In this document: positions 1-64,000 of the stretch, piece after piece
Position numbering within the stretch: the first letter of the stretch is position 1
Layout of the letters: each line of letters opens with the position of its first letter
Assembly: GCA_016839765.1 (NCBI GenBank)
Contig: JAEOTP010000069.1
Coordinates: 32,001 to 96,000 of the forward strand
Direction: 5' to 3'
DNA from: Promethearchaeota archaeon
Lineage (GTDB): Archaea; Asgardarchaeota; Lokiarchaeia; Sigyniarchaeales; SOKP01
Length of the DNA stretch: 64,000 bases
Notes under the pieces: model-generated
The model's input: the letters and a program-made list of their open reading frames with translations, nothing else
Databases searched by the model: none
What the model was told of the DNA's origin: nothing
Made by a program: the position numbers and the translations under genes

Positions 1-717
1 ATTTATCGCTATTGAAATAAAGCTAATAAAATATGCTTCTATTGTTGGCACTATCGGAGATTTTATAAGAAGGTCTTCTATGCCAGACCAGACCAAGGTT
101 ACTCCAGTGAACATCATCAAAAGGACTATTAATATACTTGCTAATTTGTCCTTTTTAAATTTCATTCCAAGCAATACTATTAAACCTATTTTTATTAAAT
201 CGGTCAAATTTTCAAAACCTTCAGTTAACATCCCCTGTGACCCTAATTGTAATCCGGTAAAAATCTTCAAACTTGAGAGAATTATTAAAAAAATTGCTGA
301 TATTAGAATCACAGATGTTTTTGAAAACAATCTACGCATCCAATAACTTGTATGTAAATTCCAGAAGTAGCTAACCTCAACTAGTTTTTTACCAGTTTCA
401 GTAAGTTCAATTGTATTGTTTTGTTTGATTTCTATTAATTTCTTGCGGTTCGCTTTTTGTATATATTCCTCAGTATCATTATCTTCAATGAGAACTTGTT
501 TTGTCGCAGAAAGAAAAAATAAACGCATTTGAGATTTTAAATCTTCAATATCTTGTACTCCATCATAGATAAGACATAAAAAACCATATAAAAAATCTTC
601 GTGAGGGTCTCTATGATGTCCATCATAATATTTCTTTACGAAATTTTGACCTTCTCCTTTTGGACCAAATTTTAAGTCTTTTCTTGAATATTTCGATTTC
701 AAATCCTCTAAAGGCAT
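1..717 (-). CDS. Cation diffusion facilitator (CDF)-like transporter with N-terminal winged-helix-like domain; partial, runs off the window start; not in ORF track
   Basis: ATG at 717 opens a frame to position 1: MPLEDLKSKYSRKDLKFG...GHHRDPHEDF...KLIEIKQNNTIELTETGKKLV (wHTH-wing-like), then TM helices with LKIFTGLQLGSQGMLTEGFENLTD, resembling CDF TM1-TM2. Confidence 0.7.
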   Translation of the reverse strand, partial: MPLEDLKSKYSRKDLKFGPKGEGQNFVKKYYDGHHRDPHEDFLYGFLCLIYDGVQDIEDLKSQMRLFFLSATKQVLIEDNDTEEYIQKANRKKLIEIKQNNTIELTETGKKLVEVSYFWNLHTSYWMRRLFSKTSVILISAIFLIILSSLKIFTGLQLGSQGMLTEGFENLTDLIKIGLIVLLGMKFKKDKLASILIVLLMMFTGVTLVWSGIEDLLIKSPIVPTIEAYFISFISIAIN

Positions 718-800
718 TAAGTTTTATTATAAGACATAAAAATTATATATTTCGAAATTACTATTAATCGAAACTAATATGAAAATAAAATTTATGAAAA

Positions 801-1304
801 TTGATTGATCCTGAAAAACTTTTACAATTCATAAAAAATAGAAGAACTATTCGTAGTTTTCAAGGAAAAATGATTTCAGATAAGGAAATCGAAATGATTT
901 TGGAAGCAGGTAGATGGGCTCCTAGCGCTTCGAATAGACAACCCTGGGAATTTATTGTAGTTAAAAATGAAAGAAAGAAGCAAGAATTAGCAAAGGTGGC
1001 TACATATGGTAGGTTTTTGGGAAATGCTCCTCTGGTTATAGCTATTATAGGAAAAATATATCAAAATCCAAAATGGTATGTTCAAGACACCTCTCTAGTA
1101 TCGATGAATATGATGTTGATGGCCTGGGCTTTAGGAATAGGAACTTGCTGGATTGGTTCAATGGATCGTGAGAAAGCGAAAGAAATTCTTGAACTTGGGA
1201 AAAATGATTTTGTTCTTACAATCTTACCAATGGGTTATATTGAAGGTGAAATTCCAAAACCTAAAAATAGAAAACCCTTAGAAAAAATCACTAAGGAAAT
1301 TTAA
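801..1304 (+). CDS. Nitroreductase family protein
   Basis: RRTIRSF, WAPSASNRQPWEF and LGIGTCWIG motifs. Confidence 0.92.
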   Translation: MIDPEKLLQFIKNRRTIRSFQGKMISDKEIEMILEAGRWAPSASNRQPWEFIVVKNERKKQELAKVATYGRFLGNAPLVIAIIGKIYQNPKWYVQDTSLVSMNMMLMAWALGIGTCWIGSMDREKAKEILELGKNDFVLTILPMGYIEGEIPKPKNRKPLEKITKEI

Positions 1305-1316
1305 AAATAACTCTCT

Positions 1317-2483
1317 TTAAATCGTTATTGTTAGATCTTCAATTGTTTCTGGAGCTTTGGTTAATTTTTGATACCCCTCTTGAGTAATTAACACTGTATC
1401 GGAATGACGGAACCCTCCTAATCCTGGAATATATATTCCTGGTTCGATACTAATTATCATATTTGGTTCAAGTTTTCGATCATATCCCTCAGCGATATAT
1501 GGAGCTTCGTGTCCAGTTATTCCAAAACCATGACCAGTACGATGAATTATGTAATCAGCATAACCTTTTTCGAATATAAATTTTCTCACTTTTTTATCAA
1601 TTTCACTCATAACGCTACCTGGTTTTAAAAGATTATAAGCCAAAGCTCTTGAACTAATCATAACTTCAAATGGTTCTTTGGCTTTTTCTGGAACATTTCC
1701 TAAGAAAAAAGTGCGTTCTAGCTCAACACCATAACCATCAACTTGGGCTTGAACTATAGAAACATGGGGCCCTCCTTCTTCCATCTCGGTAAATATATGA
1801 GGAACTAAATGCGGATCATGAGAAATTGAAGGTGGCCAGACTGCAGCTGTTGTTTGTGTAGCTCTAAAATTAGCATTAGGAATGTCTTGTACAATCTTTG
1901 AGGTCATAGCATTTGTGACTTCTTTATATAGAGCAAATTCAAGAACTTTTGGCCGACATTTCTTAAGTAAAACCCTATGTCCTTTATTAACAATTTTACA
2001 TGCGTGAATTGTTCTCCCTATTTCATAATCTGTTTTAATGATTCGTGCCTCTTCAATAAGATCTGTTATGATTTTTTTACCAGGAGTTTTGTCTACTATA
2101 CCCATCGGCATCATAGATTCAATTCCTACAGTAGCATCTTTATTGATTAATTTCTGGTAGTAATCAAACCAATTCTCACCCTCACGAGCAGGAAATTCAT
2201 AATAAATTATAAAATCAAGCTCTAATATTGCTCGTTGTTCAATATGTCCTTTTTCTAATAGAGGAATCAACATTTTTGGAAGCCCTTCTTTTGGAATAAT
2301 TAAAATAAAGGGTCTTTCATGAACATAAAAAGCAAAATTAGTTAAATAATAGATATTAGTCGGATCGAAAGAAATATAATAATCTAAATTTTCTCTATCC
2401 ATTAAAATTCTTATTTTTTCTAATCGATTAGTTAATTCCCCTTTATTGGGAGGGGAAGTGATTGCTTTATAGTTTATCTTCAT
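1317..2483 (-). CDS. Xaa-Pro peptidase (M24 family, creatinase N-domain)
   Basis: HRTGHGFG, HEAP and EPGIYIPGLGGFRHSDTV motifs. Confidence 0.9.
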   Translation of the reverse strand: MKINYKAITSPPNKGELTNRLEKIRILMDRENLDYYISFDPTNIYYLTNFAFYVHERPFILIIPKEGLPKMLIPLLEKGHIEQRAILELDFIIYYEFPAREGENWFDYYQKLINKDATVGIESMMPMGIVDKTPGKKIITDLIEEARIIKTDYEIGRTIHACKIVNKGHRVLLKKCRPKVLEFALYKEVTNAMTSKIVQDIPNANFRATQTTAAVWPPSISHDPHLVPHIFTEMEEGGPHVSIVQAQVDGYGVELERTFFLGNVPEKAKEPFEVMISSRALAYNLLKPGSVMSEIDKKVRKFIFEKGYADYIIHRTGHGFGITGHEAPYIAEGYDRKLEPNMIISIEPGIYIPGLGGFRHSDTVLITQEGYQKLTKAPETIEDLTITI

Positions 2484-2499
2484 TGTTTATTTCTCCCTT

Positions 2500-3270
2500 T
2501 TACTTTTTTACAAATTTTTCAAGTCTTTTTCTAACTTCATCAGATTGGCCAGTAGTAATCATTGCAATAGATTCGCGAGCTAAAACAGATTCAATATTTA
2601 AATCTTGATTTTCATTAATGAATGATTTTGTATATCTTAAAGCCAAGTGATCTTTAGATATAATCATATTAGCAGTTTTCCTTAAAATTCTGTCTAAACT
2701 TGCTAGTGGACATAGCTGATTAACTAAGCCTATATTCAAGGCTTCTTCAGCAGTAATTTCTTTACCCAAAATCATTAATTCTTTGGCCCGTGTTTCTCCA
2801 ATAATTCGCGGTAACAATTTAGTAGAAGCATTTGAAAAGAAAAGACCAACTCCAACTTCAGGAAGCATAATTCTTGTATCTGAAGCAGCTATTCTTATAT
2901 CACATGCAAGTGTATGCTCAAATCCTCCACCTATAACCCAACCATGATATCCAACAATTATAATGCCTGAATGTGCCATCATAGCTCTTGTTAAAATTTG
3001 CCATGATTCCAGAAATTCAACAGCCTCGTCTAATCTATTTTTAGTCGTTAATAATTCATATCCATATTTTAGATCAGCTCCAACTGTAAAGTGCTTACCA
3101 TTAGCTGCATAAATTACACATACATCTTCATTTTTCGCACTCAATTTAAAATATTCAATTAATTTTTTAAGAACATTTAAATCAATAGTATTTCGTTGGT
3201 CTGGTTTATTCAAGGTTATTCTACCTATGTCACCCTCTTTTTCATATAATACAATATCTTCCAAAATCAA
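2500..3270 (-). CDS. Enoyl-CoA hydratase/isomerase (crotonase) family
   Basis: FTVGADL, GGGFE, PEVGVG and AEEALNIGLVN motifs. Confidence 0.9.
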   Translation of the reverse strand: MILEDIVLYEKEGDIGRITLNKPDQRNTIDLNVLKKLIEYFKLSAKNEDVCVIYAANGKHFTVGADLKYGYELLTTKNRLDEAVEFLESWQILTRAMMAHSGIIIVGYHGWVIGGGFEHTLACDIRIAASDTRIMLPEVGVGLFFSNASTKLLPRIIGETRAKELMILGKEITAEEALNIGLVNQLCPLASLDRILRKTANMIISKDHLALRYTKSFINENQDLNIESVLARESIAMITTGQSDEVRKRLEKFVKK

Positions 3271-3411
3271 TTTCTCCTCAATATTTTTTTAATTTTAAAA
3301 ATAATTTGAATTGTTCAATATATTTCGGAATAAAAATTTTATTATCCTTTTTTAAAAAGGGTTTAAAGTAAAGGCTCTTAATTAATACTAAAATGAAGCG
3401 GGTATAAATAA

Positions 3412-4935
3412 ATGGTATTAGAAAAATTAGAACCAAAAATTGTATGGTATATTTTTGAAGAAATAATTGCTAAAACACCGCGTCGTTCTAAAAAGGAAGA
3501 TAAAATTAGAAATAAGATTAAAACTTGGTTGATTGAGCAAGCAGAACTAAAAAGACTCGAAATTAATATTTCTGAAGATCTGGTTGGTAATATTTTAATT
3601 AAAAAACCGGCTACAAATGGGATGGAATCAGTTCCTCCCCTACTTCTTCAAGCTCATTTAGATATGGTTTGTGAAACAGATAGACCAGAGGGATATAACT
3701 TTGATGATAGTGGAATTCCCATAAGAATACAAGATAATGGTGAGTGGATTGATGCTGATGGAACCACTTTGGGAGCAGATGATGGAATAGGGGTGGCATT
3801 GGCATTGGCAATTTTAATAGATAATAAAAAAGTCACCTCGCATGGACCCATTGAAGTTCTCTTTACTGTTAATGAAGAAGATGGCTTTACTGGAGCTACA
3901 AATCTAGATGTTAAAATCCTTGATATTAAAAGTAATTACATGATAAATTTAGATAGTGGTCCAATTGGAGAAATTACAATTGGTTCCGTTTGTGGAAGGA
4001 GAACGTATTTTAGAAAAGAATTTGAATGGTTAAAACAAAATTCTTTGGAAAATCTACTATTCATTGAATTAACTATTGATGGTCTATTAGGAGGACATTC
4101 TGGAGCAGATATTCATTTACCAAGGGCAAATGCTAATAAATTAATCAGTAGAATTTTATCAAATATAAGTCAATACATAGAAATTTATTTATGCAAATGG
4201 AATGGAGGTACAGTTTCTAATGTTATCACTAGAAATGCTGAAGTAAAATTTGCTCTAAACTCAAAAGACGAAGAGATTTTTGAAAATTTGATTCACGATG
4301 AAATAGCAATAATATATGATTATTACAAAGCTTCAAGAGAAGGATTTCCAATACTGGAACCTGATATAAATATTACTTGGAAAAAAGGAAAACCAGAAAA
4401 ATTTCTATCAGCCGAGGATACAAAACTTATCATTTCCACTACAAGCCTTTTTCCCCAAGGAGTCTTAAGATATTCACCATTTTATGAAAACTTTCCTGAA
4501 TCTTCTAATAATTTTGCGATAGTATGGACAAAAGATAATAGAATTATTATACGGCTCTATCCTCGAAGTATTATTCGATCTGAATTGAATTCATTTGTAC
4601 AATCCATGGTTCAACTGGGGGAACTAGGAGGTTGGCAGATGGAATTACGTGATATATTACCAGAATGGACGCCCCAACCTGAATCAAAATTTCTTAAATA
4701 TGCCAAAGAACAATATGAATCAATTTTACAAAGACCTGTTAAATCTAGTATTGTTCATGGAGGTTTAGAAACTGGAAGGATAAGCCAAAAGATTCCTGGA
4801 ATTCAAATGATTTCTATTGGACCTACAGTTGACGGTGAACACACACCTAATGAAAAGTTAAAAATTGTGGATGTTAGAATAATTTATGAGTTATTAATCA
4901 AAATTTTGATGAATTTTTCAATTATAGAAAATTAG
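3412..4935 (+). CDS. pepD: Aminoacyl-histidine dipeptidase (M20C)
   Basis: LQAHLDMVCE, TTLGADDGIG, NEEDG, GGHSGADIH, HGGLE and HTPNE motifs. Confidence 0.88.
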   Translation: MVLEKLEPKIVWYIFEEIIAKTPRRSKKEDKIRNKIKTWLIEQAELKRLEINISEDLVGNILIKKPATNGMESVPPLLLQAHLDMVCETDRPEGYNFDDSGIPIRIQDNGEWIDADGTTLGADDGIGVALALAILIDNKKVTSHGPIEVLFTVNEEDGFTGATNLDVKILDIKSNYMINLDSGPIGEITIGSVCGRRTYFRKEFEWLKQNSLENLLFIELTIDGLLGGHSGADIHLPRANANKLISRILSNISQYIEIYLCKWNGGTVSNVITRNAEVKFALNSKDEEIFENLIHDEIAIIYDYYKASREGFPILEPDINITWKKGKPEKFLSAEDTKLIISTTSLFPQGVLRYSPFYENFPESSNNFAIVWTKDNRIIIRLYPRSIIRSELNSFVQSMVQLGELGGWQMELRDILPEWTPQPESKFLKYAKEQYESILQRPVKSSIVHGGLETGRISQKIPGIQMISIGPTVDGEHTPNEKLKIVDVRIIYELLIKILMNFSIIEN

Positions 4936-4961
4936 AATAGCTAAAAAAACAAAACATTATT

Positions 4962-6266
4962 CTAAGCATCTTCTAATTCAATCACATTACTTAATTTGTC
5001 TTTTATTTCTGCTTTCAATTCTTCAGATAATTTACAATCTGTAATTTTCCAAAATCTAAATTCGTGATTGAGATATGCAGGACATTCTACTCTTATATTT
5101 TTAGGACACTCTGCGAATTGCCAACATTGAAATATTTTTTCTTCATAAAATTTATGAAACTTTTTAGGTAATTTCTTATAATCAAAATTCGTCTCTTTAA
5201 CAAATTTATCCAGATCGTTTGAATTATACGTATTCCAGAATAATACTTTTTTAGATTTGTTTTCTTCCTTCTCAAGATAGTTAAACATAGCCGCCATCGA
5301 TTTTCCCGTATATGTGGTCTCTAATTTAAAATTCTTGCGATGCCCCTCTAATTCCATTACTTTATCAATGGCAGCTTGACCTCTAATAGTTTTTATTCCA
5401 TAGCCAGACCCAAGATATCCAGATACAAATTCAAAATCGTCTTCTGAAACTTTAATATCTGGGATTGATTTATCATTTTTTCGTAGATAATTGATAGCTT
5501 TATTAGCATTTTTCATTACAGCTGAAGGATTAGAAGTTAAAGATATATATACTGCTACAGCATGTACTTTTGTCTTCAATCCCATTAATTTGCATCCTGC
5601 TATAAGACCAGCTGAAGTTCCAGTAGATCCTCCTGGAATAAAAATTACATCTGGTTCTGGAATTATTTTCTGATCAATTTGTTTTTTTAATTCAATAATA
5701 GCATTTACAAATCCAATTGTTCCAAGAGGAGATCCTATTCCAAATAGAGGTGAGCCTCCAGGGAACATTAAGAAATATTTTGGATGAAATAATTTGAAAA
5801 ATAAGAATTTTGCAAAGGTGCTAATATCTCCTTTACCAAGATGGAGTTTAGCTCCAAAATGGTTAAATAATAATAATGAACGTTGGACATGCCAAGTTAA
5901 AGGTTGATGGAAAAGATAAAGGGTACATTTTAAAGGTGGGTTTAATTGATGACACACTATAGCACACGCTAATCCATGATTTGTTCCAATACCTCCATTT
6001 GTCACAACGCCTTTTTTCTTTTTTTGTAAAACTTTCCCAAAAATAAATTCAAACTTTCTTAATTTATTTCCTCCATAAGTATGATGATTTTTATCATCAC
6101 GTTTGATATATATCTCTCCACCTTTTAAATCGAATTCTTTTTCTAATTCGGTAAGCCTGTCTATTTTGGTTGGTAACTGCGTTAAAATAGGAATCCAAGG
6201 AACTTTTCCTTTTAAATTCGGGTATAGTTCAAATAAATAAGGTTTCTCTAGTGTCATAATCATCAT
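4962..6266 (-). CDS. PLP-dependent D-cysteine desulfhydrase/ACC deaminase family, with Cys-rich C-terminal extension
   Basis: IKRDD...GGNKLRK (PLP lysine), GSTGTSAGL and LETTYTGK motifs. Confidence 0.85.
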   Translation of the reverse strand: MMIMTLEKPYLFELYPNLKGKVPWIPILTQLPTKIDRLTELEKEFDLKGGEIYIKRDDKNHHTYGGNKLRKFEFIFGKVLQKKKKGVVTNGGIGTNHGLACAIVCHQLNPPLKCTLYLFHQPLTWHVQRSLLLFNHFGAKLHLGKGDISTFAKFLFFKLFHPKYFLMFPGGSPLFGIGSPLGTIGFVNAIIELKKQIDQKIIPEPDVIFIPGGSTGTSAGLIAGCKLMGLKTKVHAVAVYISLTSNPSAVMKNANKAINYLRKNDKSIPDIKVSEDDFEFVSGYLGSGYGIKTIRGQAAIDKVMELEGHRKNFKLETTYTGKSMAAMFNYLEKEENKSKKVLFWNTYNSNDLDKFVKETNFDYKKLPKKFHKFYEEKIFQCWQFAECPKNIRVECPAYLNHEFRFWKITDCKLSEELKAEIKDKLSNVIELEDA

Positions 6267-6298
6267 AATAAAATGTTTGAAATAAAAGCTTAGTAAGA

Positions 6299-7204
6299 TT
6301 ATTGTCTTAGAATAAATCCATCATCTTTCTGCGAAATGAGTTTTTGTATCAAAAATTTGTCAAAATGTTTTTGAATCATTATTAATTCGGCTATAATTTC
6401 ATATTCCTTAAACATACTATAATATTTATATATAAAGTTTTTACCCTTGAAATCATTTACCTTTATGGGTTTAATCTCTGAAAACTGAGATAAAATCCGA
6501 TCATCACGTTTATAGATTATTAATTTATACTTCTTTAATTCTTCATTTATCGTCTTTTTACCTTCAATAATTCCTCTATGTCCTGTAGCAACAATATCTA
6601 TATTTATTTGTTCAAGTTTTTCAATAGATTTTTCGAAATCAAGTAAATCTGAATCAATTCCAGCATAAAATACAAAATTAGTCAAATCTATATCCGCTAA
6701 AAAAGCCATCTTTGAATTCAATTCATAAAAGGAGCAATGTCCTGCCGTATGCCCTGGAGTATGAACAATTTTTAACGTTAGATGATCTCCTATCTTAATT
6801 ATGTCATTATCTTCATAAGTTTTTTCAATTTTAGTATTTTTTAATTTAAGGCTTTCTTCTAAACCAGCAAACATCTCAGCAGCAGAAGTATTCGAAATGC
6901 CATAATAATCATTGAATTTATCAACATTTTCAATCAAATATTTATCATTAAAATGAATTAAAAAGTTTGCATTGGGGAATATTCTATTTCCAGAAGTATG
7001 ATCTTCATGCCAATGTGATAATAGTACATTATTTATCTGGAACTTTCTTTTTAATTTTATTAATAATCTAGTTGAGATACCTGTATCAATAATATAATCT
7101 TCAATAAGTAGAGAATGTGAATAAGGATATTTGCCATTTCTTGCTCCTTCAATGAAATAAATTTCTGGAAACTCATCTGAAATTGAGTGAATAAAATCGT
7201 CCAT
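6299..7204 (-). CDS. Metallo-beta-lactamase fold hydrolase
   Basis: SHWHEDH, HTPGHTAGH and TGH motifs. Confidence 0.9.
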   Translation of the reverse strand: MDDFIHSISDEFPEIYFIEGARNGKYPYSHSLLIEDYIIDTGISTRLLIKLKRKFQINNVLLSHWHEDHTSGNRIFPNANFLIHFNDKYLIENVDKFNDYYGISNTSAAEMFAGLEESLKLKNTKIEKTYEDNDIIKIGDHLTLKIVHTPGHTAGHCSFYELNSKMAFLADIDLTNFVFYAGIDSDLLDFEKSIEKLEQINIDIVATGHRGIIEGKKTINEELKKYKLIIYKRDDRILSQFSEIKPIKVNDFKGKNFIYKYYSMFKEYEIIAELIMIQKHFDKFLIQKLISQKDDGFILRQ

Positions 7205-7374
7205 CTTTATTTTAGTTTAAGATAATTTTATAAAGAAAAACATAGTAAAAATCTTAAATATTACCTAGCGTTTGTATAATCTTTTGTACAAATCTGAAAA
7301 AAATATTGCTCTTTTTATTCTTTTTTTAATAAATTATTGTTGGATTTATTATAATTAATTTTCTCAAATCAAAA

Positions 7375-7530
7375 ATGTATTATAATTGCCCAAACTGTTC
7401 CAGTATGAAAAAGCCCAAAATTATTAAATATTTTCCACCAATTATCGTAAAGTGTTTGGATTGTGAGTATGAAAATTCAGAGCAGAAATTCGTACAAAGA
7501 GACAAAACCCACCAGGTGGTTATGCATTAA
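7375..7530 (+). CDS. Small Zn-ribbon protein (51 aa), below the ORF-track cutoff
   Basis: Manual translation: MYYNCPNCSSMKKPKIIKYFPPIIVKCLDCEYENSEQKFVQRDKTHQVVMH; two CxxC pairs; fills an otherwise empty gap. Confidence 0.7.
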   Translation: MYYNCPNCSSMKKPKIIKYFPPIIVKCLDCEYENSEQKFVQRDKTHQVVMH

Positions 7531-7613
7531 ATAAAAAGGGTTTTTTGTAATTATTTATTTTTTTCTAATATTTTAAAAAGCAGGTTTTAATATAAAACTC
7601 CAGACACATGCAT

Positions 7614-8084
7614 TTACTTTTTATCACTTATAAAGAACATCTTTCTTTTCGAGTGCACTTTTTTAAAATGATCTTTATATTTTTCAATTTCATCCTGAAT
7701 TTCTTCTAATTCTTTATTTTCCAACATTTTATTAAAAATATTTAGTGTTGACAAGTATAATTTAGGCACAAATGTATCAATTTGAGAAAGCTGATAAGCT
7801 AAATCTAATATTGATGAGTAACCTATTTTTAAATTAATTTCTCTATTTTTAATTTTCTGTAGAATCTCCTTTTCGAGTTTTCTTCTCGAAATATTACTCC
7901 AAATTAATTCATACACAAAATAATTTACAGCTTGCACAGCTTCTGTTAAAAGAGCCGTACCTGTAGCAATTGCTATACTACGTGTTAAAGCATATGCAGT
8001 TACAGTTCCTAAAACTAAAGTAATTCCCCTATAAATCAAACTTTTAATTAAAGTAGTTTTCCATTCAATATTTTGAGTTTCCAT
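7614..8084 (-). CDS. DUF2061-like membrane domain plus helical C-terminus
   Basis: TLIKSLIYR...YFVYELIW pattern typical of DUF2061. Confidence 0.6.
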   Translation of the reverse strand: METQNIEWKTTLIKSLIYRGITLVLGTVTAYALTRSIAIATGTALLTEAVQAVNYFVYELIWSNISRRKLEKEILQKIKNREINLKIGYSSILDLAYQLSQIDTFVPKLYLSTLNIFNKMLENKELEEIQDEIEKYKDHFKKVHSKRKMFFISDKK

Positions 8085-8224
8085 AGAGCTCTACCATTTA
8101 AAAGCAAATATTAACTATAGAATCAATATTCCTTTTGATATTTAAATATATATAAAAAACGTCTTATTTTAAATACTTTAATGACTTTTTGTGATATTGC
8201 ACTCCTCAACTTATTCATTTTTCA

Positions 8225-8407
8225 TTACTTCAACGCATAATAGCAACGTTTAGGAGAATAAACCTTCTCTTCTTCTCTTAATTCCTTTATAATTTTTGAT
8301 ACTTCTTTAGATTCTATTCCTAATTCTTTTGCAATATCCCCAGGTCTTAATGGTTTATCAAGGGTTCTGAAAACTTCTATTACCTTATAATAAATAAAAT
8401 AAATCAC
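8225..8407 (-). CDS. Small winged-helix protein, possibly 5'-truncated
   Basis: KPLRPGDIAKELGIESKEVSKIIKELREEEKVYSPKRCYY; implausible N-terminus (MIYFIYY, GTG start). Confidence 0.55.
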   Translation of the reverse strand: MIYFIYYKVIEVFRTLDKPLRPGDIAKELGIESKEVSKIIKELREEEKVYSPKRCYYALK

Positions 8408-8458
8408 AAATGCAAAACTGAAGCAAAGGTATTAAACATATATTTCTATTAATTATAA

Positions 8459-8542
8459 ATAGAAGTCGCAATTGAAATGGGAGGAGGTCTCGCAATTCTA
8501 TTAAGTAGGCTTGCTCTTAAAGTTCTTAAATATTACTCTTAA
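8459..8542 (+). pseudogene. 3' remnant of a carboxymuconolactone decarboxylase/AhpD-like gene
   Basis: Translates to IEVAIEMGGGLAILLSRLALKVLKYYS*, resembling the CMD-family C-terminus (E-VAI-MGGGP); in-frame stop immediately upstream. Confidence 0.5.
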
Positions 8543-8581
8543 TGAATTTAACACAACATATCTATAAATAGAGATACCCCA

Positions 8582-10057
8582 TTAATAGCTCTTAGCGATA
8601 TAAACAGTACAGGATGCCGGTTTACCACAAATTAAACATGTTGCAAATTCGTGCTTTTCCTCATCGACTCTTTTACCTCTAACAAACCCCCCTATTTCTT
8701 TTTCAACCAGTTCCGCACACTGATAAGCATCCATATCGATTGAACAAAATCCACAACACACGATTTTTCCGTTATTAATCGCTTCTATGGCTGCATCTTT
8801 TTCATATACACATTCAACTTGAGACTCAAAATCAATAAGTGACTTCTCTTTTATTTCTTTCGTATAATTTGCAGCGATTTTATCAATCTTAGATTCTAAT
8901 TCTGCCTCTTTAATGGTAGATTTTTTATCATCATGTCGTTTAATGAGGATGATTTCTCCTTTTTCAATATCTTTAGGTCCAATTTCAATTCTGATAGGAA
9001 CACCCTTCAATTCCCAAAAATAGAACTTATTACCAACAGATTCATCAGAATCATCAATTTTCACTTTGAATTTATCTTTTAGGTGATTATATATTTCCTT
9101 AGCTTTCTTAATTACGATTTCTTCTTTACCTTTATAGATAATTGGAATAATAATTATTTGAATTGGTGCTAAATCAAAAGGCAAAATTAAACCTCTATCA
9201 TCTCCGAGATAAGCAATCATTGCCCCATATATTCTACTTATCGCTGGACCATAACATGTTTGATATCCATATTTTTCTTCACCATCTCTATCAATAAACT
9301 TTACATTAAAAGGTTTAGAGAAATTTTGACCAAGCAAATGAGTTGATGGCAATTGTAATACCTTTCCTGAACCCATTAAAGCATCTGCCGCATAAGTAGA
9401 AATAGCCCCGGGGAATTTATCCCATTGTGGTCTTTCGAAAAAAATTATAGGGATTCCAAACTCATCTTGTAGCATTTGATATGTTACTTCCATGTCTTCT
9501 TTTACTTGTATTAGGGCTCCTTCCATTGTTGAAAATACGTCATGACCTTCTATCCAATGAAATTCTCGTGCTCTAAAGAATGGTCTCGTCATTTTTCCTT
9601 CATAGCGCCATATTTGACATGAAAGATATCGTTTAAAAGGTAAATCCTTATAACTTCTAATCCATAATGAATACATTTTATATAAGGCAGTCTCACTTGT
9701 CGGCCGTAAGGCTAATCGCTCAGATAATTTACCTGAACTACCTGCTTCAGTGACCCAAAATACTTCTGGGGCGAACCCTTCTACATGCTCAGCTTCTAAT
9801 AAAAAGTTACTCTCCGGGATTAGTGAGGGCATAGTCAATGGAAGGTGTCCGTTTTTTTCCATTAACTCTTCATATTTAGCATACATTATTTTTATTGTTA
9901 TGGTAGCCCATTCTCTATAAACAACAAAACCCTTGATATTATATCGAATATCAGCTAACTCCGCCTTGTTGATTAATTCAGTATACCAAGCAGAAAAATC
10001 CTCTTCCTTAGAAACAGTAATTCCCGTTAAAGGAATCTCTTTTTTCTTTTTTGCCAT
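8582..10057 (-). CDS. proS: Proline--tRNA ligase (archaeal/eukaryotic type)
   Basis: EHVEGFAPE, LRPTSET, REFHWIEGH; C-terminal Zn domain ending AKSY. Confidence 0.97.
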   Translation of the reverse strand: MAKKKKEIPLTGITVSKEEDFSAWYTELINKAELADIRYNIKGFVVYREWATITIKIMYAKYEELMEKNGHLPLTMPSLIPESNFLLEAEHVEGFAPEVFWVTEAGSSGKLSERLALRPTSETALYKMYSLWIRSYKDLPFKRYLSCQIWRYEGKMTRPFFRAREFHWIEGHDVFSTMEGALIQVKEDMEVTYQMLQDEFGIPIIFFERPQWDKFPGAISTYAADALMGSGKVLQLPSTHLLGQNFSKPFNVKFIDRDGEEKYGYQTCYGPAISRIYGAMIAYLGDDRGLILPFDLAPIQIIIIPIIYKGKEEIVIKKAKEIYNHLKDKFKVKIDDSDESVGNKFYFWELKGVPIRIEIGPKDIEKGEIILIKRHDDKKSTIKEAELESKIDKIAANYTKEIKEKSLIDFESQVECVYEKDAAIEAINNGKIVCCGFCSIDMDAYQCAELVEKEIGGFVRGKRVDEEKHEFATCLICGKPASCTVYIAKSY

Positions 10058-10156
10058 AGTCTATTTTAAAAATACTTGAAATGTTAAATATTTTATGAGT
10101 AAAAACTAAAAATCTAAAATATGGTACTAGATTAGAAGGAGTCTTTTTAAGTTTAA

Positions 10157-10897
10157 TTAACCATTATCCAACAAAAGTTTTGCATCTGTTAGAATAAACC
10201 CAGAATGTATAAGGACCGTAAATTTTTTTGACTCCAAAAAATTTTTAATTTCTCTTCCTACCCTTTCAGCTTTTGCCTCATCTATTCCATGAGAATATTC
10301 GATAACTGATTTTACTGTCTTTAATAAATATTTATCACTTTCACGTGGAGTAGTGATGGAGATCGATTTTGCCCCAGCAATTTGACCAATTTTTTTTAGC
10401 TCTTGTTCTAAAGGACCAATTGCAAAAAATTCTCGATTTTTCCTTTCAATTTTTTCTGCCAATATCTTTTCTAAATTGTCTCTTGTCTGCTTATCATAAA
10501 AAGCTGTTAATTCTTGAGAGCAAATTTGCTTGTATTTTCCTGAAATTAATTTATCCTTTTCTTGTATAAACTTTATTAGGTTACCATAATACTTTTCATC
10601 GAGCTTCTGGAAGGTTTCTACATTCTTTACAAAATCAGTTAAATAATCAAGTAAGTCAAAATAGAATTTCAATTCAGACTTAATTTGTAATTTATCATTA
10701 ATCTCTTTTATTTCAGGATAATATTTCTTCAATATTTCATTAATCTGCTTGTTACACGCGGCGCATAATTTAGCGATCATATCTACACTGCTAATTGACC
10801 TCTTACGTACCTGTTCTAATACATCGTTATCTAATTTTGATAAATTCTCAAATATTTCAGTAATTTTCGCTCTATATTTTTTTTCAATATAAGACAT
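10157..10897 (-). CDS. Hypothetical protein (helical)
   Basis: 246-aa ORF with typical composition; no motif recognised. Confidence 0.7.
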   Translation of the reverse strand: MSYIEKKYRAKITEIFENLSKLDNDVLEQVRKRSISSVDMIAKLCAACNKQINEILKKYYPEIKEINDKLQIKSELKFYFDLLDYLTDFVKNVETFQKLDEKYYGNLIKFIQEKDKLISGKYKQICSQELTAFYDKQTRDNLEKILAEKIERKNREFFAIGPLEQELKKIGQIAGAKSISITTPRESDKYLLKTVKSVIEYSHGIDEAKAERVGREIKNFLESKKFTVLIHSGFILTDAKLLLDNG

Positions 10898-11037
10898 TCC
10901 TAAGAAGAAAATAGAGTAGACATTTAAAACATTATATATTTGAAAAAAGTTATTAAATCTTCAAGGAAAATAAAGGTATTTGGATATAACTCTTCCAGAA
11001 AATTAATATTTCCCACTAACTAACTTTTTTCTCCTTT

Positions 11038-12243
11038 CTATAAACCAAAAAAAGTACCCACAGTCATAACTGTACCACTTATGAGAGAAACGGTAAAATT
11101 ATCATTTAAATTGAAAGAAAATAGTTCAACTAAAGGTGCTGTAATACCACCAATTACCAAGATTGGCAATGGAATATTTAAAGTAGTATATAGGACGAAC
11201 CCAACAATCAATACACAGCCACAATACGCTAATGTTCCCTCAAGCGTCTTATTAAAAATCTTGTGTCTTCCAAAGGCAAGACCGAAAAGTTTTGAAAAGA
11301 TATCACCAAAAATCAAGAAGGTTAGAGAGATTATTGCAATATCTTTTTTAAAAAGAAGTATAGCTATAAATGCAGCAACTAAAAATAAGGTCATAGATGA
11401 AAATTTTTTTTCCTCATGCTTTCTAAACAATGCTTTCACTTTGGTTGTTAATACCACATTTGTTTGATGATGGATAAATCTTATGATGTCAAGAAAGATA
11501 AAACATAAACCTACTATTCCTATTATAATAAGAGCTAATGTTTGTGTATAAAAAACGTAAAATAAAATAAATAATACGGCAAAAGGACGTGTTGCAGTTC
11601 GCCACCAATGAGCTTTAAAATTTTCATCTTGAATGGTCATTTTCTTCTTAATTATTACGTTATAAAGTTGTATAGAAACAATATATGTAAGGATTATGGT
11701 TAAGTAGATAGTGTATTGGACTTCAGGGTAATAAACAAAAAGAGTATAGGCAAGTACAGGAATAACAGTAATTCCTACAAGTTCTCCAGTTTTGGTTACA
11801 TATCCAAAAATAGCAACAATTATAAAGAGAAATAACAAGATAAAGAAAATTTCTAGGCCAAATGAAAAATAGCACACAAGATAATATAATAAAATGCCTG
11901 TGGAGGTGGCTACTCCTTGCCCTCCTCTGAACCTTAGATAAAATGGAAGTATGTGTCCGAGGATTGCAGCAAGTCCACTGATCTGTATGAAGATGTATTC
12001 CGCTCCAATCACTGCCGCGAGGAATATAGATAATAATCCTTTAATTGTATCATAAATAGCTGTTGGGATCGCGTATGAAAGACCCAATGTTTTATATACA
12101 TTTGAAGTACCAGCATTACGAGTTCCTACCTCTCTTATATCAATATTTTTCAATCTACCGAATATATATGCCGGATTAATTGTACCTATAAAATACCCTA
12201 TACATATACTTAAAATATTTACTAACAAAATAACACCATTCAC
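11038..12243 (-). CDS. PlsY-like glycerol-3-phosphate acyltransferase domain fused to a CTP-dependent lipid kinase domain (Sec59/Dgk1/Vte5 family), paralog 1
   Basis: N-half: GYFIGTI, DIREVGTRNAGTSN, DTIKG, GHILPFYLRFRGGQGVAT. C-half: FGDIFSKLFG..FGRHK...KTLEG and NDNF. Confidence 0.85.
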   Translation of the reverse strand: MNGVILLVNILSICIGYFIGTINPAYIFGRLKNIDIREVGTRNAGTSNVYKTLGLSYAIPTAIYDTIKGLLSIFLAAVIGAEYIFIQISGLAAILGHILPFYLRFRGGQGVATSTGILLYYLVCYFSFGLEIFFILLFLFIIVAIFGYVTKTGELVGITVIPVLAYTLFVYYPEVQYTIYLTIILTYIVSIQLYNVIIKKKMTIQDENFKAHWWRTATRPFAVLFILFYVFYTQTLALIIIGIVGLCFIFLDIIRFIHHQTNVVLTTKVKALFRKHEEKKFSSMTLFLVAAFIAILLFKKDIAIISLTFLIFGDIFSKLFGLAFGRHKIFNKTLEGTLAYCGCVLIVGFVLYTTLNIPLPILVIGGITAPLVELFSFNLNDNFTVSLISGTVMTVGTFFGL

Positions 12244-12392
12244 AGAAACACCGATTTGTGATAAGAATCTATTATTTATAAATATATTTAGGTTTACTTA
12301 CTTGTTGAGGAAGTAAATATTTTATTTCAATATTCCATATCGTTTTGAATTTCTAAATAATATTAATAGATTTTTCATCGATTTTAGTTAAA

Positions 12393-13601
12393 TTAAAAAC
12401 CGAAAAGGGTAATTACTGTCATAATGGTACCGCTTAATATGGGCACAGTGAAATTATCATCAACGCCTATAGGTAAAAATTCCGTAATTGTAGCAGTAAT
12501 TCCTCCCCATAAAAGCAAAATTAAAGGATAATTGAAGGAGGCAAACATTATATAAGCACAGATTAATACGCATCCAAAAAAAGAAAGCGATCCCTCTACA
12601 GTTTTATGGAAAAGCTTATGTTTTCCAAAAGCAAGTCCAAACACCTTACCAAACATGTCACAGAACGTTAAATAAATTATAGCAATAATAGCAATAGGCA
12701 TTTCAAATAAAAGAACGGTAACGAAAAACCCTATTAGAAATATTGTCATTGTAGAGAATTTCTTTTTCTCCTCTTTCCTAAAAATCTTTTTTATTCTCTC
12801 TGTGAAGAGTACATTTGCTTGTCGATGAAGGAATCTTACGAGATCTAAAGCGATAAAACATAATCCTACAATCCCGATAACAATAAGAGCCATTTCTTTT
12901 GAATAGCATATATAAAAAACAAGAAATAGCAAGGCAACTGGCCGTATTATGACCCGCCACCAATGGGATTTGAAAGTTTCATCTTCTATTCTCAGTTTTT
13001 TATCCTTTATAATATGATAAATGCAAAATGAAAAAATATAAGCAAGAATTATCCAAAAAAACAGATTATATTCAACATCTGGATAAAATACAAAGACAGT
13101 ATACCCAACAAGGGGGAGAATTATTGCTCCTAATATCTTTCCCGTTCTAGACACATATACAAAAATCGCAATAATTAATGCCATATAGAAAAAAAAGAAA
13201 AACATTTCAAGACCAACTAGTAGATAATTTACCATATACATAATTAAAATTCCAGTTGCACAAGCTAGCCCTCGTCCACCTTTAAAACGAATATAAAATG
13301 GAAATATATGCCCAGCAATTGCTGCCAATCCACTCAAATGAGCAAAAAAATAATCTGCTCCTAAGAAAAAAGCTAAAAAAATTACCCCAACACCTTTTAA
13401 TGTATCAAAAATTGCAGTTGGAATCGCGTAGGCTTTTCCTAAAGTACGAAAAGTATTCATCGTCCCAGCAATCCCTGTGCCTTGCTCTCTAATATCAATC
13501 TTTTTAATTGTTCTAACTAAAATATAGGCAGGTAGAATTGAACCAATTAAATACCCAATAACTGGGCTCAGTGTATTAATAAATATCGTATAAGGATCCA
13601 T
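12393..13601 (-). CDS. PlsY-like / CTP-dependent lipid kinase fusion, paralog 2
   Basis: GYLIGSI, DIREQGTGIAGTMN, DTLKG, GHIFPFYIRFKGGRGLA; DMFGKVFG..FGKHK...KTVEG and DDNF; colinear with paralog 1. Confidence 0.85.
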   Translation of the reverse strand: MDPYTIFINTLSPVIGYLIGSILPAYILVRTIKKIDIREQGTGIAGTMNTFRTLGKAYAIPTAIFDTLKGVGVIFLAFFLGADYFFAHLSGLAAIAGHIFPFYIRFKGGRGLACATGILIMYMVNYLLVGLEMFFFFFYMALIIAIFVYVSRTGKILGAIILPLVGYTVFVFYPDVEYNLFFWIILAYIFSFCIYHIIKDKKLRIEDETFKSHWWRVIIRPVALLFLVFYICYSKEMALIVIGIVGLCFIALDLVRFLHRQANVLFTERIKKIFRKEEKKKFSTMTIFLIGFFVTVLLFEMPIAIIAIIYLTFCDMFGKVFGLAFGKHKLFHKTVEGSLSFFGCVLICAYIMFASFNYPLILLLWGGITATITEFLPIGVDDNFTVPILSGTIMTVITLFGF

Positions 13602-13804
13602 AAAAAAATCTTTTTTTTAGAGTATTTTATTATAAGAAATATTTTGTCATCTTTGTTAATAAGTTTTCAGAAATACGATCTCTTAAGAATCCTAAAATAA
13701 CTATGAATAGCCAAACTACATTAGAATTAAAAAATATTAAAAAAAAAGAAAAATAAAAAAATCAATCAATTCAAATTTAATTAATCTTGAAATAGATTAA
13801 CCAA

Positions 13805-14737
13805 TTAGCCTAATTTGCTTTTTATTTGCTTAGATCTGCTTCTTAATGTGACTTCGGTGACTTTAGCAATTTCTGAGACTTCTGCTTGAGTTTTACGACA
13901 ATTGCTTGACTTAGCAGCCATATAAATAACACTCGCTGCTAACCCTTTTGGATCTTTTCCCGTGCGAAGTAAGCCATTTTTGGACGCTTGGGCAAGCATG
14001 TTGATTGCCTTCTTTTGCACCTCCATAGGTAAACCCAAATCGTTACCGAACCGAAATACTAGCTGTTCAGCGGTGATCGGTTTATATCTAAGCGAAAGTT
14101 CCGGGAGAACCTCTTTAACAATCATCCCTAAGCTTCTATGGACAGTTCGCCTTGGAGTCATTGAAGAATCGCATACTTCCTCTAAGAGTCTAGGAAATTC
14201 ATGTACTCGGATCGCAGCGTATAACGCAGCGGCAATAAAACCATCAATTGATCGACCCATCGTTAACTTCTTCTTAGCAACAACTGAATAAATCTTCCAC
14301 GCAGTTTCTTTAATATACTCCGGGATATTCATCTTAGAAGTAAGCATCTTCAATTTTGGCTTTGCTTCCCAGAAATTTCTTTCAATACTGGAGATTAATG
14401 AATTCTGAATTTTAGAAAGTCTTGAGAATAATGTTTTACCCTTTGCATTGATGAGTCTACCCTTACTATCGATTTTGGTGTTTGGTAACATAGTTCTGGG
14501 CCCAAATTCCCTCCACCGCGGTTCAGTCCTTCTCCTCTTGTTCACCTCTTCTACAGTATATGCCCGTCTCTCATTTCCAACCAAATTGCGACTCTGAATC
14601 ATTCCGCAACTTAAACAAACGATATCTCCATCTTTGGACTCAATACACGGATTATCACAGCATTGCTCACTGCTACTTTTCTCATTTGAACTATCAGTTC
14701 TTTCCGAATAGTGCCGAAGTCTATCTTTGTAGCTCAT
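13805..14737 (-). CDS. tfb: Transcription initiation factor IIB (TFB)
   Basis: N-terminal Zn ribbon (CCDNPC...CLSCG), two cyclin repeats, GKDPKGLAA and VTEVTLRSR motifs. Confidence 0.95.
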   Translation of the reverse strand: MSYKDRLRHYSERTDSSNEKSSSEQCCDNPCIESKDGDIVCLSCGMIQSRNLVGNERRAYTVEEVNKRRRTEPRWREFGPRTMLPNTKIDSKGRLINAKGKTLFSRLSKIQNSLISSIERNFWEAKPKLKMLTSKMNIPEYIKETAWKIYSVVAKKKLTMGRSIDGFIAAALYAAIRVHEFPRLLEEVCDSSMTPRRTVHRSLGMIVKEVLPELSLRYKPITAEQLVFRFGNDLGLPMEVQKKAINMLAQASKNGLLRTGKDPKGLAASVIYMAAKSSNCRKTQAEVSEIAKVTEVTLRSRSKQIKSKLG

Positions 14738-14987
14738 ATTTTTTCACATTTATGTATTAATTCTAAATATATATCCATATTACGGATACTAAAACTTAAT
14801 TGTTTTAAATTATAAATTATAATATTCCCCAATGAAATCTTACAATTTAAACCTATCCAATAAATTATTAAGATAGTCACATATTTAAAGATATTTCTGT
14901 AAAAATTATTTTGTTGTGGGGCAACAAGCCCATCTAACCCGTGATTAAAACAAGAATAATTATAAAATATAAGTGACATCTCGATCA

Positions 14988-16280
14988 TTACTTTTCTTTT
15001 AGAATAGGGATGATTTGGGGTCCATTTGGTAAAATTAGTATCCTAGCATTAGGACCATGTTTAGATAAGGACATTCGGATTGCAGCTTCTATTGATTCAG
15101 CGTATTTTAAGCCTATATTACCCAATCCATCTCTATTTATTGTAGAGATAACATATACTTCAGCTTTCATCATAATTCTTGTTAGAATTTGAATTTCCCA
15201 TATATCAATCATAGTTATTTCTTTAGATAATGCTTTTCGATAAATATCTTCAGGTTTTTTTTTAGAAAAAAGGAGATCTTTAAATTTATCATGACCAACG
15301 CCAATACCGTCAATACACTCATTTACAGAAATTATGGTCCCTCCCTCCTTAACAGCTATTTCTCCAATTCCCATACTCTTTACAGCTTGGTATAAATTAA
15401 GATCCAATGGGTATCCTCCATTTCCGCATATTACTATGTCATAGGGGTTATCAATCTCTTTAAATATGTAGTTTAATTGGTAATCAACCAATTTTTTATG
15501 CACTTCTTCTAAATCACCAGCTGCAACTTGAGTAATTCTATGTTCCTCGTTAATGCAAACATTTATTACAAAATCTACACCCGATAACCTAGCAATTTCT
15601 GTAGAATTTTTTGCCATTGGATTATTTTCATATATTCCAAATCTTGAATAAGGAGAATCGATATTTTCAACAGAATGATTAGCTTGAATTGTTAACGCTC
15701 CAGAAATTCCTGGTACTATAGATTTCCTGCCGCCAGAAAATCCAAAAAAGAAGTGAGGTTCAACATAGCCAGTTAAAATCTTTAAGTCGCTCTCATAATA
15801 ATATTTATTTATATAAATTGGTACTCCATCTTCGGTATCTCCTAAATAAATAAGAGAATCATTATCTCTAGCGTTATGATTAATATATTTAATTCTATTT
15901 AAAAGATCTGTTCCTATTATTCTTTCTAATTCATAATCATACGTTGTTCGATGAAGTCCAGTTGCAATTAATACTCCTATTTGATTATCTTTTATACCAT
16001 ATTCATTTAATTCAGCTATTAGAGCTTCAAGAATGATATTCGAAGGAACTGGTCTTGTAGCATCAGATACTACAATACAAATTTGATTTAACTTTTTCCT
16101 TTGATCAACGATTTCCTTTAGTGGAGGGGTCCCTATAGGATTATTAATCCAATTTTTAATGACATTTTTTGGATTTTCAATTACAACTTGCTTTATTGGA
16201 TGAATTATTGTTGCATTCCAATTCGGATCAAGAGAAAATTCTAAGCTTGTTTTACCATAGTCAAATTTCACATTTCTCAC
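14988..16280 (-). CDS. larA: Nickel pincer-dependent lactate racemase family (LarA)
   Basis: SDATRP, ATGLHR, EPHFFFGFSGGRKS and GGYPLDLNLYQAVK motifs. Confidence 0.88.
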   Translation of the reverse strand: MRNVKFDYGKTSLEFSLDPNWNATIIHPIKQVVIENPKNVIKNWINNPIGTPPLKEIVDQRKKLNQICIVVSDATRPVPSNIILEALIAELNEYGIKDNQIGVLIATGLHRTTYDYELERIIGTDLLNRIKYINHNARDNDSLIYLGDTEDGVPIYINKYYYESDLKILTGYVEPHFFFGFSGGRKSIVPGISGALTIQANHSVENIDSPYSRFGIYENNPMAKNSTEIARLSGVDFVINVCINEEHRITQVAAGDLEEVHKKLVDYQLNYIFKEIDNPYDIVICGNGGYPLDLNLYQAVKSMGIGEIAVKEGGTIISVNECIDGIGVGHDKFKDLLFSKKKPEDIYRKALSKEITMIDIWEIQILTRIMMKAEVYVISTINRDGLGNIGLKYAESIEAAIRMSLSKHGPNARILILPNGPQIIPILKEK

Positions 16281-16304
16281 CTGATGATATAATTGACTCT
16301 TTTA

Positions 16305-17189
16305 TTATAATGTGCTGAATTCTTCCCCACGATACCCCCAAGATCTCAATATCTTTTCAGCATCAGAAATGATATTGCCTATAAAACTTTTTAAAGGAAT
16401 AATTTCTTTAATATGCCCTGCTGCTGGACTCCAAATAGTTTTATCTTTTAATTGAAAATGGAAAATTTTTTTATAATATTCTGGGTCAAAAATGTCTTGT
16501 TTAATTAACTTCTTTTTGTAGCTCTGTGGAACTCCACATTCTTCCGTAGCCATAATCGCTGTTCCAAAACATACAGCATCAGCCCCCATTGCCAAAGCAG
16601 CAAGAAAGCCACGTGCATCACCGATTCCTCCAGCAGCAATAATAGGAATTTTTAACAGCCTTTTAGCCATAGTAATATTTACTAAAGTAGTATTCTGGAG
16701 AGGATTTTTAAAGCCAGTACCTTCTAAACCCACCAATGTTATCGCATCAGCACCCATATTTTCTGCTGATTGTGCATGTTTTAAAGTTGTACATTTATGA
16801 AACCATAATCCTCCAGCTTTGTGTATCTTTTTTCCAATATTAGGAGCTTGATATGCTGATGTTGTAAAGATTTTGACTCCGTTATCTAATGCAATATCAA
16901 CAAAATCCAAATAATATTTCTCATTTTTTGGATTAGAAACCCTTTTTGCCGTCTCTGGGGGCATTATGGAAAAGTTTATACCAAATGGTCTATTTGTTAA
17001 ATTTTTCATAAGTTGCAATTCTTCGCGAAACACCCCATTTGTGTTGAAGTTTAACGCGGTGATGATACCTAAACCTCCAGAATCAGAAAATTTAGCGGCA
17101 AAATTAGCCCTCCCTACTCCAGCAAAAGCTCCCATAATCACAGGATATTTTATTCCTGTCAACTGAGTGATTTTAGTTTTCCATTTCAT
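16305..17189 (-). CDS. Nitronate monooxygenase / FabK-like FMN oxidoreductase
   Basis: GIKYPVI, PFGINF and IAAGGIGDARG..AALAMGADAV.FGT motifs. Confidence 0.85.
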   Translation of the reverse strand: MKWKTKITQLTGIKYPVIMGAFAGVGRANFAAKFSDSGGLGIITALNFNTNGVFREELQLMKNLTNRPFGINFSIMPPETAKRVSNPKNEKYYLDFVDIALDNGVKIFTTSAYQAPNIGKKIHKAGGLWFHKCTTLKHAQSAENMGADAITLVGLEGTGFKNPLQNTTLVNITMAKRLLKIPIIAAGGIGDARGFLAALAMGADAVCFGTAIMATEECGVPQSYKKKLIKQDIFDPEYYKKIFHFQLKDKTIWSPAAGHIKEIIPLKSFIGNIISDAEKILRSWGYRGEEFSTL

Positions 17190-17344
17190 TATTAACTATT
17201 CCTTCATTCAAAAAAAAACAGAAAAAAATGCAATTTTAAAGTTGTATTAATTTTATATTATTAAAAGTAGATATATTTTCTTATAGGAAAAGGTTAAAGT
17301 TTTGTTAATTTTTAACTGGTTAAAATAAAGTTTAGGGGATAATA

Positions 17345-17764
17345 TTGACAAAAATACTTAAGGATTTATGGGTGCTTACATCTACTGGGGCTACATTATT
17401 TTCCAGAGTGCTGGATAAAGCGAAGCTGAATCCCCAACTATTTGGAGCTTTGATGTCTGCTTTAAATACATTTGCAGAAAAACTTTCTGACGGAGGAATA
17501 TCTAATTTTGAAATGAGAAACATTAGGTTTGTAGTTGTAAGAAGAAGAGATTTTCTTTTCGTTGGCACAGCTCTCAATAAAATTAAAGAGAAAAAAGTAG
17601 TTGAAGAATTAAAAGTAATTAGTGATAGATTTTTTGATGTATATCCCTCGGATGTTTTGCTAAATTGGGATGGTGATATAAATATTTTTTCTAATTTTGG
17701 GCAATTTATAGAGAATTCTTTAGAAAAACCAATTGACAAATTAAAGGAAGCATTTTGGTCTTAA
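17345..17764 (+). CDS. Longin-like domain protein (Asgard eukaryote-signature type)
   Basis: LWVLTSTGATLFSR...LFGALMSALNTFAEKL...FVV...FLFVG, a longin beta-beta-alpha-beta-beta-beta-alpha pattern. Confidence 0.65.
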   Translation: MTKILKDLWVLTSTGATLFSRVLDKAKLNPQLFGALMSALNTFAEKLSDGGISNFEMRNIRFVVVRRRDFLFVGTALNKIKEKKVVEELKVISDRFFDVYPSDVLLNWDGDINIFSNFGQFIENSLEKPIDKLKEAFWS

Positions 17765-17880
17765 AATTAACTTATTATTCTGAAGATATTAAAAATTATT
17801 TGCTATAACCATAAAAAATTTAAGATTAATAATATATTACTTACATGAATTAAATAAAATAATTCCAATCCGATTTATTT

Positions 17881-18219
17881 ATGACAAAGAACAACAATAT
17901 TGATGAAAAAACCTTAAATAAAGGAAAAGTTATTCGAGATTTTGAAGAAGAATTCAATAATAAGAGATTAAGCCCACTTTCATCAAATACTTTTAGTAAT
18001 ATTATTAAAAATTTGTCTACTCCTCGTTTTCTTGGATCTTATCATCTTAAAGAAGCAATAAATCCTAAATTTAAATCAGTTGAAAGACTATTAAGAGGAG
18101 ATATTCAATTAAAATATACAAAATCTTTAAGAAATGTTGTATTTAATCCAATTACAATAGCTCTAATTATTATTGCTTTAGCCTTCAATTTATTTTGGTT
18201 ATTTACAATTTTATTTTAA
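17881..18219 (+). CDS. Hypothetical tail-anchored membrane protein
   Basis: Single hydrophobic segment at the extreme C-terminus. Confidence 0.6.
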   Translation: MTKNNNIDEKTLNKGKVIRDFEEEFNNKRLSPLSSNTFSNIIKNLSTPRFLGSYHLKEAINPKFKSVERLLRGDIQLKYTKSLRNVVFNPITIALIIIALAFNLFWLFTILF

Positions 18220-18355
18220 AGTGTAAATAAAAAGATCAAAATCTTCCTTTTCTTTAAATCAACAATTCCATATTTCTAAATAAATTTTAAAGAAATCTTA
18301 CTATTTATAACATAGATCTATCGATTTATTTTTAAGATTAAATGGGGTTTAATTA

Positions 18356-19825
18356 TTGATATTTGATGTTATCGTAATTGGTGGCGGAGTAATTGGTTGC
18401 TGCATAGCACGTACTTTATCTAAATATGATTTAAATATTTGTTTAATAGAAAAAGAAGCAGATATTGCAAGTGGTACAACAAAAGGTAATTCTGGCGTTG
18501 TTCATGCAGGATATGGAGCTCCAAGGGAGCATACCAGGAGACAGTTTTGTATAAAAGGTAATAAACTCTATACTCAAGCAGTGGAAGAATTAAATTTTCC
18601 TTTTCAGAGGATAGGTTCTTTTGTCGTAGCTGTAGAAGATAGTCAAATAAAATTTCTTGAAGAGGAACGGAAACGGGGAATAGAAGATGGTATTCCGGGA
18701 CTGGAGCTAATATTAGATAAAGAAAGAATTAAATACATGGAACCAAATCTTACAGATGATGTTATCGGCGTGCTTCATGCACCCACAGCAGGCATTGTTA
18801 GTCCTTATGAAATGACTTTTGCTCTTGCTGAAAATGCTGCGACTAATGGAGTTAAATTCTTTCTAAATGCAAAAGTTAAAAAAATCACACATCAAGATTA
18901 TCTTTTTAAATTAAAAACTAAGGCCGGTGAATTTCAAGGACGAAATGTAATAAATGCGGCAGGGCTTTACGCTGCCAAAATCTCAAAAATGGTTGGTTTA
19001 GATTATTTTGAATTAATGCCAAGGAAAGGGGAATATATTTTATTTGATAGAAATGCCATGCATCTAAATAAAGTTCTATTTCCTATTCCTACTAAGGTAT
19101 CCAAGGGGATCCTAGTATGCCCTACTATCCATGGCAATACATTTGTAGGACCTAATGCTCAAAATATCACAGATAAGAAAGATATTTCAACCACCGAAGC
19201 AGGATTAAAAGAAATTATTGAGGGGGGTAGAGGATTAGTACCTAATTTACCATTACGAGCTTCAATAAAAAATTTTGCCGGACTGAGAGCTGTACCTGAT
19301 ACGTATGACTTTATTATTGATAATACAGATGTTTATGGATTTATCAATGTAGCTGGTATATTATCACCTGGGTTAACTTCATGTTATGCAATAGTTGAGA
19401 GAGTAGAAGAATATCTTGAATTACTAGGAGTAGAATTAAAAACTAAAGATGATTATAATCCTATACGACCAAAACCAGAAAGATTTAAAGATTTTTCTAA
19501 AGAGCAATTAGATGGGAAAATTAAAGAAGATCCCGCATGGGCTAGAATAATTTGCCGATGTGAAATGATTCCAGAAAAGGAAATTGTCGATGCAATTCAT
19601 AATCCTGTGGGAGCTAAAACTGTTGATGGAATAAAATTCCGTTGTAGACCAGGCATGGGGCGCTGTGGAGGAGGCTTTTGCCGCCCACGAGTCATAGAAA
19701 TATTATCTCGCGAATTGGGCATAACCTATCAAGAAGTAACAAAACGAGGCGAAGACACTTATTTTTTAATCGGTAAAACTAAAGATATTCAGTTGAGAAA
19801 TATTGAAGAGGGGGTTAAAGAATGA
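18356..19825 (+). CDS. FAD-dependent oxidoreductase, GlpA/LhgO-like (probable glycerol-3-phosphate dehydrogenase), with C-terminal BFD-like [2Fe-2S] domain
   Basis: GGGVIG, TTKGNSGVVHAG, SPGLTS; CRCE...RCRPGMGRCGGGFC. Confidence 0.85.
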   Translation: MIFDVIVIGGGVIGCCIARTLSKYDLNICLIEKEADIASGTTKGNSGVVHAGYGAPREHTRRQFCIKGNKLYTQAVEELNFPFQRIGSFVVAVEDSQIKFLEEERKRGIEDGIPGLELILDKERIKYMEPNLTDDVIGVLHAPTAGIVSPYEMTFALAENAATNGVKFFLNAKVKKITHQDYLFKLKTKAGEFQGRNVINAAGLYAAKISKMVGLDYFELMPRKGEYILFDRNAMHLNKVLFPIPTKVSKGILVCPTIHGNTFVGPNAQNITDKKDISTTEAGLKEIIEGGRGLVPNLPLRASIKNFAGLRAVPDTYDFIIDNTDVYGFINVAGILSPGLTSCYAIVERVEEYLELLGVELKTKDDYNPIRPKPERFKDFSKEQLDGKIKEDPAWARIICRCEMIPEKEIVDAIHNPVGAKTVDGIKFRCRPGMGRCGGGFCRPRVIEILSRELGITYQEVTKRGEDTYFLIGKTKDIQLRNIEEGVKE

Positions 19826-21120
19826 ATAAATACAAAGTCGATGTGGCTGTGATTGGTTCGGGAGCAGCGGGTTTAGCTTCTGCAATTGAAGTTAAAAAGG
19901 CAGAATTAAGTGTTTTAATAATAGAAAGAGATCACGAGTTAGGTGGAATTACCCTACAATGCATTCATAATGGATTTGGATTAAAAGAATTTGAAGAAGA
20001 ATTAACTGGTCCGGAATATATTCAGAGATTTATTAATGAAGTTAAAGAATTACAAATCCCTTATCTTTTAGATACAATGGTATTTGAAATCAATAAGGAT
20101 AAACTTGTTTATGCCGTTAATAAGCAAGAAGGTCTTATTGAAGTTGAAGCAAAAGCAATTATTTTAGCGATGGGTTGTAGAGAAAGAACAAGAGGAGCTA
20201 TTAATATTCCTGGTTTCAGGCCTTCTGGAATATATACTGCCGGCCAAGCCCAAAGATTTGTAAATATTGAAGGTTACTTACCAGGAAATACCTTTGTTAT
20301 CTTAGGAAGTGGAGATATCGGAATGATAATGGCACGTAGATTAACATGGGAAGGATGCAAAGTAAAAGCTGTTGTAGAGATTTTACCCTACGTAAGTGGC
20401 TTATTGAGAAATCAAGTACAGTGTCTAGAGGATTATGAAATACCTCTTATTACAAACTATACCGTTACCAAAATTCATGGTAAAGATAGAATTAAAGGGG
20501 TTACAATATCAAAAGTTGATAGAAATTTTGATCGTATTGTTGGTTCAGAAAAATTTATTGAATGCGACACGTTACTTTTGTCAGTTGGTTTAATACCGGA
20601 AAATGAATTAACATTACAAGCAGGAGCCGAACTTTCTAAAAATGGTGGTCCAATAGTTGATAATAATTTAGAAACTACTATTAAAGGCATTTTTGCTTGT
20701 GGTAATGTATTACAAGTCCATGATTTAGTTGATTTGGTTACAGCAGAAGCTAAACGCGCAGGAAAAATAGCTTCTGAATATGTTAAAAGTAGAAGTGATA
20801 AGGAAATTAAAGCCCGTGAAACGATTAAATTAGTCTCTGGAGATAATGTTAATTATGTTAAACCTGATTTAATTAATAAGAATGATCTATCAAATGATAT
20901 AATCTTCACTTTTAGGGTAAGTTATCCAGATAGAAGGGTTCTAATACAATTTAAAGATGAAGAAAATAGCATCATCTATAAAAGAAAGAAAATCTATGTT
21001 ATACCAAGTGAGATGGTCGAATTGAGTATAAATTTGGAAAAACAAGGTATAAACCCTGAATGTAAAACAATAACAGTTGAAGTAATTCCTCGTCCAGAGG
21101 TATTAATAGAGGAGGATTAA
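19822..21120 (+). CDS. NAD(P)/FAD-dependent oxidoreductase, partner of the GlpA-like protein
   Basis: GSGAAG, QCIHNGFG, LTGPEY, GSGDIG and GNVLQVHDLVD motifs; ATGA overlap with the upstream gene. Confidence 0.88.
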   Translation: MNKYKVDVAVIGSGAAGLASAIEVKKAELSVLIIERDHELGGITLQCIHNGFGLKEFEEELTGPEYIQRFINEVKELQIPYLLDTMVFEINKDKLVYAVNKQEGLIEVEAKAIILAMGCRERTRGAINIPGFRPSGIYTAGQAQRFVNIEGYLPGNTFVILGSGDIGMIMARRLTWEGCKVKAVVEILPYVSGLLRNQVQCLEDYEIPLITNYTVTKIHGKDRIKGVTISKVDRNFDRIVGSEKFIECDTLLLSVGLIPENELTLQAGAELSKNGGPIVDNNLETTIKGIFACGNVLQVHDLVDLVTAEAKRAGKIASEYVKSRSDKEIKARETIKLVSGDNVNYVKPDLINKNDLSNDIIFTFRVSYPDRRVLIQFKDEENSIIYKRKKIYVIPSEMVELSINLEKQGINPECKTITVEVIPRPEVLIEED

Positions 21121-21136
21121 TAAAAGGTGATAAACT

Positions 21137-21517
21137 ATGTCAGAACTTAGTACAATAAAAATAATTCGTTGCATTGTATGTCCAACAGGCTGTGAGATAA
21201 AAGTTAAAAAAGGGGGTGTTGAAAAAGTTACATTTGATGGTTATACTTGCGAGCGGGGACTTGAATATGCTCAGCAAGAGTATTATGAACCAAAAAGAAT
21301 TCTTACTACAACTATGAGAATCGAAAAGGGGTTATTACCTTTAATTCCCGTAAGAACGGATAAAGCTATCCTTAAAGAAAAATTAAAAGATGTCTTAGAA
21401 GAAATTGCGGAAATGAAATTAAAAGCCCCAATTAAAATGGGAGATATCTTAATTGAAAACGTCCTTGGATTAGGAGCTAATATTATAGCAAGTCGGAATT
21501 TAAACAAAATAGATTAA
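21137..21517 (+). CDS. DUF1667 / molybdopterin-oxidoreductase-like small Fe-S protein
   Basis: CIVCPTGC...TCERG..YA..E...PKRILTTT; third gene of the conserved triad. Confidence 0.85.
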   Translation: MSELSTIKIIRCIVCPTGCEIKVKKGGVEKVTFDGYTCERGLEYAQQEYYEPKRILTTTMRIEKGLLPLIPVRTDKAILKEKLKDVLEEIAEMKLKAPIKMGDILIENVLGLGANIIASRNLNKID

Positions 21518-21620
21518 TTATTTATTTTGTTTCTATAACTGTAGTTTCGTCTGAATAAAAATTTATAAACTATATGCAATAAAATTAAATTAAAAATCTT
21601 TTAAAAGAAATTATATCAAA

Positions 21621-22271
21621 TTGGATATACCAAAATTCTCAATGTTAGATTCTTTAATTATCAAAATATTACTTATTATTAGTTTCTTCTTTTTTGGGTA
21701 TAATCTTACATATATCATTCTTTTCAAAAGAAGGCATAAGAACAACCAAAGTAATAATCAGATTAATAATAAACTAAAGGAAACAAGATTATTTGCAAGA
21801 CTGGGCATTCATATTATCAATATTTTCATATTTTTATGTTGTTTAAATATTTTTATATATAATTATTGGATAATAATATTTCCAAGAATTAACTTATTTT
21901 TTAGTAATATAGTACAAATCATTGGTTTTACTTTTATTATAGGGGGTAATATCACCTTATTATTAGCCTATAGGAAATTAGGAATTTATTGGGATTACCC
22001 CATTGACGGTTTGAAAAAAAAGAAAAAATTAGTAAAATCAGGTATTTATGCTAAAATTAGACATCCAATTTACCTTTCATTTAACATTTTGTGTATTGGT
22101 TTTAATATGATTTTATTAGACTGGTTTTTATTAATTCTATATATAATTGGAGCAATTGGACTGTATTTTCAGGCAATTGATGAAGAAACGATTCTATTAG
22201 AATTTTTTGGACAAGAATATGATACTTATATGAAAAGTACTGGTAGATTTTTTCCTAAATTCAAAAAATAA
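21621..22271 (+). CDS. Isoprenylcysteine carboxyl methyltransferase / PEMT-like membrane methyltransferase
   Basis: LVKSGIYAKIRHPIY and EE..L...FGQEY..Y...TGRFFP motifs. Confidence 0.85.
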   Translation: MDIPKFSMLDSLIIKILLIISFFFFGYNLTYIILFKRRHKNNQSNNQINNKLKETRLFARLGIHIINIFIFLCCLNIFIYNYWIIIFPRINLFFSNIVQIIGFTFIIGGNITLLLAYRKLGIYWDYPIDGLKKKKKLVKSGIYAKIRHPIYLSFNILCIGFNMILLDWFLLILYIIGAIGLYFQAIDEETILLEFFGQEYDTYMKSTGRFFPKFKK

Positions 22272-22384
22272 TTATATAAATTAAGAAAAAAACCAAATAT
22301 TTATATTAACTAATTAAAAATATTCGTTATAGAGATGTAGAAAATTTAATTAATTAAATATAATGCTTTAATATTAATGAACCA

Positions 22385-23701
22385 ATGCCTAATAGTAAAA
22401 TTCTCCTTATTAATCCTCCCACTCCCCAATATAATATGAAACTATTCCCACCACTAAATTTAATTACTATTGCAAGCCATATTCCAGAAAATTATGAAGT
22501 AAAACTAATTGATAACAATTTTGAGAAGTTAGAGTATGATGCTGATCTTGTTTGTATAAGTGCTAATACATATTCTATTCGGCGAGCTTATAACATTTCT
22601 AATAAATATAGAAAAAAGGGGATTCCTGTAATAATAGGTGGCAACCATCCTACCATTTTACCGGAGGAGGCAAAATCCTTTTCTGATTCTGTTGTAATTG
22701 GAGATGGAGAGCCTATTTGGAATGAATTATTAAAAGACTACCACAACGGTAACTTAAAAAAATATTATAAATCAAGATTTTTTAATTTTGAAGAGGCAAA
22801 AATACCACGTAGAGATTTATTAAGAAGATCATATTCATTTGATTCTTTAGAAACTGTTAGAGGTTGTCCTTTTGATTGTGATTTTTGCTCAGTAACAAGA
22901 TTTCATGGAAGAACTTATCGCTTTAAACCATTGAAGAATATTGAAAAAGAGGTAGAATCATTACAAAAAAATCGCATTTTTATTGTTGATGATAATATTA
23001 TCGGTTATGGTGGAAAGGCTGAAGAAAGAACTATTGATTTGTTTAAGTTATTAATTGAATATGATTTAAAATGGATGGGACAAGCTTCGATTAATCTTGC
23101 AGATAATGAAAAAATTCTTTCTCTAGCAAGCAAAAGTGGTTGCATCTTTTTATTTATTGGATTTGAATCTATCCAAAGAGAAGCCTTGAGATATTTCAAT
23201 AAAAAATTGAATTTAAAGAGAGGAATAACGTCTTATAGAGATATAATTCAATGTTTACATGATTATGGTATTGGGATTATGGGATCGTTTATTATTGGAA
23301 CAGATTTCGATACAAAAGAAAGTTTATCTCAATTAAAGACTTATATTAAGGAATTGGAAGTTGATATACCAAATTTTACTCATTTAACTCCGTATCCAGG
23401 AACAAAAGTCTATGAAAAGCTTTTAAATGAGCAGAGGCTTATTAATGAAAAATTTTGGTTAAAAGATCCATTTCCAGTGTTTACATTTAAACCCAAAAAT
23501 CTCACTTTGGAAGAACTATATGAACATAGTATGGATCTTATAAAAAGTTTTAATAAGATTATACCTGCTTCTTTTCGGTCCTTTAAATCCTTGATAAAAA
23601 GGAAATCGATGAGAAAATCAATCTATATTTTAGCTGAAAGTCTAAATATTGGTAAAGTTTTAAATAAAGAATTAAACAATTATCAAAAATTCTATTTTTA
23701 A
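22385..23701 (+). CDS. Cobalamin-binding radical SAM protein
   Basis: B12-binding N-domain (PPLNL, GGNHPT, GDGE); RGCPFDCDFC; TPYPGT. Confidence 0.9.
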   Translation: MPNSKILLINPPTPQYNMKLFPPLNLITIASHIPENYEVKLIDNNFEKLEYDADLVCISANTYSIRRAYNISNKYRKKGIPVIIGGNHPTILPEEAKSFSDSVVIGDGEPIWNELLKDYHNGNLKKYYKSRFFNFEEAKIPRRDLLRRSYSFDSLETVRGCPFDCDFCSVTRFHGRTYRFKPLKNIEKEVESLQKNRIFIVDDNIIGYGGKAEERTIDLFKLLIEYDLKWMGQASINLADNEKILSLASKSGCIFLFIGFESIQREALRYFNKKLNLKRGITSYRDIIQCLHDYGIGIMGSFIIGTDFDTKESLSQLKTYIKELEVDIPNFTHLTPYPGTKVYEKLLNEQRLINEKFWLKDPFPVFTFKPKNLTLEELYEHSMDLIKSFNKIIPASFRSFKSLIKRKSMRKSIYILAESLNIGKVLNKELNNYQKFYF

Positions 23702-23843
23702 AAATTCCAAATCCATTTAAGTTTAAGTCGGATTGTTGTTAATTCGATTAAATTTTTCTAATAGTTATTATAAAAAATTTTTTGAAACTGTCTACATTTT
23801 CTTTTTTGAATTAATAAAGAATGTTTCAAAGGTATTCCAGAAA

Positions 23844-24299
23844 ATGACAGAAATGGACCAAATTTACAGGGTTCATAAAAATTTATATATTGGCGCATAT
23901 TGGCCACGTTTAAATTTCAAGAAATTTAAGGTAATTGGAATCACAGCTATAGTTAATTTGATGGAAGAAAATCTCTATGATCCCACCTCTCAAGGATTTG
24001 CTTATTTACATAAAGGATTTCCTGATGATTGGTATCCACCTCATACATATCTCAAAGAAATAATTGCATTCATAGATAAGCATATAAAAAATGGAAAAGT
24101 TTTAGTCCATTGCGCAATGGGAGTTTCAAGAAGCGGTGGAATAATTGTGGCATGGCTTTTAAAAAAAAATCCCAATTGGAATTGGACTGATGCGATAAAT
24201 TATGTTTGGCAATCAAGATTGATTTACCCTGCTATTGAGATTAAAGAATCTATCTTGGATTATTTTGAATCAATAGAAGGGCGAAGGAGAGACATTTAA
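23844..24299 (+). CDS. Dual-specificity protein phosphatase
   Basis: VLVHCAMGVSRS (HCX5R) and FPDD acid loop; ATG at 23844 preferred over the track's TTG at 23733. Confidence 0.88.
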   Translation: MTEMDQIYRVHKNLYIGAYWPRLNFKKFKVIGITAIVNLMEENLYDPTSQGFAYLHKGFPDDWYPPHTYLKEIIAFIDKHIKNGKVLVHCAMGVSRSGGIIVAWLLKKNPNWNWTDAINYVWQSRLIYPAIEIKESILDYFESIEGRRRDI

Positions 24300-24446
24300 A
24301 TGTCAAAATTTACTTTTTTTTTTGAAATCGAGAAAGAGAGATTTTAGCTTTTAACTTTAACTTTTTTTTTTACAAAGATTTTTAAAATGAATCTTAGATC
24401 TTTTATTAAATTACATTTTGATTAGATTTTAAAAAAAGGAGAAAAT

Positions 24447-24773
24447 ATGTCTGAATTTGAAGAAAAGGTGTTATCCTTACTCGAAAAAATCAATGATAAA
24501 TTGGATAAACTTCTTAAATCAAAACCAACTTCAACCATAGAAGTAAAAGCAGCAGGGACGGGTACAGTTAAGCCGTCTGCTATCGTTGAAAAACAAGAGG
24601 AAGAAGAAAAAGCAATAGAAAAACCCCCTGTAGAAGGAAGAAGGATATGTCCTGATTGTGGAGGAACTGACTTTAGGACTGAAGAAGATCGCTCTCAAGT
24701 ATTGCATCAGATGGGAGGGATAAAAATCTACGCGAAACAATATATATGTAAGAAATGTGGAAAAGTTGTTTAA
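24447..24773 (+). CDS. Short coiled coil + linker + C-terminal Zn ribbon protein
   Basis: EEKVLSLLEKINDKLDKLL; EGRRICPDCG...YICKKCG; GGAG RBS upstream. Confidence 0.8.
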   Translation: MSEFEEKVLSLLEKINDKLDKLLKSKPTSTIEVKAAGTGTVKPSAIVEKQEEEEKAIEKPPVEGRRICPDCGGTDFRTEEDRSQVLHQMGGIKIYAKQYICKKCGKVV

Positions 24774-24905
24774 TTTTTTTCTTTTATTTTAAATTTTTTT
24801 AATAATCAAGCAACTCTAAATCGATTTCTTTTAAAAAAACCTTGAAAATCTGTCTCTATCATCCAATAAAGGCATCTTTTTTATCTGATGATATACAATT
24901 TTCTG

Positions 24906-26741
24906 TTATTTCTGCTTTTTCTTTTTGAATGGATCTTTAAATTGCATTTTATATAAATGATTATAAAGACCATTTAATTCAACTAATTCTTGATGTGACC
25001 CCTCTTCAACTATTTTCCCCTTATCTAAAACAATAATACGGTCTGAATTTATTATTGTAGATAATCTATGTGCTATAGAGATGCTTGTACGCCCTTTTAA
25101 TAAAGTTTCTAGGGCTTGTTGTATTAGAAGTTCACTGTATGGGTCGATAGATGAGGTTGCTTCATCTAGGATTAGAATAGGTGGATCACCTATTAATGCT
25201 CTTGCAAATGCAATCAATTGTCTTTGACCTTCAGATAATTTACTACCCCTTTCTCCTACGATTGTATCATAGCCTCTCTCAAGATTTACTATAAATTCAT
25301 GAGCATTTACCTTTTTAGCTGTTTCTACAATTTGATCTTCAGTGGCGTTTAAATTTCCGTATCTTATGTTTTCCATAATAGTACCAGAAAATAGAAAATT
25401 CTCTTGGAGGACAATTCCCATCTTATTTCTTAGACTTTTAAGATTTATATCCTTTAAATTAATAGTATCAACATCTATCCCTCCTTTTGTCGGATCATAA
25501 AATCGAGACAGTAATTTAACGAATGTACTCTTCCCTGCACCTGTATAACCAACTAGTGCTAATCTTTCTTTTGCTTTTACTTTTAAATTGATACTTTCTA
25601 ATACTGGAACATTTTCTTCATACGAAAAATCCACATTTTTGTATTCAATTATTCCTTTTACATTTTTTAAAACGAGAGCATCTTGTATTTCTTTTATTGA
25701 TGGTTCTTCATCTAATAAACCAATAATTCTAGCTCCAGCTGCAATTGAATTTTGTAAAAGTGTTAAAAAACTAATTAATGATAATAAAGGCTCAAAGAAC
25801 ATAAAAATATAAAAAATAAACGCTAATAAAGTGCCTTGTGAGAGTGACCCTTCTCGAATTAAAAAGCCTGCAGTAAAAAATACAACACTAATTCCTAAAG
25901 TTATGACTAATAGACTAATTCCGGGTATAAATGCGAGCAACTTTGCGGCTTTCATGGTCGTTTGTTTTTCTAGCTCTGTGGTGTTTTTAAATTCGTTATA
26001 ATTTTCCTCCTCGACAGCAAAGGATTGAATCGTTCGCATTCCCATAATAGACTCATCCAAATTGCTGGTTACGTCAGCAACTCTTTCTCTTAAATCCTTG
26101 AAGTATTTTCTAGCTTTTTTTAAAAGAATAATTCCTAATCCGAAAACTATAGGTACAATCAAGAATATTACTAGTGTTAAACCAGGACTTAATATAATCA
26201 TAAAAAGTAAAGCTCCAAGCACTAAAAAGATATTACTCAGAGAAATTAATAATCCTGATTGTATTAATTGTTGGATAGTATTTACATCACCAGTGAGATA
26301 ATTGATCTTTTTTCCTGTTGTACGGTTGGGAGTTTCGTGATAATCTAAGCCTAATTTTTGAAATTTAATAAAAAGTTCTGCTCTTAAATTGAACATTGTA
26401 ATTGTTGCTAATTTTTGTATAATATAATTTTGGGCTATCCTTATAAGAACTCCAGAAATTGTCAAAACAAAAAAAATAATCCCAAGAATAATAACTACAT
26501 CAATATTACCTTCAGTTGCACCTATTCCACCACCCAAACCATCATCCACCAATGATTTAAATACTAAGGGAGTAAACCAATTAAACGCTATATTTAAAAT
26601 GATAAATATGGTAAGAGGGAAGAACAGCTTTCTATTTTTTTTTCCAATATACCGAATGAATCTCCCTAATATTTTTAAAGTCCCTTTAATATCTCTCTTT
26701 TCCTTATGTTCTTCATTTACTTCTTTTTTTTCTCTCGACAC
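24906..26741 (-). CDS. ABC exporter, heterodimer subunit with consensus catalytic residues
   Basis: TM domain plus GYTGAGKS, LSEGQRQ, ILDEATS and AHRLS. Confidence 0.93.
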   Translation of the reverse strand: MSREKKEVNEEHKEKRDIKGTLKILGRFIRYIGKKNRKLFFPLTIFIILNIAFNWFTPLVFKSLVDDGLGGGIGATEGNIDVVIILGIIFFVLTISGVLIRIAQNYIIQKLATITMFNLRAELFIKFQKLGLDYHETPNRTTGKKINYLTGDVNTIQQLIQSGLLISLSNIFLVLGALLFMIILSPGLTLVIFLIVPIVFGLGIILLKKARKYFKDLRERVADVTSNLDESIMGMRTIQSFAVEEENYNEFKNTTELEKQTTMKAAKLLAFIPGISLLVITLGISVVFFTAGFLIREGSLSQGTLLAFIFYIFMFFEPLLSLISFLTLLQNSIAAGARIIGLLDEEPSIKEIQDALVLKNVKGIIEYKNVDFSYEENVPVLESINLKVKAKERLALVGYTGAGKSTFVKLLSRFYDPTKGGIDVDTINLKDINLKSLRNKMGIVLQENFLFSGTIMENIRYGNLNATEDQIVETAKKVNAHEFIVNLERGYDTIVGERGSKLSEGQRQLIAFARALIGDPPILILDEATSSIDPYSELLIQQALETLLKGRTSISIAHRLSTIINSDRIIVLDKGKIVEEGSHQELVELNGLYNHLYKMQFKDPFKKKKQK

Positions 26742-28567
26742 TATGCTCGTTCCTCGACTTTTAGTGTTAAATATAAATTTCTATAAATCCCTTCTTGACT
26801 CATTAATTCTTCATGGGTGCCTAATTGGGCAATTTCTCCGTTATTTAAGATTAATATTCTATCAGCATTTCTCACACTTGATAATCTTTGAGTAATAAGA
26901 AAGGTGGTAGAATCTTTGAAAACTTCTTTGAAATTCTTTTGGATTCTATATTCAGTATCAACATCGACACTACTAGTAGCGTCATCTAGAATCAAGATTT
27001 TGGGTTTAATAGCTAAAGCTCTAGCAATTGAAATTCTTTGCTTTTGACCCCCTGATAGAGTTGTACCTCTTTCACTTACCTTAGTTTCATACTTTTCGGG
27101 TAAATCTTCTTCAATAAATTGGTAAATGTTAGCAAATTTTGCTGCATTTTTTATGTCTTCATTCTTTATAGACTTATTACCAAACGCAATATTTTCCTTA
27201 ATTGAGCAGGAAAATAAAAATCTTTCTTGTGAGACAAAACCGATTTGTTTTCTCAGAGATTTGAAGCTAACATCCTTTATGTTAATACCATCTATAAGAA
27301 CTTCTCCCCTAGATACATCATAAAACCTAGGAATTAATTTAACCAATGCTGATTTTCCAGAGCCGGTTGCTCCTAATATTGCAATATTTTCACCCGGCTT
27401 AATTTTCAAATTTATATTTTTTAATACAAAATTTTTCTTAATTTCATTAAAATTAAAAAATACATTTCTAAATTCAACTTCTCCCTTAATGGTGGGCATT
27501 TCAAGAGCATCTTCTTTTTCTTTGACGATAATCTTTGAATTCAAAATATGAACCACTCTATCAGACGTTTCTGATATTTGGGGCATATTTCCAAAAAATC
27601 TTGAGATAAAGTACAAAGGTTCTATTGAAAAATTCAAAACCATTACAAATGCGAACAAATCTCCAAAAGTGATATCATTATTGAGGACAAATAATCCTCC
27701 AAGAAGTAATACAATAAGAAAAGCAATATTATCAATTAAACGAATTATTGGATCAAAGCTTGATTGTAGTTTTATAATGTCCATTGAATCTTTATAGTAT
27801 TTCTCATTATATTGTGAAAATTTATTAATTTCATAAGATTCTCTTCCAAAAGATTTCACAACAGTAATTCCTTGAACATTCTCTTGAATGTTGTTGGTCA
27901 AATCTGCATAAGTTTCCCTTGATTTTTTAAAGACGGGCCTAAATTTCTTTCTGAAAATAAGTAATACATAAAATAACGCAGGTGACACAATTATAACAAA
28001 GAAAGCTAATTCAATATCGATTATAAAAAGAATTGCAAAGCTAAATGAAAAAGTAAAGAGTTGTCGTATAAAAAGTTGAAGATTATTTCCCAAAAATTCC
28101 TTAAGTAAATTTACATCACTTGTTGTTCGAGACAGAAGTTCTCCGGTCTTGTGTTCATCTAACCATCCCCAAGACATCTGCTGTATTGTAGAAAAAAGGT
28201 CGTTTCTTAAATTATAAATTACACTTGCTCCCATCCATCTATTAATATAAATTCTTATTCCATTAATGATGCCAACAAGAGATTGAATAATTACTATGGT
28301 AAAAAATATAGGAAAAACATTTTCAATAAGAATACTCGGATTTACTAAGATATCCATTGCTGGTCCTAGAAATAAAGGAAATGTGAGGTATAAGATAGAT
28401 TGAACTACTCCTAAAATAGCTATAAAGATGAAGAGCTTTTTAAATTCCCAAAGATAGGATAGAATTTGCTTTACTGATGATTTATATCTATGAGTGAGAA
28501 ATCTGTTTCTACGTTCTAAGAATTCAATTTTTTTTCGCATATTGAATAATTTGAAAGTTTTAATCAC
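26741..28567 (-). CDS. ABC exporter, heterodimer subunit with degenerate site (TM287/288-like pair)
   Basis: GATGSGKS, LSGGQKQ, ILDDATS (E to D) and TQRLS (H to Q). Confidence 0.93.
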   Translation of the reverse strand: MIKTFKLFNMRKKIEFLERRNRFLTHRYKSSVKQILSYLWEFKKLFIFIAILGVVQSILYLTFPLFLGPAMDILVNPSILIENVFPIFFTIVIIQSLVGIINGIRIYINRWMGASVIYNLRNDLFSTIQQMSWGWLDEHKTGELLSRTTSDVNLLKEFLGNNLQLFIRQLFTFSFSFAILFIIDIELAFFVIIVSPALFYVLLIFRKKFRPVFKKSRETYADLTNNIQENVQGITVVKSFGRESYEINKFSQYNEKYYKDSMDIIKLQSSFDPIIRLIDNIAFLIVLLLGGLFVLNNDITFGDLFAFVMVLNFSIEPLYFISRFFGNMPQISETSDRVVHILNSKIIVKEKEDALEMPTIKGEVEFRNVFFNFNEIKKNFVLKNINLKIKPGENIAILGATGSGKSALVKLIPRFYDVSRGEVLIDGINIKDVSFKSLRKQIGFVSQERFLFSCSIKENIAFGNKSIKNEDIKNAAKFANIYQFIEEDLPEKYETKVSERGTTLSGGQKQRISIARALAIKPKILILDDATSSVDVDTEYRIQKNFKEVFKDSTTFLITQRLSSVRNADRILILNNGEIAQLGTHEELMSQEGIYRNLYLTLKVEERA

Positions 28568-28649
28568 AAATTAATAATTGGTTATATTTTTAATTCCATT
28601 AAAATTAAATCCTATAAATATTCGAAGAAATTAGTTTCCTCACCAAATT

Positions 28650-29756
28650 TTGTTTTTAAAGGTGAAATCTATTCCAACGATACGAATGAAAAAATGGCTC
28701 AAATCTCTAAAAACTTTCAGTTTAAATAAATTCACCAATAGAAAAATACCATATTCCGCACAAATCGAGGTTACTCTAAGATGTAATGCGAGTTGTCCTT
28801 TTTGCTCAATTCCAGCTTTACCTAAGTCAGTAATCATTAATGAAATGAATACTAATCAAATAAAATTAATAATTGATCAAATTGCAGAGTTGGGAGTTAA
28901 TATCATATCTTTTACTGGAGGAGAACCAACTTTGAGAAAAGATTTGCCCGAACTCATCAGCTATACAGGAATCACGCATGATTCTATTGTTGGTGTTGCC
29001 ACAAATGGATATTTAATGCCGAAGTTATTCAAACAAAACGGAGGATTAGAAGGATTGGATTACCTCTTGATCTCAATCGATTATCCACAAGCAAAATTAC
29101 ATGATAAAAAAAGAGGAATTAAAGTATTTGATAAAGCTATTGAAACAATAAACATTGCAAACAAAAGAGACATAAAAGTCATAATAAATACTGTTGTAAT
29201 GAATGATAATATCCATTTACTTGAAAAAATATGTCAATTAGCAGAAACATATGATGTGTCTATAGAGTTATATCCTTGCGAGTATATTGTTCGAGAATTT
29301 CATAATAAAAAATATTTCATAGAAAATATTGAAGAGATGCTCCCAAATATCTCATTATGGGCTAATTTAATTCGCTCCTTGAGAGAAAGATATAAAAACA
29401 TATTAACCGACCCATTTAGTATTACTGTTATAGAAAAAGGAGGTTTTGGTGGATATCCAGACTATAATCAACGATTCTTACGTTGCCATGTTTCAGAAGC
29501 CTACCTGTTTGTTAGATGGGATGGTTTCATTGATTACCCATGTAAAATTCACCCCTTAATAAGTTTTAATGCATTAAAGTATCCCATATCACTAATTTAT
29601 AATTTAAAAGAAGTAAGAGACATTATGCAATGCCGGGATGACTTTAAATTCTGTAATGGATGTTATTTTGGCTGTGCTATTGTAGCTAGCTTGCCAGCTA
29701 AGTGGAAGGCTCTCTATTCTAAATATGTTCAAGGTTATTTAAATGGAAATTTATAA
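28650..29756 (+). CDS. Radical SAM protein with SPASM/twitch-like C-terminus (start may be 28686)
   Basis: CNASCPFC, FTGGEP, ATNG; C-terminal Cys (RCH, PCK, CNGCYFGC). Confidence 0.88.
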   Translation: MFLKVKSIPTIRMKKWLKSLKTFSLNKFTNRKIPYSAQIEVTLRCNASCPFCSIPALPKSVIINEMNTNQIKLIIDQIAELGVNIISFTGGEPTLRKDLPELISYTGITHDSIVGVATNGYLMPKLFKQNGGLEGLDYLLISIDYPQAKLHDKKRGIKVFDKAIETINIANKRDIKVIINTVVMNDNIHLLEKICQLAETYDVSIELYPCEYIVREFHNKKYFIENIEEMLPNISLWANLIRSLRERYKNILTDPFSITVIEKGGFGGYPDYNQRFLRCHVSEAYLFVRWDGFIDYPCKIHPLISFNALKYPISLIYNLKEVRDIMQCRDDFKFCNGCYFGCAIVASLPAKWKALYSKYVQGYLNGNL

Positions 29757-29826
29757 TGATATAATCATTTTCTAAATGAATTTTAAATTAGAAAAATTCC
29801 TACAGATTAAAAGAAAATTTGAGAAA

Positions 29827-29862
29827 ATTTTAAAGTAAAAGAAGATTTTAAAGTAAAAGAAC
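29827..29862 (+). repeat. 18-bp tandem duplication containing a TATA-like box
   Basis: attttaaagtaaaagaag attttaaagtaaaagaac immediately before the TTG at 29865. Confidence 0.8.
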
Positions 29863-29864
29863 AT

Positions 29865-38400: not shown

Positions 38401-40446
38401 TTAAATTTCTTTTTCATCTGTTTCAAATAAACCAGAATATGGTTCAAGAAAATGATTCATACACATAGGACAGGTGTTTTGTTTTGTAAGCCAGTCAGCT
38501 ACGCATAAATAATGATATGTGCTTCCACAGAAAGGACATGTTATCAATTTATCTTTGGCAAAATTTATATTTTTATGGCAAACAGTACACTGTACTTTAG
38601 AGACCGCAACTCCTTGCCGAATTTTAACCTTCTTTGATACAATTTCTTCTAATTTGGCAACTTCTAACTGATATAAACCCAAACTTGCAGTTAATTGATT
38701 AATTTTCGCGTTGATCTCTAAAACTCGCTCTTTTAATTCATCCTCCGATAATCGTTCAGCCAAGAATGCGGATAATGCAAAATTTAATGGAAGCCCCTCA
38801 AAATTTTCTGTTTGTTTTGTTATTTCTGTTATTTCAGCAAATAAAATGGATTCCTCATCAATTAAGTCCTTAAAACTTTTAAAAATTTTATTAATGAGTA
38901 GAGTTAAAAGAAAAGTTAATTGCTGCTTTTTCCGGTTAAAATTTGTTTCCCAATGTTTAATGACATTGTACATATCAAAATTATTTTCTTTATATGTATT
39001 TAGTTTTATATATACTTCCTCTTTAATTTCATCGATTTTAGTTTTATAATTACTTAAAAGCTCTCGTATTTGTCTTAATTGTGGTAATTCTTCTTTAATT
39101 ACTTTAGAAGTTTCATCTTCATAAGAACTGATTAACTTATTAACCTCAGCGATCTTTCCATCAACGTAAGCTCTAATATCGACTCTTAATCCTTCATCTT
39201 TAATACTGTTCAAATAGATCTTATACTCATCTTTTCGACGATAAATTTCTGAAATTAAATTTGCAAGTGTCTTTTTTAATGAGTTAGTAATACTTTCATA
39301 GGGTTTTAAAAACTGGTCAAAATTTAAAAGCCAGGTGTCGATCCCATCAATTTTAGATGAGAGATTATCAATTTTTTCATAGTAAGAATTTACAATCTTA
39401 ACAAATTCATCAATATTTCGCTCATCTACCTCATTAATGATAGATTGGAATGTTTTATCTAATCCTAAAAAATAGTATTCAACAATTTTAGGTAGAAATT
39501 CTTTGAATTTTTCTTTCATTAGTACATTTACATCTGATTTTCCTTTCGGTCCTTCTAAATCGTATTTTTTATCAAGTTCGATAATTTCATTAAAAATCCC
39601 TTTCAATTTATCTTCAATTATAGAAAGGATAAAGGGACGCATTTTAGCTTTTAAATTATGAACAATATCTTTTCTTTCAACAATATTAATAAATTCTTCT
39701 CCTGCAAATTCCTCAAAGATATTATTTTTCTTTAACAAGAATATAAGATCCTCGTAAAAAGTTAATTTTTTGTCTTGTTTACTTAAAAAATATTGATAAA
39801 GCTCATCAAAGTGGAAAGTTATAACAACCTCTTTACGAGATCTAATTCTTATCTTGGTTTTTGCTTCTACTAAACTAGTTAGGAATATAAACAATTCCTG
39901 AATTTCTTTCCAATAATTTAGAGATTCTGGTATATCATTTAGTTTAAAGTTTAAATTTTTAATTTTATTTGCTTCTATCCATAAATATATATCATTATCA
40001 TAATCTTTTTCAATCTCTTTAGTATGTCTTCTTAATATTGAAATAAGTGTATCTGTTTCATTAATTAGATTGTTTGTATGAACCATAAAGTCATTAATAT
40101 GTTTATGATCTTTTAAAAACCGCTTAATATTTCTCCCGTTTGCACTTAAATTAGATAAATTACTGGATAATAATCTTAACTCCTCCTGGATCTCATTTTT
40201 CAAATTTAAATAAAAACTTTTTTCCGATTCTGAAACCAAATACAGTTCAATAAATTGCTTAATATTTTCAATATAATCGGTATATAAATCAAGAATTTCA
40301 GTATTAAATTGTGACTTTATAAATTTGTCTAGCTCAAGATTATCTGATTTTAATTTTAAAATTTGAGTTTTAATTTGCAGAATTTCATCCTGTTTAAAAC
40401 CCTTAATTTCTCTAGCATTATTGAAAGTGTTATTAAATATATACAT
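38401..40446 (-). CDS. Long helical/coiled-coil protein with C-terminal RING-type finger (candidate E3 ligase)
   Basis: C-x2-C-x13-C-x2-C-x4-H-x2-C-x3-WL-x5-CPMC at 38461-38589. Confidence 0.8.
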   Translation of the reverse strand: MYIFNNTFNNAREIKGFKQDEILQIKTQILKLKSDNLELDKFIKSQFNTEILDLYTDYIENIKQFIELYLVSESEKSFYLNLKNEIQEELRLLSSNLSNLSANGRNIKRFLKDHKHINDFMVHTNNLINETDTLISILRRHTKEIEKDYDNDIYLWIEANKIKNLNFKLNDIPESLNYWKEIQELFIFLTSLVEAKTKIRIRSRKEVVITFHFDELYQYFLSKQDKKLTFYEDLIFLLKKNNIFEEFAGEEFINIVERKDIVHNLKAKMRPFILSIIEDKLKGIFNEIIELDKKYDLEGPKGKSDVNVLMKEKFKEFLPKIVEYYFLGLDKTFQSIINEVDERNIDEFVKIVNSYYEKIDNLSSKIDGIDTWLLNFDQFLKPYESITNSLKKTLANLISEIYRRKDEYKIYLNSIKDEGLRVDIRAYVDGKIAEVNKLISSYEDETSKVIKEELPQLRQIRELLSNYKTKIDEIKEEVYIKLNTYKENNFDMYNVIKHWETNFNRKKQQLTFLLTLLINKIFKSFKDLIDEESILFAEITEITKQTENFEGLPLNFALSAFLAERLSEDELKERVLEINAKINQLTASLGLYQLEVAKLEEIVSKKVKIRQGVAVSKVQCTVCHKNINFAKDKLITCPFCGSTYHYLCVADWLTKQNTCPMCMNHFLEPYSGLFETDEKEI

Positions 40447-40604
40447 TGAAATACACCAAATTTATTGAGTTTGAATCACAAATTAAAAAATTTAACATTT
40501 AATAAAATTTTTAGCAATAAATAAGAATAAGATTTGAAATATTCAAACTGATAGGTTATAATAATATTATTACAATTAAAAATTTAAAAAAGAGATTTAG
40601 AAAG

Positions 40605-41225
40605 TTATTCTCCAAGTTCTTTAATTTCAATAAATTTCTCTTCTGCTCCTTCTTTTGAAATAATCAGTAAATCAATCCCATTTCCAGACATAGCATCTCT
40701 CTTAATAGCATTTCTTATAGCTTTTTCAACAAGTTTCTCGCCTTCAGCAATCGTCATACCTAGTTTATATTCTGCTTCCAAAATCCCATAAGACAAGAGC
40801 ATTCCTGTTCCAGCCGCCCCATAATCATCTGGCATTAAAGATCCAATAGCATCAAGCGTATACAATTTTGGACCATCTTTATCTAATCCTGCTACAATTA
40901 AATTAGTCAATAATGGCATCATCTTACGCGAGTATAAAAAATTCGAAACTAATTTAGCTAAACTCTGCGTACTTATTCGCTCACCAGCATCTAATTCGTA
41001 TAAATTAGCTTGAGCTCTTAATATTTTTACTAGAATTTGAAAATCTCCTATCAGTCCATATGCAGCCAAACCAATATGATCTATAATCTTAAAGACTTTC
41101 TGGGTGGACTTATTGACTACTGTATATCCCCACGTCGCTCTTCTGTCGCTACCAAGAATAACACCATCCTTACATTTGATAGCTATACTTGCTGCCCCGG
41201 GGATCATAATTTCCTGTTGACTCAA
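40605..41225 (-). CDS. psmB: Proteasome beta-type subunit lacking catalytic Thr1
   Basis: IKCKDGVILGSDRRAT, QKVFKI, YTLDAIGS and RDAMSGNG motifs; PG-AAS where TG-TTT is expected. Confidence 0.92.
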   Translation of the reverse strand: MSQQEIMIPGAASIAIKCKDGVILGSDRRATWGYTVVNKSTQKVFKIIDHIGLAAYGLIGDFQILVKILRAQANLYELDAGERISTQSLAKLVSNFLYSRKMMPLLTNLIVAGLDKDGPKLYTLDAIGSLMPDDYGAAGTGMLLSYGILEAEYKLGMTIAEGEKLVEKAIRNAIKRDAMSGNGIDLLIISKEGAEEKFIEIKELGE

Positions 41226-41348
41226 AAATAATAAACCTCAAAAAATAATAATTTCAATCTTGAATTAGTTATTATTTATAAATAATAAAGAATTAATTAA
41301 AATTTTTGTTTTAAAATATAAAATTCCTCGAATAAAGGGAAATAACAC

Positions 41349-42089
41349 TTATTTTTTTCTCATTATAAAGAAAGTATATCCATAATATTCTGAATAATTC
41401 CTAAACATTTTAATTTCTACACTAAATAACTTAAGCAATTCAAGTGTCTCATTATCATGTTGGTATTTTTTGTGTAATTTATTAATGTTTTTCTCTACGG
41501 GAATATAATAATTATCCCACCAGCTAGATTCGGGAATGTTAAAGTGGGATATCAAATTTAGTCCTTTAGAATTTATTGTTGTTTTATTTTCTTTTACACT
41601 TTTCATCACTGGATATTCGCTCATCAAGTAATCATATATTTCTTTCGGAGCGTTTTCCTTAAACCAACATAGCTCTGAAATCACGAGATATCCTTTTTCT
41701 TTAAGAAAAAACGGCCAATCTTCAAGTGCTTTTTCAAATCCGTAGATATACGCTGCTCCTTCTGACCAAATAATATCAAAACGATTAACCTCAAATTTCA
41801 TATCAAGCATAGATTGATTTATTGTAGTTATTCTGTGAGAAAAATTCAAATTCTTAACTCTTTTATCTAGCTCATCGAGATAAGGCTGATGGTTATCTAA
41901 TGCTATTATTCTTCCATTTGTTAACCTGGCTAGTTCTAATGTTTGCATACCATTACCACATCCCACATCCAAAATGCAAGGCTCTGAAGGTAATTCCATT
42001 AGATAAGAAAATGCATTTTTTGTAGATTCATTATCACCAGGTCCTTGTCTTGGCAAATCTGCATTAAATACTTCGTATATGATATCCAA
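41349..42089 (-). CDS. Class I SAM-dependent methyltransferase
   Basis: LPRQGPG, ILDVGCGNG and FDIIWSEGA motifs. Confidence 0.9.
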   Translation of the reverse strand: MDIIYEVFNADLPRQGPGDNESTKNAFSYLMELPSEPCILDVGCGNGMQTLELARLTNGRIIALDNHQPYLDELDKRVKNLNFSHRITTINQSMLDMKFEVNRFDIIWSEGAAYIYGFEKALEDWPFFLKEKGYLVISELCWFKENAPKEIYDYLMSEYPVMKSVKENKTTINSKGLNLISHFNIPESSWWDNYYIPVEKNINKLHKKYQHDNETLELLKLFSVEIKMFRNYSEYYGYTFFIMRKK

Positions 42090-42156
42090 ATTCTTACACT
42101 TTTTTATATTTTAGTACATTTAATCAATATAATAACATAAATTGTTTACTAAAGGT

Positions 42157-42819
42157 CTATTTGATAACTTTATAGCTTATTTCTTTGCCATTTTTATCAT
42201 AACATCTCACATTTTTTATCCCATAAGGGAATCCTATGATAAAGTGACAAAAGAATCCTTTAAAGATGCCCCTTAAATCTTGTAAGGAAGGATGAGGATT
42301 TCCAGAAGGATGTGAATGAACACTTGCTTGATAATAACGATCTAATGGAAGTCTAGATGAAGTAAAAATCCCTGATATTTTTGAGGTAAGGGTACCTGGA
42401 GGTAAAATAAACTCATTAAAAATTTCTTTTTCCATTTTTAAGATTCCTAAGATTTCTCTAGGATGATGTTCACGACATAATGTTATAATTCCTTCTAATA
42501 GCTCAGCTTTTATCAAAATTGTATTAGATTCTAAATTCTCAATAAAGGTTATGATTTCATTGATAATTTCTATAATTGGTTTAGGATTTTTTGATTTCCA
42601 CGTGTTTAAGGAATAAATAAGACGATCAAGTTTTTTATATATATCCCCATTCTGATTAATTAATTTTACTTTAGGTTTTTTTGGAAAATTTCTATAATCA
42701 ATTTCTAAAATAGTTCCCTTTTTTAATTGAATTGAGATATGTGAGATTAATTTGTTATAAATTTCAGCATTAGGAAAATGCTTTATGATGTTTTGATATT
42801 GATCTTCTATGCTATCCAT
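42157..42819 (-). CDS. UBC/UEV-like domain fused to a JAB/MPN+ (JAMM) metalloprotease
   Basis: C-half: HPRE...SVHSHPSG...PSLQD (intact JAMM). N-half: IDYRNFPKKPKV...LNTW...IIEIINEI (UBC-like, no Cys). Confidence 0.75.
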   Translation of the reverse strand: MDSIEDQYQNIIKHFPNAEIYNKLISHISIQLKKGTILEIDYRNFPKKPKVKLINQNGDIYKKLDRLIYSLNTWKSKNPKPIIEIINEIITFIENLESNTILIKAELLEGIITLCREHHPREILGILKMEKEIFNEFILPPGTLTSKISGIFTSSRLPLDRYYQASVHSHPSGNPHPSLQDLRGIFKGFFCHFIIGFPYGIKNVRCYDKNGKEISYKVIK

Positions 42820-42891
42820 TATTAGGAGTAAAAAAGGTTAGACACCAAAAGAATTTTCTGTTTTATAATATTCTTCTTAATAATTTTATTT

Positions 42892-42960
42892 TCAAATTTT
42901 AAACTTAAAAAAAAAGGAGTTGTGGAACCACACAATACCATTGACTTTTATCTTTGGCAA
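42892..42960 (-). other. 22-codon ORF with strong RBS (gene remnant or leader peptide)
   Basis: GGAGGT (complement of 42970-42975), then TTG: MPKIKVNGIVWFHNSFFFKFKI*. Confidence 0.4.
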
Positions 42961-43140
42961 TTTTAATCAACCTCCGAGTGTTTGTACATCTTAATTATAA
43001 AAACACAATTATGATTTATAAATAAAATTGCGTAAAAATAAAATATTTTTATCCTTAATATATCATTATTGTTGTTCCGACTACAATGAGGTAAATGATT
43101 TCGAAACTCAAATTAATGTTACTTTCTTAACTCAATCATG

Positions 43141-43530
43141 ACATAATAATTATGATCAAATATTTGGTGATATAACATTAAATGAGGATACAATTTTTTA
43201 ATTCAAAATTTCTTTAATCTCCATTCTATCATATAAAATTCAATATCTACCAAGAATTTTTCAATATGCATAATTGAATAATTTTGAGTCTAATAAATTC
43301 AATTCATCTTTTTTCAATGGTAAATAATATTATGATCTGATGGATCACCATGTGATACTTATCATGGATAATTTTTTTTGATTATATATTTTTTAATTCC
43401 CTATTGAATCATATTGAAATCAAAGTAAAAGACCCTACATTCTGTATTAATATTTGAATAATGGTGATACTAACAAAATTAATTCATTTTTGATGTGTGA
43501 TCAGTTTCTAATATATCACAGATGGTGACC
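43141..43530. promoter_or_regulatory. Cluster of repeated TGGTGA/TGTGAT motifs upstream of the histone gene
   Basis: TGGTGA at 43165, 43345 (minus strand), 43462 and 43523; inverted pairs ATCAC-CAT-GTGAT (43344-43356) and TGTGAT-N13-ATCACA (43496-43520). Confidence 0.4.
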
Positions 43531-43722
43531 GTTTATTCAAAACATTAATTTTTTGTCGTGATTTTTTATGCATTTATTTTCCCACCTTCTTCACACTACT
43601 ACGTAACATTTAAATAACTCTTCCGATATATTATTATCTAAGATACTCTAAAAATAACTTCAAAAAAAATTAAAAATTAAAAAGATAAAAAAATTTACAC
43701 AAAAAAGTGGAGGAATGAAATT

Positions 43723-43941
43723 ATGGCAAAAAAGAAACATTCATTCGCGTGGAGCCCCATCAGAAGATTAATGAAGCAGCAAGGCGCTAGCATTGTCGCT
43801 CGAAATGCAGTTGATTTATTAATTGATCACCTTGAAAAGACAGCAAGTGGTCTTACTGAACAAGCAAGAGCCTTTACAATGCATGCGAACCGTAAAAAGA
43901 TAACCAAGAACGATTTACTCTTGTCGATTAAATACAAATAA
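43723..43941 (+). CDS. Archaeal histone (HMf-like fold)
   Basis: SPIRRLMKQQGA.IV...A...HANRKKITKNDL aligns to HMfB; GGAGG RBS at 43709. Confidence 0.93.
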   Translation: MAKKKHSFAWSPIRRLMKQQGASIVARNAVDLLIDHLEKTASGLTEQARAFTMHANRKKITKNDLLLSIKYK

Positions 43942-43978
43942 ATAACTTTTGGATAAGTTGGGCTTCAAAAGGATAAAA

Positions 43979-44002
43979 TTTTCATTTTTTTTTCTTTTTT
44001 TT
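43979..44002 (+). terminator. Oligo-T archaeal terminator of the histone gene
   Basis: Two consecutive T8 runs about 40 nt after the stop codon. Confidence 0.55.
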
Positions 44003-44121
44003 ACTATTTGTTATTTCTATATTTTTTAATAATTCAAACAAGAGTTCAATAATTATTGGACTAAATATCTTTTAAGTAAATCCTTAGCTTTTTGATAATT
44101 AGTTTTATTTGAGTATTAAAA

Positions 44122-44477
44122 ATGATAGATTTACAAATTAAAAAACCTATCCATTTTATCGAATTAAATGGTAATCCTCATAGAGATGGAAATGTAGCTA
44201 CTTTAATGAATTGGGTTTTAAAGGGGTGTAAAGAAGCTGGAGCAAAGGTGGAATTGATTAATTTAATAGATCACCATATTCAATATTGTGAGCCGTTTCA
44301 TACCTGTATTCGTTCAAGTGATTGTTCTATCAATGATGGCATGATCAAATGCGTACTAAATTAATCAATTGCCGTGGAATTGTAGTAGGCTCTCCTGAAT
44401 AAACTGGCGGGCCTACTACTCAACTCAAAGCCCATCTTGATCAAGAAAGAGGATGGTTAAAAATAAAAAATAAATAG
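44122..44477 (+). pseudogene. Iron-sulfur flavoprotein / flavodoxin-family pseudogene
   Basis: Frame 1: NGNPHRDGN...CEPFHTC...CSIND. After a frameshift near 44342: KLINCRGIVVGSPE*TGGPTTQLKAHLD, with TAA (44400-44402) at the Tyr of the SPxY motif; truncated. Confidence 0.8.
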
Positions 44478-44494
44478 AAAGTAAAAATTTTAAT

Positions 44495-45412
44495 TCAATA
44501 CCAGTCTATATAACGGCTAGCCATTGGATTCTTATCCATACATTGAACTCCGAATTGACAAAACTCACACCCTACAGGAAAATTATGTGCTTTATATTTC
44601 CAATTAATGCGGCGACTATACGATTTAAGAATAGATCTAAGGCGTGGTACCATTTCTCTTGCAACTTTTACACGATATCTGTTACATTTTGTTTTATCAT
44701 AACCTTTCTCTGTAATCGCATTAGCAGGACATTTTTTTATACAATCTCTACAAGTTCCTTTTGCAAAATATAAACAATTTGCATATGGTTCATCACTTTT
44801 TCTTGGAGTCACTGTTAGCGGTGCATTTGTAATCACCGAAGCTAATCGAATATTGCAACCTGCTTCGGTAATAAGCCCTTCATGTAAACCAAAAGTTCCT
44901 AATCCTGCAGCAAAGGCAACATGGTTTTCGGACCATGTGGAATAAAAATCTTTTTTTGCAACTAATGTATAGGCATCGCTAAGTTTTCCAGAAATAGCAG
45001 TAAACCCCTTATTTTGAAAGAAGTCAATTGTTTGGCTCATTATATAATTCCTAAAATCCTTAGCAAAATTTCTGGCTACAGAATAAATTTCAGCAGGTAA
45101 AATCATTTTTGGTAATGTAATCGGGGTATTACTTTCCTTTCGAATATTATCAGTAAACGGAAATATTATAGATACTGTATGTAGATCAGACGCTGGTACT
45201 TGTCCTTGACCGCTCGCCATCCATATTTCCAAGGGTGTAAGATGTTCTGGCCCTACAGTCTCTTTAAATTTTTGAAAAATAGGATCGCTCCCTTGAGCAA
45301 TACCGATTAATGGATGAGAGAAAATTTTACCTCCTCCGTAATTCTCTGGGAGACGATTAAGATTACTATTTTCAAATTTTCCCTTTAAAAATTCTAATAA
45401 ATTTTCGTTCAA
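44495..45412 (-). CDS. QueG (epoxyqueuosine reductase)-like 4Fe-4S protein
   Basis: WSENHVAFAAGLGTFG, RLASVIT, C...CRDCIKKCPA and GCEFCQFGVQC motifs. Confidence 0.8.
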   Translation of the reverse strand: MNENLLEFLKGKFENSNLNRLPENYGGGKIFSHPLIGIAQGSDPIFQKFKETVGPEHLTPLEIWMASGQGQVPASDLHTVSIIFPFTDNIRKESNTPITLPKMILPAEIYSVARNFAKDFRNYIMSQTIDFFQNKGFTAISGKLSDAYTLVAKKDFYSTWSENHVAFAAGLGTFGLHEGLITEAGCNIRLASVITNAPLTVTPRKSDEPYANCLYFAKGTCRDCIKKCPANAITEKGYDKTKCNRYRVKVAREMVPRLRSILKSYSRRINWKYKAHNFPVGCEFCQFGVQCMDKNPMASRYIDWY

Positions 45413-45595
45413 AATTAATCAAAAAATATAAATTATATTGTTTTATAAAATATTGTCAAATTTTTATTTATTTTTTACTCAATTACTAAAAAAACTTTAT
45501 TAGTAAATCTTAAATATACAAAAATGTATATAAAACATCATATCTTAATTAATTATCACCTAAATTTACAAAATATAAATAATTGAGGTGGAAAA

Positions 45596-45889
45596 ATGGC
45601 TCTATTTATAATTCTTGGTAGGTATACCCAAGAGGGGATCAAAAACATTAAGGAGTCTCCGCAGCGACTTGAGGCCGCGAAAAAAGTAGCAGAATCAGTT
45701 GGGGGATCAATTAAAGAATTTTATTATACATTGGGGCGTTATGATTTTATTGCAATAACTGAGGCCCCCAATTATGATGCAGTGCTGAAGGCTCTTATGA
45801 CTATAGGTAGTACAGGTGCGATAAGAACAGAAACATTACAGGCAATCCCATTCGAAAAAGCAATAGATATCATCAAGGATTTGCCATAA
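45596..45889 (+). CDS. GYD domain protein
   Basis: YTQEG..NIKESPQR, YYTLGRYD and RTETL motifs; GAGGTG RBS. Confidence 0.88.
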   Translation: MALFIILGRYTQEGIKNIKESPQRLEAAKKVAESVGGSIKEFYYTLGRYDFIAITEAPNYDAVLKALMTIGSTGAIRTETLQAIPFEKAIDIIKDLP

Positions 45890-46027
45890 AGTTTCTTCAT
45901 CATATTTTTAAATTTCCTTTTTTTTATTCTTCATTTCAATTTCACATAATTAAAATTTAAGTCTGTTTATCTTTCGCAAATCCTATAATCGAAACAAAGT
46001 TAATCAAAAACAATCTCATTAATTATA

Positions 46028-46465
46028 TTAGTATGAGTAAAATATTTCTCCATCTTTGAATTGAGATCTAATTTCGTTATTACTGACTAACACTTGTAAT
46101 AAATCTTCTATAATGTTTTCATTGATTTCAATTAGATTTTCCTCATAGATTCTATTCAATAAAGCGTTAAGAGTAAAGGCTTTCCCTTTATTATTCTTTA
46201 AGAAATTAATAATGTCATCTATAACTTCAGTTTCAGTCTTTTTTTCTTTAATTGTATAAGTATTTGATGTTTTTTCTTGAAGACGATCTACTATCCGGAT
46301 TATTATCCCTATTATAAATATTATGCAGCCAATTACTAGCATTACAGCTATAAGGGTTCTGAATAATGCCCTCAAAAAAGGAACAGGTACATACAGTCCA
46401 TAATAAAAGCCAAAAATAGTGATTGCTGGTAATATAATAGCCGCTCCTATTATTATCAATATCAA
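46028..46465 (-). CDS. Two-TM membrane protein with C-terminal winged-helix-like domain
   Basis: Two hydrophobic helices; IINFLKNNKGKAFT...IEDLLQVLV...GEIFY. Confidence 0.65.
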   Translation of the reverse strand: MILIIIGAAIILPAITIFGFYYGLYVPVPFLRALFRTLIAVMLVIGCIIFIIGIIIRIVDRLQEKTSNTYTIKEKKTETEVIDDIINFLKNNKGKAFTLNALLNRIYEENLIEINENIIEDLLQVLVSNNEIRSQFKDGEIFYSY

Positions 46466-46685
46466 TCCTATCTTATCTAACTGCCTTATTTTAATTACAC
46501 CTCTTAAAAACTTTTAATTCTTTAATTGGATTCTTATGGGGTTATAAGAAAATCATCCTATAAAAATTAATACTTTGATAATTGGATTTTAAAAGATATA
46601 AATTAAAAATTATAATAACCCAAATATATTTTTAAATTCCTTCCTTACAAATATTGTATCTTCATAAGTGATAAGATGGTTTAAA

Positions 46686-47333
46686 ATGGCTGATAAAGTT
46701 AATGATGAGGTTAAAGTAAATGGTAAAGTTAAGGAAATTCTTTTTCGAGCTATGGAAATAATGATGAAAAATCTCAAAGATAATATGAACCATTTAAGTA
46801 AACCTAAATATTTTGCGCACACTCAAAAATTTATAAATTTGGTTTATGATGGTCTTGTAAATAAACGAAAATTTTTCTTACTAGCTTCTGGGAGGAGCGC
46901 ATTCATACTTCAATGCTTTGCTACGCGACTTGTCCATTTAGGTGCTAATATCTATATAGTAACCAATTTAGCTTCAATACCTGCGCTTACAAGTAAAGAT
47001 ATATTGATAATTTTATCAGGATCAGGAACAACGGAGATTGTTGTTTCTCTATTGAAGAATTATGTTAATAATGTAAAGCCTTATGGAATCGTGTCAATCA
47101 CCTCACACCCAGAATCAATAGTAGGGAGAATCTCAGAGATTACAATTAAATTAAAGGGAAGAACGAAAAGAGATAAGGTTGATCGCCATGATGATACAGC
47201 TCTTCTTACTCCAGAAGGCACAAATTTCGAGATTGCAGCATTTGTATATCTTGATTCTATTATAGCAGAGTTAGCGATAAAGATGGGTAAAGCCAATGAA
47301 GATCTACTTAAAAAACATTCAGAAACTATTTAG
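46686..47333 (+). CDS. SIS-domain 6-phospho-3-hexuloisomerase-like protein
   Basis: SGRS...FATRLVHLG, LSGSGTT and PEGTNFE motifs; ATG at 46686 preferred. Confidence 0.82.
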   Translation: MADKVNDEVKVNGKVKEILFRAMEIMMKNLKDNMNHLSKPKYFAHTQKFINLVYDGLVNKRKFFLLASGRSAFILQCFATRLVHLGANIYIVTNLASIPALTSKDILIILSGSGTTEIVVSLLKNYVNNVKPYGIVSITSHPESIVGRISEITIKLKGRTKRDKVDRHDDTALLTPEGTNFEIAAFVYLDSIIAELAIKMGKANEDLLKKHSETI

Positions 47334-47504
47334 CACCTCTTGTTTTCATTTTAAGATTAGCTTTTTTCTTCGTAATTGTAGACCTAATTAATTTGATAGG
47401 GTAAAAATTATTTAGTGAGGTAACAATATTTAATTTGCGCTGATTTATAGTGTTTTTATGAGATTTAATTTCGATGACTAAAAATCTCCAAATCAGCGCA
47501 CATT

Positions 47505-48398
47505 TTATAAAAATAATGCGCCAATTGCGCCACAGAATTCAGAGTTGTTTAAGAATATTGCTTTTTTCTTATGAACTTTAGAAATTAATGATAAAATTTT
47601 CCTTACTATTCTATTTTCTTTTAAAAATCCTCCGCAAAAAATAATATTCATAAAATCATTATTATCAGCCATTAAATTTGCCAGAGTTCCTATATTTTCT
47701 CCAACCATGCAGATTATTGAATTTAGAAGATCTTCCTTTTTCAAATTATTCAGATTAAAATTTAGATCAATTTTTCCTAATGATGCTGCTGTAAATTCCC
47801 TAAATAGTAAATCAATTCTTTGATCTTCGGGAGGATAAATATCACTAACTTTTAAATCAACATTATAGCGGTTTCCTTTCTTAGCCATTTCAATCGCTTG
47901 TTGATAATCTTCTATATTAAATAATAATTTACTCAAACCCATAAAAAATCCACCTCCTAAAGCGGTTCCGCCTATATGTGAAAACTCTTCTTTTTTTGAA
48001 ACCATTGAAGTGCCAGTGCCAATCATCACGATTAGGGAATGAGGTAAAGGTTGGTTTTTATTAAATTGAAATAAAAATCCTACACCCTTTACATTTGCTT
48101 CAAATTCATCAATCAATTCGCAATGATATTCTTCCTCATATTTTTTAAAAATATTATAAGCTTTTCCACCAGTTAATTTAACTTGGTTAAAACCAGACTT
48201 ATTAAATTCAAAAAACTCAGAAATTTTGTTAAAACTTTGTTTTGTTGGAAAGATTGATAAAATCATATTACCTCCATCAATATATGCAATCTTTGTAAGA
48301 CTTTGGCCTATATCAATTCCAACTTTTTTAGATAATAATTTTTCTTCAAAGGAAGATACCTGAATTTTAGCAGTATTTTGTTTAAAAATAATAAACAC
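47505..48398 (-). CDS. Type II pantothenate kinase (Fumble/CoaW family)
   Basis: GIDIGQSLTK, TGGKA, DEF, IGTGTS, GGTALGGG, VDLKVSDIY, AASLGK and GAIGA motifs. Confidence 0.85.
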   Translation of the reverse strand: MFIIFKQNTAKIQVSSFEEKLLSKKVGIDIGQSLTKIAYIDGGNMILSIFPTKQSFNKISEFFEFNKSGFNQVKLTGGKAYNIFKKYEEEYHCELIDEFEANVKGVGFLFQFNKNQPLPHSLIVMIGTGTSMVSKKEEFSHIGGTALGGGFFMGLSKLLFNIEDYQQAIEMAKKGNRYNVDLKVSDIYPPEDQRIDLLFREFTAASLGKIDLNFNLNNLKKEDLLNSIICMVGENIGTLANLMADNNDFMNIIFCGGFLKENRIVRKILSLISKVHKKKAIFLNNSEFCGAIGALFL

Positions 48399-48481
48399 CC
48401 GAAGGGAATTTAATAAAAGTTTATTTAATTATGTAATTTTAACAATTTATTGTATTAATGAATTATCCATAGAACTTTACA

Positions 48482-49897
48482 ATGAATAATAATTCATCAA
48501 TAGCAGAAGCTACGCAAGTTGCACTAATAAAAAGTACTACTTCCAAAGACGCAGTTTTAGAGGGAATTTCAAAATTAGGCGGGATTTCAAAATTTGTCAA
48601 AGAAGGAGATCTTGTTTTTATAAAAATTAATTTAAGAAACCCAGGTGGTTTTCCTACCAACACAAACTTTGATGTTATCAGTTCAGTAATTTCCTTATGT
48701 ACAGATGCTGGAGCTAAGGAAATATATGTCGGTAGTTTTCCAGACCAACATGTTAAAATTAAAGCTTTAGCTGATGCTTTAGATCTTCAGACACTTTTTA
48801 AGAAGTGTAGAGCTAAATTATTACTATTAGATGATGAAGCGAAATATTCCCAAGAGATAATAAATCTGAATAATAAAGAGTTTAAAGTACCATCAGCAAT
48901 TTTAAGATGTGACAAAATAATCTCAATCAACCAGGTAAATGTAGATCCAGTATTCGCATGTACCTTAAACTTACTTAATTCGTATTCAATTGTTTCGAAC
49001 GAAGCTCAACAAATTAAAAAAGATCTAAGAGTGGGAAGAGATTATCTGCATCTTGATCAATATAAAAAGGATTTAATCTCGAATATTTTAGCTGTTTTTA
49101 TGATAAAGAAACCAGATTTGGTAATAAATGATTTATTCTATGTTTTAGAAGGAGCGGGACCCTTCAATTATAAAGATTCAAATTTAAAAAAGACCAGCTT
49201 TATGGTAATTGGTAATGATGCTGTTGCAGTTGATTCCATTACTTTAAGGTTATTAAATATTGATATTAGTAAACAAGATCTATTAATGGAAGCTCGTGAT
49301 AAAAAAATAGGTATTGTAGATCTTTCCGAAATTAAATTAATTGGGGAAGATATAGACAAAAATAAATTGGATATAAAATTCTGCGCATCTAAATTGGAAG
49401 ATGTGACAGTTAAGAATACTGACATAAAAAAAGGGAGATTATGTTCCGGATGCTTTAACCAGGCATATCATCTACTTAATCTTATGAAATCGAAAATGAC
49501 TAAAGATTTAAAATACATAGAGAGGCAATCATTATTAATTGGGGAAAAACCCCACGAACCAGAATTTTTAGAAAATATTTTAATTTTTGGAGATTGTGCT
49601 ATAAATAGTACGAAAGATCGTACTTTCAGGAAAATAGTTATAGAAAAAGGTAAAAATCTAATTGAGAAGGCTAAAAATAAAATCAAAAAGGAAAAGAAAA
49701 AGAAATCTAAGAGTAAGACTAAAATTATATCGAATAAACAAATATTAGAATTACCTGGTTGCCCTCCTGATATCTTGAAATGCGTTTCTTCAATAATTAA
49801 ATATTACGGAAAGGATGAAGTTCCAGGTTTGAATTTATATTATAATTTAATAAGTACATATGTAGATTTTAAGAAAATCGAGGCTAAGAAGAAGTAG
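48482..49897 (+). CDS. DUF362 domain protein with C-terminal Cys module
   Basis: GGISKFVKEGDLVFIKINL, LEGAGP, DAVAVD; CSGC...GDCA...PGCPP. Confidence 0.8.
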   Translation: MNNNSSIAEATQVALIKSTTSKDAVLEGISKLGGISKFVKEGDLVFIKINLRNPGGFPTNTNFDVISSVISLCTDAGAKEIYVGSFPDQHVKIKALADALDLQTLFKKCRAKLLLLDDEAKYSQEIINLNNKEFKVPSAILRCDKIISINQVNVDPVFACTLNLLNSYSIVSNEAQQIKKDLRVGRDYLHLDQYKKDLISNILAVFMIKKPDLVINDLFYVLEGAGPFNYKDSNLKKTSFMVIGNDAVAVDSITLRLLNIDISKQDLLMEARDKKIGIVDLSEIKLIGEDIDKNKLDIKFCASKLEDVTVKNTDIKKGRLCSGCFNQAYHLLNLMKSKMTKDLKYIERQSLLIGEKPHEPEFLENILIFGDCAINSTKDRTFRKIVIEKGKNLIEKAKNKIKKEKKKKSKSKTKIISNKQILELPGCPPDILKCVSSIIKYYGKDEVPGLNLYYNLISTYVDFKKIEAKKK

Positions 49898-49912
49898 GAG
49901 AAAAAAGCATAA

Positions 49913-51457
49913 ATGTTCGATAATAACTTTAAAAGTAATTGGAAGAAAATATTGAATTATAATAATAAAATAAATTTAGTAGAGAGCCCAGAAGAAATAA
50001 GAGAACAAGTAAGGATTCCATTAACACCTATACATATTGAAGGATATTTACTATATTACCTATTTGAACTGCTTTATCCTAAATTCGTAAATGATCAGCA
50101 AAATATTTTAGATATAATCCTTTCGGATTATGACATTGAAAATAAAGTGCTAGGAATATATTTATATAAGACAAAAAAAGCAGGAATCCATGAATCTATC
50201 GAGGAATTACCGAAGGATTTAGTGATAATAAAAGAAAAAGACATTACAGATATGAATCAATTATTTAATATGGTTCAATCTCATATCAGTGATAAGAAAA
50301 GTGTAAAAATTTCCTCTATTCGAATATTTACGAGACGAGGGATAGATTTAATTAATACATATTGTGATAACCTAGAAAAATATTCAATATATGAATTTCT
50401 ATATCGTTTTCTAGATTTAATTCAGAAATTAATTAACGAAAATCTGATTTATTTATTCCCTGAACCTAATGTCTATAGATTTTTAAAAGATTTTTTCAAA
50501 ATTTTAAATAACTTAAAGTTATCGAAATTATTTAGAATCATTGAAAGCTTTATTTCAAGCTTTGCCACAGTTTTAGTTTTTTACTCAAGAAAGTTAAATA
50601 TTATTACTGAAATAAATAAAAGAGATTCAAAACTCAATGAATCCAAAATTTCTATTAATTTAAGAACAACTAAAGACTTAGATTTAGAAGTAAAGCAATA
50701 TCTATCAAATAATTCGTTATTATTAGTCCAAAAAAAACTTAATTCTGAAAGTGTTGTGAATTTAAGTCAAGATCATTTAATTTCATTCTTTTTAGATTTA
50801 TTCGATTTAGAAATTCCAATAAAAAAAGAAAATTTCAAATTAATACTTCAAAAATTTATTTATGGGATAAGATCCTTTGAAATTCATTGGAATCTTTTAC
50901 CACGTCCAAGAATATATAATACCTTAATACGGTTTTTAGTGCGGTTGTTAGGAATAAATATTAATTTTAAAAAGCTTTCTCATTGGGCAATTCCAGATAT
51001 GTTTTTTAGCTTAATAGATACATATTTTGGATTAAATTCAAATATTCTACTTATCATAGTGAATAAAAATAGAATTTTCACTAAAACATCTCTATTATTA
51101 GAAATTGAGAATAGTTCCTTGATAAAAATTATCCCAATTGATAATCCAGAGATAATTGTAAAGAAAAAAGTTGATTCACTTGATTCAATTAGAAATTCTT
51201 TTTTAGAAAAATTTGGAATTAATCCAATTATAGTTAAAGTAGATAAAAACCTTATCCAAATGATAATATCTGTCTTAATCTTCAAGATTTATAAACTTAA
51301 ACCACTTTCTCTTCTAAAAGTCCTTAAAATGATTAAAAAAGAAGAATACTTTCAAATCCATCCGATATTACCTCCTTATCAATTAATCAGGAAAATGGGA
51401 ACTATATCACTTTTAAAACTTTGTTTATCAATACTCATCGATAAACATGAATTTTGA
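49913..51457 (+). CDS. Hypothetical protein
   Basis: 514-aa ORF, 15 nt after the DUF362 gene; no motif recognised. Confidence 0.7.
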   Translation: MFDNNFKSNWKKILNYNNKINLVESPEEIREQVRIPLTPIHIEGYLLYYLFELLYPKFVNDQQNILDIILSDYDIENKVLGIYLYKTKKAGIHESIEELPKDLVIIKEKDITDMNQLFNMVQSHISDKKSVKISSIRIFTRRGIDLINTYCDNLEKYSIYEFLYRFLDLIQKLINENLIYLFPEPNVYRFLKDFFKILNNLKLSKLFRIIESFISSFATVLVFYSRKLNIITEINKRDSKLNESKISINLRTTKDLDLEVKQYLSNNSLLLVQKKLNSESVVNLSQDHLISFFLDLFDLEIPIKKENFKLILQKFIYGIRSFEIHWNLLPRPRIYNTLIRFLVRLLGININFKKLSHWAIPDMFFSLIDTYFGLNSNILLIIVNKNRIFTKTSLLLEIENSSLIKIIPIDNPEIIVKKKVDSLDSIRNSFLEKFGINPIIVKVDKNLIQMIISVLIFKIYKLKPLSLLKVLKMIKKEEYFQIHPILPPYQLIRKMGTISLLKLCLSILIDKHEF

Positions 51458-51478
51458 AATATAGATTTAAAGATTAGA

Positions 51479-52579
51479 TTATTCTAAATAACCTTTTACT
51501 TTTAATAATTCAGCATTTAATATTGCTCCACCAGCAGCTCCCCGTATTGTATTATGACTTAACCCTATAAACTTAAAATGAAATACATTATCTTCTCTCA
51601 ATCTTCCAATAGTTACAGCCATCCCTTTATCATTCTCTCTATCTTTTTTTGGTTGAGGTCTATTACTATTTTCTAAATAAATTATTGGCTGTTTAGGTGC
51701 AAAAGGTAATTCTAACTCTTGGGGAAGTGATTTAAATTCTGTCCAAATTCTTATAATATCTTCCTGGGAAGGAATTTTATTTTTAAACTGAATACTCACG
51801 CATGCAGTATGACCATCACTCACGGGAACTCTCGTACAGGTAGCACTAATTTGGATTGATTCATCATTTAATATTCCATTTTTACCTAAAGTTCCCATTA
51901 TTTTTGCAGGTTCTTTCTCAGATTTTTCTTCCTCTCCATTAATGAATGGTATGATATTATCTACCACATCTAGAGAGGCAACTCCTGGATATCCTGCTCC
52001 GGAAACTGCTTGAAGCGTGGTAACTATTAATTTATCAACTTTATACCCAGATTGTTCTAATGCGTAAATTGGGGTCACATAGCTTTGAATTGAACAATTT
52101 GGTTTTACTACAACAAAACCATTAGAAAATCCTCGATTAGTTTGCTGTATAGGAATAACTTTTACATGTTCATGATTTACTTCAGGTATTATCATTGGAA
52201 CATCTAAAGTCCATCTATTAGCAGAACTATTACTTACAATTGGAAGTCCTTCTTTAGCATACTTAAATTCAATCTCACGTGTATCTTCTTTTTTGGGTAG
52301 ATCCATTGCAGAAAACATAAAACTAATTTCTGAATCAATATTATTGAAATCTTGTACGTCTCTTACTATTAAATCTTTCAAATTATTAGGAATTTCCATA
52401 GGCATCTGCCATTTATGGTTTGTCGCTTGCTCATACGTTTTTCCAGCAGATCTTGGTGATGCAGCAACATCTGCTACTTCAAACCAAGGATGATTCTCTA
52501 ATAATCTAATATAATTTTGCCCTACCATCCCAGTAGCTCCCAATATTCCAACTTTTAATTTTCCCAAGAGTTTTATCAC
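51479..52579 (-). CDS. asd: Aspartate-semialdehyde dehydrogenase
   Basis: LGATGMVGQ, PNCS, QAVSGAG, RVPVSDGH and HNTIRGAAG motifs. Confidence 0.96.
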   Translation of the reverse strand: MIKLLGKLKVGILGATGMVGQNYIRLLENHPWFEVADVAASPRSAGKTYEQATNHKWQMPMEIPNNLKDLIVRDVQDFNNIDSEISFMFSAMDLPKKEDTREIEFKYAKEGLPIVSNSSANRWTLDVPMIIPEVNHEHVKVIPIQQTNRGFSNGFVVVKPNCSIQSYVTPIYALEQSGYKVDKLIVTTLQAVSGAGYPGVASLDVVDNIIPFINGEEEKSEKEPAKIMGTLGKNGILNDESIQISATCTRVPVSDGHTACVSIQFKNKIPSQEDIIRIWTEFKSLPQELELPFAPKQPIIYLENSNRPQPKKDRENDKGMAVTIGRLREDNVFHFKFIGLSHNTIRGAAGGAILNAELLKVKGYLE

Positions 52580-52697
52580 TCCATCTGTTATTTTTAATTT
52601 AAAATTTAAAATGAGTGTACATTGAATAATTTTATTAAAATATTAAGTGTTAGATTTATTATAGACATTACATAAAAAACTAATTTTTGTGAGATAA

Positions 52698-54077
52698 ATG
52701 CAGAACATCAATGATGATTTATTAAAGCAAGCAGAAGAATTAGAAAAACAATCTAAAAATGAAATTAAAAATAAGAATTTAAATGCTGCAATTTCGTTAT
52801 TATTGAATGCTAAAGATATTTATGCGCGATTGGGTCTTACAGGTCAAGTTGGAATATTACTCAAGGAAATAGTTAGATTGAAAAATCTTGAAAAAGAAGA
52901 ACCAAAACCATTTTCTTTAAAAAAGGAAGAAATAAAACCAATTTTTCTAAAAAAGGAAGAAATGAAATCAATATCTCCAACTATAAATATAAGTCCTCCT
53001 ATCGATACAAAAATTAAAATGGAAATTAATGGTAAAGATGTTTTAGAGTCAAAAGGAAATCAGTTATTAGAAGAGGCGAGGTATTTAGCTTTAAATAACG
53101 AATTAAGTGAATCAATTAAAATATATAATGAAGCTTATGATATATTTAAAAAAATAAATCATACTTATGAATGTAAACAAATTTTATGGCAAATTAATGA
53201 AATTAAAGAATATCAAAAATGGGGAAAATCTCGTAAGTCTAAAGGTATCCAAGTTCCAGTGAAAGATATTATATCATTGGCAGCAGCTGAAAAAAGGAGA
53301 TTATGGATTCAAGAGCAATTACAAGAAGGTAACCGAGCAAGATCAGTCCAAATCGATGAAAGTAAAACAAAAACCAAGCAAAAGAAATCATATAAAATAT
53401 TTGAACAACGATCTAAAAAAGAAAAATTAGATGAGGAGAAAAGAAAAGCTGAATTAAAATTACTGCAAGAACGACAAGAGCAAAGAAAACAAATAATGGG
53501 AGAACGTGAAGAGAAAATAATAAAATTACGTGAACAAAAACAAACAGAGGAAACATTGCAGAAAATTGCTGAAGAATTTTTAGATAAAGCAACTAAATCT
53601 GTCCAGAAAAGAGAATATGATGAAGCTAAATTGAATTATGAAAAAGCAATAGAAATCTTTACGGGATTAGGCTGGAGCAGTCAGGTAAAAGTATTGAGGC
53701 AAGAATTATGGAATGTAGATCGCTATAAAAAAGAGTATGAAAAGAAACTTGAATTTAATCTATCAGTAAGACAGAGAAGTGAAGAAGAATTTCAGAAGAG
53801 AGTTAAAACCATGAAGAGTGATTATATAAAGTATCAAGAAAGAGTTCTAGAACAAATGAGCGATTTCCCTCCCGAAGTAAAGGCTAAATTAGAAAAAGCT
53901 CAATTAATAAAGGAAAAAGCAGATAAAGAAGAAAGTCTAAATAAACTAGGAAGAGTCTTAGAGCGGTATAAATATATCTTAAAGTTATATTTATCAATCC
54001 CAAAAGAAACAGTTGACTTAACAGACGAGGTTTCTAATATTAAACAAAAAATCTCACAATTAGAGAATAATATATAA
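52698..54077 (+). CDS. Protein with repeated TPR/MIT-like three-helix units and coiled coil
   Basis: Four units of the type L..A......A...Y..A..IF..LG; charged helical linker. Confidence 0.7.
   Translation: MQNINDDLLKQAEELEKQSKNEIKNKNLNAAISLLLNAKDIYARLGLTGQVGILLKEIVRLKNLEKEEPKPFSLKKEEIKPIFLKKEEMKSISPTINISPPIDTKIKMEINGKDVLESKGNQLLEEARYLALNNELSESIKIYNEAYDIFKKINHTYECKQILWQINEIKEYQKWGKSRKSKGIQVPVKDIISLAAAEKRRLWIQEQLQEGNRARSVQIDESKTKTKQKKSYKIFEQRSKKEKLDEEKRKAELKLLQERQEQRKQIMGEREEKIIKLREQKQTEETLQKIAEEFLDKATKSVQKREYDEAKLNYEKAIEIFTGLGWSSQVKVLRQELWNVDRYKKEYEKKLEFNLSVRQRSEEEFQKRVKTMKSDYIKYQERVLEQMSDFPPEVKAKLEKAQLIKEKADKEESLNKLGRVLERYKYILKLYLSIPKETVDLTDEVSNIKQKISQLENNI
52891..52980 (+). repeat. Three 30-bp in-frame tandem units
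   Basis: aaaaagaagaaccaaaaccattttctttaa / aaaaggaagaaataaaaccaatttttctaa / aaaaggaagaaatgaaatcaatatctccaa. Confidence 0.8.
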
Positions 54078-54125
54078 TTTAAAATATTTAAGTTATCTAG
54101 TTAATTACTTATTCCTTGATATTTA

Positions 54126-55172
54126 ATGAAAAATCCCTTCTCAGAATTTTATCACGTTCCCAACTCGAAAGAGCTTCTAGATATTGCTTTTAGAAGAGCT
54201 ATGAAAAGTTCTACTCAAGTATCTAAAAATGCGCCCATTTTAATAAAGGCTAAAAAAAAGGAATCTAAACGTATCAAGGTAGCAATCGAAGAGTTAATTG
54301 AAAGAATTCTCAAAATCATAAAAAGTGTTCCAATAATAGATGAATTACCGGATTTTTATAAAGAATTAGCCTCATTATTAGTAGATATTGATAAATTAAA
54401 ACTAACTCTTGGCAAAATAAATGGAATTTTACCAATATTAAGCCAAATTGAAAGAGATCATTCAAAACAATTAAACCGGATTGAAAACCCTAAAGAGGGA
54501 GATAAAATAAGAAGAGCTGCATTTGGTAGAATTTCTTCAATTTTGAGGAAACAAAATAAAAACCTTGAGTATTTAAACAATATACGGGGAAAATTGAGAG
54601 AAATTCCATCAATTGATTACTCATTACCATGTATAGTCGTTGCAGGTTATCCAAATGTTGGAAAGAGTAGTTTAGTAAAAAATATTTCAACCAATAAAAA
54701 AATAGAAGTTCAGGAGTATCCATTTACTACTAAACAAATAATAATGGGTCATATTGAAATAGATCGAAAATTTGATAAAATTAAAATACAATGTTTGGAT
54801 ACTCCTGGTATTTTAGATCGACCTATGTCAAAGAGAAACAATATTGAGCTTCAAGCAATATTAGCATTACGTTTAATTTCAGACTTGATTATTTTCATTT
54901 TTGATCCTACTCCCGCATGCGGTTATTCAATTGATTCTCAAATAGAATTGTTTTATGAGATAAAAAATAGTTTTAGTAGAGATGGTAAGATTAAAATTTT
55001 TGTTGTATTGAATAAAATGGATTTAACAAGCCAATCAGAAATATCTTATCTAAAAGAAAGACTAGACTTAAATGATAATGATTATATCATGACCAATGCC
55101 CTGACGGGTGAAAATCTTGACATTTTAAGTTCACTTATAAAAAGTAAATATGGTAAGGAGGAATTATTTTAA
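54126..55172 (+). CDS. Nog1-family GTPase
   Basis: GYPNVGKSS, YPFTTK, DTPGILDRP...RNNIE and NKMD motifs. Confidence 0.93.
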   Translation: MKNPFSEFYHVPNSKELLDIAFRRAMKSSTQVSKNAPILIKAKKKESKRIKVAIEELIERILKIIKSVPIIDELPDFYKELASLLVDIDKLKLTLGKINGILPILSQIERDHSKQLNRIENPKEGDKIRRAAFGRISSILRKQNKNLEYLNNIRGKLREIPSIDYSLPCIVVAGYPNVGKSSLVKNISTNKKIEVQEYPFTTKQIIMGHIEIDRKFDKIKIQCLDTPGILDRPMSKRNNIELQAILALRLISDLIIFIFDPTPACGYSIDSQIELFYEIKNSFSRDGKIKIFVVLNKMDLTSQSEISYLKERLDLNDNDYIMTNALTGENLDILSSLIKSKYGKEELF

Positions 55173-55205
55173 TTAAATAATGCTTATTGTTAATAAGATT
55201 TCCAT

Positions 55206-56309
55206 ATGGTTAATTTAAATATTTTAGGTTTAGATATTGGAGGAGCAAATACTAAAGCTGCCTTGATCCAATGTAATATATTAAAAATTCAGAAAACCTA
55301 CTCTTACATTGAATATTTTCCATTTTGGCAACAAAATTTAGACCAAATTCCTAATTTATTTAAACGAATTATTGAAAAATTACTAAATAAAAATCAGATA
55401 AAACAAAAAGATCTCGATTATATTTCTATTACAATTACAGCAGAGCTTTCTGATGCTTTCCAAACAAAAAGAGAAGGTATAGAAATAATTGTAAATTATT
55501 TGAACAAGGTGTTTAATAAAGATAAAATGTTTTTTATTAATACGAACTGTGAATTTGTCAAATTTGAAAAAGTAAAAAATGATTATTTGTCTATTGCTGC
55601 CGCAAATTGGGTTTCAACCTCCCTATTCTTAGGAAAATTCATACCAAAATGCATTTTAATTGATGCGGGTTCTACTACTGTAGATATTATTCCAATTTTA
55701 GGTTCAAGGCCTAATACCATTGGTAAGACAGATATAGAACGCCTAATCAATCATGAACTAATTTATACTGGAGGTTTAAGGGCAACAATACCCTCAATTA
55801 CTCATTTCGTTCCATACAAGGGTGAAAAAGTAAGGATTTCTTTTGAAAAATTTGCTTTAATTTCAGATATTCATAGAATTCTAAATAATGTCTCAGAAAA
55901 AGATTATATCAATGATACTGCTGATAATAGAGGAAAATCAATTGATTATTGCTATGCGCGGTTAGCCCGTATAATATGTATGGATATTGAGACAATAACT
56001 AAGGATGATTTATATAAAATTGCCAATTATGTATATGAAAAGCAATTGGAAATTATACAATTAGAAATTTCTCAATTTATGGCATCTCTTTATTCTAGAT
56101 TACCAGAATTTCAGAATGATTTAATATTTATAATAACTGGTTTAGCAGCAGATTTTTTGATTAAAAAAGTATTAACAAGATTAGGTTTCAATAATATTAA
56201 ATATTTTGAAAGAGTAACTAATATTCCTGATAAAATAAATTCCTCTGCTTTAGCAGTAGCAGGAGCTTTATACTATAAATTACAAAATGGCATAGAAAAT
56301 GGCAACTAA
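55206..56309 (+). CDS. mfnF: Hydantoinase-A-like methanofuran biosynthesis protein MfnF
   Basis: GLDIGGANTK, TAELSDAF.TK.EG, AAANW, DAGSTTVDIIP and RLARIIC motifs. Confidence 0.82.
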   Translation: MVNLNILGLDIGGANTKAALIQCNILKIQKTYSYIEYFPFWQQNLDQIPNLFKRIIEKLLNKNQIKQKDLDYISITITAELSDAFQTKREGIEIIVNYLNKVFNKDKMFFINTNCEFVKFEKVKNDYLSIAAANWVSTSLFLGKFIPKCILIDAGSTTVDIIPILGSRPNTIGKTDIERLINHELIYTGGLRATIPSITHFVPYKGEKVRISFEKFALISDIHRILNNVSEKDYINDTADNRGKSIDYCYARLARIICMDIETITKDDLYKIANYVYEKQLEIIQLEISQFMASLYSRLPEFQNDLIFIITGLAADFLIKKVLTRLGFNNIKYFERVTNIPDKINSSALAVAGALYYKLQNGIENGN

Positions 56310-57027
56310 AGTAGCTATCTTTAAAATTGGCGGTAAAATTTTAGACAATAGTAAACATTTGATTAATACTATGGCTCAACTAACTCAACTATATGAAGAC
56401 AATAATATTCAAAAAATAATACTAATTCCTGGTGGAGGGGCCTTAGCCAATTTTGTTAGAAATATGCATTTAGAATTTAAAATAAATGATGAACTGGCCC
56501 ATTGGATTGCGATTTATTCTATGAACTTTAATGGGTTAGAGTTAAGACGAAAATTCCCTCATCTAGGAATCGTTGAAGATTTTGAACATCTTAAGAATGA
56601 AAAGCGAATATTTTCAATATTTTTACCATATAAGTATCTCAGACTCATTGATCCTTTACCTCATAGTTGGGACGTGACTTCAGATTCAATTGCATTATAT
56701 TGTGCTTATTGCCTTGGACTAAATGACTGTTTTTTAATTAAAGATATAGATGGAGTTTTAGATAAAAATAGTAGTGTTATAAAGGAGTTAACTACAAAAA
56801 AATTTATAAAATTAAAGAAAGAAGACGATTTAGCCAAAACTAATGCAAATTCATCAGATATTAAAGAGCAATCTAAACCCATTGATGCATACTTAACTAA
56901 ACTCATTGATTTACATAAGGTAAATTTAATAATTCTCAATGGAGTTAGCCCTAATTTAAGAATTGTAAAATATTTTTCCAATACTAACCAAAGAAATAAA
57001 ATTTATACTAAAATTAATTTTGAGTAA
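56299..57027 (+). CDS. mfnE: Amino-acid-kinase-family methanofuran kinase MfnE
   Basis: KIGG, PGGG..ANFVR, AHWIAI, LPHSWDVTSDSIA and KDIDG motifs; overlaps mfnF. Confidence 0.8.
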   Translation: MATKVAIFKIGGKILDNSKHLINTMAQLTQLYEDNNIQKIILIPGGGALANFVRNMHLEFKINDELAHWIAIYSMNFNGLELRRKFPHLGIVEDFEHLKNEKRIFSIFLPYKYLRLIDPLPHSWDVTSDSIALYCAYCLGLNDCFLIKDIDGVLDKNSSVIKELTTKKFIKLKKEDDLAKTNANSSDIKEQSKPIDAYLTKLIDLHKVNLIILNGVSPNLRIVKYFSNTNQRNKIYTKINFE

Positions 57028-57150
57028 AAGGCTCTAGCCTTAAATTTAATGTGAATAAAATTGTATAAATGTAATTAAAGTTTTAATTAGAACATTGCTA
57101 AATATTCTATATAGATAATTTCAAAATAAAATATTTAAAGTGCGATTAAT

Positions 57151-57651
57151 ATGGATGATGAACAAATAAAAAAAAGTGCTGAATTTTTGATAGCCAATCT
57201 TGCTGGTAAAGAAGTACCTGGTAGAGTAAAATTTAATGTGAGATATAAAACTCTAGTTGATTTTGCTAAGATTTATGGGATAACTGATTCTAAATATGTT
57301 GGTTCAGAAGAGGAAGGAATTATTGCGTGCCATGCATTTGCTAATAACTTTACTATAAAAGCTCTTTATAAACTGCTACTAGGTATAAAATTGGTACAAA
57401 ATGGTGAAGAACGTCCTTTTGTAACAAATCCTGGGAAATTATTGCATATGGGTCAAAAATATAATTGGGATGGTTGTGTAGAACTTAAACAAGGAGATAA
57501 ACTCAATATCACTGCCAAATGGGGAAAAGTGTGGCTAATTGAAAAGAATATGATGCTTTTGGCTGAAGTTCATGTAGAAGTAAAAAACCAAGATGGTGAA
57601 ATGGTCGTACGGCCTGTAGTAACCGCGGGTGTTAGGCCAGGGGGTTATTAA
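57151..57651 (+). CDS. MaoC-like hotdog dehydratase, non-catalytic-type partner
   Basis: FAKIYG, LLHMGQKY and KNQDGEMV motifs. Confidence 0.7.
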   Translation: MDDEQIKKSAEFLIANLAGKEVPGRVKFNVRYKTLVDFAKIYGITDSKYVGSEEEGIIACHAFANNFTIKALYKLLLGIKLVQNGEERPFVTNPGKLLHMGQKYNWDGCVELKQGDKLNITAKWGKVWLIEKNMMLLAEVHVEVKNQDGEMVVRPVVTAGVRPGGY

Positions 57652-57674
57652 TATAATAAATGGAGGTAAAAAAG

Positions 57675-58223
57675 ATGGTTAAAATATCTGATATCAAAGT
57701 TGGAGATGTTATTAAGAATGAATTTGATGGAATTACACGAGAATTATTAAGAGCCTATGCTAAAGCCTCAGGAGACACTAATCCAATTCATACCAATGAT
57801 GAGATAGCGATTAGGGCTGGGTTAAAAGGAATTATAGCGCATGGACTTTTTAGTTTTGGTTTTATTACCAAATTATTTGAAGATTTTCTTGAACACGGTA
57901 AGCATGGAAAACTAATAGAAACTGATGTAGAAATGAGAGGCATGGTACGGTGTGGGGATCTACTTGTTACAGAAGCAGAGGTTACTAAAGTTGAAGGAAA
58001 ACGAGTTTATTTGGATATAACTCAAACAACCTTTACTAATATTGACATTAAAGATAAGAATGGAAATATTATGAAGCAATTTGAAGCAGGTGAAAGAGGA
58101 TATATTTCAGATAAAGATAGAGAACAAGGGTTAGTTAAAACAAAAGAAATTTCAGAAGGTGTCCTTTCGTACAGAGAGCGTGTCGCAACACCAGGTTCTG
58201 CCATCATAGAATTATATGAGTAA
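57675..58223 (+). CDS. MaoC family (R)-specific enoyl hydratase/dehydratase
   Basis: YAKASGDTNPIH and IAHG motifs; GGAGGT RBS at 57662 favours ATG 57675. Confidence 0.85.
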   Translation: MVKISDIKVGDVIKNEFDGITRELLRAYAKASGDTNPIHTNDEIAIRAGLKGIIAHGLFSFGFITKLFEDFLEHGKHGKLIETDVEMRGMVRCGDLLVTEAEVTKVEGKRVYLDITQTTFTNIDIKDKNGNIMKQFEAGERGYISDKDREQGLVKTKEISEGVLSYRERVATPGSAIIELYE

Positions 58224-58397
58224 ATTCATTTCATTTATTTTAAATTTTATATTTTATTTTCTTTTTGTTTTTTATACTCATTAACTTTAAAATATCAAAT
58301 TGCTATGTTATTTTTGAAATAACATTTTTATAGTTTTACGACAAAAGAGTTTATTGCAAGTATTCAAATTAAAACATAATAAAGTCGAATAATTCTA

Positions 58398-61331
58398 TTG
58401 AAATCTCTTAGCTTAGATGAAGAAAAAGTAAAGGATTTGATATCAAGCGGTAACTACGAAAAGGCCGCAGATGAAATTTTTGAAGTTTTAGAAGATCAAA
58501 ATAGTTCAGATAAGGAACTAATATACAAAAGTCTAAACCTTTTAAATTTAATCTGTGATAAATCTCCTTCCATTTCAGAGCGTATCGTAAAAAATATAGA
58601 TTCAATTATAAATGATGCAAATTCTTGGATTCGATTAATCTCTTTAGAGATTCTTTATCAAATTTCACTGTATCGTCCTAATTTATTGATAGATCTTATA
58701 GAGAAAATAAGAAATCGTTTTTATGATCAAGAGTCTGCTGTTCGAAGATTATCAGTTAAAATAATTGGAAATTTAATTATCTCATTACATATTGATCGTG
58801 AAGATTTAAAAACCATTATCGAGGAATTCACGGAAAAGCTAATGGACAATGACTGGAAGGTTAAATTAGAAGTAATCAAAACCGTAAAAAAAATTCTAAA
58901 CCAAGATTATACTAAAATTAGAGATTTAGAGCCCTTATTATCAATCGTAATTGTAAATCTTAGAGATGAAGATGATGATGTTGCTAGATCTGCTGCAGAA
59001 TTGCTTAAAATTATTGGTATTTATTTTCTGTCCAAGGAAAAAGTCATGTATATCCTCTTAAATTTATTGTACAATGAGGAATCCCGAGTAAAAGAGTTAA
59101 TTATATGGTTATTTGGAGAAATTGGTAAAGAAAAATCTTCAGAAATAATCCCTTTTATTCCCAAATTAATTAATCTTCTAAAGGAAGATCATTATAGAAT
59201 TCAGATTAAAGTAATAGATGCTCTTGTAAGTATTGCTCAAAATAATTTCGATCAAATTTGGTCAAATTTAATTAATACTCTTTATACCACCAGCGACAAT
59301 GATTTTAAGAATGTAATAATTAACGCCCTCTATCATCTAAGTCAGAATAATATTACAGAAATCTTTAATTACATCTTTGAAGAACTCGAAAATCCATCCG
59401 AAAATGTTAGGGATGCCGTTGCTTTAGTTTTCAAACGATTATTTGAAGAATACCAAGTTGAGATTGAAAATGAAATTACAAAAATATTGTATCGATTAGA
59501 ATCTAAATATTGGAGAGAACGAAAAAAGGCTATAAATCTACTTGGTAATATTTGCTTTATTTTAGAGAGTAAAAAAATTGCGGTTTGGCTTTATGTTGAA
59601 TTAGAAAAAAGATTTAAAATTGAAACCGATCCCGATGTACAAGAAGAAGTTTTATTTACTTTGAAAAATATTAGACTAAATTTTAACAAAATTGATAATA
59701 TCATTCAAAAGGTAAACGAAGATTTGGATAATTTTCATAAAACAATTAAGGAATTTCAAAGAATACCTGCTCAATTTCGTGAAAAAATGAATTCGTACAT
59801 AAAAGAATTCAAATTTCATGAAACAGAAATTAAGTTAAATAATATTTATTCTGATATCGTCAAGAGGATAAAGAAATTCAATAAGAAGATAAATAAATTC
59901 GAATATAAAAGACTCGCATTTAATTTAATCGAAGATTGGCAAGAGACCAAATTACTCATTATTGATGAGCTGAGTATTATAAAAGGATTCATTTCTGAAA
60001 TATTTGAAGAAAAAAAGGCGGAATTTACATTAAATCTAAAATCAAGAATTAAAGTACTTCAGGATAGAATCTCGGTATTAAATGCTCAATTTGAATTTGT
60101 CAAGAATTATAAATTTCCAGATAATTTAGACAATATGTTAATGAGTCAGAGCCAAGATAAAGAAGTAGAAGAAAGATTTACTCAATTCACACAAATGAGA
60201 AATTATTTATTTAGACTTGATGATGATATTAGAGAAATTCTTGTAGATAATGTAGAATTTAATGAAATTTTCAAAGATTTATTGAGAAATTGGGTTGCTA
60301 CAAAAATCCAAATCCAAGAGTACTTAAGCGATTTAGATAAGAAAATAAAGCAAATTAAGGATAATATAGTAAATTATTTTATAAAAACAACTAAAGATGA
60401 TACTCAAGAATTAAAGATTAATGGTATTAAAAATGAGTTAGGCTTCCAATTATTTCAGGGGCATATTCAATCAATTATCACTCAGAGTATTGAAGGTTTT
60501 AAAAAATTTAATGAGAGTTTTAAAAAATTAGATTCCAAATTAGAGATATTAATTCAAAAAAGTGAATTTTCTGATGCTAAAAAACTAATTGAAATGAACT
60601 CAAACCAAATTCAAAATTTCATAGAAGACTATGAAGCCCAGATTGACAATATTATAGGTAAAGTTGTTGAAGATAAAAGTGATATTTTTAATTTGTATGT
60701 AAGACCCTATATTACAAAATTTGTGTCTTCAAAAGAGTTCCTTATCAATAAGCTAAAAGCCTTTTCGGATAAGGGATATAATAAAATATATTTAAACCAA
60801 ATAAAATATTATTTAGAAGTAATAAATCCAATTAACTTAGAAAATTTAGCATTATATTTAGAAGTAGATATTGAATATCTAAAAGATATAATCCTAAATT
60901 ACATTCATAAGAATAAATTAAAAGCTAAAATAGTAAATGATAATCTTTATTCACCAAAAATCGAAGAGGATTTTATCGAAGCAAAGGATTTGCTCTTTTT
61001 CAAAAATATTAAAACTATAGGAAATAAAATGTATTTAAACTTTAAGTTAAATAATCCTACGAATTTTAATTTTCGAGAAATCCAGATTTCACTCAAGATT
61101 CCATCTTATCTTTCATTTATCAGGAAAGAAAGCTTCCCCAGCTATTTATATCTGAATGAATTAAAGTCTGGTAGTGTTTTTAAATTTAACTATGTTGTTA
61201 AAATCGACAGAAATATTGAGAAAAATTTAGCAGATCCAACCGTAGATGAGATTAACCTCAATCTATATTATAGAGATTCGTTTGATATCACTCGCAAAAC
61301 AACAAAAAAAATTGATCTCCTTCTACCCTAA
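58398..61331 (+). CDS. HEAT-repeat solenoid + coiled coil + PCI-like winged helix + C-terminal beta-sandwich protein
   Basis: Repeats D.D..VR..A (about aa 60-420); INLENLALYLEVD...IILNYI...LKAKI (PCI-like); beta-rich tail FKLNNPT...IQISLKIP. Confidence 0.75.
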   Translation: MKSLSLDEEKVKDLISSGNYEKAADEIFEVLEDQNSSDKELIYKSLNLLNLICDKSPSISERIVKNIDSIINDANSWIRLISLEILYQISLYRPNLLIDLIEKIRNRFYDQESAVRRLSVKIIGNLIISLHIDREDLKTIIEEFTEKLMDNDWKVKLEVIKTVKKILNQDYTKIRDLEPLLSIVIVNLRDEDDDVARSAAELLKIIGIYFLSKEKVMYILLNLLYNEESRVKELIIWLFGEIGKEKSSEIIPFIPKLINLLKEDHYRIQIKVIDALVSIAQNNFDQIWSNLINTLYTTSDNDFKNVIINALYHLSQNNITEIFNYIFEELENPSENVRDAVALVFKRLFEEYQVEIENEITKILYRLESKYWRERKKAINLLGNICFILESKKIAVWLYVELEKRFKIETDPDVQEEVLFTLKNIRLNFNKIDNIIQKVNEDLDNFHKTIKEFQRIPAQFREKMNSYIKEFKFHETEIKLNNIYSDIVKRIKKFNKKINKFEYKRLAFNLIEDWQETKLLIIDELSIIKGFISEIFEEKKAEFTLNLKSRIKVLQDRISVLNAQFEFVKNYKFPDNLDNMLMSQSQDKEVEERFTQFTQMRNYLFRLDDDIREILVDNVEFNEIFKDLLRNWVATKIQIQEYLSDLDKKIKQIKDNIVNYFIKTTKDDTQELKINGIKNELGFQLFQGHIQSIITQSIEGFKKFNESFKKLDSKLEILIQKSEFSDAKKLIEMNSNQIQNFIEDYEAQIDNIIGKVVEDKSDIFNLYVRPYITKFVSSKEFLINKLKAFSDKGYNKIYLNQIKYYLEVINPINLENLALYLEVDIEYLKDIILNYIHKNKLKAKIVNDNLYSPKIEEDFIEAKDLLFFKNIKTIGNKMYLNFKLNNPTNFNFREIQISLKIPSYLSFIRKESFPSYLYLNELKSGSVFKFNYVVKIDRNIEKNLADPTVDEINLNLYYRDSFDITRKTTKKIDLLLP

Positions 61332-61523
61332 ATTTTAATGAATGTATTATTCATGGTTATCGAAAAATTCGATAGATATATCGAAGAAATGAATCAATTA
61401 ATAAATAAGTATTAATTCTGAAATACATAAATTACAAAATCTAACTACAAATTAAGAATTCTAATTAAATCTTGAGAAAGAAAAACTTAAATATTTCTTG
61501 ATTAGTAATATTAGAGGTGAAAT

Positions 61524-62552
61524 ATGGAAAAAGAAAAAGAGTATAGACTTACTTCACAAGTTAAAATACATGGATGATCATGCAAACTTGGCCCAAATAG
61601 TTTAGAAAATTTACTGCAAAAAGCTGGTTTATTAGGAAATTTTGAAGACGCTGCTATATTACCGGTGCCTAATAGCGATTTGGTCTTAGTAAAAAACTTG
61701 GATATTTTTACTCCAATCGTAGATGAACCAGAAATCCAGGGTGAAATAGCCGCGTGTAATGTAACAAATGATATATTTGCCATGAATGTACCTGAAATTT
61801 CTGGAATGCTGGTTTTTCTAGGTATTGATACGATTATGCCTATGGAAATCGCTGAAAAAATACTTATTGGCATAAAAAGTTTCATGGAGAAAAAGGTAAA
61901 CTCAAAAATAGTTGGTGGACACACTATATATGCTGAAGGACCGTTAATAGGCGGAGAAGCATCAGGATACGTCCAAAGCAATATGATTATTAAAAAACAA
62001 GGAGTTAAAGAAGGAGATAAATTAATCCTTACAAAACCAATCGGGTTACAAGCTATAATGGCAGCTTATAGAATTTTGAAAGATTTTCCAGAAATGCTAG
62101 AACAATATTCAAAAGAAGAGTTAATGAAATCTATCAAATTTGCTGTTGAATTGATGACCATACCCAACCAAAACGTTGTAAAAGCAATACATTCTTACGA
62201 AAACTTCTCTTTCATACACGCTATGTCTGATGTAACGGGCTTTGGATTAGCAGGTCATACAAAGGAAATGTTACAAAATTCTAATTTATCAGCAGTTTTA
62301 GAAAAAATTCCTTCTATAAAATTATCGAAAGAACTCTCAAACGAATTAGGTTATGCTTTTGATGATTGTACCTGTCATGAGACCGCTGGAGGTATGTTGA
62401 TGGCTGTTGATCCTGCTAAATCAGAAGAATTTTCTAATACATTATATAGTAATGGGATTAACAATTGGATTGTGGGAACAATCGACTCTGTAAAACCAGG
62501 AACAGTTAGAGTTGATGAAAACATAGAAAATATAGAAATACAAAACTTATAA
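61524..62552 (+). CDS. selD: Selenide, water dikinase (selenophosphate synthetase), selenoprotein
   Basis: ATG 61524 after a GAGGTG RBS: MEKEKEYRLTSQVKIHG-U(TGA 61575)-SCKLG, in frame with ORF 61665; DIFTP, GGHT, LTKPIG, DVTGFGLAGH and ETAGG motifs. Confidence 0.95.
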
Positions 62553-62626
62553 AGATGTCATTGATATAAACTTAAACACCTTTATGGTGAGTGTTTATTG
62601 AGAAATCCACCTGCAAGGTGGCATCT
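62553..62626 (+). promoter_or_regulatory. Eukaryote-like SECIS element in the selD 3' UTR
   Basis: Helix I AGAUGUCA/UGGCAUCU; UGAU...UGAG core; helix II AUAAAC/GUUUAU; unpaired AAA; apical mini-helix CACC/GGUG. Confidence 0.85.
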
Positions 62627-62640
62627 AGAAATATATTGTA

Positions 62641-63429
62641 TTACTCCTTTATTTTTCCATTAAGATTTAAAACTATTGTTCTAGCTTCATTTAGTGCTTT
62701 ATTGACTAACTCTTCTCCATTATCCACATTGAAACAGGTAATAGAAACTTCAACTTCTACTGATAATCCTATTCTGGGATGTGTTTTTATCCAAAGTTGT
62801 GGATATTTTTCTTCTAATCTAGTAATATAAGGAGCAATCTGGCTTTCCCCAATTCCAGAAAAAAGAAAACTTCTTTCTATAAATTTGCCTTGTTTTTCTT
62901 TTAAGATTGGTGTTATAACATTTCTAAACATTGCTTTCATTTCTGCGGGAACGCCGGGAAGTATAAAAATGATAGCATCTTTTTCAGATATTTTAACTCC
63001 GGGAGCCGTACCTACAGTATTTGGCAAGGGGGTGGCACCTTGAGGGAGATATGCCATCTTTTTTCGCTCATTTGTCATTCCCTCAAGTTTTAAGAGCCCT
63101 CTCTTATACGCCCTTTCGTATACTTTTTTGATGGTATTATACGCATGTTCATTTAACTCTAACTTTCTATTCAAACCCTTCGCTATACCTTCTAAAGTCA
63201 TATCATCAAAGGTTGGACCTATACCTCCTGAAGTTATAATTATGTCTGGTTTACGCTTTAAGATATTTTGTAAAGTAGATGATATCAAATCCAATTCATC
63301 TCCAATTGTTGTGATTCTCTTTAGTCTATGTCCATATTTCGCAATTCTTTTAGCCATCCAATTTGAATTAGTGTCTTGTGTTTTTCCAATTAAAATTTCA
63401 TTTCCAACTACCAAAATTTCAACTTCCAT
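62641..63429 (-). CDS. CinA-like molybdopterin-binding domain protein
   Basis: GNEILIG...DTN, SGGIGPTFDDMT, GTAPG, LPGVPAEM and GES motifs. Confidence 0.9.
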   Translation of the reverse strand: MEVEILVVGNEILIGKTQDTNSNWMAKRIAKYGHRLKRITTIGDELDLISSTLQNILKRKPDIIITSGGIGPTFDDMTLEGIAKGLNRKLELNEHAYNTIKKVYERAYKRGLLKLEGMTNERKKMAYLPQGATPLPNTVGTAPGVKISEKDAIIFILPGVPAEMKAMFRNVITPILKEKQGKFIERSFLFSGIGESQIAPYITRLEEKYPQLWIKTHPRIGLSVEVEVSITCFNVDNGEELVNKALNEARTIVLNLNGKIKE

Positions 63430-63623
63430 TCTAATTCAAATCCTATTATTAAAAATAATATTTTAAATAATTCTCAATACAATAATATTATTAAAATTTT
63501 AAATAGAATTTGATTCTTACCAGTAAATATAGATAATCTATTTGAATTTTCCAATAACAAATTTGAAATCATATAATTCATTTGATTAATAATACTTGAA
63601 ATGATGAAGATGATTTTATAGCT

Positions 63624-64000
63624 ATGACTATTGAAATTGATGATGCCGGAACCGGAGATTTAGTTGGTAATGCTTTTATAGGGTTATTAAGAAAAGAAAC
63701 AGATGAAATTATTTTTAAAACACTCCCCGTAGAATTATTTCAAAGTACTAATTGGAAAAACAAAATTCCATATAAGAAAACACTTGATTTAGTTAATGAG
63801 GGACTAAGGGAATTAGATTTTATTAAATATAAGGAGAAAATACTAATATGTCGAGGAAATATCTTTGATGAGGTTAGGAATTATTTTGATGAGGAAGGAA
63901 TTTTATATGAGCAATCGATAATTGAGGGGAAATTACAAGATGCAGTAGAAGGTAAATTAATAAATCATCTTAGAAATGATCTCGGTATTAAATCTAAAAA
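63624..64000 (+). CDS. Uncharacterised RNase H-like fold protein; partial, runs off the window end; not in ORF track
   Basis: MTIEIDDAGTGDLVGNAFIG...ICRGNIFD...IEGKLQDAVE; frame open to the end of the window. Confidence 0.65.
   Translation, partial: MTIEIDDAGTGDLVGNAFIGLLRKETDEIIFKTLPVELFQSTNWKNKIPYKKTLDLVNEGLRELDFIKYKEKILICRGNIFDEVRNYFDEEGILYEQSIIEGKLQDAVEGKLINHLRNDLGIKSK

Follow-up and report, generated by a model that had tools for sequence, protein, structure and literature searches.

A PlsY-like domain with an eroded glycerol-phosphate clamp fused to a putative CTP-dependent kinase in a family of Lokiarchaeia

Among the described systems closest to the proteins reported here is PlsY (PF02660), known structurally from Aquifex aeolicus (5XJ5-5XJ9); the roles of the residues forming its acyl-phosphate hole and its glycerol-3-phosphate (G3P) clamp derive from those structures (PMC5700162). 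The fusion proteins share with PlsY a seven-helix fold, a D-x-R-x-x-G-x-x-N-x-G start, His92, a G-G-x-G loop, and the helix-4 start, the last three making up the acyl-phosphate hole. They differ in that the clamp residues Ser35, Arg45, Lys104, Ser142, His177, and Asn180 are largely replaced, position 41 is variable, TIGR00023 scores fall below the cut-off, and a second membrane domain is present in a host where PlsX and Fak are not found. That second domain resembles the kinases Sec59/DOLK, Dgk1, VTE5, FOLK, and PolK (PMC2459266, PMC9782597, bioRxiv 10.1101/2023.07.17.549440) in its CdsA-like fold, the invariant Asp of D-x6-G-x3-G, K-[TS]-x-E-G, the terminal D-N, and an N-terminal Arg. Unlike these enzymes, it reads R-x-x-x-R in place of the R-K-x-x-H motif described for PfPolK, has a PlsY-like partner, and carries a kinase activity that is putative. 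FakA/FakB of Firmicutes (PMC9136124) offers the same proposed logic, in which free fatty acid becomes acyl-phosphate and passes to a membrane acyltransferase without PlsX. Fak, however, is soluble, two-component, ATP-dependent, and of unrelated folds, whereas the fusion is a single membrane polypeptide that is probably CTP-dependent.

In Lokiarchaeota and other Asgard archaea, plsY without plsX has been reported as bacterial transfers whose function was left unresolved, and the accessible parts of these papers mention neither the fused kinase half, nor the loss of the G3P clamp, nor an acquisition of the Lokiarchaeia gene separate from that of stand-alone PlsY elsewhere among Asgard archaea (PMC6431249, PMC6737245, PMC9385802, PMC13400652). 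No description of the fusion was found in the literature searched.

The two genes lie on the minus strand of the window, the whole 64,000-nucleotide stretch that was analyzed. An earlier note on this DNA had read them as colinear paralogs of about 400 residues, and both open reading frames are present and intact: P0001 (11038..12243, minus strand; 401 residues, GTG start) and P0002 (12393..13601, minus strand; 402 residues), which have the same architecture, are 54% identical, and are separated by 149 bp. P0002 is the more diverged copy. The GC content of the fusion genes (0.32) is like that of the window (0.29), and a promoter and terminator scan, with models that do not cover archaeal promoters, gave no signal above chance. 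The upstream neighbor encodes transcription factor B (13805..14737, minus strand), a synteny marker at 53 of 80 loci; downstream lie a gene for a conserved helical protein of 246 residues (10157..10897, minus strand; 57 of 80 loci) and then a prolyl-tRNA synthetase-like gene (8582-10057). A single fusion copy is seen at 61 of 80 loci, which makes the suggested heterodimer of the paralogs unlikely as an obligate form. The two proteins probably differ in substrate.

The N-terminal halves span approximately residues 6-198 of P0001 (11650..12228, minus strand) and 6-204 of P0002 (12990..13586, minus strand), the latter with seven long helices in its model, like Aquifex PlsY. They match PF02660 at an E-value of about 1e-33 (1.6e-33 for P0001). 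Comparison with Aquifex PlsY 5xj5 gives an E-value of 4e-14 by sequence and, by structure, a Z of 15.8 and an rmsd of 3.4 over 179 aligned residues, which places the domain in the seven-helix PlsY fold. The TIGR00023 scores of 106 bits (P0001) and 107 bits nevertheless lie below the equivalog cut-off of 137. In Aquifex numbering, P0001 has S35T, T41S, R45K, K104Q, S142K, H177V, and N180Q and keeps Asn37 and His92, while P0002 has S35T, N37I, T41M, K104R, S142R, H177F, and N180C and keeps Arg45 and His92. The replacement of the GGKG lysine noted earlier is borne out (GGQG in P0001, GGRG in P0002), as is the missing motif 3: the register of the last helix was taken from sequence alignment, and every register tried gives no H-x2-N in either paralog. 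The claim that motifs 1 and 2 are kept is correct for the GG-x-G loop and only partly so for motif 1, where P0002 has Ile for Asn37 and P0001 has Lys for Arg45.

This pattern extends across the family. In the phosphate hole, which also draws on the Val106/Ala107 backbone, His92 is present in 61/61 Lokiarchaeia copies and in 126/128 other long fusions, which are mostly bacterial, and Gly102, Gly103, and Gly105 are almost invariant in fusions, being kept in both paralogs and all 61 Lokiarchaeia copies. Around the clamp, position 104 is Gln in 55/61 Lokiarchaeia copies, the residues listed for fusions at position 177 do not include His, position 180 is Gly or Ser in Lokiarchaeia copies (Asn being kept in 47/128 long fusions), and position 35 is Asp in 13/61 Lokiarchaeia copies and 35/128 long fusions. 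A conserved basic residue lies near the Ser142 position. Asn37 is lost in 19/61 Lokiarchaeia copies, P0002 included, and kept in 110/128 long fusions. Position 41, whose Thr binds the acyl carbonyl in PlsY (PMC5700162), is variable in the fusions, which have an invariant Thr one position before, and it varies in intact Asgard PlsY too. The control was six stand-alone PlsY proteins from fusion-bearing bacteria, in which His177, Asn180, Arg45, and Lys104 are all present; another PlsY set was dropped as a divergent paralog family without Arg45 and Ser142. In Aquifex PlsY, substitutions identical or similar to those of the fusions each leave 0.3-25% activity, with R45K at 6%, K104A at 7%, H177F at 0.3%, H177I at 0.8%, and N180Q at 2% (PMC5700162, Table 2), and each paralog combines several such activity-lowering changes. 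The PlsY-like half retains the acyl-phosphate hole without the G3P clamp, and the transferase half of P0002 may be weak or altered.

The C-terminal halves (P0001, approximately residues 207-400, 11044..11625, minus strand; P0002, approximately residues 208-402, 12396..12980, minus strand) both carry the signature D-x6-G-x3-G-x6-K-T-x-E-G ... E ... D-N. The residues singled out in this domain are R215-x3-R219, D314, K318, K332-T-x-E335-G, E373, and D381-N382 in P0001 and R216-x3-R220, D315, K319, K333-T-x-E336-G, E374, and D382-N383 in P0002. Whole-protein Pfam, NCBIfam, and Foldseek searches miss this half, which matches PF01148 weakly and only with the domain cut out (E 0.003 for P0001; 33/83 relatives at E<=0.01, best 1e-8). 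Its model (pLDDT 91.9) aligns with CdsA 4q2e (Z 10.5, rmsd 7.0, 174 residues) and CarS 5guf (Z 7.8), and its nearest Atlas clusters include a “diacylglycerol/polyprenol kinase family” (TM 0.84). The catalytic-type kinase residues D-x6-G-x3-G, K-[TS]-x-E-G, and D-N occur in 61/61 Lokiarchaeia copies and are common to seven stand-alone kinases, so the earlier assignment to the Sec59/Dgk1/Vte5 type stands on the CdsA-like fold, the invariant signature, and the weak PF01148 match. The N-terminal R-K-x-x-H motif of the stand-alone kinases, however, reads R-[TV]-x-x-R in all Lokiarchaeia copies, a change absent from the earlier note. Arg replaces His in 61/61 Lokiarchaeia, 127/128 long, and 18/21 short fusions (206/210 fused copies), and also in reversed and split forms, whereas His is found in 7/7 stand-alone kinases, three of them from this genome. 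The long fusions have also lost the Lys of this motif and carry a new Lys four residues after the signature Asp. Across the sets compared, Arg in place of His goes with PlsY coupling and no exception is seen.

The pairing of PlsY-like and kinase-like domains recurs in four architectures, which supports the functional coupling of the two halves proposed earlier: long fusions; short fusions of 330-350 residues, some labeled Woesearchaeota, without the motif-3 helices; a reversed fusion (P0234); and a split form, which is a cassette of two genes at 6/6 close loci. A quick tree places the split and reversed PlsY halves, with weak support, apart from the fused ones. Within Asgard archaea, the fusion occurs in 36/62 genomes of one Lokiarchaeia family and in 0/189 other Asgard genomes. 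The named-genome sample is biased toward Lokiarchaeia. A wider Asgard spread implied by NCBI labels such as Hodarchaeota, Odinarchaeota, or Thorarchaeota on some matches was rejected, as it conflicts with gene order, tree placement, and a phylum scan. The fusion sequences nest among bacterial homologs in a quick tree (SH-aLRT and midpoint roots in both trees), from which we infer acquisition from bacteria by this one family. Other Asgard groups appear to have acquired their stand-alone PlsY independently of the Lokiarchaeia fusion gene.

The reading we put forward tentatively, at somewhat less than an even chance, is one of lipid salvage or remodeling, in which acyl-phosphate comes from a membrane carboxylate kinase driven by CTP and the PlsY-like half uses it to acylate an acceptor other than G3P. 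The C-terminal domain would phosphorylate an anionic lipid acceptor with CTP, possibly another NTP. That acceptor is most likely the carboxylate of a fatty acid, bound by the Arg found in place of the kinase His, so that acyl-phosphate would arise within the membrane. The labile acyl-phosphate would move to the conserved phosphate hole, and the PlsY-like domain would transfer the acyl chain to an acceptor that is not glycerol phosphate, whether an amine, a sugar, a neutral alcohol, or the hydroxyl of a lipid. Making acyl-phosphate from an NTP is an uphill reaction with a labile product, and both properties would favor fusion of the two halves. The variability of position 41 and the loss of Asn37 count against an acyl-phosphate transferase. 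We know of no kinase of this family that uses a carboxylate, and every characterized member acts on an alcohol such as diacylglycerol, dolichol, phytol, or farnesol (PMC2459266, PMC9782597), which also counts against the carboxylate reading, as does the lack of conserved lipid genes around the bacterial fusion loci. An isoprenol, named earlier as a further possible kinase substrate, fits poorly, as its phosphate would offer the PlsY domain nothing to transfer.

The PlsX independence proposed in the earlier note agrees with the gene content of this 95.9% complete genome, in which PlsX, FakA/FakB (DegV, Dak2), acetate/butyrate kinase, and Pta were not found, the sole PF01515 match being MtxX; this is in line with the suggestion that the fused kinase may make acyl-phosphate. 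The fusion proteins themselves contain neither a Dak2 nor a DegV domain. DegV is found in 0/91 genomes of the class, whereas DegV and Dak2 both occur in 16/16 of the other Asgard archaea that carry intact PlsY; the kinase domain thus occurs where Fak is absent, a contrast that spans few independent lineages, with DegV in 2/6 fusion-bearing bacteria. The same missing PlsX and Fak would also suit a kinase-made acyl-phosphate with which a remodeled PlsY pocket acylates G3P or glycerol-1-phosphate (G1P), the lysophosphatidic acid leading to ester or chimeric lipids with PlsC. A PlsC-type tandem-domain protein, a check proposed in the earlier note, is encoded here; a GlpA-like cluster lies 5 kb from the fusion genes; EgsA/G1PDH is unmatched in this genome and matched in 2/26 genomes of the genus; and the retained Asn180 and the basic residue near position 142 also favor this route. 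We consider it unlikely all the same. The pocket is “highly invariable” in PlsY (PMC5700162), each paralog has several activity-lowering changes, Asp often occupies position 35, 6/6 fusion-bearing bacteria examined retain intact PlsY and PlsX, and about 40% of the family's genomes, near-complete ones included, are without the fusion, against tandem PlsC in 64/71. G3P as acceptor, as first suggested, is disfavored by a clamp eroded family-wide and largely deleted in short forms, and a G3P stereospecificity is not supported either, as bacterial PlsY accepts G1P and G3P equally (PMC13400652).

A rather improbable alternative, if less so than the glycerol-phosphate route, makes the C-terminal half a lipid-alcohol or lipid-phosphate kinase (of diacylglycerol, archaeol, monoacylglycerol, prenol, or prenyl phosphate) that serves the salvage of membrane lipids, with the PlsY-like half a non-catalytic module that binds or presents lipid phosphate. 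The alcohol substrates of all characterized relatives and the Atlas clusters agree with it, as do a phosphate hole that fits any lipid phosphate in a domain without Thr41, the clamp, and sometimes Asn37, and the presence of short forms in lineages thought to scavenge lipids. Yet three stand-alone R-K-x-x-H kinases already exist in this genome, the His-to-Arg change follows PlsY coupling, Asn37 and His92 are kept more than a dead domain would keep them, and a stable monoester product is a weaker reason for repeated fusion. The Arg would suit a phosphate acceptor equally well, which also fits a CdsA/CarS-like cytidylyltransferase that would CDP-activate a phosphatidate-like lipid, as do the top structural matches and a CdsA profile match (E 0.011). 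This is very improbable: the CdsA K-D...G-H-G-G..D-R-x-D signature and the CarS D-Q-L-D motif have 0 matches among the fusion C-domains tested, a separate CarS-like gene (L009) is present, the E...D-N ending is common to stand-alone kinases, and CdsA is the nearest available fold, no kinase of this family having been found among the solved structures. Still less probable is that the pair runs in reverse for lipid breakdown, with ester phosphorolysis giving acyl-phosphate whose phosphate passes to CDP, conserving energy. The hosts are mostly sediment heterotrophs, and a multi-helix membrane esterase lies two or fewer genes from the fusion in 28 of the 32 Lokiarchaeia loci having it, but the esterase is sited elsewhere in this genome and is absent from the bacterial loci seen. 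Ester, phosphate, and CDP going to acid, alcohol, and CTP is moreover uphill by roughly 10 kJ/mol (estimated from standard values).

Returning to the carboxylate kinase, the fusion is probably an accessory, bacteria-derived enzyme rather than one that catalyzes the first step in making bacterial-type lipids; its gene would have passed from bacteria to one Lokiarchaeia family, where it is dispensable and was duplicated. Lokiarchaeota “plsY” has been cited as a sign of possible bacterial-type lipids in Asgard archaea. In the family examined it forms one half of a fusion, has no glycerol-phosphate pocket, and is patchy and bacterial-looking, so it should not count as such a first step. The link to eukaryogenesis and the lipid divide drawn in the earlier note is weak, given one family, bacterial nesting, and absence from the other Asgard families searched. 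A better lead is the intact stand-alone PlsY with FakA/FakB homologs in several other Asgard families. It is conceivable, if somewhat doubtful, that the His-to-Arg kinase is a CTP-driven membrane fatty-acid kinase, a third acyl-phosphate route beside PlsX and FakAB, channeled to an acyltransferase that derives from PlsY and uses a new acceptor, and yielding ester lipids from scavenged fatty acids in some Lokiarchaeia, deep-branching bacteria, and DPANN/CPR. If true, a Dgk1/Sec59-type kinase altered by one active-site swap would phosphorylate fatty acids, a new enzyme activity that would explain the donor source for the PlsY-like domain in cells without PlsX or Fak.

The bacterial fusion loci have no conserved gene context, lipid genes included; at one of them, as an anecdote, a butyrate-kinase-like gene lies immediately upstream.

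The tandem paralogues P0001 (window 11038–12243, minus strand, 401 aa) and P0002 (12393–13601, minus strand, 402 aa) share 54% identity over 396 aligned residues and have the gene for TFB as neighbour on one side and a conserved gene of 246 aa on the other. Their N-halves match PF02660 (E about 1e-33) and score 106–107 bits against the PlsY equivalog, below its cut-off of 137. In an AlphaFold model of the full fusion (mean pLDDT 84), residues 6–204 align on Aquifex PlsY (Z 15.8) and residues 219–402 on CdsA (Z 9.6); the C-domain modelled alone (pLDDT 92) aligns on CdsA and CarS with Z of 10.5 and 7.8. These CdsA and CarS scores are middling for helical proteins and are backed by motif and profile matches. 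The nearest relatives (91–96% identity) come from genomes mostly labelled Promethearchaeota or Lokiarchaeota. The fusion of PlsY-like and kinase-like halves, as the earlier note described it, is real and conserved, with both reading frames intact.

In Aquifex PlsY, acyl-phosphate is held by the K104–A107 backbone, H92, A40/T41, and N37 (oxyanion), and G3P by a separate pocket of S35, R45, K104, N180, S142, and H177, termed “highly invariable” (PMC5700162). All 61 Lokiarchaeia copies and roughly 125 of the 128 other long fusions retain H92 and the G-G-x-G glycines. Position 104 is Gln in 55/61 Lokiarchaeia copies and position 45 is Arg in just 16/61; across fusions, position 35 is Asp or Thr, position 177 is small or hydrophobic, and position 180 is Gly or Ser in Lokiarchaeia and Asn in 47/128 other long fusions, with the last-helix register set by sequence alignment alone. 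P0001 carries the clamp changes S35T, R45K, K104Q, H177V, and N180Q, and P0002 carries S35T, N37I, T41M, K104R, H177F, and N180C; the same or similar single substitutions leave Aquifex PlsY with 0.3–25% activity (PMC5700162). Short fusions (330–350 aa) lack the motif-3 helices. Because H92 and G-G-x-G are kept while the clamp residues are replaced, the PlsY-like half probably still binds a lipid phosphate and no longer G3P. The clamp is intact in the six PlsY that stand alone in bacteria carrying the fusion, and in most stand-alone Asgard PlsY. Bacterial PlsY takes G1P as well as G3P (PMC13400652), and therefore even an intact PlsY is no proof of a G3P route.

The C-half bears the CTP-dependent kinase signature previously proposed for it. 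D315, G322, G326, K333, E336, G337, E374, D382, and N383 (P0002 numbering) do not vary across the 61 Lokiarchaeia copies; all but E374, which is Asp in stand-alone kinases, are shared with those kinases. Dgk1 requires an Asp for activity, as its D177A mutant indicates (PMC2459266), and by motif the fusion Asp appears to be the equivalent type of residue. Stand-alone kinases start with R-K-x-x-H (7/7, three of them from the source genome), modelled in PfPolK as a clamp around the substrate hydroxyl. In PlsY-coupled kinases the His is Arg in 61/61 Lokiarchaeia, 127/128 other long, and 18/21 short fusions (Lys in the rest), and also in the reversed and split forms. The motif Lys is mostly gone from long fusions, and a Lys is present at 319 (61/61 and 107/128). 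These residues suggest that the domain is catalytically active and acts on a different acceptor, probably an anionic one.

The source genome (completeness 95.9%) yielded no PlsX, DegV, Dak2, or acetate/butyrate kinase, and no Pta, for which the sole match was MtxX. With no PlsX- or Fak-type source, the PlsY-like half is left without a known donor unless its partner domain makes it. DegV is found in 0/91 genomes of the class, whereas Asgard genomes with stand-alone PlsY from five other families, including Ca. Heimdallarchaeum, have DegV (2–24 matches each) and Dak2 in 16/16 and PlsX in none, a contrast covering few independent lineages. Three genomes of one such family carry co-oriented fakA-like (Dak2 plus FakA middle domain), degV, and motif-complete plsY genes (L154:1216–3914 in G192, L155:2281–5060 in G222, and also G234). 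This run is a better lead to Asgard ester lipids than the fusion. One bacterial fusion has an acetate/butyrate-kinase-family gene immediately upstream (L095:4890–5957).

We tentatively favour a mechanism in which the C-domain would convert CTP and fatty acid to acyl-phosphate, pass it within the membrane to the N-domain, and the N-domain would transfer the acyl group to an acceptor other than G3P. That the kinase half makes acyl-phosphate at all is, by our weighing of the several readings, somewhat better than an even bet. A less likely choice is that the C-half phosphorylates lipid alcohols or lipid phosphates and that the PlsY-like half only binds, without catalysis; stand-alone relatives clamp a hydroxyl in the PfPolK model, and the PlsY-coupled kinases have Arg in place of the clamp His.

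A remodelled glycerol-phosphate acyltransferase, the earlier note's proposal, is more doubtful still: the acyl-phosphate residues persist, yet the G3P clamp is eroded across the family and the short forms lack motif 3. A cytidylyltransferase is improbable, the C-domain aligning on CdsA with the CdsA signature absent when looked for, and use of the pair in the reverse, catabolic direction is the most improbable. For the favoured acyl-phosphate relay, a membrane esterase (576–590 aa, multi-helix, C-terminal alpha/beta esterase domain; L021:4102–5829) that adjoins the fusion in many Lokiarchaeia could supply fatty acid. Of the 32 loci containing this gene, 28 place it within one or two genes of the fusion, a neighbourhood reflecting synteny among kin; in the source genome it is away from the fusion (C4:24884–26653, L141).

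The pairing recurs: full-length fusions form about 60 clusters at 50% identity, the two named short matches are Woesearchaeota, and the domain order is reversed once, in P0234. In split form, a PlsY-like gene whose motif 3 is eroded is succeeded by an R-K-x-x-R kinase gene in 6/6 close loci, all one lineage (48–100% identity); in bacteria (L153:1539–2679, L158–L163) the PlsY-like gene overlaps or precedes the kinase gene. A quick tree places PlsY halves of split and reversed forms apart from fused ones with weak support. Among 251 Asgard genomes, full-length fusions occur in 36/62 of the source family, several near-complete members lacking them, and in 0/189 others. Bacteria named as carriers include WOR-3, KSB1, Calditrichaeota, Aminicenantes, and Poribacteria. 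The fusion is accessory in the six bacterial genomes checked, since all have PlsX and intact stand-alone PlsY. The copies from Lokiarchaeia fall into a single clade (SH-aLRT 97), which sits among bacterial copies when the tree is rooted at its midpoint; the simplest account is that the gene came from bacteria and then underwent duplications. Loci hold one (61), two (14), three (4), or four (1) copies, some ending near the gene; arrays of three or four diverged paralogues (L064, L055, L075, L086, L059) include copies with GGKG again. At least three further genomes have orthologues of both the P0001 and the P0002 type as a pair, and a long stem branch leads to the P0002 type, which fits functional divergence, one of the two options raised earlier, rather than an obligate heterodimer.

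Earlier reports describe plsY without plsX in Asgard and leave its function unsettled (PMC6431249, PMC6737245, PMC9385802). No description of the fusion, of the erosion of its pocket, or of the kinase with Arg for His turned up in the literature searched. The two-domain lipid enzyme is widespread and has a putatively new activity that can be put to the test, and the data on it correct the citing of Lokiarchaeota plsY as a hint of bacterial-type lipids in Asgard; the fusion's suggested link to the lipid divide at eukaryogenesis is weak.

EgsA-type G1PDH has no match in the source genome or in 24/26 genomes of the genus (L172, L173), despite a GGGPS gene in the former. The source genome also encodes three stand-alone kinases, a CarS-like protein, and a protein of 561 aa whose two PlsC domains both have H-x4-D (L003:487–2169, contig C61), besides a weaker third PlsC-like gene. 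The tandem protein could, independently of PlsY, use acyl-CoA to acylate two positions. PlsC-type matches, nearly always tandem, occur in 64/71 genomes of the source family. Extra GGRG PlsY paralogues lacking H-x2-N accompany a motif-complete copy in Ca. Heimdallarchaeum (G039, G082; L119, L120, L122). Bacteria G005 and G001 (L149–L152) have several stand-alone paralogues without motif 3, one abutting a family-2 glycosyltransferase and two following patatin, FakA, and DegV genes, which suggests that PlsY-like enzymes using acceptors other than G3P make up a broader set.

Elsewhere in the window, a GlpA-like FAD oxidoreductase, a pyridine-nucleotide oxidoreductase, and a DUF1667 gene (18356–21517, plus) form a probable G3P dehydrogenase cluster, close to the fusion in just 10/80 loci. 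Other genes encode a lactate-racemase-family protein (14988–16280, minus), an ICMT/PEMT-like membrane methyltransferase (21621–22271, plus), a heterodimeric ABC exporter pair (24906–28567, minus), and a Longin-domain protein of Asgard eukaryote-signature type (17345–17764, plus; Fuz_longin_1, E 1.7e-5).
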